DNA of 61,686 nucleotides, filler included, from Choristocarpus tenellus KU-1152 (lineage: Eukaryota > Protista > Phaeophyceae), in the NCBI GenBank assembly GCA_964200185.2. It is 6 parts of 6 records of this genome, joined end to end, with 100 filler letters (N's around TTAATTAATTAA, not from the genome) between each part and the next. Parts side by side here need not be neighbours in the genome. Positions count along the whole stretch, not along the records: positions 32,310 to 47,053 come from CAXNAD020001121.1; 5 more parts are not named here. One strand, written 5' to 3'. The translations under genes and the position numbers were made by a program. Below the pieces are notes generated by a model. It did no database searches. It was not told the DNA's origin and was given only the letters and a program-made list of their open reading frames with translations. This document shows, piece by piece, positions 1 to 61,686 of the stretch (positions within the stretch are counted from its first letter, which is position 1; every line of letters begins with the position of its first letter).

Positions 1-799
1 AATTTTGAGTCAAGCCCATCCTCAATGAAAAGCTCCATCCTCAATTTTTGAAATCGGCTGTTCTTGGAGGGGTTCGTATTAACTCTTATCATACTCCTTT
101 GCATAGTCTGTATATCATGCATTGCCGTCATGTTGTAACCTATCGTTTCAGTAAAGAGATTATCGTGTGTATGTGTGATACAGATCATTACCAATTTTTT
201 TTTTTCTTGTTTAATTGGGTGTTTATATACATATTTTTGAAGACTATTGTCCCTTGGCCAGATATAGTGGTATCCACATACTATAATCCCTTACATAGGT
301 TGTCCATCTAATTTAGATAAACCATTTGTGTCATTTTGTCATAGATGGATATAGTCTATCGTTTTGCGAAGAGATTAGATAACTGGTAACAGATGTCAGT
401 TAAGCCGTTCACGTCCAGCTCTAATTTGGCATCTCGTGTTTACCAGGTTTATCAATCCTTGCAAATAGACTATGCATAAGTGTTGGTGGGTTTAGATAAA
501 TTAATAATACTATTAGTTTTATCTCTCAACTCTCCTCGTTTGCATGAGTGGACACATGTGGTGGTGAAGAGATCGTATCACTGGGCACATTAATACATTA
601 GCACTTGTGTGCTAAAGGTGGCTGTTCATTACATCATGTTACATTTTCATGAAATGGATTTATTGATCATCATGAAATGACTAATCCCATCCTAAAACAT
701 GAAGATTCCAGTCTACCACCAGGTAAGAGATGGAGACTTCAGGTGAGTCACACATGTCATGTATTTATTTTTTATTTTTTCGTGTGGCATGATTCCCCT

Positions 800-2110
800 G
801 ACATGATGTATTGACCGTACAGTCACCTCATATCGTTTTAGGAGAGTTGAGCCACCAACATCGTACGTCCGAGTTATCCACTTGGAACATTGTAGTCGCT
901 GTGAACAATATTCCAATCGATGTCAGAATTGAGGAAGGAGGGTGGGTGTACACATTTGATCTTGTCGTTTGCGGTATTGATTTGGTCATGTAACATGCGA
1001 TGTTGTTTTCACGCATCGGAGTGGTGATCAAATCATCTTATAACACTCGCATAGCAATGTCGAAATCACAAACATTAGTCAAACCATTTGCTGACATCGA
1101 ATATGGTGTTTGCTCCTAGTACCCCCATTCTGAGTGTATCCTCTGTTCTATACAAGATAATAGAGATCCTACATGCTGGCGGCATATACCTCTCGCCTTG
1201 TCATTAGGCTGATTGATATGCTGATCTCATACTCTCAGACCTCGTAAGGTTGATTTGATTGGTGCGCTAACCACACACCATCAACCTTAGGCTAATGTTA
1301 TCCTAAACAGAAACTCATTATGTGCCTCGTTTAACACTTCATTATTATTGGAGTCGTATAACACAATGGTGCAATAGTATATATACTAACAGTCACACAT
1401 ATTTCCCTTTTCGTTCCCAGAGTTCACTTTTTTGGTTTAGAGCCAAAGTATCTTAGAGGGTAGAGCCGCGTCCATTTCGGGGTCAAATTCCAATGTTCCG
1501 ATTTTGATGTAATTTTGGCTATCGTGTTTGCTAGGAAGTGTCAATATCCTTGTTCCGGATACACCTCTACATAACGTGCAAATTTTACCTACTCCGAAAC
1601 ATATCGGAGTAGGAAAAAGTCATTAAACACCTGTGTAAAGTCAAGTCCCAAATGGATAAACAGGGCAAAGCTCGTACCCTCTAAGATACTTTCACTCTTG
1701 ACCTTGAATCATGTTTCCATGACTTCAAGGTCGATTAGAAGGGGGGGTGATATGGAAAGCATGTTTGTCTGTTGTTATACCGTTATTGCAGTATGTCATA
1801 ATCCATTATAACGATGTACCGATTGAGGTTCCTTGTTAAGTATATATTATATTATTATGCCCTCTGACATTTTGCAGATGTGTCAGGGGGAAACCAATGA
1901 AACTAAGCATCCATGATTCCACTGGCGGACTTTCCCCGTCAGATTGAAACCATGGAATCTCTTCACGAGACCATCCCACAGACTTGGGACAGCTCGTCAT
2001 TCAGAGTTGTCACCCATGGAAGATCCACTTTGTTCTCACGTCTTGACTTATGGTGTTGAAGCCCCATCTTTGAAGATGCTCATCACTCCTCAATCTGCAC
2101 TTGTCCAACC
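800..2110 (-). mobile_element. Highly degraded Ty1/copia pol relic, interrupted by a MITE
   Basis: Minus-strand fragments occur in copia order: DEHLQRWGFNTISQD (~2040-2085, RT-like), RQHVGSLL (~1160-1185, cf. YRxLVGSLLY), TTPMRENNIAC..TTRS (~960-1025, cf. RNase H xEDNxAC..TxRSKH). Many stops and frameshifts. Confidence 0.35.
1440..1697 (+). mobile_element. MITE family A, copy 1
   Basis: Perfect 18-bp TIR AAAGTATCTTAGAGGGTA...TACCCTCTAAGATACTTT, about 255 bp, non-coding, with five more full copies in the window. Confidence 0.9.
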
Positions 2111-2319
2111 TTAACCTCGTACCCTCACCCTCGGTTAAGGTTCGTCTTTGTTCGTCTGGTCCGTCTTGCCCGGTGATTCTCTTCGCCACCCTTACTTGAG
2201 TGAACCACGCCGCTACAGAATCACACGATCACAACGATAGGATTACGGACACAAATTGATGCGAAAAACACTCGACGTTGTGGGGATTTGAACCTTCGAA
2301 TTCAGGTGGTTGTCACCAT

Positions 2320-2347
2320 TAACCCTAACCTTAACCCTAACCCTAAC
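2320..2347. repeat. Interstitial telomere-like tract (CCCTAA)n
   Basis: taaccctaaccttaaccctaaccctaac. Confidence 0.8.
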
Positions 2348-2567
2348 TACCAATGAACTATTATACGGTGTATGGTATTTATTGAACAGACAATTTCACA
2401 GATATCCAACAAGAGAAGTATAAAAATATGAAAGTATACAATAGTTAGTAGTTCATCTCAAGAATAGTATCAAGTTTACCTCCCAATGCTCAATTACTAT
2501 TACTTGTCCGTGGAAGGACAACAGACTGGACTGGCGACATAGTACTGATCACTTGTGTACACAACGA

Positions 2568-5500
2568 ATGGCACAATGGAGTGTAAGGTGTGGAAAATGC
2601 TCCTGGATTTTATTTTAGGTTGAGGGGGTCCAACAATGTGACCTCCTCATGCACACCTACCTACTTTGCATCTATCCTGTTTACACTTTACCTTGTCTCC
2701 CAATCCCTTAGGTTGGAGTGTCGTTTCCAAAGGAACTGCAAAATGTTGGGCCATTGATGCCATTTGAATCAACCTGGGAAGAGGACTCAAGTGGCTTTCA
2801 CCATTTAGAACACGTCAACATCAACATGCCTGAGCACGGGCCGATAACACAGCTATACTTCGACACGTTGTTATTCGCACCGGACTCAAGGAGGTCCCAA
2901 AACATTGATAAGGGCAGTGGAACAATATGGGCTAATATTGGAGTGAGTAATTGAGCTTTGAATTGATTTAGCTTTTTCATTTGCTCGTAGCACCATCATC
3001 TTCAAGTATGAACTTAGTAAGGTGCGAAGGTAGCAAAATTTGAACGCCTTAAATTATCTGCCGTGGCCTTCTCGTTTCCACACTCCTCTATGTTGATGTA
3101 TCCGCTTTAATAATCTTGTGGAAAAAAGTGAATGCCCGTGGCAAAATCTTGGGTGGTCTCAACTCACTTCCTTCCCATGTTCGTGTTTTTTTTGCACTCT
3201 CTCCTCTACTGGGATGATGACCCGGCGTCCAGACCTCTCAGTTGCACATGCCTCACGGTGAGTTGCATTGACATATATGGGCAGCTCACACCGTCCCTTA
3301 TTACTCATTCTAGTTCAGCTATGGCAAGGTGGGGTTACTGTGATAATTGGGACAATTCTCAGGTGGTTGCTTCAACTGAACTTACACTGCAACACGGAGA
3401 AATGTTCGGAAGGGGCAACCTGTGCGAACAAATCCAGCATTAATGACATCATGCCTCACCCCAAGTATGACTAGTTACTATACATCATTTTGCAGGGGAG
3501 CCGCAAGTTGTCCCTGGAACTATTGGTTTGATCTACCCGGATGTGGAAGAGATCTTTCCAAGGCTGCGACAGGCGGCGGGAAATGATGCACTCGAGGGAA
3601 CTAAGTTTGCCTGGGTGGAAAGGACGAGTAAGACAGCGGAAGTAACCGGTCCGTTTGGTGAGTACCATAAAAAGTACGTGTGTTCTCTTGTGCTACTAGT
3701 ATTTCGGAGTACTTAGCTACACATTTTCTCAGTCGTCGTTCTCATTTCCTCAGATATCGCACCAAACTACAAAGTACTAAAATAGTCACACCTGGCACAA
3801 CCCCGGCACGAGTTAGGTAACAAGCTGCGTTTGCATTCACAACCTGGTGGCGACAAGGGTGCATTGTTTGACCCTCGTGGTGGCCAATTGCCTAGCCCAC
3901 CCTCCCTTGGGCTTGGGTTGGCATATGTCCACCTCAGGGCACGGCGTGGCACAGCTGGTGGCATTGGACGCTTTTACAGGTCGGTCTTTGGTGCTGAAGT
4001 TTTGGAGAGTGGAGAGGCTGAGACAGTAGGAATGGGAGGGGGAAGGCGGGTAGGGGCTCTTGTACGGACTGGACCATCACAGCACCTGGGTTTCTTTGAG
4101 GTTGAAGAAGGGGAGGAGGCACCGAGTTCTTATGATGGACACCATGTCTGTTTGTACCTCACTGAGGAATGTAAGTGACAAATCGTGATGTAAGCATGCA
4201 TTTTGCAAATGATTTTCACCAAGAGATGCTATCACAGGTGACTAATCACATATTTTGAAACTGTTTTTGTACCTAACCATTGCAGCGTTTAACTGCTCCA
4301 TCCATCTGCTGCCAGGTGCTATCCACTCCTCCCTCCTTTTCTTCATAGTTGTATTCCTCCTTCCTCTTGTTCTGTATCCCCAAGACGTCCCTGTTGCACC
4401 CTTCTTCACTATATGTTGCATGCTTGGTGCACCTACAAAATGTCAAGTCTCTTGCCAACAGTTCATTCATAGCAGCACCAGTGCCTGTAAAATGTTTGAG
4501 AAATATGTGTTCTCTGTGTGCAGGATATTTATTGTGTCTGCTTCGGAAACAAACTTACCACAGTGTTACGTCCGACTGCATGTGTTCCTCTGCAACCTCT
4601 CTCACACCCTTACGGCTTTCATCTTTCCTTTAATTCCTAGTACAGGGACTATGCTGAACATGTTATCTGGTATTTCTTATGTGTCAGCCATCTATTTCCT
4701 GGATGCGCAACCTGAGGTGTCACTCTTTGCTTGCTTTTCATATCATAACCCCTAACCCTGAATCTCATTGCGTAGTATTACCATTACAATCAGAACAAGA
4801 CTTCAAAAATAAGTTTATTTTCAGTTTTACTCTTTTTTATTGATATATCATCTGTGACCATAACACCAAACTCCAGTACACAGTACTTGGCAAGACACCA
4901 CAGGCACAACTGTTCTTCCCCCCCCCCTATCTGTATTCCCACCTGTGTGTTCCCTTTTGGCTGTACTGGTGTCTCTGATGTCAAGGCTTTCGCAGCAGCT
5001 TCTTGGAGCTAGAGCGAATGGGTCTCATCTTCATCAACCCACGCCGAAACTTTGGGCGAGCAGACACGCTGGAGAAGGCCCTGGAGGAGAGGCAGTATCG
5101 GGTTAAGGACATTGTGAGAAGATTATCACTGAATTAAAATGCAGAAAAATAACCAAGATGCCTGTGCTATGATATTTTTTACACTCTTGGTATGTAGAGT
5201 GCATTTGTTGTTTTCATTTGATTTGCCGTGCCTAAGGGTAAGTGGATGTGCTAATCCTTGATGCTTTGGAGTAGCAGGAGGGGCATGGTTTTGATTTGCT
5301 TATGAAAAGTACTGAATGACTGCTTGGACTGACCAATTTTTTGGAGTGCTTCTTGATGGTGTGTATAGTGATGATATTGCTCTGGTCTATGTTCACACAC
5401 AGCAGTAAAAACCTTTTTTGCCTTTTGCCTTGACTGCTGAACAATTGTGATGTGAATTGATCATAGGACCTTGCTGGCACAATGCAGTGCCAATAACCAC

Positions 5501-6219
5501 CTGTCACGCAAAGGGTACAACTGTTGCTCGAGAACTTGTCATGAATTGAGCAACATTGCATTTAGTCACACCCTCTCTTCAGTGAGATGTAGTTTGAAGT
5601 GGTGGTATACGATGGCCGTTTTTGCAATACCTGACAGGTGTTTCATTCCTCAAACAATGTCGCTTAAGCTTGCAGCCAATGGTGGTCCACATTAGTTAAC
5701 ATACACAGCATTGGTTAGAGATTGTAACTGGATGTAGATGTCCATCTAATGCGAGGATTTGTTTTTTATCCTTAAGCATACTATAGATCCTGAGATCAGC
5801 CTTCTGTGTGTCCCTGTTATTTTTTATTGTTTCCACAGCTGTTTTCTTTTGCTTGGTGGCTGTCACTAGTGTACTGGAATCGATTGATTAGTGTCATCAG
5901 GTAGCTATGAGTCTAATGACCACTCCCCTCTCTTTTTACATTTGCATCCCATGTTGCATTAATTGAGAATGACTTATAACTGTGCCATCCCTTGTTCCTA
6001 TGCAGTGAGCCCAATCTCTGCATTGCTGCAGAAAGAGAAGACAAAACTAGCTCCCTCTCCTCCAAATCCCAGTCGGCATTACCTGACTTATTCATACAAT
6101 CCAACCCTCAGGTTGACCCCACGTCTGGAGAACTCCTGCATGAATTGGAGCACGAGATTAGGAGCACAAACCATCCATCTTATCCTGTGGGTAGGATTGT
6201 AGTGGGGCCATCGGCGTAG
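2568..6219 (+). CDS. Glyoxalase/bleomycin-resistance (VOC)-like protein, 7 exons
   Basis: Phase-consistent GT-AG exons: 2568-2582 (MAQWS), 2712-2942 (..FHHLEHVNINMP..YFDTL..TIWANIG), 3233-3257 (TSQLHMPH), 3496-3657 (GEPQVVPGTIGL..VTGPFG), 3817-4170 (NKLRL..GIGRFYRSVFGA..YDGHHVCLYL), 4986-5113 (..EERQYRVKDI), 6112-6219 (VDPTSGELLHELEHEIRSTNHPSYP..stop). The motifs LEHVN, WANIG, HHVCLY and LEHEIRS resemble VOC-fold proteins. Confidence 0.75.
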
Positions 6220-7053
6220 TAGTTTTCATTGGAGATCTACAAATATGAGGATTGGTTTGCTCAAGATGTGTTGATGTCTACAGAGTTGACTTTATGAACC
6301 GTGGTACAGTAAAAGGCTCTTGAACAAAACTCTGTATGCAGCGCAGGGTGGATGTTTTAGGGCCACAGACTCTGTTCGATTGCTATCCCAGGGTTAGGGT
6401 TTTGTGACTGGTTCACGGCTTAGACCTTGTGACCCTTTTCAAGATGTGTTTGAGGCTATTAGTAATGTCTACCAGAAGCGTACATTGATATGCTGAGACC
6501 GTAATTAATCATACGCAGTTCAGTTTGATGAATGCCCAAACCTCACACTTTTGATCAAACAAGGTATAAAAGAGTGTAGCTTTGATATTCGGAATAGGTT
6601 TTGTTTTTTCGAACATGTTTTTGTTTGAAAAGGTGAGGTATAAACTTGTTTATATGTTGTTGATTTTCCCAGTAGAAACACACACACAATTTTGATTATG
6701 ATATAATGCAACTCCACTTAGGTTGCCTGTGCAACTAGATAGCCGGGAATTTTTACAGGCAGAGTTGATGGGTGGAGACAGTTCTTTGTGTGATGGAATG
6801 TACGAAGATGGACAGAGCATGGCGAAAGCCTTCTCCCCACAATTGACCTGAAGGAGATGTATAATAAAATGTTTTGAGCTTCAGTGAGAAAGAGGTGCAG
6901 CATGGGTGGATTTTGAGCGTTGGGCATGTTGGTAGTATATTGACCAGAGGTGACCGAGTCCCATCCTGTTTCAATTAATAGTGCTTGTCACAGTAGTGCA
7001 TATTTATGTAGGAGTGGTCACCATTTTTGTTCTGTACTCTTTTGGATCAACTC

Positions 7054-7144
7054 CAGACTGATTTTTGTTACGAATTTATCGACATCCTGGCCTAATGTAG
7101 GTAATTATTATACAGTATTCAAAACAGCAATTATCTTGTGTTAG
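7054..7144. repeat. Left copy of a ~91-bp direct repeat (partner 7911-8002)
   Basis: cagactgatt..gaatttatcgacaYcctggcctaatgtaggtaattatt..gtattcaaaacagcaattatcttgtgttag occurs twice with a few substitutions. Confidence 0.9.
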
Positions 7145-7332
7145 CATCTACTTGTTTTTAGGTATTTCCACATATTTAATTCCTTGGACTCCAGTATTTT
7201 AAGCAGAGTTTTAACTAGAGTTGTTTTACCGGTACCTGGCCCCCCATTAATTACCATCAGCTTTTCTGATAAGGCCTGAACTATTGCTTCTCTTTGATTG
7301 TCTGCCAGTTTAATATCAAGTTCTTGCTCCAT
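7141..7332 (-). pseudogene. Fragment of a bacterial RecD-like (RecD2/TraA family) SF1 helicase
   Basis: IKLADNQREAIVQALSEKLMVINGGPGTGKTTLVKTLLKIL contains the Q motif and Walker A GGPGTGKTT. It is intronless, AT-rich and truncated on both sides. Confidence 0.8.
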
Positions 7333-7751
7333 TTATTTCAACAGTTTCTAATTGAATCTCTTGATAGATTGAATGACCTAGGTATTTGTCTTTGGCTGTT
7401 GCCTTTAATATGCTGATACAGTACTTGTCTAATTGTTGACATACTATTTTTTCTCATTCAATTTAATTCAAACTCTAATTTAGTTAATAAATAAATTAAC
7501 TAAATTGTCAGGAAGCGTCCGGTAACCCGCGGTTGATTTTTGCCTTATTCTAATTGCTTAAAAATAATCTACTGGTGGCTTTACCGCTCTTACATCAAAG
7601 ATTTGTAGTATCCCTAGCTGATTCAGATCATGGATTTTAGCATGTAGTCTGTCTTTATCATCATAAAAATCTTTTAACAGTTTTTTTAATATCCTTGATA
7701 TCTATATATTTGCCTTTGCAAAACCTTGTAGTAGTTCTTATTATCATTATC

Positions 7752-7949
7752 TAGCTCAAATTTTGTAACAAGAATTACATCGCCTTGTTCTACTCTATCT
7801 AACAGCTTTTGCAAACCTTCTCTTTTTGTAGTATTGCCAGTGCTTTTATCATAGAGTATTCTGAACTCTTTAACACCTTCATTTATCAGTTTTTGCTTTT
7901 GTATTTCTAGCAGACTGATTTCTTGCTATGAATTTATCGACACCCTGGC
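7752..7949 (-). pseudogene. Degraded Tn3/gamma-delta-type serine resolvase (TnpR-like) catalytic domain
   Basis: Manual translation ARVSINS*QENQS/(frameshift)LEIQKQKLINEGVKEFRILYDKSTGNTTKREGLQKLLDRVEQGDVILVTKF matches the resolvase pattern YARVS..QSLDIQ..L..GV...RIF.DK.SG....R.GL..L...VE.GDVILV.KLDR. Confidence 0.8.
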
Positions 7950-8002
7950 CTAATGTAGGTAATTATTTTACTGTATTCAAAACAGCAATTATCTTGTGTT
8001 AG
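7911..8002. repeat. Right copy of a ~91-bp direct repeat (partner 7054-7144)
   Basis: Direct sequence comparison. This copy includes the resolvase ARVS codons. Confidence 0.9.
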
Positions 8003-9585
8003 TATCCACATATATAACTGTACTTTCGTTGCATACTAGTCTTTCCAACACCCAAGAGTATACCCTGTCACATGGAAACGGCTAGTGGTACAATAGCCTG
8101 GAGTTGGGAGTTGCATAGTACTCTGTGTACTAGACTATACTAAAATAAATATTTTTTCACACCTGGACTTCACTACTTTTCCAGCCTACACATGTCAAAT
8201 GTACTCGGAAGGTGTATCTATTCCAAAATTGTAAGACTCAAGTAGCCAACAAGAAATACACCCCTCCTTCCTGGAGAATTTGAGGGCCCCCTCTTGTAGC
8301 AGCGTTGTTCATTTTCCAAAATAGGAGTGCGATGGATGCAAGTGTCTTTCTTTTCCCCTTAGCTTCAAAACATGTCCTGCTTGAATGGAAATGTGTTGGA
8401 CCTTACCAAAGAGGTTGTGCATTGCCTCAGCTACCTCCCAAAGAAGTATCTATACATCAGAGATTAAAATACTTTCAGAAGAAAAAAAAAACTCTATTCA
8501 GGTAGATAGTTGGACCTTTGCACGTCACTTGTCATTTTTAGAAATGACTTAAGGAGCAAGGTAATACTGCTTTCTGATGTACTGCTGGTTGATGTCTAAA
8601 TCGTTGGCCATCTCTTCAAAATCTTCAGTTGATCTTGCAGGCAACACAGTCTACTCTGCGAAGTTGCAGACATCACCCCTACAACTCTAAGCTACATGTA
8701 GGCTCCGCTTCCTCTTTGGAAATTGATTTGCCTCTGGTATATGATTTATGATTTGAGACATTGGTGCCTGCAGGGTTTGATAATCAGTGGTGATACGTAT
8801 GTATGTCTTCAAGGGGAATGGGGTGCTCACTACGATTGTGTACTATAGATAGGTTGAGAGTCTCACCAAAATATTAAGCACTGGGTTCCAATAATGGGTA
8901 GCAGGTTGGATCAAGAGAGTTTGAGAGGACAATTATTATTAAAGTATGAGGGGTACATGTATCTAAACCGAAAGAGAACTGAAAACACATCTTTGACACA
9001 ACAGAGCAGGGATACCTGTTAATTGCAATCTGGGTAGTGGAAAATAATCTGGAGTAGGAAGGAGGTTCTTGAAACTTAGGGCATGCTGTCATTCTGCTGT
9101 TTACAGTCAATTCCTTTCACTGAGAAGAAAAAACACAAAACGGAATTGCCTAGCGCATTTCAAGTCACATAGGGCTTGAATCACGAAAAGTAATTGTTAT
9201 CACAACATTATCGCAGAGGCAGAATGCAGTTGAGGAAAGGTATGGTACTTGCTGATTGCAGACTTGACTTCCTGTACCTGGTAATTGGTCCACGCCATGG
9301 AACAACGGGCAGATTCTATTTGCAGCAATGCTGGCCAGGCAACTTTTTCAGTGGGAGTTAATCCTCAGTATGCAAGTTTCAACAGGAATTTTTTCTGTCC
9401 TCTCCTCCTTCGCACACACCAGAATGGCCAATCAGGGGATAAGTGTGCTACGACGTTGACTCTTTCGTAAAAGTTCCAGCAGTGCAAACCCCCACAAAGT
9501 ATGCTCAATAGTATGTTGTATGCATCTTAAAACTATTCTAACCTGCGGTCAAAACAAAGAAATCATTCTGCAGCGTGACAAGTTT

Positions 9586-10793
9586 CTACTCATATATCCA
9601 GTCGTGCATGGCCAACTTGTAGTCTGTCAGCTCAGACCCATCAAACCACAAGGCTATCTCCCGCTCTGCTGATTCTACCGAATCAGAACCATGGCAAATA
9701 TTGCGCCCAACCTGGGAATAAAGGTTACGTGATGGAACGGGGGGATGGCGATATCAGCATGCAACAAAAACTCTGTTGGTGCCACTAAACGAAAGAGTGA
9801 GATATGTGTGTGTCCTTTCGTCTTTTGACCTTTACCCTTCTCTTTTTTAATTTTTTCTACAAATGGTTGGCATACATTTGTATACTATTATCTATCTCAC
9901 CTCCAAGGAGAAGTCCCCACGGATAGTGCCAGGTTCGCTCTTGGTAGGGTCAGTTGCCCCGAGCATCTTTCGCCCCATTGAGACGACGTCTTTTCCCTCC
10001 CAAGCCATACACACCACCGGGCCTGAGATCATGTATGATAAGAGTTTTGGGAAGAAGGGTTTCTCCACGAGATCCCTGAGTGTAGGAGCAATCGGGTTGA
10101 GGCGAGATATTAGTCGGAAGGAAGATATTTTCATATTCGTGTTGGCACATGCATTGAATGCTCTTGACCAAAAAACGATTCAGGCAGAGGCAAGGAATGC
10201 AGGGGACCATCAAAGAGTGATTATAATCGGACGATGTACATGTGACTTCGGGCGATCTCGAAACGTTCGGCACACAGCAAGTCTTAATCTGACCAGTCCT
10301 CACTCACTTGTAATGTTGCCGGAGGAGATCTTCATTAGCCTGCTTCAACTTCATGGCTGCCAGCTTGTACCCTCGCTGCTCAAATCGGGAGATAATGGTA
10401 CCCACAATTCTGAGGGGTGCAATAAGAGGGAAGGGGGGTAATGAAGCATTTCGACTGTCAGGGTACCAGGTCTTCAACAATCAACAAAATATGAGGCGAA
10501 GGTTGAGTCTCCGGCATATATCTAGGGCAGAACGATATGCCATACATCTATCGCATGTACAAACTCATTCTCTTCGTCTGGGAAAGTGTTGCTCACCCGC
10601 GCTGGACGCCGTCAGGCTTAATCATGATGTAAGACCTTTCCGTTGAGGACATGGTTGGTACGGAGGCCATCTTCCTCACATGTGTCGGCGTGGCCACTGC
10701 ATGCCGGGTTACAAAGGAGGATGTCGAGGGGACCACGAATCCTTGTGCATCTGCAAGCAGTCCCAATAGGGCTAGGAAGATGGCCTTCATCAT
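9586..10793 (-). CDS. NDK: Nucleoside diphosphate kinase, plastid-targeted, 4 exons
   Basis: Exons 10597-10793, 10308-10409, 9901-10075, 9586-9711 are phase-consistent. Motifs [46 protein letters not shown] and [10 protein letters not shown] (catalytic His) are present. The N-terminus [26 protein letters not shown] is a signal peptide followed by an F-starting transit peptide. Confidence 0.97.
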
Positions 10794-10969
10794 GATCAAA
10801 GGATATGTACCTGCCGTTGGGAATGAGTTATGGGATCAGTGCTGTCCCTACGAATCATGATCCATTCTAGGGTTAGGGCTGTTGAGGATGAGAACAGACT
10901 CAAACATTCAATGTCCTCATTTCTGAGGTGATCGAGTTGAGAAAGAGGTTCTCTCTTCTATACCATAAT
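10794..10969. promoter_or_regulatory. Compact bidirectional promoter/5'UTR region containing a telomere-like motif
   Basis: Only 176 bp separate the two divergent ATGs. TAGGGTTAGGG lies near the middle (10868-10878). Confidence 0.55.
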
Positions 10970-13601
10970 ATGGCCATCAAGCTGGGGTATGTACTTGCCT
11001 GTGCACTGCTACTTCTCCCCGCCAGCGCATTTGGTCCCTCAGTGACTTCGAGATGGCGACAAGGTTATGTGGTCAAACCTAATAATGGATGTCGTCGCCA
11101 AACATTACAGTGAGTAATTTGATTATGGGATAGGGGTGTTGAAGCTTTTCCATGTCCACTGACCGGCCGGCTCAGAGAAGGAATTGAACTGTACTATCTG
11201 AAGACTTCCAACCTTAAATTTCAGTCTTCCTTCAATTGATCAGGTGTTTCTTCGGTGGCCCCAAGAAGGGTCCACCAGGGAACTATGATGCGATTGCGTC
11301 ACAGGCCATTGCCGCTGTACAGGCAGGACTCAAGGGCGGACTGCAAGCTATGGAGGTTGAGGTAGGTTATTTGAAAGAAGAAATACGTAAAACCTATTAA
11401 TTCTTCCAATGTCGGCCCTTTCCTGCAGTCAGGAACATGCGTGTCCTACATTATATTGTCCTTACACACCACTTCTTCCATTGTTGCAGTTTCCGCCTCT
11501 AGGTTCCCTGAACAAGATAAATGACGGATCTGCCAAAAGCCGACAGCTCGCTCAAGCGAACACAGTGGCCTTCACCAAGAAGGTGTGTGCGAATGAACAG
11601 AGTCCAGTACGATCTGTCACCCCAGCCCTATCATTGAACATGATTGCCTCTGCTTATTTCCCGTCCAAGCTCTGGGCTTGTACTGTTATTCCCACAAAGA
11701 CGTGATCGAGTTCCTCGCACCCAAATATCCACCCCCTGGCAATATGCAGCTGGTGGGTGGCATGGGATGGGGAAAGAAGGTATATGTGGTATGCTGCCAG
11801 CCTGGGGTAAGGGGAGATTTGGCGAAGACTGGTGGGGCGGACGTGAGGGACCTAGATGCCAGAAACTTACCTGACGCCAAAAAAGGAGATATCCAGGTCA
11901 TAGTCACACCGGTGAGGTGCTATGAAGGACTCGTGTGCACTCTAAAGCCAGATGCCAATTGGTCATACTCAATGTGAAGGTTTTGCATGATTTAGAACCC
12001 TCTGCAACCCCATTGCATGTGTCCTACCTCCTTGAAGTCTATTAGTTATTTTTTTCACTTGTACGTAATATCGAAAGGGTTAGGGTTAGAGTTCGAAATA
12101 TCGAAATAATTGGAGCAGTAGAGTTCCTAGGAGCTCAGACATACATTGTATGGTAATGATGCCTAGTGTCCAGATTGATGACCTAACCCAAAGTATAGAT
12201 TTTGACAGACCAGACATTTGTGGACTGCCAGTAAACACGCAAGATTTTTGTTATCTTGCTTTCCAATCTCATATCCCATCCTTTCTCCTATGCTCAGAAT
12301 TTTTTGCGTAAGAATCTCCGGTTTCAGGATGGGAACAGCGCATTGGTGTCTGAATCAGCAACCCAATCCAAGAAAATAACTCTGTATGTCTCCTGCAAAT
12401 CAGTTTGTTAATGGCCACATTAATCTTGGTGCCACCATTCTATTCTGCTACTGCGACATTAGTTTGGTGTTGCTGTGGCCCTTTACATCCTGACCTCTGG
12501 TTATGGCTGGTACAAAACGTGTATAGGACATGCGTTGTGACAGCCCTTTTTTTGTGTTACGTTCAACAACAAAACCAATGTTGTCTCCCCCTCCTCAATC
12601 CACAACAGGCTGACCAGACTCAATGGCGCCTGGCAAAACAGATGTCAGAGACTGCCCCAGTAGTGATTGTTAATGGGGTGTTCCTGAATGGGTTTGTACC
12701 TTTTGAACCTGTCTACTATTTCAAGCCCATCTCTGGGTGGGGATCGCTTGTAAGACAGTACCCTTCACCATTCACAGCCTACCTCGCTGACTCCAATAAA
12801 GTGGTGAGCACTTGCAGAAGATTGTATGCCGTTTGATGAGCTGACTGAGGCAAGAGAGGCTGGGAATGCAGAATTTGATGTTAGTGATTCATACACTCTG
12901 AGAATGTGTTACAGAATTTTCTTGGGAGATTGTGTTACCACTCTTCTTTCTCCCCCAAATTCTCCTGGATTGATGGCAGTTCAGTGGTATTTACTGTTGT
13001 GGTAGCCAGTGCCTGTCATTGTATGACCTTAAGTTCATTTTTGTCGAAGGGATTAAGAGGGTATCGCCCATCAACAAACTCCACTATCACTGATACAGTG
13101 CTTGAAATTTTGTACCAAACCTATGGCTGTATGTCGAGGTTTGTAAGGAAGACCTAAACTCATCATTTACTCTTCTCCCCTCCTCAGGATACCATGGAAG
13201 GGGTGTGCAGAAGCGCCATTTGTGTGCGATGTACATCTTCCCTTACACTTGAGCTCTTTGGGGCTAGAATTATGTTCTAAACTAACACAGCCAAGAGATG
13301 ACATCGTATCCATACAACTATGAGGTTAAAGCTCATACTGAGTGACTGCCATGAAGCACTCGTAGAACCTGCCCTCTTCTCGTCTGTAACGTGTACCCCA
13401 GTCCCAGTCAATCCTCAAATTGCACTAGAGATGCACCCCCTTTAATGCTCCCATGACTCTCATTTGTTGATTGTGTTCCATGGGCAGGTGCCATGTGATG
13501 CGGAACTTACTCAACAAGGGGATCTAAGGAGACCAAATCTTGCCAAGGTGTCAGCTGCACTGAGCAAGGCCTTCAATGAACGTGCTGCAGGGACAGGGTA
13601 G
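10970..13601 (+). CDS. Plastid-targeted DUF1995-like protein, 6 exons
   Basis: Exons 10970-11109, 11244-11361, 11490-11582, 11750-11911 (acceptor uncertain), 12609-12803, 13488-13601. Presequence LLLLPASA-FGPS is ASAFAP-type. AIAAVQAGL..AMEVEFPP, VVIVNG, FEPVYYFKP, GSLVRQYPSPF and RRP are motifs typical of DUF1995 proteins. Confidence 0.7.
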
Positions 13602-16380
13602 CTTGGTTGTTAGAGGTGGTGATGGATCTACTAATGGTGTACTAGAGTTTAGACTTGCATTAGATAATGCCTACAGGTCTTGGTTAGGAATATAGAGGGG
13701 TTTGTTGAAACAAAATGTTGCTAGTATATTTATTGTTGGCAACTGTATGTAGTACTGAGTATTACCACATAGTATATCTTTGTGGCTTATGCAGAAGGAA
13801 ATAGTTACGAAATTGTGTGTGTTGATGTAGTTGTGGGCTGCTCAGACTAAAGTACTGCGAAGAGTTTTTCTTACACACCTGAGCGACAAAGGCACCAACA
13901 GATGCCCACTCAAGAGGGGTCGTGACCCATGGCATAGATAAGAAAAATTGAGGATTGCCATTTTTTTCCCAAGCGAAATTGTTGCAAGTTGCAGTCATTG
14001 GCAGGCAACAGGATATTTTGTTGTAGATGAAAGCATATATGCTTTTGATCGGATGTGTGTGTCCTTGCCTTCGTGAAGGCACGGTCCCTGTACCTGACAA
14101 ATAACCATATTGTCTTGAAGGACTCAAATTGGAAGGAAAGCCATTAGATAGTTGACTCCTGGGCAGGCAGTAGAAAGTTCTTGCTGTTGACTGATTGTGA
14201 AGGAAATGAAAATATTTGGGTCTTTCTATTTTGAGTTCAGGGAGTCGACCACTTGTCTGAAGGCAAATGCTCAGTATCATGCGCATTAGACCTATGAGGG
14301 TATTTAGGTGGGTACTAAAGACTCCCTCGTGCTTGTTTGCTTGCGCCTCTACTGTAAAGGGATAGAATTGAATATCCTCTATTAATAGGTAAACCAACAA
14401 AATGATGACTTCCTCTCTAGCGTGGGCTAAGGAAGGGAAGGTGCTGTTGCTGGGAAACGAGGCTTCAGCAAGTGCTGTGGGTGGATGTGTGCGTGTAAGC
14501 ATGGTTAATAAACCACCACCAGCAGTTTCTTACTTTGATTATGAGAATAGGCTTTGCATTGGCATAGTACCAATTCACAACTGTTTTGACTGTAGATTAT
14601 TGAGCCAACTCAAATTGCCATTGTACGGACAATCGCATGTCCACCAGTGCCTTGTTCTTTCCATCACCTTTCAGATTAATTTGCATTGATTCAATCCAAA
14701 GTATTCGGGAGGTTAGGCATATAAAGTAAAGGATAGCTCAACTTTGTTTCTTCTTTATATGCCCTATTTTTAGAGATGGAATCAACATTGGTCAGGGCAA
14801 CAATGGAGGACACACTGCTATGATATCGATTATGATATGAACCTACGCTAAGAGTTGTGTTGTTGTACTGCTGCGTAGTACGCATTTGAATGTGGACTTA
14901 TGTTGTGAAATGTCACATGTATACTATGTGCGTGTTGGCACATTATCGTTTTAAGAATTAAATGTTCGATGTTCTTTGTACATGAAAATATCGAAAGATT
15001 AGATTAGTTTGATTCTGATTCCAGAGCCTAAGGTGGTACCCAGTAGCTTACACCTCTGAAGCAATCTTGCTTTTTTTCGCTTTATTTCCAAAGGAGGTAT
15101 ACACATCTCTTTATCAAATGAAAGCATATGAAGAGTTTTTGAAGGTTTGTATGCACGAATGTACAAACTTTGGTGAATGGTAGCTATTATGCCTCGATCA
15201 AATAATGGTCAAAATTTGGAGGAGCACCTCTGGCGCAATTTAGATGACCACAACTTCAAAAGGTATTCAATGAAGTGGTTGGCTGAATTCCCTGTAAAAA
15301 ACTGATGCGGGTTAGATCGCTGTCCAAATACGACACATGTGGCGATACCGAAAAAAAAAGAGCAAGATTTGCGGGCATCTTTTTAGCGTAGCAGCATGAT
15401 CAAATCGCGAAATGGACCACGTGGCCGCGACCCTGACGCTGAGAGAAGATGCATTGAAAGCATTACCACACAACCTTGGTTGGATCTTCAACCACCTGGG
15501 AGCACTGCTCTGCAGTATCTGCTGCCTCGGGAAAGCAGGAAGAGAGTGGCGAGTCCATCACTGTGCAATATAGACTGGTAGTCTGTATGGTTTCTAGTGT
15601 AAAAGTAACTGACGTAGTTTAACTTGAACTCATAAGTGACCGAAACCAATGAAACCTATCCACATGTCAGAAAAAACCCTAAAAAAGTAACAGTTGTCGT
15701 AAACGTGAAAGACATTCATCTATATACTATTTTACTACCATCTATGCTGCACTACTGCCTTTCTGGGCCTCCAACCTAGCTTAGTCCCGCACCCCAGGGT
15801 GAGGAGGTAGGGAAGCATCCCAAGAATCTAACAAGCCCCTCCTTGCCCATCTCCCTAGTGTCTCCAACTTAAAACGTATGCACGTCTAGATAGGCTACTT
15901 GTGCTGTGACAGAGACCATTTGGTGTAGACCGGATTTGGCAGCCCCTTTTCTGTTGTACCTCCTGTTCCTCTCCCCCCAAATGTGTGCATAGCTAGGTCA
16001 TCCAGAGAAGTCTTCGCTTGCTTATCGAGGTGCCCAAACCTTCTGTGCAAAATAGGGCAATAGTGAGGTGTACCTTATTTTATGTATGTGAGATTATTGC
16101 GTTGAATTGAGTCCATGTGATGTAATCGATGAAATAGTACATCTGGATTATGTATGGAGTTTGGTATTGCAAGTAGAATTCTCTGACATAACCATTAACT
16201 TACATATGAGATACAAATAATAATAAAGAAACAAGCAATGGGCACCCCATAAAGGTCACTCTTCTAATTCCATCCATCCATTCTTTCCACGTTCAGCAAA
16301 GGGGATCATGTGAGGCTTCACACCTTCTTGTCTTCACTACTGATAAATAGCATTACCTCCCAAGGCAAATTGCACAGGTT

Positions 16381-17440
16381 ATGAGCCTTAGTAGTATGGA
16401 GACTGACCTGAAGAAACTTGCTGTCTGGACGGGGGCCACAGGAAGGTCATTGGAGACCTGGTCCACTTGGAGACTGCCATTGATAAACCAAACTGGTGGA
16501 AAGTGTTTTTATGAGATTACGACAAGGGACTACGGATTCCTGAAACACCCATCACCATCTTGGGGGAGGCAGTGCGAACGGCACATGCCATGCATATCAA
16601 GAACAACAAGGCATTATGGTTCCTGCTATTCAAGCAACAAAGGGATCGGCATCGGCAATCGTTGCACGTTACGAAAATGGGGGTCAACCAGGCAGCAGAG
16701 GGGCCTGGTTGGAACTGCAAAGAGACTACGGAGGACGCGTGGAGGACGAGATCCCCGTGCAGGTCATCACTTTGGAGGCGAAACTCCAAGAACTACGGTG
16801 CATGGCGTCTCAGGACAGCTCCGATTTTTCCATTAAACTAGAGTGACTATTTGCAGAATTCGAGGAGGTCAAGGAGCTAAAATTGGAAAACATGAAGAGG
16901 CTATCTATACTGCTTGGGAACAAGGAAGCCATGCCACATGTGTTGCGCAATTAATAACGCGCCCGGACATCAGCTATGAGGTGCTCAAATTGGCAATAAT
17001 CTCGTCAACAACTTACCTTCACTCAGGGCAAGATGGGCATGATGGGGCATTGGCAATGCATGGCAATGTAAGGAACAGCCATGCTCGGAAAACCAGGGGA
17101 TCAGCTGGAAGCAGCCCCAAACCAAACCAATGTGCGTACTACTTGAAGATGGACCATCAATGGCAGAAGTGTTACTCATATTTGAATGGAAGTCACCTGC
17201 AACACGTCCGCCAGGGATGGCACCTGCGAGAACATTTCCGCCAGCTCCACCTGGTGGGAGCAACAACAGAGTCAACGGGGACCAAGCGCGCTCCTTCTCC
17301 ACTTTCAAGTTGACAGCAGACGAGGAGGTTAACAAAAGTGCAGTGTTGAACGCCTCCAGTGGAAGACAATCGAGATATTGCATGACTCTGGAGCAAACGT
17401 ACATCTTATGTTCGTAGATAGTGCTGCTGGTACACTATAG
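16381..17440 (+). mobile_element. Ty1/copia LTR-retrotransposon gag-protease relic
   Basis: Frameshifted gag-like segments (KNNKALWFLL; ASAIVARYE..RGAWLELQRDYGG; EAKLQELRC..DFSIKLE*LFAEFE), a degenerate zinc knuckle CAYYLKMDHQWQKC, then MFVDSAAGT (copia protease DSGA-like). Truncated by a MITE end and the contig end. Confidence 0.65.
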
Positions 17441-17449
17441 ACACCATCG

Positions 17450-17473
17450 GACCCAAAGTATCTGGGAGGGGGG
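17450..17473. mobile_element. MITE family B terminus at contig end
   Basis: GACCCAAAGTATCTGGGAGGGGGG followed by the gap. Confidence 0.75.
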
Positions 17474-17573
17474 NNNNNNNNNNNNNNNNNNNNNNNNNNN
17501 NNNNNNNNNNNNNNNNNTTAATTAATTAANNNNNNNNNNNNNNNNNNNNNNNNNNNNNNNNNNNNNNNNNNNN
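17474..17573. other. Artificial contig linker
   Basis: N44-TTAATTAATTAA-N44 (stops in all frames), identical at five places. Confidence 0.99.
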
Positions 17574-17576
17574 GGG

Positions 17577-17608
<32 letters not shown>

Positions 17609-17862
17609 AGGAGGAGGGTCGACTTCCAATGCAATTGTTCACAAGGTAAATGAAACAGAGGCATGTGCACACGTGTCTCAGAACTGTGACACAGTTTCTC
17701 TATGGCATGGAACCCCTACTGGTACCAACCAAATAGATAACTAGTAGGGGAGGTATACATAAGCAGGTGCAGGGGAGGAAATGTTTAGGTCAACTACTTT
17801 TGTTACTTTTGATGTTACTGGTAACAATGAACATTTTAACTTTACTGACAGATCAGGCTGCC

Positions 17863-18112
17863 GAGCCAAAGTATCTTGGAGGGTAGAACCGCTTCCACTT
17901 TGGGGCCAAAATCCAATGTTGCAATTTCATTGTCATTTTGACTATTGTGTTTGTTAGGAAGTGTCAATATCCTTGTTACACACCTACGTAACGTATACAT
18001 TTTACCTACTACAAAAAATTTTGGAGTAGGAAAATATCATAAAACTCCTAAGGGAAGTCAAGCCCCAAATGGACAAACAGGGCAAAACGTACCCTCTAAG
18101 ATAATTTCAATC
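17863..18112 (+). mobile_element. MITE family A, copy 2
   Basis: GAGCCAAAGTATCTTGGAGGGTA...TACCCTCTAAGATAATTTCAATC, internally colinear with 1440-1697. Confidence 0.9.
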
Positions 18113-18762
18113 TACTTGCTCAGTTTTAGGTTAAATCCCATTGAACAGTCACCGTATGAATAAATGGTGACTCATGTGCTTGGCCAGACTTATATACCCT
18201 TCCATCACAAATTGTTGTGTTTTTCTCAAATGTAAGCATCAAGTATGTCTTGGTGATGGCTATTTTGGGATGATTAATCATTGCAATGTTTCTGTAGGGT
18301 GAGGAAAATGTTGGGAATTGATTTTTAAACCCGAGCAAGCTTGAAACGTTCCATGACACATGTTGCATGGGTAAGAGGTGTCAGTCCGTTAAAGCCTATC
18401 AATCATTTCTGTGAAACTTTGGGGTCTTGCAGGGAGAAAACAGGGCATATCCCAGTGGAAGTGAATCCTGTATGGAAGGTTCAATTAACGTCCAGTGAAT
18501 GTGTCATCTTTCTTCTCCCTCTTGCATTTTTCAACTGAGGAGTTGTAGGTGTATGTCTGGATTGATGTGTACTTCATAGCTCAGAGTGGTACATACATGT
18601 TTGGTGGTGAAAGGAGTGATACATCTTAGAGGGGGGCATCGTTGAGTTTTCTGTTCGTCTGTATGATATATGTGCACGGGTCATGACCTTGGAGATTTTG
18701 AGTGATTTGTAGATGATCCAATCACATATGGTTGACTCCCTATGCTATTGCATTTTTGGTAG

Positions 18763-21700
18763 GTCCGCTTCAGGGATGCGAACAAGGTTGCAGTTTAGTT
18801 GTTGATTTGGGAATGAATGTGGAAGAAATTGATGGTGTTATGATGAACTCAGCTTATACCATCAGCAGTATATCATTTTCGATCATACCAGCCAGTCAAC
18901 CCCTTAACATCTCGTCTATGTTAACCTCTGATATTTTGTCAAAATCGGTGACCCAATGCGATCTTGGATTATGTTTTCATCTGTGGCGGCTTTTCCACAG
19001 GACAGTAGCTGTTGTATAAAGAGCTGCAATAGCCCATCATGATATATTTGATCAAAAAATGAACGCAATGAATCGGTCCCCTTCTTCCCCGTTTGTTGAC
19101 ATTGGAGTTTGGGTAAAGGTTAGGTTCTAGCCATCAAAAAGAGAAAAATATGCAGGCTTAAAGTAGCTGGAGGGGGGGGAGGGGGAGTTACACCAGGGTG
19201 TCCATCCGATGCATGGAACCAAATCACCAGAGAATCGCGACATGGAAATATGGGGCCCGATTGAACAGTCGCCACCACCCCCAGATACTTTGAGCCACCT
19301 GTGTGTGTGCATTGGGACACTCTGCTTTCTTGCATTAGAAATTGATATAGTTCATTATCGTTGGTGGTATTTGAACAAAATACCGAAATTTCCACTTACT
19401 TGTAAGCATCCTTAAAATGCAACCCTGAGTACCTCTTGTATACTCTGACTCGGTATGAAGTAGTTGGGGGATTGACAGGGCATTGTGGTATTACAAGATC
19501 AATTGCCGACATTAAGACTTGAATGTTTAATTACCATTTGTTGGGGAGTTCATTCTTAGTTTTGTCTTACACTTGATTATACAGAAGTCCCATTTTCTTC
19601 CCTCCCACTCGACCAAGGATATATATATATATATATATAGGGTTAAATATATGCCAGTAGACATCAATGTACTTGAAAGTGAACTAGGTTTTCTAGAGGA
19701 TTCATGTCAAAATGCTATCGCTCATCCTCAGTTTCAAGTACTTTCTGAGGGTTTACACTTGGGGTTGGAAATCTATCTCCAGGAATTTTCTCTGTAGAAT
19801 TATTGTGCAGACATACGTCCCTAGTAATGTGAAGCAGACTTGTGGTCTACCCTTGGCTAGATATGCCTTGTGCCCTTCACAGGATGTGTACGGGATGTGT
19901 CTGGTGTATTGATTCAAAATGTTTGTGAGTATGAACTAAATTTAATTCAATTTGGACATTGGATGTGATTCAGTTAGAATCGAATATGATTCAGTTAGAA
20001 TCGAAGTCAGTTCATGAACCAAGGTGCTTGAAGTGGTAAGGGTCTTGGGGTGTCCCTAATAACTTCCAGCTGAGCGAACACCATGTATAGACATGAGGAC
20101 TAGCCCCTCAATTTCCAATGTAAATTTTGTGCAATCTAATTGGACAGAATGAAGATTGTATTCACTAGGTATGTTGTATGCTGATGATGACACAGGATAA
20201 GCCTCATACCCTCCATGGGAGATGTATTGTGAGGGTGGAAGCTATGCATATTGTTGTATTTGTGTGTGTACCAGACACAGTCAGTTCACCCTTACCCTCC
20301 AAGATAAATAATCTCTTCGAGGCACTGCTTAATCTTCCCTGACTATTTTGTGCCCTCCACCTCTCTGTCTCGTATGTTATGAGACATGAGTGCTATTGAA
20401 AGCCTCTGCCTTAATTCCATTGAACTGAAGTCAAGTATAATGGACGACAGAAATGAAGCAGTGTATCAAGAGTTGAGGTGTTTGACATTTAAGGTCAGAA
20501 ACATGGGCATAATGAACAAATGTGCTGACTGGAAGAGCATGACCAGTGGGACAATATTGTGGCACGTATAGAATGTTTAATGGTATGAGGTGTCCATACC
20601 TATTGTCATCATAGTTAGCGTATAAAGCAACCTATCCCTCTTACCTTAGTGTCATTGCTCCCATATGACAGAGGAAGTCCACCCATAGTACTATGTAATT
20701 GTTGTGTTAATGTCAGGTTCATTGCCTGAGGAGCGCTAGGCGTTTTTAGAACACGGAGAAGCATTTTGTGTCCGTGCCTTGACTTTCCTATCCCATTTGA
20801 AAGGTGGCACCCCCATCGCGTGGTGCCTTCCATATGCGGGAACTCCCTATTTTCTACTTTTGTTTTTTCTTGTCTGTAGGTAACTTGTGTACACTTTTGT
20901 GTGAATGATAAACACACCACCACCAAAACAACCTGTATGCCGCACAATGCATTGTTGGGATGTGCCTTTTTTGCCCTTGCAGCCTCAACTCCCCTGTTTC
21001 CAAAATACTTCCATGAAGTCAGTTGACTCTATTGTTGTAACTTCTTGTCGTTTACGAAATCTCTTAGGAAGACCCTTCTATGACTGCGGTGGCACAGGCG
21101 GCCCATGTCCGGCAAGCACTCTATGCAGGAGCTGGAAGGGAAGAGGGTGAGGAACTCTTTGCTGAGGGGGCAGGGATGGGGGCTGCAGAAGTGGCTGCTC
21201 AAGCCCGCTCTAGGCCTGGGTCTATTCCGCAGGCGCTGGTTGCACCCCAGCCCCTCCGAAACTACAAATGTAAAGTGAGTATTGATGTGGTAAGGTACCT
21301 ATTCATGGGTGTCACATGGAGACCTTTGACTTGCTCAAGTATAGTTTGATGACCATCCTAGTACTGGCCCTAACATGCTTTTTGGGGCCTACTACACAGT
21401 GGCTTTCACCAGAGGGAACAAACACTGTTACTTTTCAATGCGAAATATACCTGTTCCAAGTGTGTGTGTGATATCTGTAATTTAAGGTCAGTTTGTTTGT
21501 TCTGGGGACTAAGTCACTGGACGAATTGGTTCAATGTCATGTTGAGTGTGGTTTGTCACTATGTCCATGGTGGAAGATGATAGATTCTAACAGTGAATAG
21601 CTGGGTACACAAATATACCCCAAAAATCTTTAGGTTGACAATTTTGAGCCCAAAACGGGATATTTATGCCAACCCGACATTGAGGATTTCAGGAGATTGG

Positions 21701-22865
21701 TGCGATGTTGTGAGTTATTCCACCAATATACATACATACCAATGGTTTCTTTCACAGTCATACCATTCCACCGATTCTGAAGATTTATAGGAATGCTTGG
21801 TGCCCTGGTGGGTAGGTCGTAGAAACAATGTGTGAATTTCAGTACATGTGTTTGGTCTACTACAGCACCTTATGTCTTCTGTGTCCAAATCAAACTCAAG
21901 GCAGATTATCTGAAACTCTGGTGAACAACTCTGATGGTTTCTTGATGTTGACTGTAGTGATGGAAATTATTTGACTTGTAGTGGAGGGGGTGGGGGCTAT
22001 GACGTTTATGTAATTTTTGTGCTGCTGTTGTTGTGGAGGAGGGAAGAGGGTCATGTCTCTGTACCGTAGTATTTGGGATGCTGATAAACTATTTTTAGGA
22101 GATTTGAGCAAATAGTAGCTGTATGGCTGGAAGTTGTGACCTCTCCCATCAATGTACTTGGGGAGCAGTGTCCAGAGAGTGAAACTGTTCTCGGCACACC
22201 AAGTGCACACCATAGAAATGCTCTATTAAAGAAATGCAATTTCATCTATTGTAGTCTGTTTCGGGTGAAACGATAAACTAGTACCAACATGCTGGGCTTT
22301 CCTGTGCGGGGGTGAGCTTTCCAAAGGCTCAAAGTATCTGGGGGGGGGTTGACGGCTGTCCATTTGGGGCCCATTTTTCCATGTTGCGATTTCTTGGTGA
22401 TTTGGTTGCATGCGTCGGATGGATAGGGTAAGTGTTCTCCTCCTGATCAGGGTCCGAATGAACCCCCTGGTGTAGAATCCCCCCCTCCCTCAGATACTTT
22501 GAATCGAAACTTTTGTAGTAGGAGAGTTGTTTTTTAACTGCAAAAAGGTCAATTTCCTACGTTGTATCTGGTGTTCTGAGTTCCGACAATTCATTTGTAT
22601 CCATTTGTTTAGTAAAAAAATATTCAACATCATAATTGAAACCTTCTGATTGGTGAGATATTTTCTCGCGCGTATGTGAGAGGTGTGAGATATATCACTT
22701 TGAACATCCTCACGGAACACACCATTTCCTCACCACCACATCATAGCGCTTGGTGCTTCTCATGCCTTGCCTCTTGCCTGTGTGCACCCTTCAATGCAAT
22801 TGAGTACATTGAGTCATTTTGATTTTGTGGTGCAGGTGATAGATCTCTCTTTGGGTCGCATAGTT
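18763..22865 (+). CDS. Partial multi-exon gene, possibly DET1-like
   Basis: One strong exon 21068-21274 (ag..gtgagt; EDPSMTAVAQAA..PQPLRNYKCK) plus candidate phase-0 micro-exons 18763-18786 (VRFRDANK), 19883-19903 (DVYGMCL) and 22836-22865 (VIDLSLGRIV). The joined PLRNYKCKVIDLSLGRIV resembles DET1 PLEDYSLHIIDLHTGRLCD as recalled from memory. Confidence 0.35.
19155..19296 (-). mobile_element. MITE family B (G-tract TIR), internally shortened copy
   Basis: Ends GGCTTAAAGTAGCTGGAGGGG and CCCCCAGATACTTTGAGCC. The interior is homologous to 22326-22505. Confidence 0.8.
22326..22505 (+). mobile_element. MITE family B, complete copy
   Basis: GGCTCAAAGTATCTGGGGGGGG...CCCCTCCCTCAGATACTTTGAATC. The 5' interior (gtccatttggggccc..atgttgcgattt..tgatttgg) aligns with family A. 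Confidence 0.85.
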
Positions 22866-24338
22866 GTACATGTATTTCATGTGTTGATTGAAGCACCACC
22901 TTTTTCGTTCCACAAGTTGTACTTTGTCAAAATTTCGGCAGGTCATCAGATCCGTTGCTTTTATTTCGGGTTTCGTTTCTTCCCAATAGTTGGAGGGGTC
23001 TCAGAAAAGTGGTCAAAAGGAATGGTAAAGGAGGAGGAAAAATAAAGAAGAGAAGAGGAAGATTCAACAACTCCAGATGGGGTCTATGCCAAGCATTGTC
23101 CTGGTGACCCCTGCGCCTTTCTCAATGGTGCTATACGAATCTGACTGCCCGAGCAAAAGAATTGTTCTTGTTATTGTTTTCATCTGTTGCTTCTTTTTCT
23201 CAATTTTCCTTGTTCTCTTTTTTTTTTTTGACAGATCTAATTGGAACACAAGACTATGACAGCAAGGGATTAAGCAAACGCTGTGCTCATGTTTGATCTT
23301 ACATGACCAAGGTAGAGTCTGGTATTGCAGTGAGCAAGAGTCTCTAACTACTGTTGAGGGAGTGGATAGTGTCAAAGTGCATCTATAATTGGCCTGATTG
23401 GTGTGTGCACTGCTGGAAGCAAGGAGTGTTTATATATGGGAAGGAGAGACTGTCCAATGGCGAGATGGGTAATTCGTTGTATGACAGTAAATTTGTGTAA
23501 TGTTGCTTCTTTATTTATTACAATGGAGGCATTGGTGGTGACATCCAGCAAGTATATGGTGTGATAATGCAGTGAACTCAGTATGATGTGCAGTGGACAA
23601 GAGTGAAAGGATCGCTGGAAAGGGTGACAAGGAATGTTTGTTGACGCATACTTCATGTCGAGTAATACGAGTTGTGATGTATTCACAAGAAGTGAGACTG
23701 CCAAGGGATTACCGATGGGGCATGTAGGGTGAGATATTCTGGGAGAAGAACAGAGATTGTGGAGGTTCTTAAGGCAAAATCAGCCTCACGGTTTATCATG
23801 CATTGACCAAGTGTCTGTGTAGGAGGACATAGATGTGACACCACTTGTGTTGATATTCAGGGTGGAGATTGTAGCTGCCAGAAGACGGGTTGGTTTTAGT
23901 GATTCTTGATGAGAAAATAAAGATGGTGAGATGTTGTGACTGTGCTAAGATCAATAATAAGATTGGTGGGTACTAGTGGTAATATGCTTGGAGAATTTAG
24001 TCATAGTACTATTAATAAGATTGAGAGGGTGAAGGATGTGTACGGATGAATGAACCCTATTGGCTCAATGTGGTGGAAAGGCTATTCTATTGGTGAATGT
24101 TGCGTCGTTTTCAGTATACGACGTAACCTTCGTAAGACTCATCTGAGGGAGTGAGTCTCTGATGGTTCCAAGATCAAGAAAAGGTTGTACTGACTGGCAA
24201 TGGCTTATTCCACCTAGTGATGTTGCCACACCAACTAAACTATCACACAAGTTTTGCACTGGACGCTACATCTATCTTTTATTGTAGGGGCATGTTTTGA
24301 GTTGGTAGCATACAACCAGGGAAACGGGCATTAAACTG

Positions 24339-24417
24339 AAGTATCTTACAAACTCTCATCAAGCCCAGAATGGACAACTTGGGCTAAACACCCCCTTCAG
24401 GATGGATACTGTGGGTC
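24339..24417 (+). mobile_element. Internally deleted, degenerate MITE family A copy
   Basis: aagtatctta..tcaagcccagaatggacaa..gggctaaac..ccc..gatactgtgggtc matches the family A left end and 3' part. Confidence 0.5.
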
Positions 24418-25281
24418 AGATGTGCACACAACAAACGAACTAAACAAACAGGTAGGAATGCTTGCGTCTGTCTGAAGGACCGACAAGTACTACTTATGGG
24501 CGCATCTCACATCTCAACACTACAACCTGCTAATTCCCACACCACTTACGGTATCTCAAACGGTAGGCTTGGAGGAGAGCGAAATCTGCCAATTCTCTAT
24601 CACTGTGCCGCTTCACCTTTATTGGGGTAAGGTGAAAATAACTATTGCTGACACCTAGCGGAAGGATTAAGGTTTTACCTGTTTGACATACATTTCGCCA
24701 GAGCTCAAGGCTGCCCTCTATGATCATGAATCTACATACATTATATGAGGTACTTTGTGTCATCGCCAAATTGTAAAAAAAAAAATGTTACCAGTACATC
24801 GCAAGAAGAGCAGAACCTGTGTTGATCGTTCTGGTCAGCAACAAAAATACCATGCTGCATATATATATAACACGTAAAGTAGTGATCTCACTTGTAACGA
24901 TAATGCAGAAACACACAACAAATGCAGAGGACCCGTCCACCCATCCCCACTGTATTGTGAGGATTGATTAGAACACATTTCTTGTGATGTCCCATGCGTC
25001 TCCTTCCAGAACATGGTCGCAGGCATGCTACTAATATTCAAAACCTCAAAACTAGTTGGAGTGGATATTGTTACATTTTCCATATTGTAAAAACCTGGGA
25101 ACTTCTAAGGTACATATTCAAAAAGTCAAGGTTGAGTATGCATTCCCATCATGTTTTCGTCAACAACTCGACTCCTACAAATATATTTGGATAGGGAATA
25201 GAAGGGGGGGGGGGGGATTTCAAGGTAACCCCTACAAGTGTGCACACAAAAACATACTCCCAACACAAATATGCCATACAC

Positions 25282-25381
25282 NNNNNNNNNNNNNNNNNNN
25301 NNNNNNNNNNNNNNNNNNNNNNNNNTTAATTAATTAANNNNNNNNNNNNNNNNNNNNNNNNNNNNNNNNNNNNNNNNNNNN
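25282..25381. other. Artificial contig linker
   Basis: N44-TTAATTAATTAA-N44. Confidence 0.99.
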
Positions 25382-25524
25382 CAGGGTGTCCATTCCGGGC
25401 CTGACTAGGAGAAGTGCACTTACATTATCCATCCGACACAGAAAACCAACTTCACCCAAAAATCCCTACATAGAAAAATGAACCCTGAATGGACAGCTGC
25501 CACCCCCCCCAGATACTTTGAGTC
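25382..25524 (-). mobile_element. MITE family B, partial copy at contig start
   Basis: The reverse complement aligns to 22326-22480 and ends CCCCCAGATACTTTGAGTC. Confidence 0.8.
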
Positions 25525-27480
25525 AAACAGCCACCATGTATGAACAGAGGATGGAAGAGTCTAGTGGTGGTACGGTGTACAGCATCACTCCAGAGCTTCT
25601 TTCTACCCACAGGTCTCTACAGGGGATCACACCATGTAGAGCAGTAACACAAAGCGTTGCTTACTGCATAATAGGCTAAAATACCAAACTTATGTAGCAG
25701 AGAGACAAGCTTGAGGGACCCCCTACCTTCCTTAATTTGTAAGTTCAAGCAACAAGCAAAACGCGCACACTAGCTTTAAAAAAATGATAGTATTTGTGTA
25801 TCATGCATGTTGCACAGAGAATGAAATATAGAAGAGAGGGAGAAACCTCGGAGAAGAGAAGAGGGTAAAAACAAAGAGATCAAAGGAAAACTAAAGTAAA
25901 AAAAGAATCCAAAGGCCAAAAAGAAAGTTGCTGATCCAACCTGCTGCATGAGCAGACAAGGGCACCACGAAAGACAGGAAAACAAACCTAAACACATTAA
26001 TCAAACAGCATCAAAAAGCTGCAAAATCAACTTCATTGATTGGAAAAGGTACCATCCCCATGCATACCGCCTCTAAATACAAGGCAGACAGCACCAGGCT
26101 CTTCACACATGCACAATTAGCAGTAATTTTTCTTCCCACAGGGAGGTGCAGGAGAATCTCTCTGCGATTTAAAATGCAACAACACCAAGCAAACAATAAA
26201 CAATTGTTCTCAATAGCATCACCATCATAATCATGCCAGGAACAACCGGTCATACAAAGGTGGTTTTTGTTCAAGACCTGGGCTTTGCGTAGGAATTGAA
26301 GTGAAAATGGCATCCGTGGTTGTTGTTAGAGAAATTATACACGTTGGTATTGTGTCACCTGGAACCAGAAAGGCACAGGAGAAAAAGAAAATATGCACGG
26401 TTGTGATGAAAAAGGACTCCTCGCTCTTTTCCAACTCAAATACATCTCACTTCTTACTCAATACAATACAAGTCAGTCCGGTAAAACATGTACCCTCCTA
26501 GGTGACCCGATTGTGATAGGGAGAGGAAGGGAACAGGAAAAAAGAACAAATGTGAGGGTGGGGGCAGATATTAGTGTGCTTTAATACATACGGCATATCA
26601 TTTCTCACTTCTTTTTTCTTCTTTTGCTAGTGTATTATTGAGTGTCACACACGTCTTGAGTGAGTTCAGGAGGAGGAACCAATGATCATACTACCATACA
26701 AAAGGATGGTACACAATTGGAAAAACACAACCGAGACGGACCAGTTTATCCTCCTCTCCCTCTCCCTCTCTCTGTCCCCATGACCACAGATAAACAAAAA
26801 TGGTCCAACCTCTTCTCTGTAACTGCCAAATACAGAGTACAACAACACAGTAAAAAAAAAAAGTGCACCAAAAGATTCCACTTCCGTATCAAGAACAAAA
26901 CATGCCTTCAGTGGCCTCAAGACTTCTCACAAGAATGCCTTCCCTGTCTGCACTTACTGCAACAGACAGGGTCTCCTGCATGTGATACAAAAAATATTAT
27001 TGGAGATGAACACATATATTCCCACAGATATTTTCATACAAAGGAAAAATACTATTTATATAAATAAGCACAAAGTACATTAGAGCTCTATACATTGAAT
27101 ACACACGTAAGGTTGAAAGAAGATTAATGTGCTCATGCGTGTATACAAGAAAAAGAGACGGTTGGGGAGAGGGAAAGATGATCAAATATAAACACTTTTA
27201 TGATGAACAGGGAACGAAAATGTTCTCCTTACCGATACTGAATTTAAACTATCATTCTTATAAATCTTTCATATTCTTAGTACAAACACTTCGATGTTCG
27301 TATCACAAAGAATATTCCAAGATTGTTCCTCAACCCCTCCTGCATATACTACACTAAAAAAAAAAGAACATTCAAAAGAAGAAATCAACCACTAAAGCTA
27401 AATAGTTGTGAACCAAGTGGATTAGAAGTTTCCAATTGTAAACAGTTCAGCTATTGATTACAGCCTGTTAATTATATCGG

Positions 27481-30400
27481 TCATTGCAAGCGTGGACGAC
27501 AAGCACCACAGCAACAACAGTAGATAGTCCTCTTGCCTGGTGAGGCCCCCCCCTCACCAGAGGCAAAAATTGATGAGGCTAATAACGTGTATGTGTACGC
27601 TCGTGTCATCACATGCACAAAACACAAACAGTAACACTCGAAGGCGTTTACAGATGACATACCTAGATGACACACAGAATAATGCAACAATCAGTCGAGA
27701 AATATTCGTATCATTTTAAATCGAGATTGATCTGATTAAAATCAGCCTTATAATCAGCCCCCGGATCAAAACTATGACAATAAACTCCTCACTACCACAA
27801 AGATACAGCTATTTTCATTAAATAAAATTGTCAAAATGAAAAACATTTCTTCAAAGTGTAGGTCTTTACATATACAGCACAGTAAGTACATTGATTGGTA
27901 GTGAGAAAGCAATTGCCTTTCCTTGATCTCTAGCTTCTTCATAGAGTCAGATATTATCTACAAAAAAAAAAGAATATTGCCCTCCTCACCATAGGGCAAC
28001 ATCCTGTTCCAACACACCCAAAACCCTAACATCTCTCAGGAGTTCAACCTCATGTTACTGTTCACTTCCACAAATCCAACATTCTTCTTCCAGATAAGAA
28101 TGGTCCTTTGCCTCTATCTCTTCTAACCCTAACCCTAACCTTCATCTACACTCTCCAGTTACTCTCATTTTTTTTGCTCATTACAAGCAGTGCAGTTATG
28201 CCAACCATCACCATCAAGGTCGCTGCCCAACAGCATATTCCAATGATGGCTAGGGTCATGGTCTGTGGTGTAATCCCTACGTCATTGCCATTACCCCCCT
28301 TGAGGGTTCTCCTCTCTGGCAACATCAAGCAGGTCATGATTCTTGGTCAACGTGCACAAGGCATAGAGAGGTCTTCATTAAAGCAAACCATCCAAATCAC
28401 TCAGCCAAGCATAGGTACAACATTCTCAGTCACAACTTGAAAGTATCACACGAACTGAACTGTCTATTCAATTCATACTCACACAAACTAAAGTACAAAT
28501 AAATTCATTGCTTTATAGTGTTTTAATGCTCTTGTCGATATCACTTCCCAATTACCATTGCACTCAAACAAAAGGGTTGAGGTCTAGAGTCCTATCGTGT
28601 ATCCTCCCAACACGTCAGACATCTGATATGCAACCAACACTCCTGAGATGTATGAATACCAGCCCCGTACTCACATGCCTTCCTATATATGTGCAACTAG
28701 TCTCGTCCAAAGCGGTATTCCCTACACTATTATCAAGTTAATCGATCTAAACAAAAAATAATAAAAGTAAAAGAGTGAGAGAGATCAGAGACGAATCAGG
28801 GCAAGGAGGATGACAAAACATGCACAGTGAAATAAACACTACTATCATGAAATGCCTGTACAGATAGAGAACCTCACAATCCAATCAAATCCACTACCAC
28901 ATTGTATCAAATGTCTACCTGCAATATAAACACCTCATCCACTTGGAAACAAACAACACTCCAAGACGACAATAAAGGTTTCCCTAACTCACTCTCTTGA
29001 AAAGTCTGCACAAGTGTGGAGATGTGTGATCAACCCTGTCATCGTCCAGTAAAAAAAAAGATGAACTGGGGCGCGTGCATGTGTCCAACCATCAAGGTGT
29101 TAGTACTTTTAGTAGTCTTTGTAACAGAGGTAGGTGAGGGGGAAAACACAACTCCGGTAGTGTAATCGGCGCATGAGATGACAGGAGAGCCAGTTTCCAT
29201 TGGGTCACACCCTTCTCACAATCGACCAAAGACCAAAATCACAGGCTGGCGACTTATGATTTGTCAAGGGTGACGGGTGCAGTCAAACGTCTTTAAAAAA
29301 AAGAAAGCAGAAAATACAAATATAAAAAAACGTAACAAAAAAGATGCGGTGATAAAAAAATATCATTTCTCGATTCATTCCATCAGAGCATACTAACCCT
29401 AACCCTAAACCTCAACAATAAAATGAAGCAGAGTAGACAGCCAAAGAAGAGCAAAGGCAGGAACTATGAAAAGTGGAGCCGGAATCACTAAAGTGTGGAG
29501 ACATCAAGGATGATCGAACAAAGGCTCTAAATTTGCATGAACTACATTTCCTAAAGAAATTTGAGATTGAACATGACAAACTTATGGGTTGTATCCCTGG
29601 GAGTGTCCATGTGGTAAGGGCCAACGTGCAGACCAAGAGTACTTTGAATGTCTCATTTTGACAATGGAGTCCATTTACTCATAGTTGTGTCTGGAGTTAG
29701 ACTCTACTACAATATAACCTCACAATACATTTTCAGATACCCTACTAAATTAAACTGAGTTCCCATTTAAAACAAAGCTGAATTCCATGCTTCCAATGAT
29801 GAAAAGTACAGCAGCGGTTGTTGGATGCACAACTCGAGAGGTTAGTTACCTCTTCTTCTCCTTCTAACATCATTGTGCTGAATTGTATAGTGCTATTTTT
29901 TTAAAATAGTCCGACGGGTCTTGGACATGACATGTAGTAAGACCCTCAGACCCAACTGTAGCACAAGAAAACAAGGAAAAAAAAATATTTTGTAGAAAAT
30001 AAAAAACCCCATGAGGTACCACAAGTCAAGAATCTTAGAGAAACCTCGATTTCTTTCTCAACTACACTACAACATACTAGTAAATAAATAAAAATTGCCT
30101 TCCCCCAGAGTTTTCTCAAATAGAAAGGTGGGGAGTAGGTAAGCAAAAAAAGAGAATATTGATTGAAAAGGGGGAAGTGGACTGAACATCAGAAATCTCT
30201 GATAGCCGACTTCTAAAAAATGGAAGCATAAGGCATCTTGCTGACAGTACAACATCGACATCCTAGGGAAGCAGCCTAGGTAGGAAGGTAAGTAGGTGAG
30301 ATATTCTTAATTTCACTTTGATAAAATAAATAATAAATCAATACTGTGGTGTAGCATGTAAAAAGACAGACAATTTTAACCCCAGAGCAACAAAAATAAG

Positions 30401-30707
30401 AAACTGTTGCCAATCACCTTCACCTCAGGAGTACACTCGCATTAATTTTATTGTTTGGTACACTCTTATCTCTAATTACAGCTGCACCTTTCTCAAATCG
30501 TACTCAAAAACATGTACAGCATTTTTTTAAATACACAACAGTACGGGTGTCATCAACATCCACACCAAATAACATAACGCAAAACAACACTCTGCTGGTC
30601 CTCCCTCCCCTCAATAACAATCACACCAACTGCAACCAGATTATTATTCTCATAGTATAGTATATATTATACTCAGACTACAGAATATATTACAACCTAC
30701 ATTATAG

Positions 30708-30747
<40 letters not shown>

Positions 30748-32188
30748 TTTTTTTTTTTTAACAAAAAAAAATAAANNNNNNNNNNTTTTTTTTTCATATT
30801 AAATAATATTTTAAACCAAGACTACAAAATATTTTCCACCCACAAATTTACCCCCCCCCCCCCCCCTCCCCCAACCCCTTTCCCACTTCTGATTTTGTAG
30901 TGTAAAATCAAAATATGAACTCTCCAGCTAGATAACCTCATTTCTCTCACCACTAGAGGAGGGTTCCTGTGACACAGCATCATAGATGAAAATCAACCAG
31001 TTGACATCCAGGCAGATAGAGGCCGTAACCAAACCCAATAGAGCAGATGCCTTCACCATTTCCACCTCTTATACAGACACACTTCCTCCAACAAGACTGT
31101 TCGCTCAAGCCCCAAGTCTCCTCAGTACCCCTCCTTCTCTTGCTGCTGCAAGGGCAGCAGCACTCTTCTGTGCTGGTTACACATGCTGGACATAGTACCA
31201 TCACAGCTCTCTCTCTCTCCTCACATATGCACCTCCGTATTGTCTGACACACCTGTAGTATGAACACCCACAGTAAATGGGTTAGTGAACAAAAATCACG
31301 TTTCTTGACATCCTATCTTCACATGTACTTGGACCATTGACCAAGTGTCTACTACAACTAGAGTGATCTTCCCTCCACCCCCTCCCCTGTCAAGCAGTGG
31401 AACGATAGTGACTGAGTGGATCTATTGGTATTATATTTTTGGCGAATAAAACTCTAACAGAATAGCAAGGAGGAAGTATTGAGGGGTAGAAGCAGAATAG
31501 AAACTGAAGGTGGATTGATTGAAGATGTTTGAGGGCTCAATGATAAAGAACAAAAAATCATTACCAACAGACTGATAGGCTACAAGGTATAAACTAGGTT
31601 AGGATTACCCCCATGGACAAGGCTAGCTCGCTCCATTTTGGCCAACTGCTTACAAAAATAATATACACAACTGATCTTCTGAGCAGTACTGAGGAAAATC
31701 ATTGTTAGTTAACCCCCTCCTCTCCCCGTCTCTCCATGTCAGAATGACATTGCATTGAATCCCATCTCTCCAAAATAGTGCAGCCCAAAAACAAAGACAT
31801 CACTCTTTTCAAATCACTACTAAGCCTTTACCTTTCCAACATAAGCAAAGAGTCATTCCATGAAAAAGAGGTGAAGATTTCATAGTAACACACTTCCTCC
31901 CTTCCATCCCCAGGCGACACTTCACATTGGCATCCATAATTCCTCAATTCCTCTGCTACACATTTGAACAGGATTGCACCCAACCCTAACCCAAATCACC
32001 TCTACACCAAAAGAGTACCTTCCAACTGTCTCCAAGAACCAGAAGCACTGTATTGGTCGATCCTCAAACACAAAATATGAGTACAGAAGAGCCGTGTCAG
32101 TCATGCAGGGTACATAGATAGGGTTAGGGCTTACTAGGCAATACAGTAGGACCACGAAAGAAACTGTTGACAGTGTGTTGGGTGTTAC
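27481..32188 (-). CDS. Small multi-pass membrane protein with Cys-rich C-terminus (5' end missing)
   Basis: Six phase-consistent GT-AG exons: ~32188-32135, 32062-32019, 31252-31233, 31067-30951, 28315-28163, 27578-27481. Translation: ..TVSFVVLLYCL/DRPIQCFWFLETVGR/CVRQYG/EVEMVKASALLGLVTASICLDVNWLIFIYDAV../..TLAIIGICCWAATLMVMVGITALLVMSKK../..RTIYCCCCGACRPRLQ*. Confidence 0.6.
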
Positions 32189-32209
32189 CTTACACCACCA
32201 GGGATGTAC

Positions 32210-32309
32210 NNNNNNNNNNNNNNNNNNNNNNNNNNNNNNNNNNNNNNNNNNNNTTAATTAATTAANNNNNNNNNNNNNNNNNNNNNNNNNNNNNNNNNNN
32301 NNNNNNNNN
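32210..32309. other. Artificial contig linker
   Basis: N44-TTAATTAATTAA-N44. Confidence 0.99.
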
Positions 32310-32360
32310 GGTCATGGTGTGTCTTCGGGACGTCTAAATCGTCGGGGTACGGAGGGAAGT

Positions 32361-32415
<55 letters not shown>

Positions 32416-33423
32416 ACTTAGGCGCAATAAAGTTCCAAGAATTTTCTGTTTTGTCAGAGGGTAATCAAGGCATACCCTCTCGACTCTTGTCATAGTCACA
32501 AATTCTACACTTCAATGCAGTCCCGTTCACGCAATTTCCCCAGCTACTCACTGTACATTGCCTCTTGCTCTGGTGACGAAGGCGCTATAGCTGTCCTGGT
32601 AATAGCAATAGTTACATACCACAGTCCCCAAACATACTGAAGGGTGCTCAGGGTTAGGGCTAAGTCAGCAGCAAATCTTCAAAGTCAGTGAAGGTGTGCA
32701 TGAGGGTATGCCGGTACTCTTGTCTGTGTGAGGACAATGAGAGCCAGTCCATGAACACAAACAAACACAGAATGGACCGAATCTCGGCATGGTGAAAGTC
32801 ATTTCCTCTAGAAATTGCCACACCTCCCCAGGAGAGTTGGGTTGGGAGGGTTTTGATCTTAGATGTTTGACAGCAGCATCCACCATACGCATGGTCGAAA
32901 GACTTATTTCTCTCTTTCTCTTTACTCCAAGACAGATGATACAACAACAACAACAAATTCTCAGAACTATTTAAAAAAAAAAAATGAAAATAAAAACAAA
33001 AAGCGACGGACTTGACGAGGGGGTGGGGGGNNNNNNNNNNAATCATATATAGTACTAATGAGAAGAAAGCGAAAATCTTGTAGTCTTGGCGCTGGGGTGG
33101 TTTGAGGGTGTTGGGGTTGAGGAGGTAACTTCAAAACTACAACCCGTTTGTTGTATTGATAGATAGTATGATGCAAGACTTGTTGCAGCTATTGTGTATC
33201 TCAGGAATCACAGGCGTGCATCACAGGCACCGCCCTAGTGTTCGTAACACCCCCCCCCCCCTCAGAGACTGACATCTCGCCCAGTATCACATAGCCAGGC
33301 TCGAACTTCCCAAAGACAAGCCCTTGCGCAGCTCACGTTTCCAACCTCAACAAAGTGCCCCTGATTTGTCTACAGGTGCACAGCACCAATAGTGGAAACA
33401 AGGGGGGGGGGGGATGGTCGCAC

Positions 33424-35847
33424 ATGTCTCCACAAGGTAGCCAACTCTTTGAGTGGCCCGACGTAACAGCTCAGCATTCTTCTCCTGTTCCCAGGCATGG
33501 TAGCGCACTAGCCCCTCCAGCGAGGCACACTCTTTCAATTTCCTTGTGTGAAAGTTTCCATACTGGTACCACAGTGGCACCACCGCATTGATATAGTAGC
33601 AAATTTAAGAAGGCGGTGTCGGTGGTGGTGAGAAGAGGGAGGAAGGGGTGGGAATGGGAGGGTAGGGTATGGTGGAGGAGGGGCGGATTATTGTCGCACT
33701 TGTCAACATTGCGTGTGACTTGAGCATTCTGCAGAGGAACATGTTACTGAAGAAAAATATTGAGGCGTTTTGCTGGTGGGTGGAGAGCACGGTATGTCTG
33801 TGGGAGCAGTCCCAATTGAACACAATCAGCCCGCACCAATAATGTGGTGAAAGTGCATGGTTGAAACAGTTTGGCAGTATGCTATACCATCCCGGACAAG
33901 CCCGCAGCTGTTGCTGATAGAGAATGGCTAGTAATCTCCCTCCCACACTCCCTTCCCTTGTACCCCCTGGTATGCATAATACATGCTATTGTTACAGCAA
34001 TACACCCAACCCTTCGCAGCTGGGTTGCACACCTTCTGCACCAGCACTGGTCTTCCCTGTCGATCATAGGGTAATATGTAATGGGGGTAATATGATCTGC
34101 ACAGATGCTCAAATGTCTCAGGGCTCACACAACCTAAGACCTGCCAAGGCTCTGTTTTCAGCAGTGCTGCCATGTCTGACTTCAGGCGCCATGCCAAGTT
34201 CTCTTCCACCTGGTGAAGGCATACCCGGATAGCAGTAAAGAGGGAATTGTGGGGGCAATTGGAGGGGAACAGGGGTGGAAATTAAGTAGGATCAACTGCA
34301 AAAAACCAACAAAAAGTAATGCTTAGGGGGGAGTCTTGTTTAACTGGGTATCTTTCCTACCTGAGTGAGACCATTGATTAAACTCTTGCATGGATGCGCT
34401 GGGCTCCATGCAAAGATCAAATTCTTGTGTGGTATAAAGAATGGTGTAAGAGATTAAAACCCCATATGATCATTGCAGGCGTGCGGTAAGTTACATGTAT
34501 AGGTAGCTTATCTAAAACTACAATATCATACATGTCTTGTACCGGAGAAGGACACAGTAGTCAACATATTGACCTTAACATGATCCAGTACACCAGGCAT
34601 AGAACACAATAGTTGAGTCTTCCAGGAGCAACTCATCACAGAAGTAGTGATAAAAAGCAGTGACTAACACAGGATGAGGGTTAGGAAAAGTCAACCTTAG
34701 GTTGGGAGTAGAGGTCGGCAGGGGTTACCTGTATGCGTCCACCCAGCAGATATCACTGTCCATAACTCACTCGAGACATCAACTGGGATAAAGGGGCTGC
34801 AATAACACTAGTTCAAAAATCAAACATGATTTACTCTTCTAAAAACAAGCCTATTTCGTAATGTATATGGGGAACTACACCGATCCATTGATTATCTACA
34901 AGCCATGGGTTTACCGTATACGCCTGCCCAACAAGACTTTACCCAATCCAAAAAAGGTCAGGACTTACTGGCTACGCGCGATATAAATCTCAGACTGTGA
35001 GGTTATAGCCAAGTTGTGTTCGCAGCAAACCAGCTCAGCCACTGTGGCGGAGTAATTTGAGTGCCTCACATTGGAACCGCTTGTCCAATGAAGATAACTT
35101 CGAGGCTCTTAGGGTACACCACAAACAAGCCAATTTCCATGTCAGCATTTTATCCCGACCTCACAACAACTGTACCTGGAAACGCGTCTTCTCCACATCC
35201 CAGTTGTTATGTCTCAAGAAGCGTAGGAGAGCCAGGTCATGATCTTCTATTGGAGAGGCAGATCCGTCTCCCACAATAGGTGATAGGTCGATCCCCGTCT
35301 TCCTCACCCATTCCCACAATGTATGGAGGGAAGCCTGGGAAAGATCGCAGACAAATAGGAATTGACCATGACCAGCAAGTTGCGCAACCGTTATAGTAGT
35401 CCAATATCGAGGCATAGAGCAAAAAACTTGGGAGTCTAGTAGAGAATGGCTTCACGAGGGTCCAACAAGAATAACAGTAGTCTGGAATGCAACAGGCAAC
35501 GAGGGAAATGTGGCTGTTCCCTTGCACTTCAAGTTGCATGCAACTTAAAGGACCCCAATCAACCAAGGAGGGTGGCAAACTCGCTGATGAAGACGACCAT
35601 TTGAGGGATTGGTGCCACTAACCTCTTGCGATGGGTTAAGTTTTCCCCTGTATCCTTCTAGCTGGAAGGACGGATCAAGGGGACTGTAACCGAACTTGTA
35701 TTCCTTTCTATGATCGACGTTCGACTGTGAACGGTCAGGGACTGCGACATCGGTAAGTTGTACCATCTCCTTAGTGTCAGCCCGTGCGCGACGAGCAGCT
35801 ACAGACCCTCGTTTCCGCATTTGCTTATGCCTGCTGTGTACTCTCAT
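33424..35847 (-). CDS. SEC14/CRAL-TRIO lipid-binding protein (3' part not resolved)
   Basis: Exons 35623-35847, 35176-35334, 34033-34209, 33424-33562. GYRGKLNPSQE/ASL..L, HDLALLRFLRHNNWDVEK and NLAWR form the CRAL-TRIO N domain. YYPHYILPYDRQGRPVLVQK/YG and LVRYHAWEQE follow. Confidence 0.88.
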
Positions 35848-36875
35848 GCTAGCCGTAGAGATAGGTGTCACAACACAACACCCGCATCAACAAGACCTAT
35901 ATTAGTAGACCTACCTCCTACCACCTATAAAATACCACCTACGTCCCAATATGAAAGACGTCATTCAACTGAACACTTAACACAACTCATTGGTCAAGGA
36001 GATAAAGAGTCAAACCCTTGGACCAACTACAATAAAATATACTACTCTTTTTGTTGTAGTTGGGTTCATACAAAAAGGTATTGTTATAGTAAAATAAATA
36101 TCTATATAAACCATCAAAGTAGAGCTCTGTAGCACTTCATATTGCGCCCTGTGGTGAAAGATGGTCGATCAGAGCCTACACTTAAATCAAGTGTTTTCAG
36201 TACTCTTCTTCCCCACAAGTCCTCACCGTGAAACCACATCATATCAGCACATTTCAGCGACTAACAGAGTGTGGGAAAGTAAGGGGTCGACCCTTGCTAG
36301 ACCCAGGTTTGATCATTGTTTTGGGAAGCCCTATAAGGTCAAATGCGATGAATTTTTGATTTTGGCAGCTCTGGAGGAGGTGGGATCAGTCCAGGTGGGC
36401 AACGATATCTTTTAGAGGGAAGGGTGGGGACAGTGAGGGGCATGACTAGGAAGACCGAAAAATATTTTCGGGGCTACTCGTCACTGTATCGCTTGAAAAT
36501 GTTGAACTAAGCTATTAGTTTGAAATTCAAGTTGCTGGGATGTAAGCTGGCACGACAACGATGTTAGATCTTTCGTTGGTTGCAGTATCCAGGGGATCGT
36601 GCAAGAAGATCCATACCTCGGGTATGTGCCCTCCAAGCGCTTTCCCCATGATCTCGGGATTCGCCACAAGTATGGTGTCACGTTTCCTCGATCGACCAAT
36701 CTGTATGCCACAAGTACTTGAAGTCTATGAACATAGCATACCTAACTCCTACCTTGACATCCTGGTCTTCAAATAACAACTTTCTCTACCTCTCATTTCA
36801 ATTTTTTCGATATGGTCCTAGGGCTGGTGCAAAGCTTTTACTTGGATCATTCGAGATCGGTTAGGGGAAAACATA

Positions 36876-39800
36876 ATGTCGGATTTGAGGCTAGCTACCC
36901 CACTCGTGGGACGTCCTGGAGGATCCACAGAGGATGGGCCGAGCCAGATATTCCCCGTAGCACCACTTTCGCCGAATGCCCCACACTCAACTATCGTCGA
37001 CGTCGTGGAGACTTCGGACGAGCTATCTCCTCCAAAGCGCCCGAAGCCGTCGGTCAATGAAGCTGCTACTGTAGGGGATACAACACCTGTTCGCACATCT
37101 CCAGCGTACGCTTCGCCTAACTCCCCCGGCTTCTCCTACAGGACTACAACTATTGAAGTTAACCCTGAAAAGATCGACCTAATGGGAATGTTAGAGGCGG
37201 AGGCAGGTATTGTGCGGTGGGTGCACGGGGGTTCCCGAACAGAAGGCGTTGAGGTGCCAACTGCAAGGAATGCAGGGTATCACAGGGAAGCAAGCCTTGC
37301 GCAGGACCTCATCGTCAGGGTGGCATCTTCTGCCCTTCCTGGGCCTGTCATCTTTGGGCTTGAAGCTGGTAAACCTTATGAGACAGAGTTTACACTTCCA
37401 GGGTGTTACACCTTCGAAGTGTTCAAGTCTCCAATCTGGACAGGCTCTTTTGCTGTAAGAAAGGCCTGTAGTAATCCGATAGCTCTAGGATCTACCCCAA
37501 AGAAATCTTCATTACAAGACGGTGGGGTTCTCGAGGTAGGGCAAGCTAAACTTGAAGGGGAACTTGGGGAACCACTGATAGAAGAAATCTTGCCAAAGAG
37601 TGAGAACAAGATGGGACCATATGCACAACAGGATCCAGTGAATATTTCGGTTGCGCAGGAAGTGGACAGTGGCGGGTGCATTTTTTCGGATGAGGAAGAA
37701 ACTTCAACTGACTGCGATGGAGGTGATGGAGAAGAGGAAGATGCACAGCCTCAGAGTGTGGCAGACATATCAGAGGAGGGCATACGACAGGATGAAGCAG
37801 AAGCAAAGGAACCTTTCCTCTATGGAAGAGAAGATTTGGTGGAGCAACCTTGTGGGAAAGACGATGAGAGCGTGGGCTTGATGTCCCTCCCAGCAATATG
37901 CCCAACACAATATTTATCACTCCCTGTTTCTGAGAGTAGTGAGGCAGTGGTGCAAGAGGGGCTAAACGCTTCTGAGGGTGAATCACTGCTAGATGTGCAA
38001 GACAACAGTGAGGCTACAGGGACTGCTTCTTTGGAAGAGTGTGTGGGATCAGGAGATACTAGTCTGCTGCCTGTTCCAATAGCTGATTGTGCAAGGGAGT
38101 TTAGGGATCAGGGTAGAGATGGGGTGGAGGATTCAACTCTTGATTTTCGCAAAAAGCATGCAAGAAATGAGCCACTGGAAAAGATGTTGGGGGGAGAGAT
38201 GCAGGAAAATGTAAAACAGGCTTCAGCAATCAAACTGGTGCAGACATTGTCACCCTCAATGGGTGATTTTAGGGATAGAAAAGATATAGGACAACTCATG
38301 CCACAAAAAGAGGGCGAGGGAAAGGGGGATGGAGCATTGAGGGACTCTGATGACAATCAAACTGAAAGAGTCATCGAGATCACAGTTCAATATACAGAGG
38401 ATGCGTATGAGGATATGCAGCAAGTGGCTTGGTGTGTACCAGGAAGTTTACCTGAAGAAGTTGAGGTAGAGGAGAATGTACTACTGCAAGAAGAAGTGGG
38501 CGTGGCTTTGGAGCAACAGGGGGTGACCAAGGAATTGGGAGGTTCCTTGTCTACAGTGGATGTGGGAGATATTTTGCCACAGCAGGATGATGGGGATGCA
38601 TCAAGCAGTTTTGGACCTGAAAAGGATAAAAATGGGGACACTCTATCGATACAGCATTCGAAGGAGCTCTTGCTCTTGGGGAAGGAGGAGGGATTGAAAG
38701 GAAAAGAGGACGAGGATGTTTCAACTCCCCCAGCTTCACCTTTGCCCCTTGTGCTCCCCATGGCTCTCACCCAGGAGGTTGAGGCAATTGTGATGGAAGG
38801 GGTCAAAGGGGAAATGCCTGAGTTGGAGGGGGCTGATGGAAAGATAGACTCGGGGGAGGGACAGAGGGAGGAAGAGGTTTTGGTGGCGTTGACAGAGGGG
38901 GGACACGAGGAAGAAAAAGGGGAGGGAGAATTGGTTGGTGCCAATACTAAAGGCCTGTCAACTCCTGTTACAACTGAAGTTGGTCGGGTTTCAATGGTGG
39001 GGGCATCAACATCAGAGTTGTCTCCTTCACCATCCCACCCCTCCACCCTGCATGTGTCGCCATTGAGTCTCCACACTGCCAGCAAGGGAGCTTTGGTACC
39101 CAAACTTGACGGTGACACTGACAGGGATGCCCCAGGTTGTAACAACAAGAGTCCAAACTTGAGCTCAAACCTTGTGAATTGTGAAAAAGGCAGCTCAAGC
39201 TTGGTCAGCTCTGATGGAGAGCATGCTGCCAGTGTAGCAGTGATCCGTGGAGGACACCTGGACATCAACCCCCTGGTGACTGAAAGCAGGCAATACCGGT
39301 TCCCCTCGGTTGTTCTGGTGCCAGAAGGAGTGAATGTGACCCAGCAACTGGACCAGGCTGATTGTGCAGCGCACCATCCTGAGGACACAGGCTTGATGTT
39401 GCAGTCTAGCTCACCGCTTGTGCCACCTATCCAACCCCTCCAGCAGCGGCTGCAAGTTCTTGAGAGGGACGGGAGTGGGGATGAATGGCGACTGAGCAGT
39501 CCCCTCCAGTCACCTGCACAAGAAATGGGTGATGACATCAAGTTCACCAGCATGGAGGTGCAACAGATATCCAAGGCCCATGGTAGTGGCCACATTCACA
39601 GCATTATCTCAGAGGAAAATGAGCTACAGGAGGTAACCAGGGTGAACAAAACAGCAATGAAAGATGTGGTTGAGGCTGGAGGGGTAAGTACTGCACCTAG
39701 ATATTCCTTGCAAGGATCAAAAGGGGAACAGGAAGAACAAGGTGGCGGCAATGGTGAGATGGAGGGGAGGAAGGTTGAGATTGTTGTGACAGGCGCATCT

Positions 39801-42800
39801 CCTACAGTGGCAACTCCTGTGGATGATGCATCCACCATGTCTGCTGTTGTCCCTACAATCTCACAAGTTATTGGTACTAATATATTTGATCACACGCAAA
39901 ATGTTGTAGAGGTGGAAAAAGCAGCAGTAGTGGGAAGGGTGAATGAAGCAGTGGTGGTAGCAGTGATGAAGGCTGGAGGGGCAGGGGGACCGGCAAGGCA
40001 GCAACAAGAGGGACGAGATGATGGGTGTGTGTGTGCTGAGGACATGAAGGTGGAGAGTGTGTTGATGAACACACCTGGTGAAGTTACAACTGCAAGAGAA
40101 GATGCATCAGATGTTTACCTTCCTACTACAACAGATGTCACCAGCACGGCACTGTCTGACCACCCTCACAGTAGTTTTGAAGAGGAAACAGAGGAAGATG
40201 AGGCGGTTGATGTGATTGAAACATCTATGGTAGCGATGACCAAAGCTGTAGAGGCAGACACTAGAAGTGAAGAATCTTCTGGGGGAGCAGGGGGGGAACG
40301 ACAGGATGAACAAGATGGTGGGCACGAAGAGGGGGAGGAGAAGGAGACTCAAACTGCTGCGTTGAACACTCCTCCTAGTGCCTTGTTAGCTGTTGGTGCG
40401 ATATTGCCTGCTTGTGCTCAAAGTGTTATCCGAGAGGTATCAGGAAAAGCTGAGGTGGCATTGGCGAATATAACTGTGGTGGCAGCAGCATCTGAGGTTG
40501 GAGGGGCAGGGGGAGAAGGGGGAGAACAACAGGAAGGTGAAAAAGAAGAAGTTGAGGGAAATATGGCGAAGATCGGAGCCACAGACACACCTTCCACAGT
40601 AGCAGCTGTTGTAGACAATGTGTTGACAGCGTCTGTTGTCCTACCTTGTACTTTGGAGATCATCAGCACAGCCCTGCCTGACCACAACCATAGCAATATT
40701 GCAGAGGTGACAGGGGTTAGTGAGATGACTGGGGAGAATGGTTCAGTAATGATTGGAGCTGGGAATTTAGGTTCCAAAGGTGAAGATTCTGTAGGGGATA
40801 TAGGGATACCAGGGAGGAAAGAAGAGGATGGACAAAGTGGAGACGAAAAGGTAAAGGACGGGAAGGGGGAGGTTGTTGTGACAGGCATACATCTTGCAGT
40901 GATGTCCCCACTGGATGATGCATCAACCATGTCTGTTGTCCTCCCTTCTCCCTCAGAAGCCATCAGTACTGCCCTACCTCTCCCTACTGGGAGAGAACTG
41001 GACATTTGCTATTCTCCTTCTGTACCCCCCAATGACAACCCTTTGAGCACACATGACACAGTGACTACCTTGGACAACGAAAACTCAACTCCAGAAAAGG
41101 GGAAGGTGGAACAAGTAAACATCTCACAGTCACGTGCTGTGTCTTCTCCCTGTCAGTCGTCTCCCCCAACCTACCCTGACCCTGGCCCCACTCCTCCTAG
41201 AGAGATACTGGTGGAAGTGGTCAACATGGGCAGGTTCATGCCATCAGAGATAACTATCTGCGTTGGGAGCTTGGTCAAATTCATTGTTCGTGCTGAGCAT
41301 GGATCTGAGGAGCATGAGCTGGAGGGTCGTAGCTCCATTTGGGCCCTGCGTTTTGAGTCAGGCTTGCTTCCCAATAACGGTGACACATTCTGCTGGTGCC
41401 CAAAGGTCCCTGGGAGTTTGAGAGTCCGGTCCAACGTCTATCGTGATGCCCAGGGGTGTCAAATTACTGTGTTGGGAGAGGGGGTTTCTGCTGGAGAGGA
41501 TGGTGGAGTGCCCCCTGTCCATGGTCGCAACAGCGGAAGGTTCCGGCAAAGGGGTGGTGGAGGTGGGCCGCCAGGCAAGGTTGGTGGACGTAGTGCAGGT
41601 GGGAGGGGGGCTGGAGGAAGGGCAGGGGGGGCTGGGGGAGGGAGCGGACGGGGGGGTAATGCCTCCAAATGGGCAGCAAAGTCCTTGATGGCCTCTGTTG
41701 ATGAAGTGCAACCAATTTCACCTAGTTTGAATTCAGGTAAGAACAACAAAGGACCAACTGCAGTAGGCGTAATGGGTGCTACAGTGGAAGTGGTGGGGGC
41801 AGGGACAGCTACATTGCCAAAATCCCCTTCATTTATTAACAGGACACCTGGGGTTCTCCACAACACTGCTATCTATGCTGATGATGGGCTACCTGGGCAG
41901 GAGAGCAAGATTCCTATTATGGGGACACATTTGGTAGTGGTCCAGAGCCCTGGTAAGGGCATTCAGCCTGCAAAGCTGTGTGTTTCTGAGGGCTCAATGG
42001 TCACCTGGGTGCGAGAGGAAATGACTGGGTCTCCAAAGCACGAGACATTCAAGGTAGAGACAAGCAATGGTAACATTGTGTTTGAGTTTCAACTGAGTCA
42101 AGCTTTTCCCAGAGCCCAACACACTTTTGTATGCCCTGGTAGCTACATTGTGACAAGTGAGACATACACATTTATCCAGGGAGTGATACTAGTACAGGAG
42201 GGTGGAGGTGATGACCCTGGATCAGATGCCAGTAGTTTCGATGATGAGGACAGCATACCCTCTGTTTTTCAAGACCAGAGTGGGCCTCACTGTGGCTCAT
42301 GCTCCTCTGCCACTGCTGTATTGCCACAAGTGAGCAATGCCACCCGTTTGATCTATAGCAGTGCTGTCATAACAACCAACAACACTGTCTCTGTGGCAGT
42401 ATCTTCCAGTGCTGTAGCTGTCCCAGTGGTCTGCCATGCGACCGCTACCAAAGCCACTGGCTCTTCCGCAACAGCAACTTTGATCCCAGCACCGGCAGTA
42501 ATTGCAGAAGCGACTTCAAAAGTGTCTGGGCCCGACCACTGTGGTCATGGAGGTAGTGAAGTTACTCTCCCTATGGCTGGGTTGACAAAAAATGTTTCAG
42601 TTGTGTCAAGGAGGGACCCTAATCCTGCGTCAAATAGGGCAGGGGATATCACCTTCTACAGCCAGGCCACATCCTGTGTGGCTGCAACCTTGCCCTCACG
42701 TCTCAGGTCAACCTCCCTGCCAGAGGTGTGGCTATCCTGCAAGGACACCAACCATAGGATTGGTGATGGTGGAAGTGGAAGGAGTGGTGATGGCAACCTC

Positions 42801-45800
42801 AGGACTGGAAGTGGAGTTGTCAATAGAGTCGGTGCGACTAGATTGCGTGAAATTCAGCGTTTTACCCCACACAGTGATATGCTGGGAGGGGAGGGGTGTC
42901 AGAACCGACCAAGGGCAAGGTCATCATCATGGGCAGTCACACCAAGAGATTCGAGGTCACAAGTGAGGCTGGGGGTCGGGGGAGAATCTGATGTTGCATC
43001 TGAGGAAAGGAAGGGAAGCTGTGGCATGAAAGGGATTGCGGTCCTTGCCCCATCCATCACACGGTGGAGCAACAGGAACACCAATTTGGTGAATGAGGTA
43101 GGTACGAAGGACATCAGTCAGACTGGAGGCATGGGGGGTGGTGGCGATGGAAGTGACAGAGACATTGGTACCAGGGAGTCCGATGTGGCTACTGCTGTTG
43201 TCAAGAGGGTCCTCGATGAGGTGGGACAGCAAGGTTCTGGTCCTGGGGAAACAGAGGCGGAAGAGGTGTTGAAGCGGAAGAAAAAAAAGAAAAAATCGAA
43301 AAAGAAAAAACCTCTTGGGAGTGGGGATTCAAATTTGGTGTCTCCAACTGTCAAGGAAGTGGAGGGGGAAGGGAGTGAGGGAGGACAGGCAGTGCAAGGA
43401 GATTTCCATAGCCCAGCTGCAAGTTCTCATACAAGCAACACTACAGTCCCTCCTATTTTGAGTGGAGCAGAGGGGAAAGTGCTTCAGGAGATGGAATCAG
43501 TTGCCCCATGGGATGCCCCAACAAAGACCATTGTAATAACCAGCATGGGGTTCAAGTCACAAAAGAATCAGACTGTGGAGGAGGGGACAATCTTGGTGTT
43601 CATGATGGGGGCCAAGATGCGAGGACATCCTGCTGATAGTAGAGAGCACAGGATTGTGGTGTCTGGACCGTTTGAGACAGAGGTAAGTCCATCTTCCCTC
43701 CACCTACCCCTCTTTTGCCCTTTCCCCCTTAGCATACACAGCATACCAAAACTGAGTAGACTAAATAATATAACACGGTAAAAGGAACAGATGTGCCAAA
43801 GACGGTGACAAAATGGTCCCTCCCCAAAAGTGCACACCTCCAGCACTCAATTTTTACCTCAAAGTCTATTATGCCCTTTGTGACCTTGACACAGACCTCA
43901 CAATGATTGTAGTGCAGGTGGTGGGGGCTCTGCTCTAAAGGCTTGTTTAATCTCTCAAACTCCTCACTTCTCCTGTGTTTTTTTTGCATACATCTTACAT
44001 AAATTCACAAATAGGACCCAAATAATTTAAGAGGGTAGGGCAGCGTCTATTCGGGGTCATAAATCCAATGTTGCAACTTTGATTAATTTTGGCTATCGTG
44101 TTTGATAGCAGGTGTCAATATCCTTGCTTCTAACACACCTTTCAAAGTTCTATACATTTTAGGTAACGTCTCAAACAGAAAACCGAAAAAGGACATAAAA
44201 AACCCGTGGGAAGCCAAGCCCTGAACAGACAAATAGGACAAAACTCCTACCCTCTTAAATGCTTTGGGTTATAGTTGTCAAATCCCTTTGCGGTGCAATT
44301 TTACACCTTTGCTACGGATATTAGCCACATTTTCTGGAAGCAATATATATGCCTATGCCACGAGAATGTAAGAATAGAGCTCAAGGCGTTAACTAGTACT
44401 TCTACTGCATTATTATTGCTGCTATAAAAAATAGTATGTTTGATGTAAGAGAAAAACCCCCAATAGAACGTTCTGATCTAGCACTTTTCTCCTCCCCACT
44501 TCTCTCCACGAGAAACCCTGAAATTTATTTTTTTTTGGGGGGGGTTGTAGATTCTCCGCTTGTGGATTTCCGCTGTTTAACCTTAAAAATGATACGATTA
44601 CCATGTTGAATCTTTTTGATCATTTTCTCCTGATTGCTTCTTGATCTGTGTGTGTGTCCAAACAACAACCATTCACTTCTCCCTGCCCTTGCCCCCTCTC
44701 AACATAGGAGGTTGTGGGAGATATAATATCCCCCTAGTCGTTGACACCAGCAAATACTTAGAGCAGTCTTTGTGTCGAAATTCTCTCCTGTAAGATGTAG
44801 AATTAAAAAGAAGTTATTGACCACGGATGGATAGTGTTTCTGTGTTCTCCAAGGGAGTGCTAGGAACTGCCTTTTGTGTGTAATTTGAGAGGGGGTTAAT
44901 GGGATTTTAAAATATAGCAATTGTAGTTATTGGTTTTAACTGTTAGCCTCCGCCACTCCAGTTTGGACCACCTCAAAAATTTAGTGATGACCCTGCAGCC
45001 TTTTAGCGTAATTTGTATCACAGGCCTTGCCCTGTAACAGCGAATATCCATCTCACTCCCTTACTATTGGCTTTCTTTGTCCACTAACTTATCTTAACCC
45101 CTTTTACACAGTTACCTCCCACCCTTGTCCCACTGGGTCATCAGGTTGAAAATCTTGGATGGGCTAGGGATCCTGCCAACAGCACAGTTATTAATATCAG
45201 CCCTGCAATGCCTGAGGGCTCATCACTTCCCCTGTCAAAGCCCGGCCACTATGTCTTGTCGGACTACCTCCTCCACAAGCGCGTGTTTTTCACTGTTCCT
45301 CCTTCACCTTCCTCCCTTGCCTTAGCTGCAGCAAAGGCTACGATCGCAATGAAAGAGACAGAGCTGACCACTGGGGGTGGTGGGGTTATGGGAGAACCTC
45401 AGGGAAAGGATGGAGAGAGAGATGGGGGGGGGGACAACATGAGTGTTACGGTGGCTACCACAACTGCCACAGAAGGCAACTCCGACCCTGGAGCGTCCTC
45501 AAACAAGAAGAAGAAGAAGAAGAAAGGCAAGGGAAAAGTATTGATCCCAGGGACTGCGTCAAGGACTGGTGGATCAGAGGCTCTAGTGGTGGAGAGCTTG
45601 CCTGTGACAAATGACTTCCTGGTGCCAGCCAAGGGAGGTGATAGTAGTGGGCTAGAAGGAGGGGAGTACAATGTAGTAGCTGCCAGGGTCACAGGGGTTG
45701 ATCGCCTGGTATCATCACATGTGCCAGTACCAGTGCGAGCCCTTGCAGGTTCCATTGCATCCTCTGAAGATAGGGAGAGCATCGGCAAGGAGGAGCAGGA

Positions 45801-47053
45801 GGTGCTTGAGGCTGGTGGAGCTGTGGGCAGGACAGTGCTGTCTCACAAGGGTTTTGCACCTGATTCGCTGGAGATTAGCCTCGTCCCGGGACTGGGTGCC
45901 CTGGTGTGGTGTGAGCTCGAGAGACATGAGAAGGTGGCACGGGAAGTGCGATGTCAGCCAGTGCAGGAATTGCAAGGGGGACCCTCAGAGGGGAGTGACT
46001 CTAGGACAGCCCGCCTGGCACCTGGGTGCCTACGTGCGTGCCACTTTGTTTTGAGAAAGCTGGGCCGGTACCGCTTGGTCAACAGTGAAGTTGGGAAAGA
46101 GCTGATTGTTGTGGTTGGTACAACCAAGAACGGTGGGAATGTGGGGGCGGCACCTGCTCTACTGTCTGGCAACGCCGATGTAGGTGTAGAGAGAAGAGAT
46201 GTAGTGACTGAGGTGAGGAAACAGGGAGGTTCTAAATTTGCAGCCGGAGAGATTGGAGTGGATATGGCAATGAAGCAGGTTTCCTCTCAGGCTGCAACAG
46301 TTCAGTGTCCATTACGGAGAGAAGGGGTTGATCAGGAGGGGCATCACAGGTCAGTGGGCAGGTTTCATGGCAACAGCAGGAAACCCCACAGTGCTGAAGA
46401 AGGAAAGGAGGATGGTGAAAAGAGGGGTTTCAAGGGGGGTGAGAGGGTGGATGTGGAAAATGCAGAATCAACCTCTGTTCTTTGTGTTGACGCTGATGCT
46501 CCTGGTCCAGTATCTGAGGATCGTGCCATTACTGCAGCTGTTGCTGTTGCTGCTGCTCCAGACGCTATCAATGTGGATGCCGATCATGCCTTTGCTAAGA
46601 CACTTCAAGAGGACTGGGCAAGGTCTGGGGGGGATGGGGCGCACGAAGACAATGATGAGGGAAAATTCGTGCAGCAGAAAGCCCACATCAAGCGATCCAA
46701 GCGCAAGGCAAGGCTTGATGAGCGGGCAGCTGCTGCTGCAGCTGCAAAGCAACTTGAAATGCAGGAAAAGAAAGTTGCAGCTGCAGTAACACAAGGGTCG
46801 ATAGAGGAGGTTGGAAGTGTTACCACCACTGCAACCGCTGGTGCCTCCACTTCTTTGCAGACCTCTACAACTGCCTCTACTTCTGTAGTTGGACGGCGCT
46901 CAAGACATGAGCTGAAGGGGGAACCCTGGTTGTCTAGAGGGCACAGTGGTGGGACTGGGCAGAAAGAAGGTGGTTGGGAGGGGGGGTGTACTGGTGGGTT
47001 GAGCAAGGACAGTTCTCCGGGAGTTGGAGGTTCCAGCAGCACTGAAAGCAACT
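36876..47053 (+). CDS. Giant (at least 2,916 aa, 3' truncated) low-complexity protein with about 5 cupredoxin-like domains
   Basis: Exon 36876-43682 (2,269 codons, ends GAG/gtaagt) splices in phase 0 to exon 45112-47053+ (cag/TTA CCT), which is in frame with the 45208 ORF. Long acidic/Gly-rich linkers separate recurrent beta-sandwich segments such as FMPSEITICVGSLVKF..H..GDTF..PG and IQPAKLCVSEGSMVTW..HTFVCPGSY..GVILV. Confidence 0.85.
39630..40985 (+). repeat. About five degenerate ~85-100-aa coding tandem repeats
   Basis: Recurring GGAGG..E/Q-rich..VVVTG..DDASTMS.V.P...ISTAL.DH. The DNA gttgtgacaggc..ggatgatgcatcMaccatgtctg is shared between ~39783-39853 and ~40875-40945. Confidence 0.7.
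44015..44270 (+). mobile_element. MITE family A, copy 3 (intronic)
   Basis: GACCCAAATAATTTAAGAGGGTAGG...CCTACCCTCTTAAATGCTTTGGGTT with a colinear interior. Confidence 0.85.
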
Positions 47054-47153
47054 NNNNNNNNNNNNNNNNNNNNNNNNNNNNNNNNNNNNNNNNNNNNTTA
47101 ATTAATTAANNNNNNNNNNNNNNNNNNNNNNNNNNNNNNNNNNNNNNNNNNNN
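47054..47153. other. Artificial contig linker
   Basis: N44-TTAATTAATTAA-N44. Confidence 0.99.
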
Positions 47154-47179
47154 CCCCCCCCTCCCACATACTTTGGGTC
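47154..47179. mobile_element. MITE family B terminus at contig start
   Basis: CCCCCCCCTCCCACATACTTTGGGTC. Confidence 0.7.
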
Positions 47180-47866
47180 AAATGTGTGCAAAATTAGACT
47201 TTTTCTACAAATACGTATAGGATAATCAAGCAATAGAGTTGTTTCAACAAGATTCAATCAATAAAGGAATCAACGCAAAATATTAAAAAACAGGCTTAAA
47301 ATACAAAACGACCAAAATCTGTGTAAATCCAATTACTTTGGCTCAGGGGGAAAGAAGGCTCTACACACTTTTGTATTTTGTCCATCCACTATATCAGGAG
47401 ATTCTATTTAAATTGTTTGCTCTTCTTGTAGCATAGGTAAAAAAAAAAAATAGCACACAGAAACAGCCTACACGTCACATTCAGCCAAGAATAGCACTTC
47501 TTCACTTTAACCACCCTTAGCCTCGAAATGTTAGGTTCAGTCAGAGCACAAACATATTACTTGAAAAATAAATATATATAGAAAACAGAGTGGTTTGAGC
47601 CTAGGCCACTTTCAAGCCTAATCAGTATCACATAAAATGTAAACATAGAACTTGACTGTAGAAGGTGCCTGTGTATAGAGATCAGTCACCTCTGTATCAT
47701 TCCATCAAGACACAGCACACCTACTTTGTGATGAACACAGGCAACAACACCATGGGTGTGGTGGCATGTCATTCTACACTGGAAGAAGTATATACCCTAG
47801 GCCACCAGAATGCTTGAAAAAGGATTTTGGGGAGGGGGAAGGGGGAAGGGGGAAAGAGGGTTATAC

Positions 47867-50800
47867 CCTGACGATGAGAGGCATGAGGATGATGGATGCA
47901 ACTGTGTGACTGACAAAGGTTGAGATGAACATGACCACCGTCACCACCTCTACCAGCATTAGCCATGGATGATCCTGCGTTGATTTTGTTTAATCAGAAC
48001 AGGACACACACACACACACACAACATGCAGCAAGGTAAAGGTGCACAGAGATAATGGAAAGGGGCAAAGAAGGTAGTTGGTTACACAAAACAGCACAAAG
48101 GATTGATACATGCTTCCCCTTCTTGTGGTAAGGTAGCAACAGCTCTCATGGCACATTTAAGATACAGAAAGAGAGTTAGCCAATATCTAGGTAGCAGTTG
48201 GGTAAAGCACATGCTAAAGTGCATAAAGCCTGACTGTGGTGATGTACAACCATTCTCAACATTTTGAGCAAGAAACAGTATTAGGTTAGATACTATCAGA
48301 GGACAAAAACACCAATATGGAGCACAATTCGATTTATAAGTTCTTTTGGATTGATTGCGATAAACTAGAATTGTGAACCTCTATCCAACAACACTTATGT
48401 GAGCCATGAATACCTTCCCTGAAAGACACTGTACAATAAAGTTAAGGAGTGACCACACTATCTTCAAACTACACCTAATTGCCTACTAGTATTTACATTG
48501 AAAGGAACATGTGATTCTACACCTTATCACAACCTCACTACTATTGATACGTACTGATTGTCCAGCTTGCAACTACCAGTTCAAGATATTAACTAGTGCA
48601 AAGGTATTCATTCTAGAATTACACCATCTACACCACTTACCAATCGGCAAACAGCTAGGGAAATGATGTCAACTGCATCTTCTCGCTTGTATACAGGAAT
48701 ACAGGAAAATAGGGACTTGGTTACATGGGATGGAGCACAACAGGGTAGATCCTTTTTGGTGGGGGGTTGCATTGGAACCATGCCGGGGAAGCTAGTTAGT
48801 ACCAATATCAGGAGCAGATGATATGCACACAAGATATGTGAAGCTGCTTACCTCTGGAAGGAGCTTTATGGTCGCCTGTGCAAGGATATCTAGCAGATGG
48901 CTTGATGAGATGGCCTTGCCCAGGACGTTGCCCCCACCCAGTAGGAACAGGGTGTGCCATGAAAAAGAATTGAAATCAATCTGCATGAAGTTGGAAGGAG
49001 TTAGGGAAGGGGGTAGACCGTAGAGGTGAACAACCATAAAAAACAATAGGAATGTGTGAGTGGAAATGCTGAAAAAAAGAGAGGGAAACAAGACATTGTG
49101 TACCATGGCATTTACACAATGAAGTGGTCCACAACTCCACAGATGGGCCTGCATGATAGGTGAATTGTGTGTACACATGGTCATGGCCTAGTCATGACTG
49201 CAGGATGAGATGCAATCCATTCAACCACTTCAAAAGGCTGATATCTCATATATACAGATCTCCAGCCACTATGAACACATCGCTTCCACTCCCCCAGCAC
49301 AGTGTACCAGAAAATATCAGATCACAGGCAGGTGTCATGTGCGCAGATAATCAATTAACTTGTGATATAAGAACCAGATCACCACATACCTCACTAAGAA
49401 GCCCCACTCCAAACACTATCACAATGAACACAAGTGATATTATCCCAAGGTCGCCCCAGAAGTCCTCCGTGCTCCCAATGGTTGACCACCCAAAGATGGT
49501 GATCAAAGTCAATGAAACAATGAAAATGTTTCTCCGTGTCAACACATTGGGCTTGGAGTATATGATGATCGGGATCTGCGAAACGTCTGAGGGATTGAGG
49601 ATTACCATGATGATCACCCATGCCACGAAAACACCAAGGGAACAGAACGGAATACCTAAGGTAATCCACACCCCAAACGATATCTGATACCCAGCGTTCT
49701 GTGGCGAGAAAATGATAGTGGCAGCAGGAGCAGTGGCAGTGGCAGGGGGATGGGGAGTAGAATGGAACATTAGTATGATAGAAAGGATATATGTATACTT
49801 ATATATATATATGATGTATAGTATGTATACTTCGACCTCTTGTATTTGGGAATGTCATTTTTGCTTTAGGCAGGGCACGCATGTTCAGCTAAGGAGGTGA
49901 TCAATTTCACACTCAGAACATAAGGAATACAAATTGGCCAGAGAGTTTATTGATGTCAGACAGACCCTGCTTTCACTCTCATATCAGCAAAAAAATACAT
50001 TTCAAGTTTCACTACAAAAAGTTCACAAATCACATAGTAGTAGTAGTACATAAATCACATATACACTATGCTATGTATCCACACTTCATGACAGAATAAT
50101 GCAGATATGTAGGGAAATGTTGGTGTACACTAATGACATGCTGCGATAACATGCTGTGATGGGAACTCAGTGACAAAAAAATAAGCAAAGCACCTCAAGA
50201 GTCTGAGCGGCAACCACATTTTGCATGGAGGATATGGGAGTGACCATGCCTCCAAAGTTACAGGCAAATGCTAGACCCAATAGCAACGCCTTCCCAAACC
50301 TGTGTTGTAGGAAAGGAAACACAGAGCAAATGAGCAACATACCGTATCAGTTCATGAATGCTCTCATACAAAGGATCAAATATTTTGTACAAGTTTTACG
50401 GTTGAGGAGAGGAAAGGCACAAGGGAAGTGACATCATAAGCAGCAATGAGTGAATAAGGAGGAATAGGTTTAGGGTGAATGGGTGGAGAGGTTGGTAGAG
50501 ATCTAAGAGATCTGTGGGGGCTAAGCGTAGGTGGGACTAGGAGGAATGATTACATCTCTCTAAGACTAGACATTACAGGTATAGCCTGTGACCCTCACCA
50601 ATGTCATTAAATGCATGAAAAAACTAAAGATCTGAAATACCTCCAACCATACCTGTGGAAATGCTCCTCACACCATCCATAGAAACACTAATACAACTAA
50701 TATAAACCATATCCCTCCATCTACAATACATTTGTCTGATCAACAGCCTTGGTAGTCTTTTGTGCCTTTGAGCAGGCATCACGTTCACAAGTTCACATCA

Positions 50801-53800
50801 AAATTTGCACTTCTCCAGACTTGTGTAAAAGAGTAACATCAAATATTTCGTGCAAACACCCTAGAGCTCTAATTCTTCAAATCTGCGCCCCACATACCAC
50901 TTCAGCAAATGCAGTAACTGAAATATACAAGTGGATGCCACAGACCATCACAACAGTAACAATATGCAGTACATATCATTGAGAGGAAGAACACCTGTGT
51001 ACACAGACTATTACTACTCCATAGGCACACTGTATGTATTGATATCCACACTACCCGCCCCACTTCTAGCTTTACCCTTCTCACATCTATTCAGAGGAAA
51101 AGCTAACAGTATGATCAAATATACACCTACTAATTTTGGCTGAAGTAATGCACTACCGGATATGTAAATGTGTTGTATACTCTGGACTTTACACTATTTA
51201 GCAGTGCACGCTTGGAAGTGTAGAGTGCTTAACTTCCGTTCCAATGTACTATAATTTATTAACCATTTCATACACACATTGATCACAACATGCACACTTA
51301 ACTGCGCCACCCACATATGCATACTGTGTGCAGCTATCAGTAGAGCAGTTGTCCTATTAATACATAAATATATCTTATTACTATACTACGCAGAACACAC
51401 AATCAATCTGATTGGACAATCTGCACCGAGTACATAGTACATTGTACGTTCAACTCAAAATATACATTCTAAGACCGCTCTCTGTGTACTTGAAACACAA
51501 CAAGAAAAAGGCCTCACCTGCTATCCACGTTGAGGTCCTTAATAACAGGCAGAAGGATGGACACACATAGCACTGGGGCAGTATGGTTGCTGATCAGCAT
51601 AGATAAAAATAGCCCTGGGCTTTCAAGAAACACCACAAAAAAACACAATTGCAGGGCCAAGGCAGGCAGGTAAGAGGAATAAACAAGGGGCAATGAGGAT
51701 GAGGCATTAAGTGTGTCACAAGGACTGAAAAAAAAAATTGATACCACATGCAACCCATGGTCACATCTGCTTTACACCCTGTAGCTACTGAAATGCTGCC
51801 ACTAATGTCGCAATACTTTCCCATTGATACTGTTCTCCAACAGTTGTCCCTTCATGCACACATACACAAACACAGACACCTTTCACATCACCTTGATTTT
51901 TCAGGAAGGGGGCGCTTACTATGAAGTCCCAACACTCTGCCCCCCACCTTTATCCCTTCTAGTTTAAAAAAAAGGGAAAGATGTCCAGCACAGGTCAACA
52001 CAAAAGCAAGAATCATTAAGAGAAAAAAATGCCATACACCATCTTTGTACTTCATGCCCTGGTGCTCCTAACTTCAGCCCTACCATAATCTAACCACTAT
52101 AGAGCACTCTGAGATATGCATTGACACAACTGCCCCCACACATGCACCTATCCCACTCCCACTCCCACTCCCACTCCCACTTGCTACACTTACCGAGATA
52201 CATCATGCTGAGGATAAACAGACCAGGACGGTGTCCAAGCCATCCCTGCAGCACCGAGGCTATCCGTAGTTCTATTTCACACCTGATCATAACAGACAAG
52301 GTCCATTATCATTGTTCAGACAAGTGATGACAGGACAGGACACGCCATACGTCTGACACACAAAAGGTAGAGTACAACATCACTACCTCACCTATCAGGC
52401 CCAAACCAACATGTGTATACACTACCAGGAATATCGCCTACCTCAATACCCACACCTATGTGACTTCTTGGTACTAACCACAACCTATGAACTTCTCTTC
52501 TCTTGGTTATTGATGAGAAATTTAGCCACAAGTCTGGTCCTGACAGGGCCCAAGGTGACAAGCTCATCATTGCATACATAGCACACACCTCGAGAATGCT
52601 GCACTAATGCTGTATCCACCCATGATGAGGACAGTGGTGTGGTTAACCATGTGCCCCAAGACCACATGGGATGCCTTTTGTCGTGTCATATTTCCATCCA
52701 CTACCCACACACCAAGGGGGAAGGGGGAGGTTGAGGGGTGTATGGGGTCATCAGCCTGGGAGATAGTTGCAACACAGTAGGCACATGCTTGCTTCAATCA
52801 ATTTTGGGTAGAACAAATTAGAGGTATCTAACATGTCTGTGTCTGAGTTTGCATGGAACATATCAGGACCTGGGTCAGTCACACTGTGGATATAGTGTTA
52901 CATTACTGCCCCCCTTCCCCCCCTCCTCCCCTCACATGCTCTTTGGTAAAGTTCTTACTAGTACTTGGGTCTTCCAATATATCCAAGAACACCACCAGCA
53001 CTGGCACCAGTAAAGCTGTCACAAAGTATGGGATAGCCTCAGTAACCCACAATGATGTTGCCAAAACCAGCATCGCTAGGCACCTGTTGGTGGTGGCGGC
53101 AGTGGGAGGTGAATAAAAGTACAGGTATGATAAACAACCTAGATCAGAGATGCACAAATGCATTGAGGAACGGCATAGGGGCGGGGGATAGAGTCAAGTT
53201 ATCATAAACGATAGAATTCAGTGTATCATTTTGTTTTCTTTACTTTTATCAAGAACACAAATCTTATCACTGTGTGGGAGTATGTCATCAACTCTTGTAT
53301 TTTTTTATTTACATAAATTGTATATATATGTATATAGCTTACAGGAATGATTGTATATAGCTGACAGGAATGTTTGTATATAGCTGCCAGGAATGCTTGT
53401 ATATAGCTGCCAGGAATGATTGTATATAGTTGACAGGAATGATTGTATATAGTTGACAGGAATGATTGTGCACTTGCAACATCAAAGCAGGTGAGTACAT
53501 ACCTGTCTGAACAGGAGGGTAATAGCATTGAGCATGTAGAAATTATGTTGTAATCACAGCAAATATTGTATAATGTAATAAACAATACCATGGTTCTTAA
53601 TATATCAATAGCACCCATTTAAGTTGGAGGTCAACAATACACCCAAGATCAATCAATCTACAGTCCTCCTTATAAAACAGAAACTTCGCGTTATGACTAT
53701 TGTTCTATCTATTCCAGAACTTTTGTGAGAGAGAAGTATCGTCATTTTTACTATTTCCAGTTCTTCTCATTCTCACACGGTGACCACCAGAAGTTTCTTT

Positions 53801-55220
53801 TGGAAACACATTTTTTGCTAGGAGCCAACGTCAGACCATCAACAAGTCCTACCTCTTCATTTCTTGTGTTTTCTACTATTCTTTTATATCAGTGGTTTTC
53901 ACCTTTTTGTTTGATAAATATGATTGATGTCAGATGTGTAGATTACAACAACAATTTGATAGTTATTGGAATTAGCCCAGGGAAATAAACATAGTACAAA
54001 AACAGTAACGACCCAATTTTGAATACAAATTGGAGATTTCTGCCAATCAGATATGAGGGAATTGGTGGATTGGTATGACATTACAAGGTATACCACTGAT
54101 ATATATATATGTGTGTGTGTGCTGGTGACAGTATATATTCAGCACTTCATACTGCCATACCATTGTGCCAATTTATATCGGTTACATATATATATATATA
54201 CATATTTCAATCTTCAGACAGAAAAATAGAAAAAAACATAAGGCAAACTTTGCATGCCTAGGAACAACCTCAAATCAACTTCCCACAGATGGGATAGGTC
54301 AGACTAGTCAAGCCACAATTCATTTGAGGAATGTCACTGGGTTTCAAGTATTCCAATTGAGGAATGGGCACAGCAGTCTTGTACCACAACCCAAGGTGTC
54401 TAACTTGCCCCATAAGCAGAGTATATGCCACACCTCTTCAAGGAGAGAAGATTAGACAAAATGAAAAACATAGAAAACACAACCCAATAACTTTCTTGAA
54501 GCAAAATCCAAAAATGTTTAGTCATCTCTGTGGCATAATTACCTCATATTGATCTTTACGAAAATATTCAGGGAGAGTGAAAGTATCTTAGAGGGTACGA
54601 GTTTTGCCCTGTTTGTCCATTTGGGGCTAGGCGTCCCTTAGGGTTTTTATGACAATTTCGTAGTCCAAAATATTTCGGAGTAGGTATAATGTTGATGTTA
54701 TGAAAGGTGTGTTTGGAACAAGCATGTTGATACTTCCTAACAAATACGATAGCCAAATTTACATTGAAATCGCAACACTGGATTTTGGCCCCCAAATGGA
54801 CGTGGCTCTACCCTCTAACATACTTTGGCTCGGAGTGAACATGACCAAACACACCACCAACAGAAAAAGGCTCCCCAAATATTACCAGACATACCCAGAC
54901 AAAAATGAGACACTAAGAATAAAATGCCACACACAACCACCACACCTCATAAGTGACCTCAAAATTTATCACATTTAACACATCACATCAAAAATATGTA
55001 CCAGAGCTAACCCCCCCTTGCACAAGACCATCGTTTATCACTCTACCCCTTCCTGTTAGATCATTCTGGGTGTACTAAAAGATGTACTAAAAGGTGTACA
55101 ACACGTCTACAACACGTCTACAACACGTCTACAACACGGGTCTCACCTTTCTGCGTTCCCACCATCTCCACCATCCTCAGAGCTTAGATCTGGGACAAAG
55201 TTGATAGCCAGGGCAAAGAG
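47867..55220 (-). CDS. SLC13/DASS-family (Pho87/Pho90-like) anion transporter, probably phosphate; partial, 9 exons seen
   Basis: Phase-consistent exons 55147-55220, 52959-53083, 52589-52700, 52194-52282, 51518-51614, 50194-50299, 49390-49698, 48852-48980, 47867-47974. Motifs: RCLAML..LWVTEAIPYFVTALLVP, LIMGGYSISAAFS, LFLSMLISNHTAPVLC, KALLLGLAFACNFGGMVTPISSMQN, DFNSFSWHTLFLLGGG..LGKAI, STFVSHTVASIILMPLI. Confidence 0.93.
52150..52180. repeat. (TCCCAC)5 microsatellite just inside an intron 5' end
   Basis: tcccactcccactcccactcccactcccac. Confidence 0.85.
53329..53469. repeat. 23-bp minisatellite, 6 copies, intronic
   Basis: Unit TGTATATAG(C/T)TG(A/C)CAGGAATGAT in direct tandem, no spacers. 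Confidence 0.92.
54575..54831 (-). mobile_element. MITE family A, copy 4 (intronic)
   Basis: GAGTGAAAGTATCTTAGAGGGTAC...TACCCTCTAACATACTTTGGCTC, the reverse complement of copy 1. Confidence 0.9.
55097..55138. repeat. 11-bp tandem repeat, about 4 copies
   Basis: (TACAACACGTC)n directly after a splice donor. Confidence 0.85.
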
Positions 55221-55540
55221 CTGAAAATGCAGTCCGGCAGAGATGGGAAGGGAGCAACATAAGCAGACAAGGGGTGGAGGGGGGGACTTACAACAATTAT
55301 ATATATATATATATATTATATTATATGTAGTGTGCCCTCTAACAGCGAAATTGTAAGACAGTGCATCAGGGAGACTCCCATCACTATTGTACTATTGCTT
55401 GCACAATAATGGATGCCAGCATGGTGTTATGAACATGGTTCATACAAAGCAAGGGATATGGGTCAGATTTTATTCCCCACTGTTACCACATATTTACTGG
55501 GTTCGATTTGTGTTCAGCCCCAATTTCCTTCTTCTGAGTC

Positions 55541-55574
<34 letters not shown>

Positions 55575-55604
55575 TCCCCTCCTTAACGTAGAGTCTACAA
55601 ACCA

Positions 55605-55704
55605 NNNNNNNNNNNNNNNNNNNNNNNNNNNNNNNNNNNNNNNNNNNNTTAATTAATTAANNNNNNNNNNNNNNNNNNNNNNNNNNNNNNNNNNNNNNNN
55701 NNNN
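55605..55704. other. Artificial contig linker
   Basis: N44-TTAATTAATTAA-N44. Confidence 0.99.
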
Positions 55705-55765
55705 CAAGCAATCTCGCCAGGTTTATCACCTTTACCCTCTTTGACGATTTTGGGGATACTTTAAC

Positions 55766-56095
55766 AGTAGACTCCCCCCTCCCCTCCCCCCCAGATACTT
55801 TGGGTCCGACCTTTTTTTCTTGGAAGAGGTGGAATAAACTGTGGTACTATAGGGTCAAAGTATCTGGGGGGGGGGTGTCGGTGTATGTTTTTCACCCTTT
55901 ATTCGATTTCACTTTTTTGGTGTGATTTGGCTGCACGTGTTGGATTTGAAATGTCAACAAAAAAAAAAGTTCTTTGACCGAAGCGGATGCCCCCTCACAA
56001 CCCCCCCCCCCTTTTCTTGTTCTTTTGTTTNNNNNNNNNNGTTATTTGTTTGGTTTAGAAAGACAAAAAAAAAAAAAAGTTTTTTTGGCCGAAGG

Positions 56096-56131
<36 letters not shown>

Positions 56132-56144
56132 GATACTTTGACCC
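55766..56144. mobile_element. Two adjacent MITE family B elements (right end to 55806; copy 55852-56144, poorly assembled)
   Basis: CCCCCCAGATACTTTGGGTC, then GGGTCAAAGTATCTGGGGG...CCCCAAGATACTTTGACCC. Confidence 0.75.
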
Positions 56145-56210
56145 ATTTTGTGAGTGATACCTTCTCGATGATTTTTAACTGTCTCTCAAGTTTAGGCGTG
56201 TAGATTTTAG

Positions 56211-56429
56211 ATTAGAAGAGAAGTTGAAGCTGAAGCACTTTCATCCTCAAACGCCTTCTCCCAATGGTTCATTTCGCAGACCTACCCAAATGCATTGAAG
56301 TATACCAACCCCACACTCCCTGCTCTGGACGATTGGAGTGGAGAGCATTTTTCACCGCAGACGTACAGGACCACCATTGAGGCCTTCAGGAATGGGGACG
56401 ATCGTGTAGCATTTCTGAGCGTCTATCCT
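56211..56429 (+). other. Exon-like segment of an unknown protein, possibly a pseudogene
   Basis: tag/ATT..CCT/gtgaga enclosing 73 open codons IRREVEAEALSSSNAFSQWF..AFLSVYP. Downstream segments contain stops. Confidence 0.3.
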
Positions 56430-57987
56430 GTGAGACTACAGCTTATAACTTGTCCTGCAAAATATTTTTGTACGAAACTTCCCACAAACACACCAAACGC
56501 GTTTCTCTACGGTTTCCGCATATCCAATATTGTGTACATAATTGTTTTATCGTGTGATGTAGAGCGTCAGCTGGAAATCCTAGGACTAATAGTTGTATTT
56601 GATAAGAGGAAGTAAATTGATGGAACAGACTTTTGGACTGGTATTTCTTTTGCCTGGACCTTACCCTATTCTTTCCTGAAGTGGTACATATTAGACAGGG
56701 TCATGTTAGTTGGTGAACTGAACTGCATCTGCGTACCAAGTTTATTGATCACTGGGTGTACTGCTTAAGGTGGTCCAAGGTCCTGGTGCAACAATGCCTG
56801 AAGAATAATTTCGACAGAGAGCTCCGTTTCCCATGATAAATCATCATAACCCAAGACAGAGTTGATGCTCATTAGGATGTTGTGCGCGAAAATATGCAGC
56901 CCTGGGATCAAAATTGATTTACATTGCATCAATGCTGGCTCTCCTAGTTGGAAAGGGTTGTCCTTGACATATTCATGACAATACAAATTGTGCACTGACT
57001 GGAAAAGTGGTATTATCTACTCTGAGTACACCCTTGCTCAAATGTATAAAATACTAAATAGTGGTTGAGTCCTCGAGAATGGTTTGCCCGTGATGTCTCA
57101 AGCTTCTTACAGAGAAGATTAATATTTTTATGGTGGACCTGCGGAAGCTAGCAGTGCATACTGCAACAGAGGTAGAAAAAGCGATAAGCCTAAGGTTCGC
57201 GCATGCTTGAATGAATAAATTGACATTGACTGTGACCCTCGACAGATGTAAATGGCGATGATTCATGATAATGTACAAAAAGGAAAACTTGGGGGTATCC
57301 ATTTCCATTGTACAGCCCAAGATGATTCGAGTCCTATGAAGGTACAAAGGAGGTGATATCTAATGTAATCGACATGATTGGGCAGGTGAGGCGATTGCAA
57401 TGGTATTGATTAGAAGAGGCTCATTTGGTTTTTCATCATGGGATTGGAATTCTGCAGTCAGGGAAAAGCTAGAGATTTTTCTACCACTTCTGGTTGTGTC
57501 GAGGATATCCCCTAAATCACCACCGAACGCAGAAATGACAGCAGACATAATCATTTTACATGTTGTAAATTCGACTTCCTTTCTGACAGACTTTGCTGGC
57601 TTCGAAAGTTATACCTCGGAACAATATTTGTCACTATTGCTCAAGGTGTTGAGTAAAATAAAATATTTGTAACTATTGTCCCACTGCCCTATTTTAGTAT
57701 GTATGTTGTGGTCCCTCCTCCCTCTTGTTGGATCTCTGTCAAGCACTGAGGAAAAGGAAACAGTAGAACCTTTTCTACTTTTGCTTGCATTCCACCCATT
57801 CTACTACCCCCCCATTGGAACACCACTAGCCTTCGCCACTGTTTTCCAGTCTCCACCACTTTCCCCTCCACCCTGGCGTTGATGTCTATTCTAGTTCACG
57901 GTTGTACATTTTTTCCCTGGCTGCACCCAATCCTTCCTACTCTCTGCCAGATCCTTCGAAAACCACACTGTGTCTCTCTGATTGGCC

Positions 57988-58066
57988 CTAACACATACCA
58001 TGAGTGCCCCCGACTTCCTACCCTGATCTCATTTTGACTCTGTGAATGTCACCTCAACTTTCTGCT
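57988..58066 (-). mobile_element. Tyrosine-recombinase fragment (DIRS/Ngaro-like retroelement relic)
   Basis: QKVEVTFTESK*DQGRKSGALM resembles the YR motif VxVxFxxSKxDQxRxG. Confidence 0.4.
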
Positions 58067-58603
58067 ATTGATGTCTGAATGCGTGTACATATTCTGAATT
58101 TATCTACAATAAGAAAAGCAAAATACATGATCTTAAACAATATTATTGTATCGTAGTATTGTATTATTATTTGTTTGGAATTGTCCTGACCTGTGGTTGG
58201 AGGTTACAGAAACAGTGGGTTACCGCTTACACTAACTATTCATACTTGTACTTGTAAGCAACTGCTGCACTGCGGCTACTGGTACAGTCCTCATTAGCGC
58301 TTTGCTTCTTGTGTTTTGGGTTCAGCCACTACCCTGCTCATTACTCCGATTCCTCAATTTTTTGTGCTTCATCTGCCTCCGCTTTGCACACCAACAACGC
58401 CTTGTAATCTTGTTCTTGCTTGATTGCGTTGTATCAACAGATAGGATTATTCAATTGCATAATCTTTAGTGTTTACCATGCGGAATTTGATTATACACAC
58501 TGAAATTCGTGAAGAAATGGTTGGAATAATTGTATTCAGAACCTGCGACATTCATAAAGGGCACAACGATAATCATTGATTCACAAGGAAGCTGATAAGT
58601 GGA

Positions 58604-58865
58604 TATTCAAAGCATCTAAGATGGTAGGGCCGCGTCCGTAGTATGGGGTCCAAAATCCAATGTTGCGATTTTGATGTAATGTTGGCTATTGTGTTTGTTA
58701 GCAAGTGTCAATATCCTTGCTCCGGACACACCTTTCATAGGCGTATACATTTTACCTACTACAAAATGTTTCGAAAACCGAAAATGGCCATAAAAAAACT
58801 GTTGGAAGCCAAGCCCCAAAGGGACAAACAGGGCAAAACTCCTACCCTCTTCAATGGTTTGGATC
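58604..58865 (+). mobile_element. MITE family A, copy 5
   Basis: AAAGCATCTAAGATGGTAGG...CCTACCCTCTTCAATGGTTTGGATC with a colinear interior. Confidence 0.88.
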
Positions 58866-60199
58866 GGAACAGGATTAAATAAAGCAATCCCTATATATAC
58901 ACATTATCTTCTCACATGCCAGGTAAAGTATTAAGTCACCAGTAGATTTTTTTTTGTCACATTTCCTGGAGTTGTATTGGAGAACCAGCAAACTCGTGTT
59001 AGCACCGCCGGCAACATTTTCAACAAGGTAACCTTTCCAAGTTGTCACAAGTGACTTCAATGTTTCAGCCATGTATTTTGCTCTGAGCTGGGGGAGCTGT
59101 TTGGAGGAGATCAGACCCTAACGACATGGCCAAAGAATCGCACAATGTGCGATTTGATCTCTCACAAATATCCAAGTGATGTCGGGACAAACTTGCTCAA
59201 CCAGTATGTTCTGCACTGACTGCCGTATCACCACGTCAACTGATACAGATTGCGATTAACACCGTCATCAAATCAAAGACAGAGTTGTACAAGATGGCTT
59301 CCACTGTACCAGACCTGGGACATCGCATTGCTGCAGCTAGGCGCAGGTTTACGGTGAGGTGTTCATTATAGTACTCTGACTACTAGTTTCTCCTGTGCGA
59401 CTGAGTATGCATGCATGATAAGAGGATTACATTTTTCTTTTACCGTAGGGTATTATACAACTTCAAGACATACATATACTCTGGAGTACACAGGTCTTTT
59501 TCTCTAACATCAAGAGTGTGGCATTAACTAGTGTTGGACATAGTTGAACATCAATCATATTTGAGATTGATTTCTCTTTGAAAACTGGAGCTTTTGCCAA
59601 GCACGAATCAGGACTCCCAGCATTGTCCCAAACCTATGTTCAATTGTATCTCCAACTACGCTCTCACACATCTCACGTCTTGCTCGTTTCTGGTACAAGG
59701 AGGTAACAGAGTGCGGAATTTTCATGTACATTTTCATATAGTGTTCGGTACAAGATATGGCAGTAACGTAAAATAGTGTTACGATGAGTGAGATTGGTTA
59801 CAGCACTAGATGGTACAATGACACCGGCACACCCCTATACATCAATTCATGTTCAGTGTATGTCTACCCAAATACCCTGCAGCAGTTCTCAGCGATGAGA
59901 CCTTATATGCAAAGCTTTCCAACAAAGAGAACCATATATATCGCTCTGCTAACACCTGCATTGACTATATGCAGTGGACAATCATTTCCAGTTGCTTAGT
60001 CTCGCAAGCTGCATAGGTTGACAATACCTGCTTTCCTCTCTACAGGTGTGCACGGACTGCCCAGCTGATCTGTTGCCCTTTCACATAAACATCTCACCTA
60101 ATGCAACATGTGAGACACGTGAGAGCCTAGTTGAAGATGTGATTAAGCACGAAGTTTGGGACAATGGCATGTGCCCTGACTGGTGCATGGCAGAAGCTG

Positions 60200-61500
60200 T
60201 AACTTCCCAAATTAAATCAAATTCGGACGTGATTGATGTTCGACAATGTTATCCTGGCGAACACAACAGGTGATGCTACTACTGGCAGCTTGTGTTGTGG
60301 AGAAGCATATATATCTAATATAATACAATACTCAAGATCACCAAAATCTTCTATAGAAAACTGCTCCTTATTCCTGGAATGAACCCAAATCAATACATAA
60401 TTTATATCAGCCACGATAAGATCAACGTGAGGGACTATCACAGCACAAACAACGCCACCTATTACATAGCTCTGCATTGCTCAAAACCACATTGTTCCAA
60501 AACGTGCACCAACAAGTTGTTAAGCTCCCTGCTAGCCTGCTTGCTGCCATGAAGTGCTTTCACACTACACGTACAATCTTTCCTCACCATGTACCACATC
60601 CATCACAAAAACCAACAAAATCTCTTCACCAATGTCTGCCTGGATAAAGGCTTGCTTGACATCCCAATGCTTCAATTCCCAGTCTTTGTCTGCAGCTAAT
60701 GCTAAAACCATTCTGAGAGGAAGTATCTTAGAGAGTACGAGTTTCACCCTGTTTGTCCTTTTGGGTTCTTAATGACATTTTACCTAACTCCAAAATGTTC
60801 TCTGGATTAGGTAAACTGTATGCGTTATGAAAAGGTGTGTCCGGAACAAGGATATTGACATCTCCCAACAAACATGGTGCCAAATTTACATCCAAATCGC
60901 AACATTGGGTTTTGGTCCCCAAATGGACGCGGCCCCACCCTCTAAAATACTTTGACTCAAGAGCTACGTCTACTGTTACAGGCGCCCCTCAATGCTCACC
61001 TTTCCAGGATGCACAAGTCAAGTCCAACTCACAGATTATCGAACGTCAGCTCAGCAGAACAGGGGTACACTCAACGAATCAATCAGTATAAAATGTATAT
61101 AAGGTTTGACATCAGTAAGAGTGAGATATGTGGGTCTTGTTAGATCAGAAGAACTGATCTGGTATGAGCCATTTTTACGAACTCTAATCATCATTTGCTG
61201 TTGGGGGATTGTTCAGGTTTGCAAATACTGATATGTATCTGAGAACCCTTTCCGACCATCCTTCCATTACCCTCTGCAACTACCCGAGTTACAGTTTATT
61301 TTGCAACTTTTAGGCAAATCGGAGTTCCCCCTTTTGGGGTTCCCCCCGCGCGTATACTGCTCACGCTGGTTAAAGCGTGGGAAGAAATACTCGCGCTATT
61401 CGCCTGTGAAACTACTCTTACAATTTTGGGTTCTGGAGGAAGCTCATCTGCCAACACTTCAATAGAATCATCACACCCACACATCATAAGGGTAGTCTCA
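60200..61500 (-). mobile_element. Ty1/copia reverse transcriptase relic, split by MITE A6
   Basis: LPPEPK (~61425-61445, pre-RT), LRMVLALAADKDWELKHWDVKQAFIQADIGEEI (60620-60718), AVIVPHVDLIV..KEQFSIEDFGDLEY (60330-60445). Confidence 0.8.
60715..60958 (-). mobile_element. MITE family A, copy 6
   Basis: GGAAGTATCTTAGAGAGTAC...CACCCTCTAAAATACTTTGACTC. Confidence 0.9.
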
Positions 61501-61638
61501 ATGGAAACATACAATCACGTCAAAAAATACTTGAGGGCATATCAAAAACAGCAGGCTTGCCCGGATCTGGTTCGATGGGGAAGGGTGTTGTCATTGTCAC
61601 CATTTCCAGTGCTGAGGCGTCGAAGTTCTCTGTCTCTT

Positions 61639-61686
61639 GACCCAAAGTATCTGGGGAGGGGGGGGGGGGCCTGCACCAGGGTGGCC
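61639..61686 (-). mobile_element. MITE family B right end at window end
   Basis: GACCCAAAGTATCTGGGGAGGGG..CACCAGGGTG matches the reverse complement of the family B 3' end. Confidence 0.75.

What the first reader, a model, noticed from the sequence alone, without database searches (positions are those of the whole stretch)
36876..47053. Giant beads-on-a-string protein with about five copper-ligand-less cupredoxin-like domains
Seen: a 6.8-kb exon plus an exon of at least 1.9 kb, in a genome whose other exons here are 15-350 bp. The product is at least 2,916 aa and mostly disordered-looking (E/G/S-rich). Five ~90-110-aa beta-rich islands sit at ~37143-37460, 41202-41474, 41925-42197, 43521-43682+45112-45297 and 45825-46116. 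They follow the plastocyanin/cupredoxin pattern (V.V...GF.P..L.V..G..V.W/F...H....F..PG.Y....G.I.V). Established: type-1 copper sites need His...Cys-x2-His-x(2-4)-Met. Seen: the equivalent loop reads SNVYRDAQG, SETYTFIQG, VFKSPIWTG, SDYLLHKR or NSEVGK, so Cys/His/Met are lost, while the first His persists in three domains (EEH, PKH, REH). There is no signal peptide or TM segment. Inference: an intracellular scaffold reusing the cupredoxin fold as a non-redox interaction module, an architecture I do not recognise.
Basis: partly seen in the sequence, partly recalled or inferred. Interest (0 to 1): 0.8.

Follow-up and report, generated by a model that had tools for sequence, protein, structure and literature searches.

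The report
Giant disordered protein with copper-less cupredoxin domains
A transcribed gene, probably from a brown alga, encodes a mostly disordered protein of at least 2,905 residues that carries three clear (perhaps five) small cupredoxin-fold domains lacking their copper ligands; this architecture has not been described, and its function is unknown.

Summary
The observation largely holds. ORF 36876-43781 is real. That contig runs about 2.1 kb past the end of the piece. The product is at least 2,905 aa, with no convincing signal peptide or membrane segment.

- **Islands 1-3:** these are divergent cupredoxin domains. A profile of islands 2+3 reaches prokaryotic multi-cupredoxin proteins. Profiles hit pseudoazurins and plastocyanins in the PDB. 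Island 3 models as a cupredoxin sandwich (pLDDT 85, Z 11.5).
- **Island 4:** its first half matches the profile in register (1 of 500 shuffles).
- **Island 5:** the match is marginal and the model failed.
- **Copper site:** Cys, the second His and Met are lost in every island. The first His is kept here but is Asn in the relative.
- **Relative:** the only eukaryotic relative found is an unnamed protein of the brown alga Discosporangium. It conserves islands 1 and 2 but not the spacers.

An RGG box and lysine runs suggest a nuclear scaffold, but this is inference only. I rate it a new variant of a known fold, of moderate interest.

The parts
36876..43682 (+). Long exon, 2269 codons from the first ATG to the donor
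   Evidence: ORF. Donor GAG|GTAAGT. RNA-like contigs cover 41100-41596 and 41649-43680. An upstream exon is not excluded.
43683..45144 (+). Intron, 1462 nt, GT..AG
   Evidence: Joint in run X3: contig of 6080 nt, depth 62, no X3 depth over 44284-45079. The 755-aa call in the collection fits it exactly as 665+90 codons.
45145..47053 (+). Second exon, 636 codons, cut by the end of the contig
   Evidence: Open frame. The RNA-like contig covers 45143-47053 and runs 2137 nt further.
37131..37475 (+). Island 1, a divergent cupredoxin-like domain with no copper ligands
   Evidence: 34% identity over 133 aa to Discosporangium P0004. Its profile hits plastocyanins at E 5e-4. hhalign against the cupredoxin alignment gives Prob 80%, E 1.4e-5. 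0 of 500 shuffles reach its score.
39591..40979 (+). Degenerate repeats of about 100 aa inside the acidic spacer (aa 906-1368)
   Evidence: blastp of tiles: 29-45% identity, E 3e-10 to 5e-5. DNA repeat families with spacings of 297-525 and 1092 nt.
41190..41495 (+). Island 2, a cupredoxin-like domain: His kept, Cys to Ser, His to Tyr, Met lost
   Evidence: z 9.3 against island 3. 43% identity over 97 aa to P0004. Prokaryote-only cupredoxin HMM gives 1e-8. Alignment A4.
41523..41660 (+). Gly/Arg-rich RGG-type box between islands 2 and 3
   Evidence: Translations. Net charge +10 and 25% Gly in aa 1501-1650.
41910..42215 (+). Island 3, a cupredoxin-fold domain: His kept, Cys to Ser, His to Tyr, Met to Ile
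   Evidence: HMM 1e-9. Model pLDDT 85. Foldseek top hits are all cupredoxins. VIA-align Z 11.5. Atlas hits.
43272..43310 (+). Lysine run, NLS-like (aa 2133-2145)
   Evidence: nuclear targeting is inference.
43506..43682 (+). Island 4, first half (before the intron)
   Evidence: hhalign E 0.0026 in register with profile columns 9-49, His aligned with the first ligand. 1 of 500 shuffles reaches its score.
45145..45303 (+). Island 4, putative second half (after the intron)
   Evidence: Only the PGxY motif aligns in register. 53 of 500 shuffles reach its score, which is not significant.
45505..45525 (+). Second lysine run
45808..46146 (+). Island 5, a possible degenerate cupredoxin-like domain; not established
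   Evidence: hhalign E 0.04 in register over 35 columns. 6 of 500 shuffles reach its score. No atlas hit. Single-sequence model pLDDT 39.6.

Best explanation
One transcribed gene encodes a protein of at least 2,905 residues, with its C-terminus beyond the contig. The protein is mostly acidic, Gly/Ser-rich disordered spacer. At least three, and possibly five, small cupredoxin-fold beta-sandwich domains are embedded in it, and they have lost the type-1 copper site. Selection acts on the domains and not on the spacers: the Discosporangium relative keeps islands 1 and 2, while the stretch between them is about 240 aa there and about 1,250 aa here.

Most likely mechanism (inferred, not shown): a non-secreted, probably nuclear scaffold. 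The copper-less sandwiches would serve as binding modules. The RGG box and charged spacers would provide RNA or multivalent weak interactions. The lysine runs would provide nuclear import.

Separate confidences: gene model and cupredoxin homology of islands 1-3 about 0.85; copper-free about 0.75; nuclear scaffold role about 0.3.
For: **Gene**
- A 2301-codon ORF.
- A GT..AG joint 43682|45145 in an RNA-like contig that lacks the intron.
- The three calls in the collection are all in this frame. They are separated by in-frame, stop-free gaps of 138 and 90 nt that are not GT..AG.

**Fold**
- Islands 2 and 3 are alike (z 9.3).
- Their profile finds 10 prokaryotic proteins that carry Pfam Cupredoxin_1/Copper-bind domains, at whole-library E 9e-6 to 9e-4 among 1.8 billion proteins.
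- PDB profile hits are exclusively pseudoazurin, amicyanin and NirK for islands 2/3, and plastocyanin for island 1.
- hhalign of island 1 gives E 1.4e-5.
- Island 3 model: pLDDT 85; Foldseek E 8e-7; Z 11.5, rmsd 2.2, 86 residues aligned.
- Spacer controls show no signal.

**Ligands**
- Alignment A4.

**Conservation**
- tblastn to L001 aligns only islands 1 and 2.

**Location hints**
- No membrane segment, an RGG box and lysine runs.
- The relative P0004 also lacks a hydrophobic N-terminus.
Against: - Pfam itself does not reach significance: Cupredoxin_1 scores 12.8 bits against a cut-off of 27.
- The island 3 model used an alignment containing true cupredoxins, so it is not independent of the sequence homology.
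- Island 4b is not significant, and island 5 is marginal with a failed model.
- Run X3 is labelled '?', so calling it RNA is my inference.
- The N-terminus may have an upstream exon, which could carry a targeting signal.
- No evidence bears directly on localisation, partners or metal content.
Confidence: 0.6

Rival explanations
1. The domains still bind a metal, or a small ligand, at a remodelled site. That site might use the retained His with the Ser and Tyr that replace Cys and His, so the protein would be a metal buffer or sensor and not an inert scaffold.
For: - His aligns with the first copper ligand in islands 2, 3 and 4a.
- Islands 2 and 3 share the same Ser and Tyr replacements.
- Cupredoxin_1 proteins with atypical Cu or Zn sites are among the structural matches (4hcf, 4hcg, EfeO 7wgu).
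Against: - In the Discosporangium island 2 the His is Asn and the Tyr is Phe.
- Island 1 has none of these residues.
- The positions are therefore not conserved across the family.
Confidence: 0.15
2. This is not one giant protein. The region holds several shorter genes or a heavily spliced gene, as the three separate calls in the public collection suggest, and the long ORF is partly non-coding.
For: - The collection lists three products of 1227, 379 and 755 aa on this contig.
- Transcript and DNA contigs break near 41597-41650.
Against: - All three calls share the single frame.
- P0001 has neither a start nor a stop.
- The gaps are in frame, stop-free and not GT..AG.
- The RNA-like contig starts inside the second gap, at 41649.
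- The break lies in low-complexity GGN repeats and occurs in the DNA runs too.
- A 2301-codon ORF cannot arise by chance.
Confidence: 0.08
3. Only three cupredoxin-like domains exist. Islands 4 and 5 are unrelated beta-rich or partly ordered segments that merely resemble the loose pattern.
For: - Pairwise comparisons are not significant.
- Island 4b is reached by 53 of 500 shuffles.
- Island 5 has no atlas hit, hhalign Prob 1%, and a model at pLDDT 39.6.
Against: - Island 4a matches the N-terminal half of the profile in register (E 0.0026; 1 of 500 shuffles).
- Island 4b carries PGxY at the right place.
- Island 5 matches in register with 6 of 500 shuffles.
- Four spacer controls give nothing.
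Confidence: 0.35

Closest known systems
Prokaryotic multi-domain Cupredoxin_1/Copper-bind proteins (hits P0005-P0017)
   Same: They have tandem cupredoxin domains of about 90 aa, and they are the best sequence matches to islands 2 and 3. Some of their domains also lack Cys, His or Met, for example P0005:28-127 and P0006:241-330.
   Different: Those proteins are short (330-1,055 aa) and tightly packed, and most of their domains keep the copper site. Here the domains lie hundreds to more than a thousand residues apart in a eukaryotic disordered protein, and none keeps the site.
Type-1 blue copper proteins (plastocyanin, pseudoazurin, amicyanin)
   Same: Same fold: Z 9-11.5 with rmsd 2.1-2.9 in the rows shown. 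The PGxY...G..I.V pattern before the last strand is shared.
   Different: They are single-domain, targeted electron carriers with His, Cys, His and Met ligands. Here three of the four ligands are replaced, and there is no convincing targeting signal.
Copper-less cupredoxin folds reused for non-redox roles: E. coli SufI/FtsP (PMC2661564), ephrin ectodomains (PMC6485061), plant early-nodulin-like phytocyanins (from my own knowledge)
   Same: They are precedents for the fold surviving loss of the copper site and acting in protein-protein contacts.
   Different: All of these are exported or membrane-anchored, and they are compact. None is a string of domains within a giant intracellular disordered protein. 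No sequence relationship to them was seen here.
Discosporangium mesarthrocarpum unnamed protein CAM9586331.1 (P0004)
   Same: It is the only eukaryotic relative found. It has islands 1 and 2 in the same order (34% and 43% identity), acidic and Gly-rich spacers, and no hydrophobic N-terminus.
   Different: The spacer between islands 1 and 2 is about five times shorter. The model is 775 aa and its contig ends 960 nt after it, so any later domains are unknown. It is also uncharacterised.

Membership tests
Cupredoxin fold superfamily (Pfam PF13473 Cupredoxin_1 / PF00127 Copper-bind) | Greek-key beta-sandwich of about eight strands that superposes on solved cupredoxins | tested here: met
   Island 3 only: eight strands, pLDDT 85; Foldseek E 8e-7; Z 11.5, rmsd 2.2, 86 residues aligned. 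The alignment used for the model included true cupredoxins. Islands 1, 2 and 4 were not folded. The island 5 model was unusable.
Cupredoxin fold superfamily (Pfam PF13473 Cupredoxin_1 / PF00127 Copper-bind) | Score at or above Pfam's gathering threshold | tested here: not met
   The best result is island 2 against Cupredoxin_1: 12.8 bits against a cut-off of 27, E 0.12. The whole protein has no hit at E<=1.
Cupredoxin fold superfamily (Pfam PF13473 Cupredoxin_1 / PF00127 Copper-bind) | Statistically supported profile-level homology to bona fide members | tested here: met
   Islands 2/3: whole-library E 9e-6 to 9e-4 against 10 proteins with strong Pfam cupredoxin domains, and reverse HMM 1e-8 and 1e-9. 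Island 1: hhalign E 1.4e-5 and PDB plastocyanin E 5e-4. Islands 4 and 5 are inconclusive.
Type-1 (blue) copper proteins | Ligand set His ... Cys-x2-His-x(2-4)-Met | tested here: not met
   In alignment A4, Cys is Ser, the second His is Tyr (Phe in P0004), and Met is Ile or falls in a loop with an insertion. Only the first His remains, and it is Asn in P0004. Island 1 has none of the ligands.
Phytocyanin / early-nodulin-like proteins | N-terminal signal peptide and an extracellular, often GPI-anchored, location | tested here: not met
   The N-terminus is not hydrophobic, and the maximum 19-residue hydropathy is 1.79, inside a degenerate repeat. This is a heuristic only, and the 5' exon structure is uncertain.
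Multicopper-oxidase-like proteins (such as SufI/FtsP) | Three packed cupredoxin domains matching the Cu-oxidase Pfam families | tested here: not met
   No Cu-oxidase hit. The domains are separated by spacers of 140 to 1,250 residues.
RGG/RG-motif proteins | A cluster of RGG/RG repeats in a Gly-rich tract | tested here: met
   41523-41660 encodes a Gly/Arg tract with several RG and RGG units. RNA binding itself is not testable with these tools.

The most novel reading that the evidence does not exclude
A brown-alga-lineage nuclear condensate or chromatin scaffold. The dead cupredoxin domains may descend from a prokaryotic multi-cupredoxin protein. They would act as the specific binding 'stickers', spaced by rapidly expanding disordered linkers, an RGG box and degenerate repeats. 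This would be a new use of the cupredoxin fold inside the cell, and a domain family restricted to this lineage.
Probability: 0.15. Interest if true: 0.7.

Novelty: new variant of a known kind. Interest (0 to 1): 0.45.

Why it matters
Cupredoxins are textbook electron carriers that act outside the cytosol. If the reading holds, this protein would show the fold stripped of its metal site and reused several times inside a giant, apparently non-secreted disordered protein of a multicellular lineage far from animals and plants. It is also a practical annotation point. The public calls split the gene into three unnamed fragments, and no Pfam model recognises the domains, so a family model built from these islands would recover them in other stramenopile genomes. 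The function remains open, so the finding is a lead and not a result.

Tried and rejected
- **Pfam on the whole product and on each island:** nothing significant.
- **PDB phmmer with single sequences:** only weak hits.
- **Word-index protein search, three times** (long ORF region 1430-1790; P0004 region 30-460; exon 2 region 1-340): only the query's own cluster was found. These searches are limited by candidate length and were swamped by low-complexity words, so a blank means little.
- **Metagenome scan:** With the island 2 pair, 190 pattern matches were found but none was confirmed.
- **hhalign of island 1 against the islands 2/3 trio alone:** not significant. It became significant only against the 22-row alignment.
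- **Island 5:** the atlas feature search gave no usable hit, and single-sequence AlphaFold gave pLDDT 39.6, so no fold search was attempted.
- **Other scans:** Tandem Repeats Finder found nothing and Rfam found nothing.
- **Synteny:** tblastx of the upstream 4.5 kb against the Discosporangium locus found none.
- **Rejected readings:** an Ig domain for island 3 (Pfam 'ig' E 0.12, against consistent cupredoxin evidence), and introns at the two gaps between the public calls (not GT..AG, in frame, and partly present in the RNA-like contig).
- Each half was tested by reference on its own.
Full report
**1. What is in the sequence**

The piece (32310-47053) is a complete public contig of 14,744 nt. 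The + strand carries an ORF of 2301 codons, 36876-43781. A consensus donor (GAG|GTAAGT) lies at 43682/43683. A second frame is open from about 45112 to the end of the piece. An ORF of this length cannot arise by chance in DNA of about 50% G+C.

**2. Transcript evidence**

Three runs from one study hold the stretch. Their contigs were laid on 41100-47053.
- Runs X1 and X2 cover the intron, as genomic DNA would.
- Run X3 has no depth over 44284-45079. One X3 contig of 6080 nt (depth 62) covers 41649-43680, jumps to 45143-47053 across a GT..AG joint (cut +2), and continues 2137 nt beyond the piece.
- The intron is therefore 43683-45144 (1462 nt).
- A second X3 contig of 4922 nt covers 41100-41596 and extends upstream. 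If it is collinear it would start near 36675, about 200 nt before the ATG.
- I infer that X3 is RNA; the record gives no kind.

**3. The public gene calls**

The collection lists three products on this contig: 36215-40322 (1227 aa), 40461-41597 (379 aa, P0001, with neither start nor stop) and 41688-45414 (755 aa).
- All three are in the frame of the single ORF.
- The gaps between them are 138 and 90 nt. They are in frame, stop-free and not GT..AG.
- The X3 contig begins inside the second gap. That gap encodes a GGN-rich tract where the DNA contigs also break.
- The 755-aa product equals 665+90 codons, exactly as expected for the 43683-45144 intron.
- I read these as fragments of one gene. The first call starts 661 nt upstream of the ATG, so an upstream exon cannot be excluded.

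**4. The islands**

*Pairwise similarity.* With shuffles, only islands 2 and 3 are demonstrably alike (z 9.3; 31% identity).

*Exhaustive profile search.* A profile of these two, searched against 1.84 billion representatives, gave 17 hits at E<=1e-3.
- One is the gene's own fragment.
- One is a 775-aa unnamed protein of the brown alga Discosporangium mesarthrocarpum (P0004).
- Ten are prokaryotic proteins with several strong Pfam Cupredoxin_1/Copper-bind domains.
- Five are repetitive or low-complexity proteins with no Pfam cupredoxin domain, which I take to be spurious.

*Reverse and PDB searches.*
- An HMM built only from those prokaryotic domains scores island 3 at 1e-9, island 2 at 1e-8, island 1 at 6.5e-3, and P0004's two islands at 3e-6 and 2e-5.
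- Against PDB sequences, the islands 2/3 profile hits only pseudoazurins (twelve at E 0.01-0.05, over the whole domain), followed weakly by thrombocorticin, amicyanin and NirK.
- The island 1 profile hits only plastocyanins among E<=1 matches (best 5e-4).
- hhalign of the island 1 pair against the 22-row alignment gives Prob 80%, E 1.4e-5 over nearly the whole domain.

*Structure.*
- The protein-language features of island 3 point to Copper-bind clusters (0.91).
- Folded with the 22-row alignment, island 3 gives eight strands, pLDDT 85 and pTM 0.76.
- Its Foldseek and VIA-align matches are all cupredoxins: E 8e-7, and Z 11.5 with rmsd 2.2 over 86 residues.
- The atlas search gives TM by query 0.76-0.81; three of the seven rows shown carry Cupredoxin_1 or Copper-bind domains.
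- Because that alignment contained true cupredoxins, the model corroborates the sequence homology but is not independent of it.

*Islands 4 and 5.*
- Island 4's first half aligns in register with profile columns 9-49 (E 0.0026; 1 of 500 shuffles reaches its score).
- Island 4's second half aligns only at the PGxY motif (53 of 500 shuffles).
- Island 5 aligns in register over 35 columns (E 0.04; 6 of 500 shuffles). It has no atlas hit, and its single-sequence model was unusable (pLDDT 39.6).
- Four spacer controls gave no signal.
- Overall, three domains are established, a fourth is likely, and a fifth is possible.

**5. The copper site**

In the alignment with true cupredoxins:
- The His of islands 2 and 3 stands in the column of the first ligand.
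- The Cys column holds Ser.
- The second His column holds Tyr.
- The Met column holds Ile, or falls in a loop with an insertion.

In the Discosporangium island 2 the first His is Asn and the Tyr is Phe. Island 1 has none of the ligands. A conserved type-1 site, or a conserved replacement site, is therefore unlikely.

**6. Conservation and the rest of the protein**

tblastn of both exons against the Discosporangium locus aligns only island 1 (34% over 133 aa, E 2e-9) and island 2 (43% over 97 aa, E 8e-18). The stretch between them is about 240 aa there and about 1,250 aa here. The islands are the constrained parts and the spacers change freely.

The spacers have these features:
- They are acidic as far as about residue 1500.
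- They contain degenerate repeats of about 100 aa (aa 906-1368).
- A Gly/Arg RGG-type box lies between islands 2 and 3.
- There are two lysine runs.
- No hydrophobic N-terminus or convincing membrane segment was seen. The one borderline stretch is a copy of the degenerate repeat.
- P0004 likewise starts without a hydrophobic stretch.

**7. Explanation**

*Shown:* one transcribed, spliced gene; cupredoxin homology of islands 1-3; loss of the copper ligands; conservation limited to the islands.

*Inferred:* the protein stays inside the cell, probably in the nucleus (lysine runs, RGG box). The copper-less sandwiches would act as binding modules on a flexible multivalent scaffold.

*Rivals:* a remodelled metal site; several genes in place of one; only three true domains. 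These are weighed in their own sections.

**8. Comparison and novelty**

The fold and its copper-less derivatives are known: SufI/FtsP (PMC2661564), ephrins (PMC6485061) and, from my own knowledge, plant early-nodulin-like proteins. Prokaryotic multi-cupredoxin proteins with some ligand-less domains are the nearest sequences.

What I could not find is this architecture. Neither Pfam, the PDB, the protein libraries nor the literature searches describe cupredoxin domains spread along a giant, apparently intracellular disordered protein.

The family appears to be lineage-restricted, but the libraries hold few brown-alga proteomes, so its absence elsewhere is weak evidence. I rate it a new variant of a known kind, of moderate interest.

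Noticed in passing
window 44004-44281 (inside the intron): A 278-nt element with 36-nt terminal inverted repeats (83% complementary). Summed contig depth there is hundreds of times that of the flanks in all three runs, and many contigs diverge at its edges. It looks like a very high-copy MITE-like transposon.
   Followed up: partly
window 33928-35415, minus strand: Short ORF pieces resemble a Sec14/CRAL-TRIO lipid-transfer protein. Only CRAL_TRIO_N matches, at E 0.0048 and below Pfam's cut-off. This suggests a neighbouring gene with short exons on the opposite strand.
   Followed up: partly
window 36215-45414 (L002 3906-13105): The public collection splits this gene into three unnamed in-frame partial products (1227, 379 and 755 aa). 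The gaps between them are 138 and 90 nt and are not introns. The breaks coincide with repeat or low-complexity sequence.
   Followed up: yes
window 39591-40979: About four to five degenerate copies of a unit of roughly 100 aa lie inside the acidic spacer (29-45% identity).
   Followed up: partly
P0005:28-127, P0005:263-356, P0006:241-330 (prokaryotic hits): Some domains of prokaryotic tandem-cupredoxin proteins also lack the Cys, His or Met ligands. Copper-less domains within cupredoxin arrays are therefore not confined to this eukaryotic protein.
   Followed up: no
window 32319-32495: A run of about 50 G/C bases reads as poly-Gly on one strand and poly-Pro on the other, at the very start of the contig. 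It is low-complexity sequence of unknown meaning.
   Followed up: no
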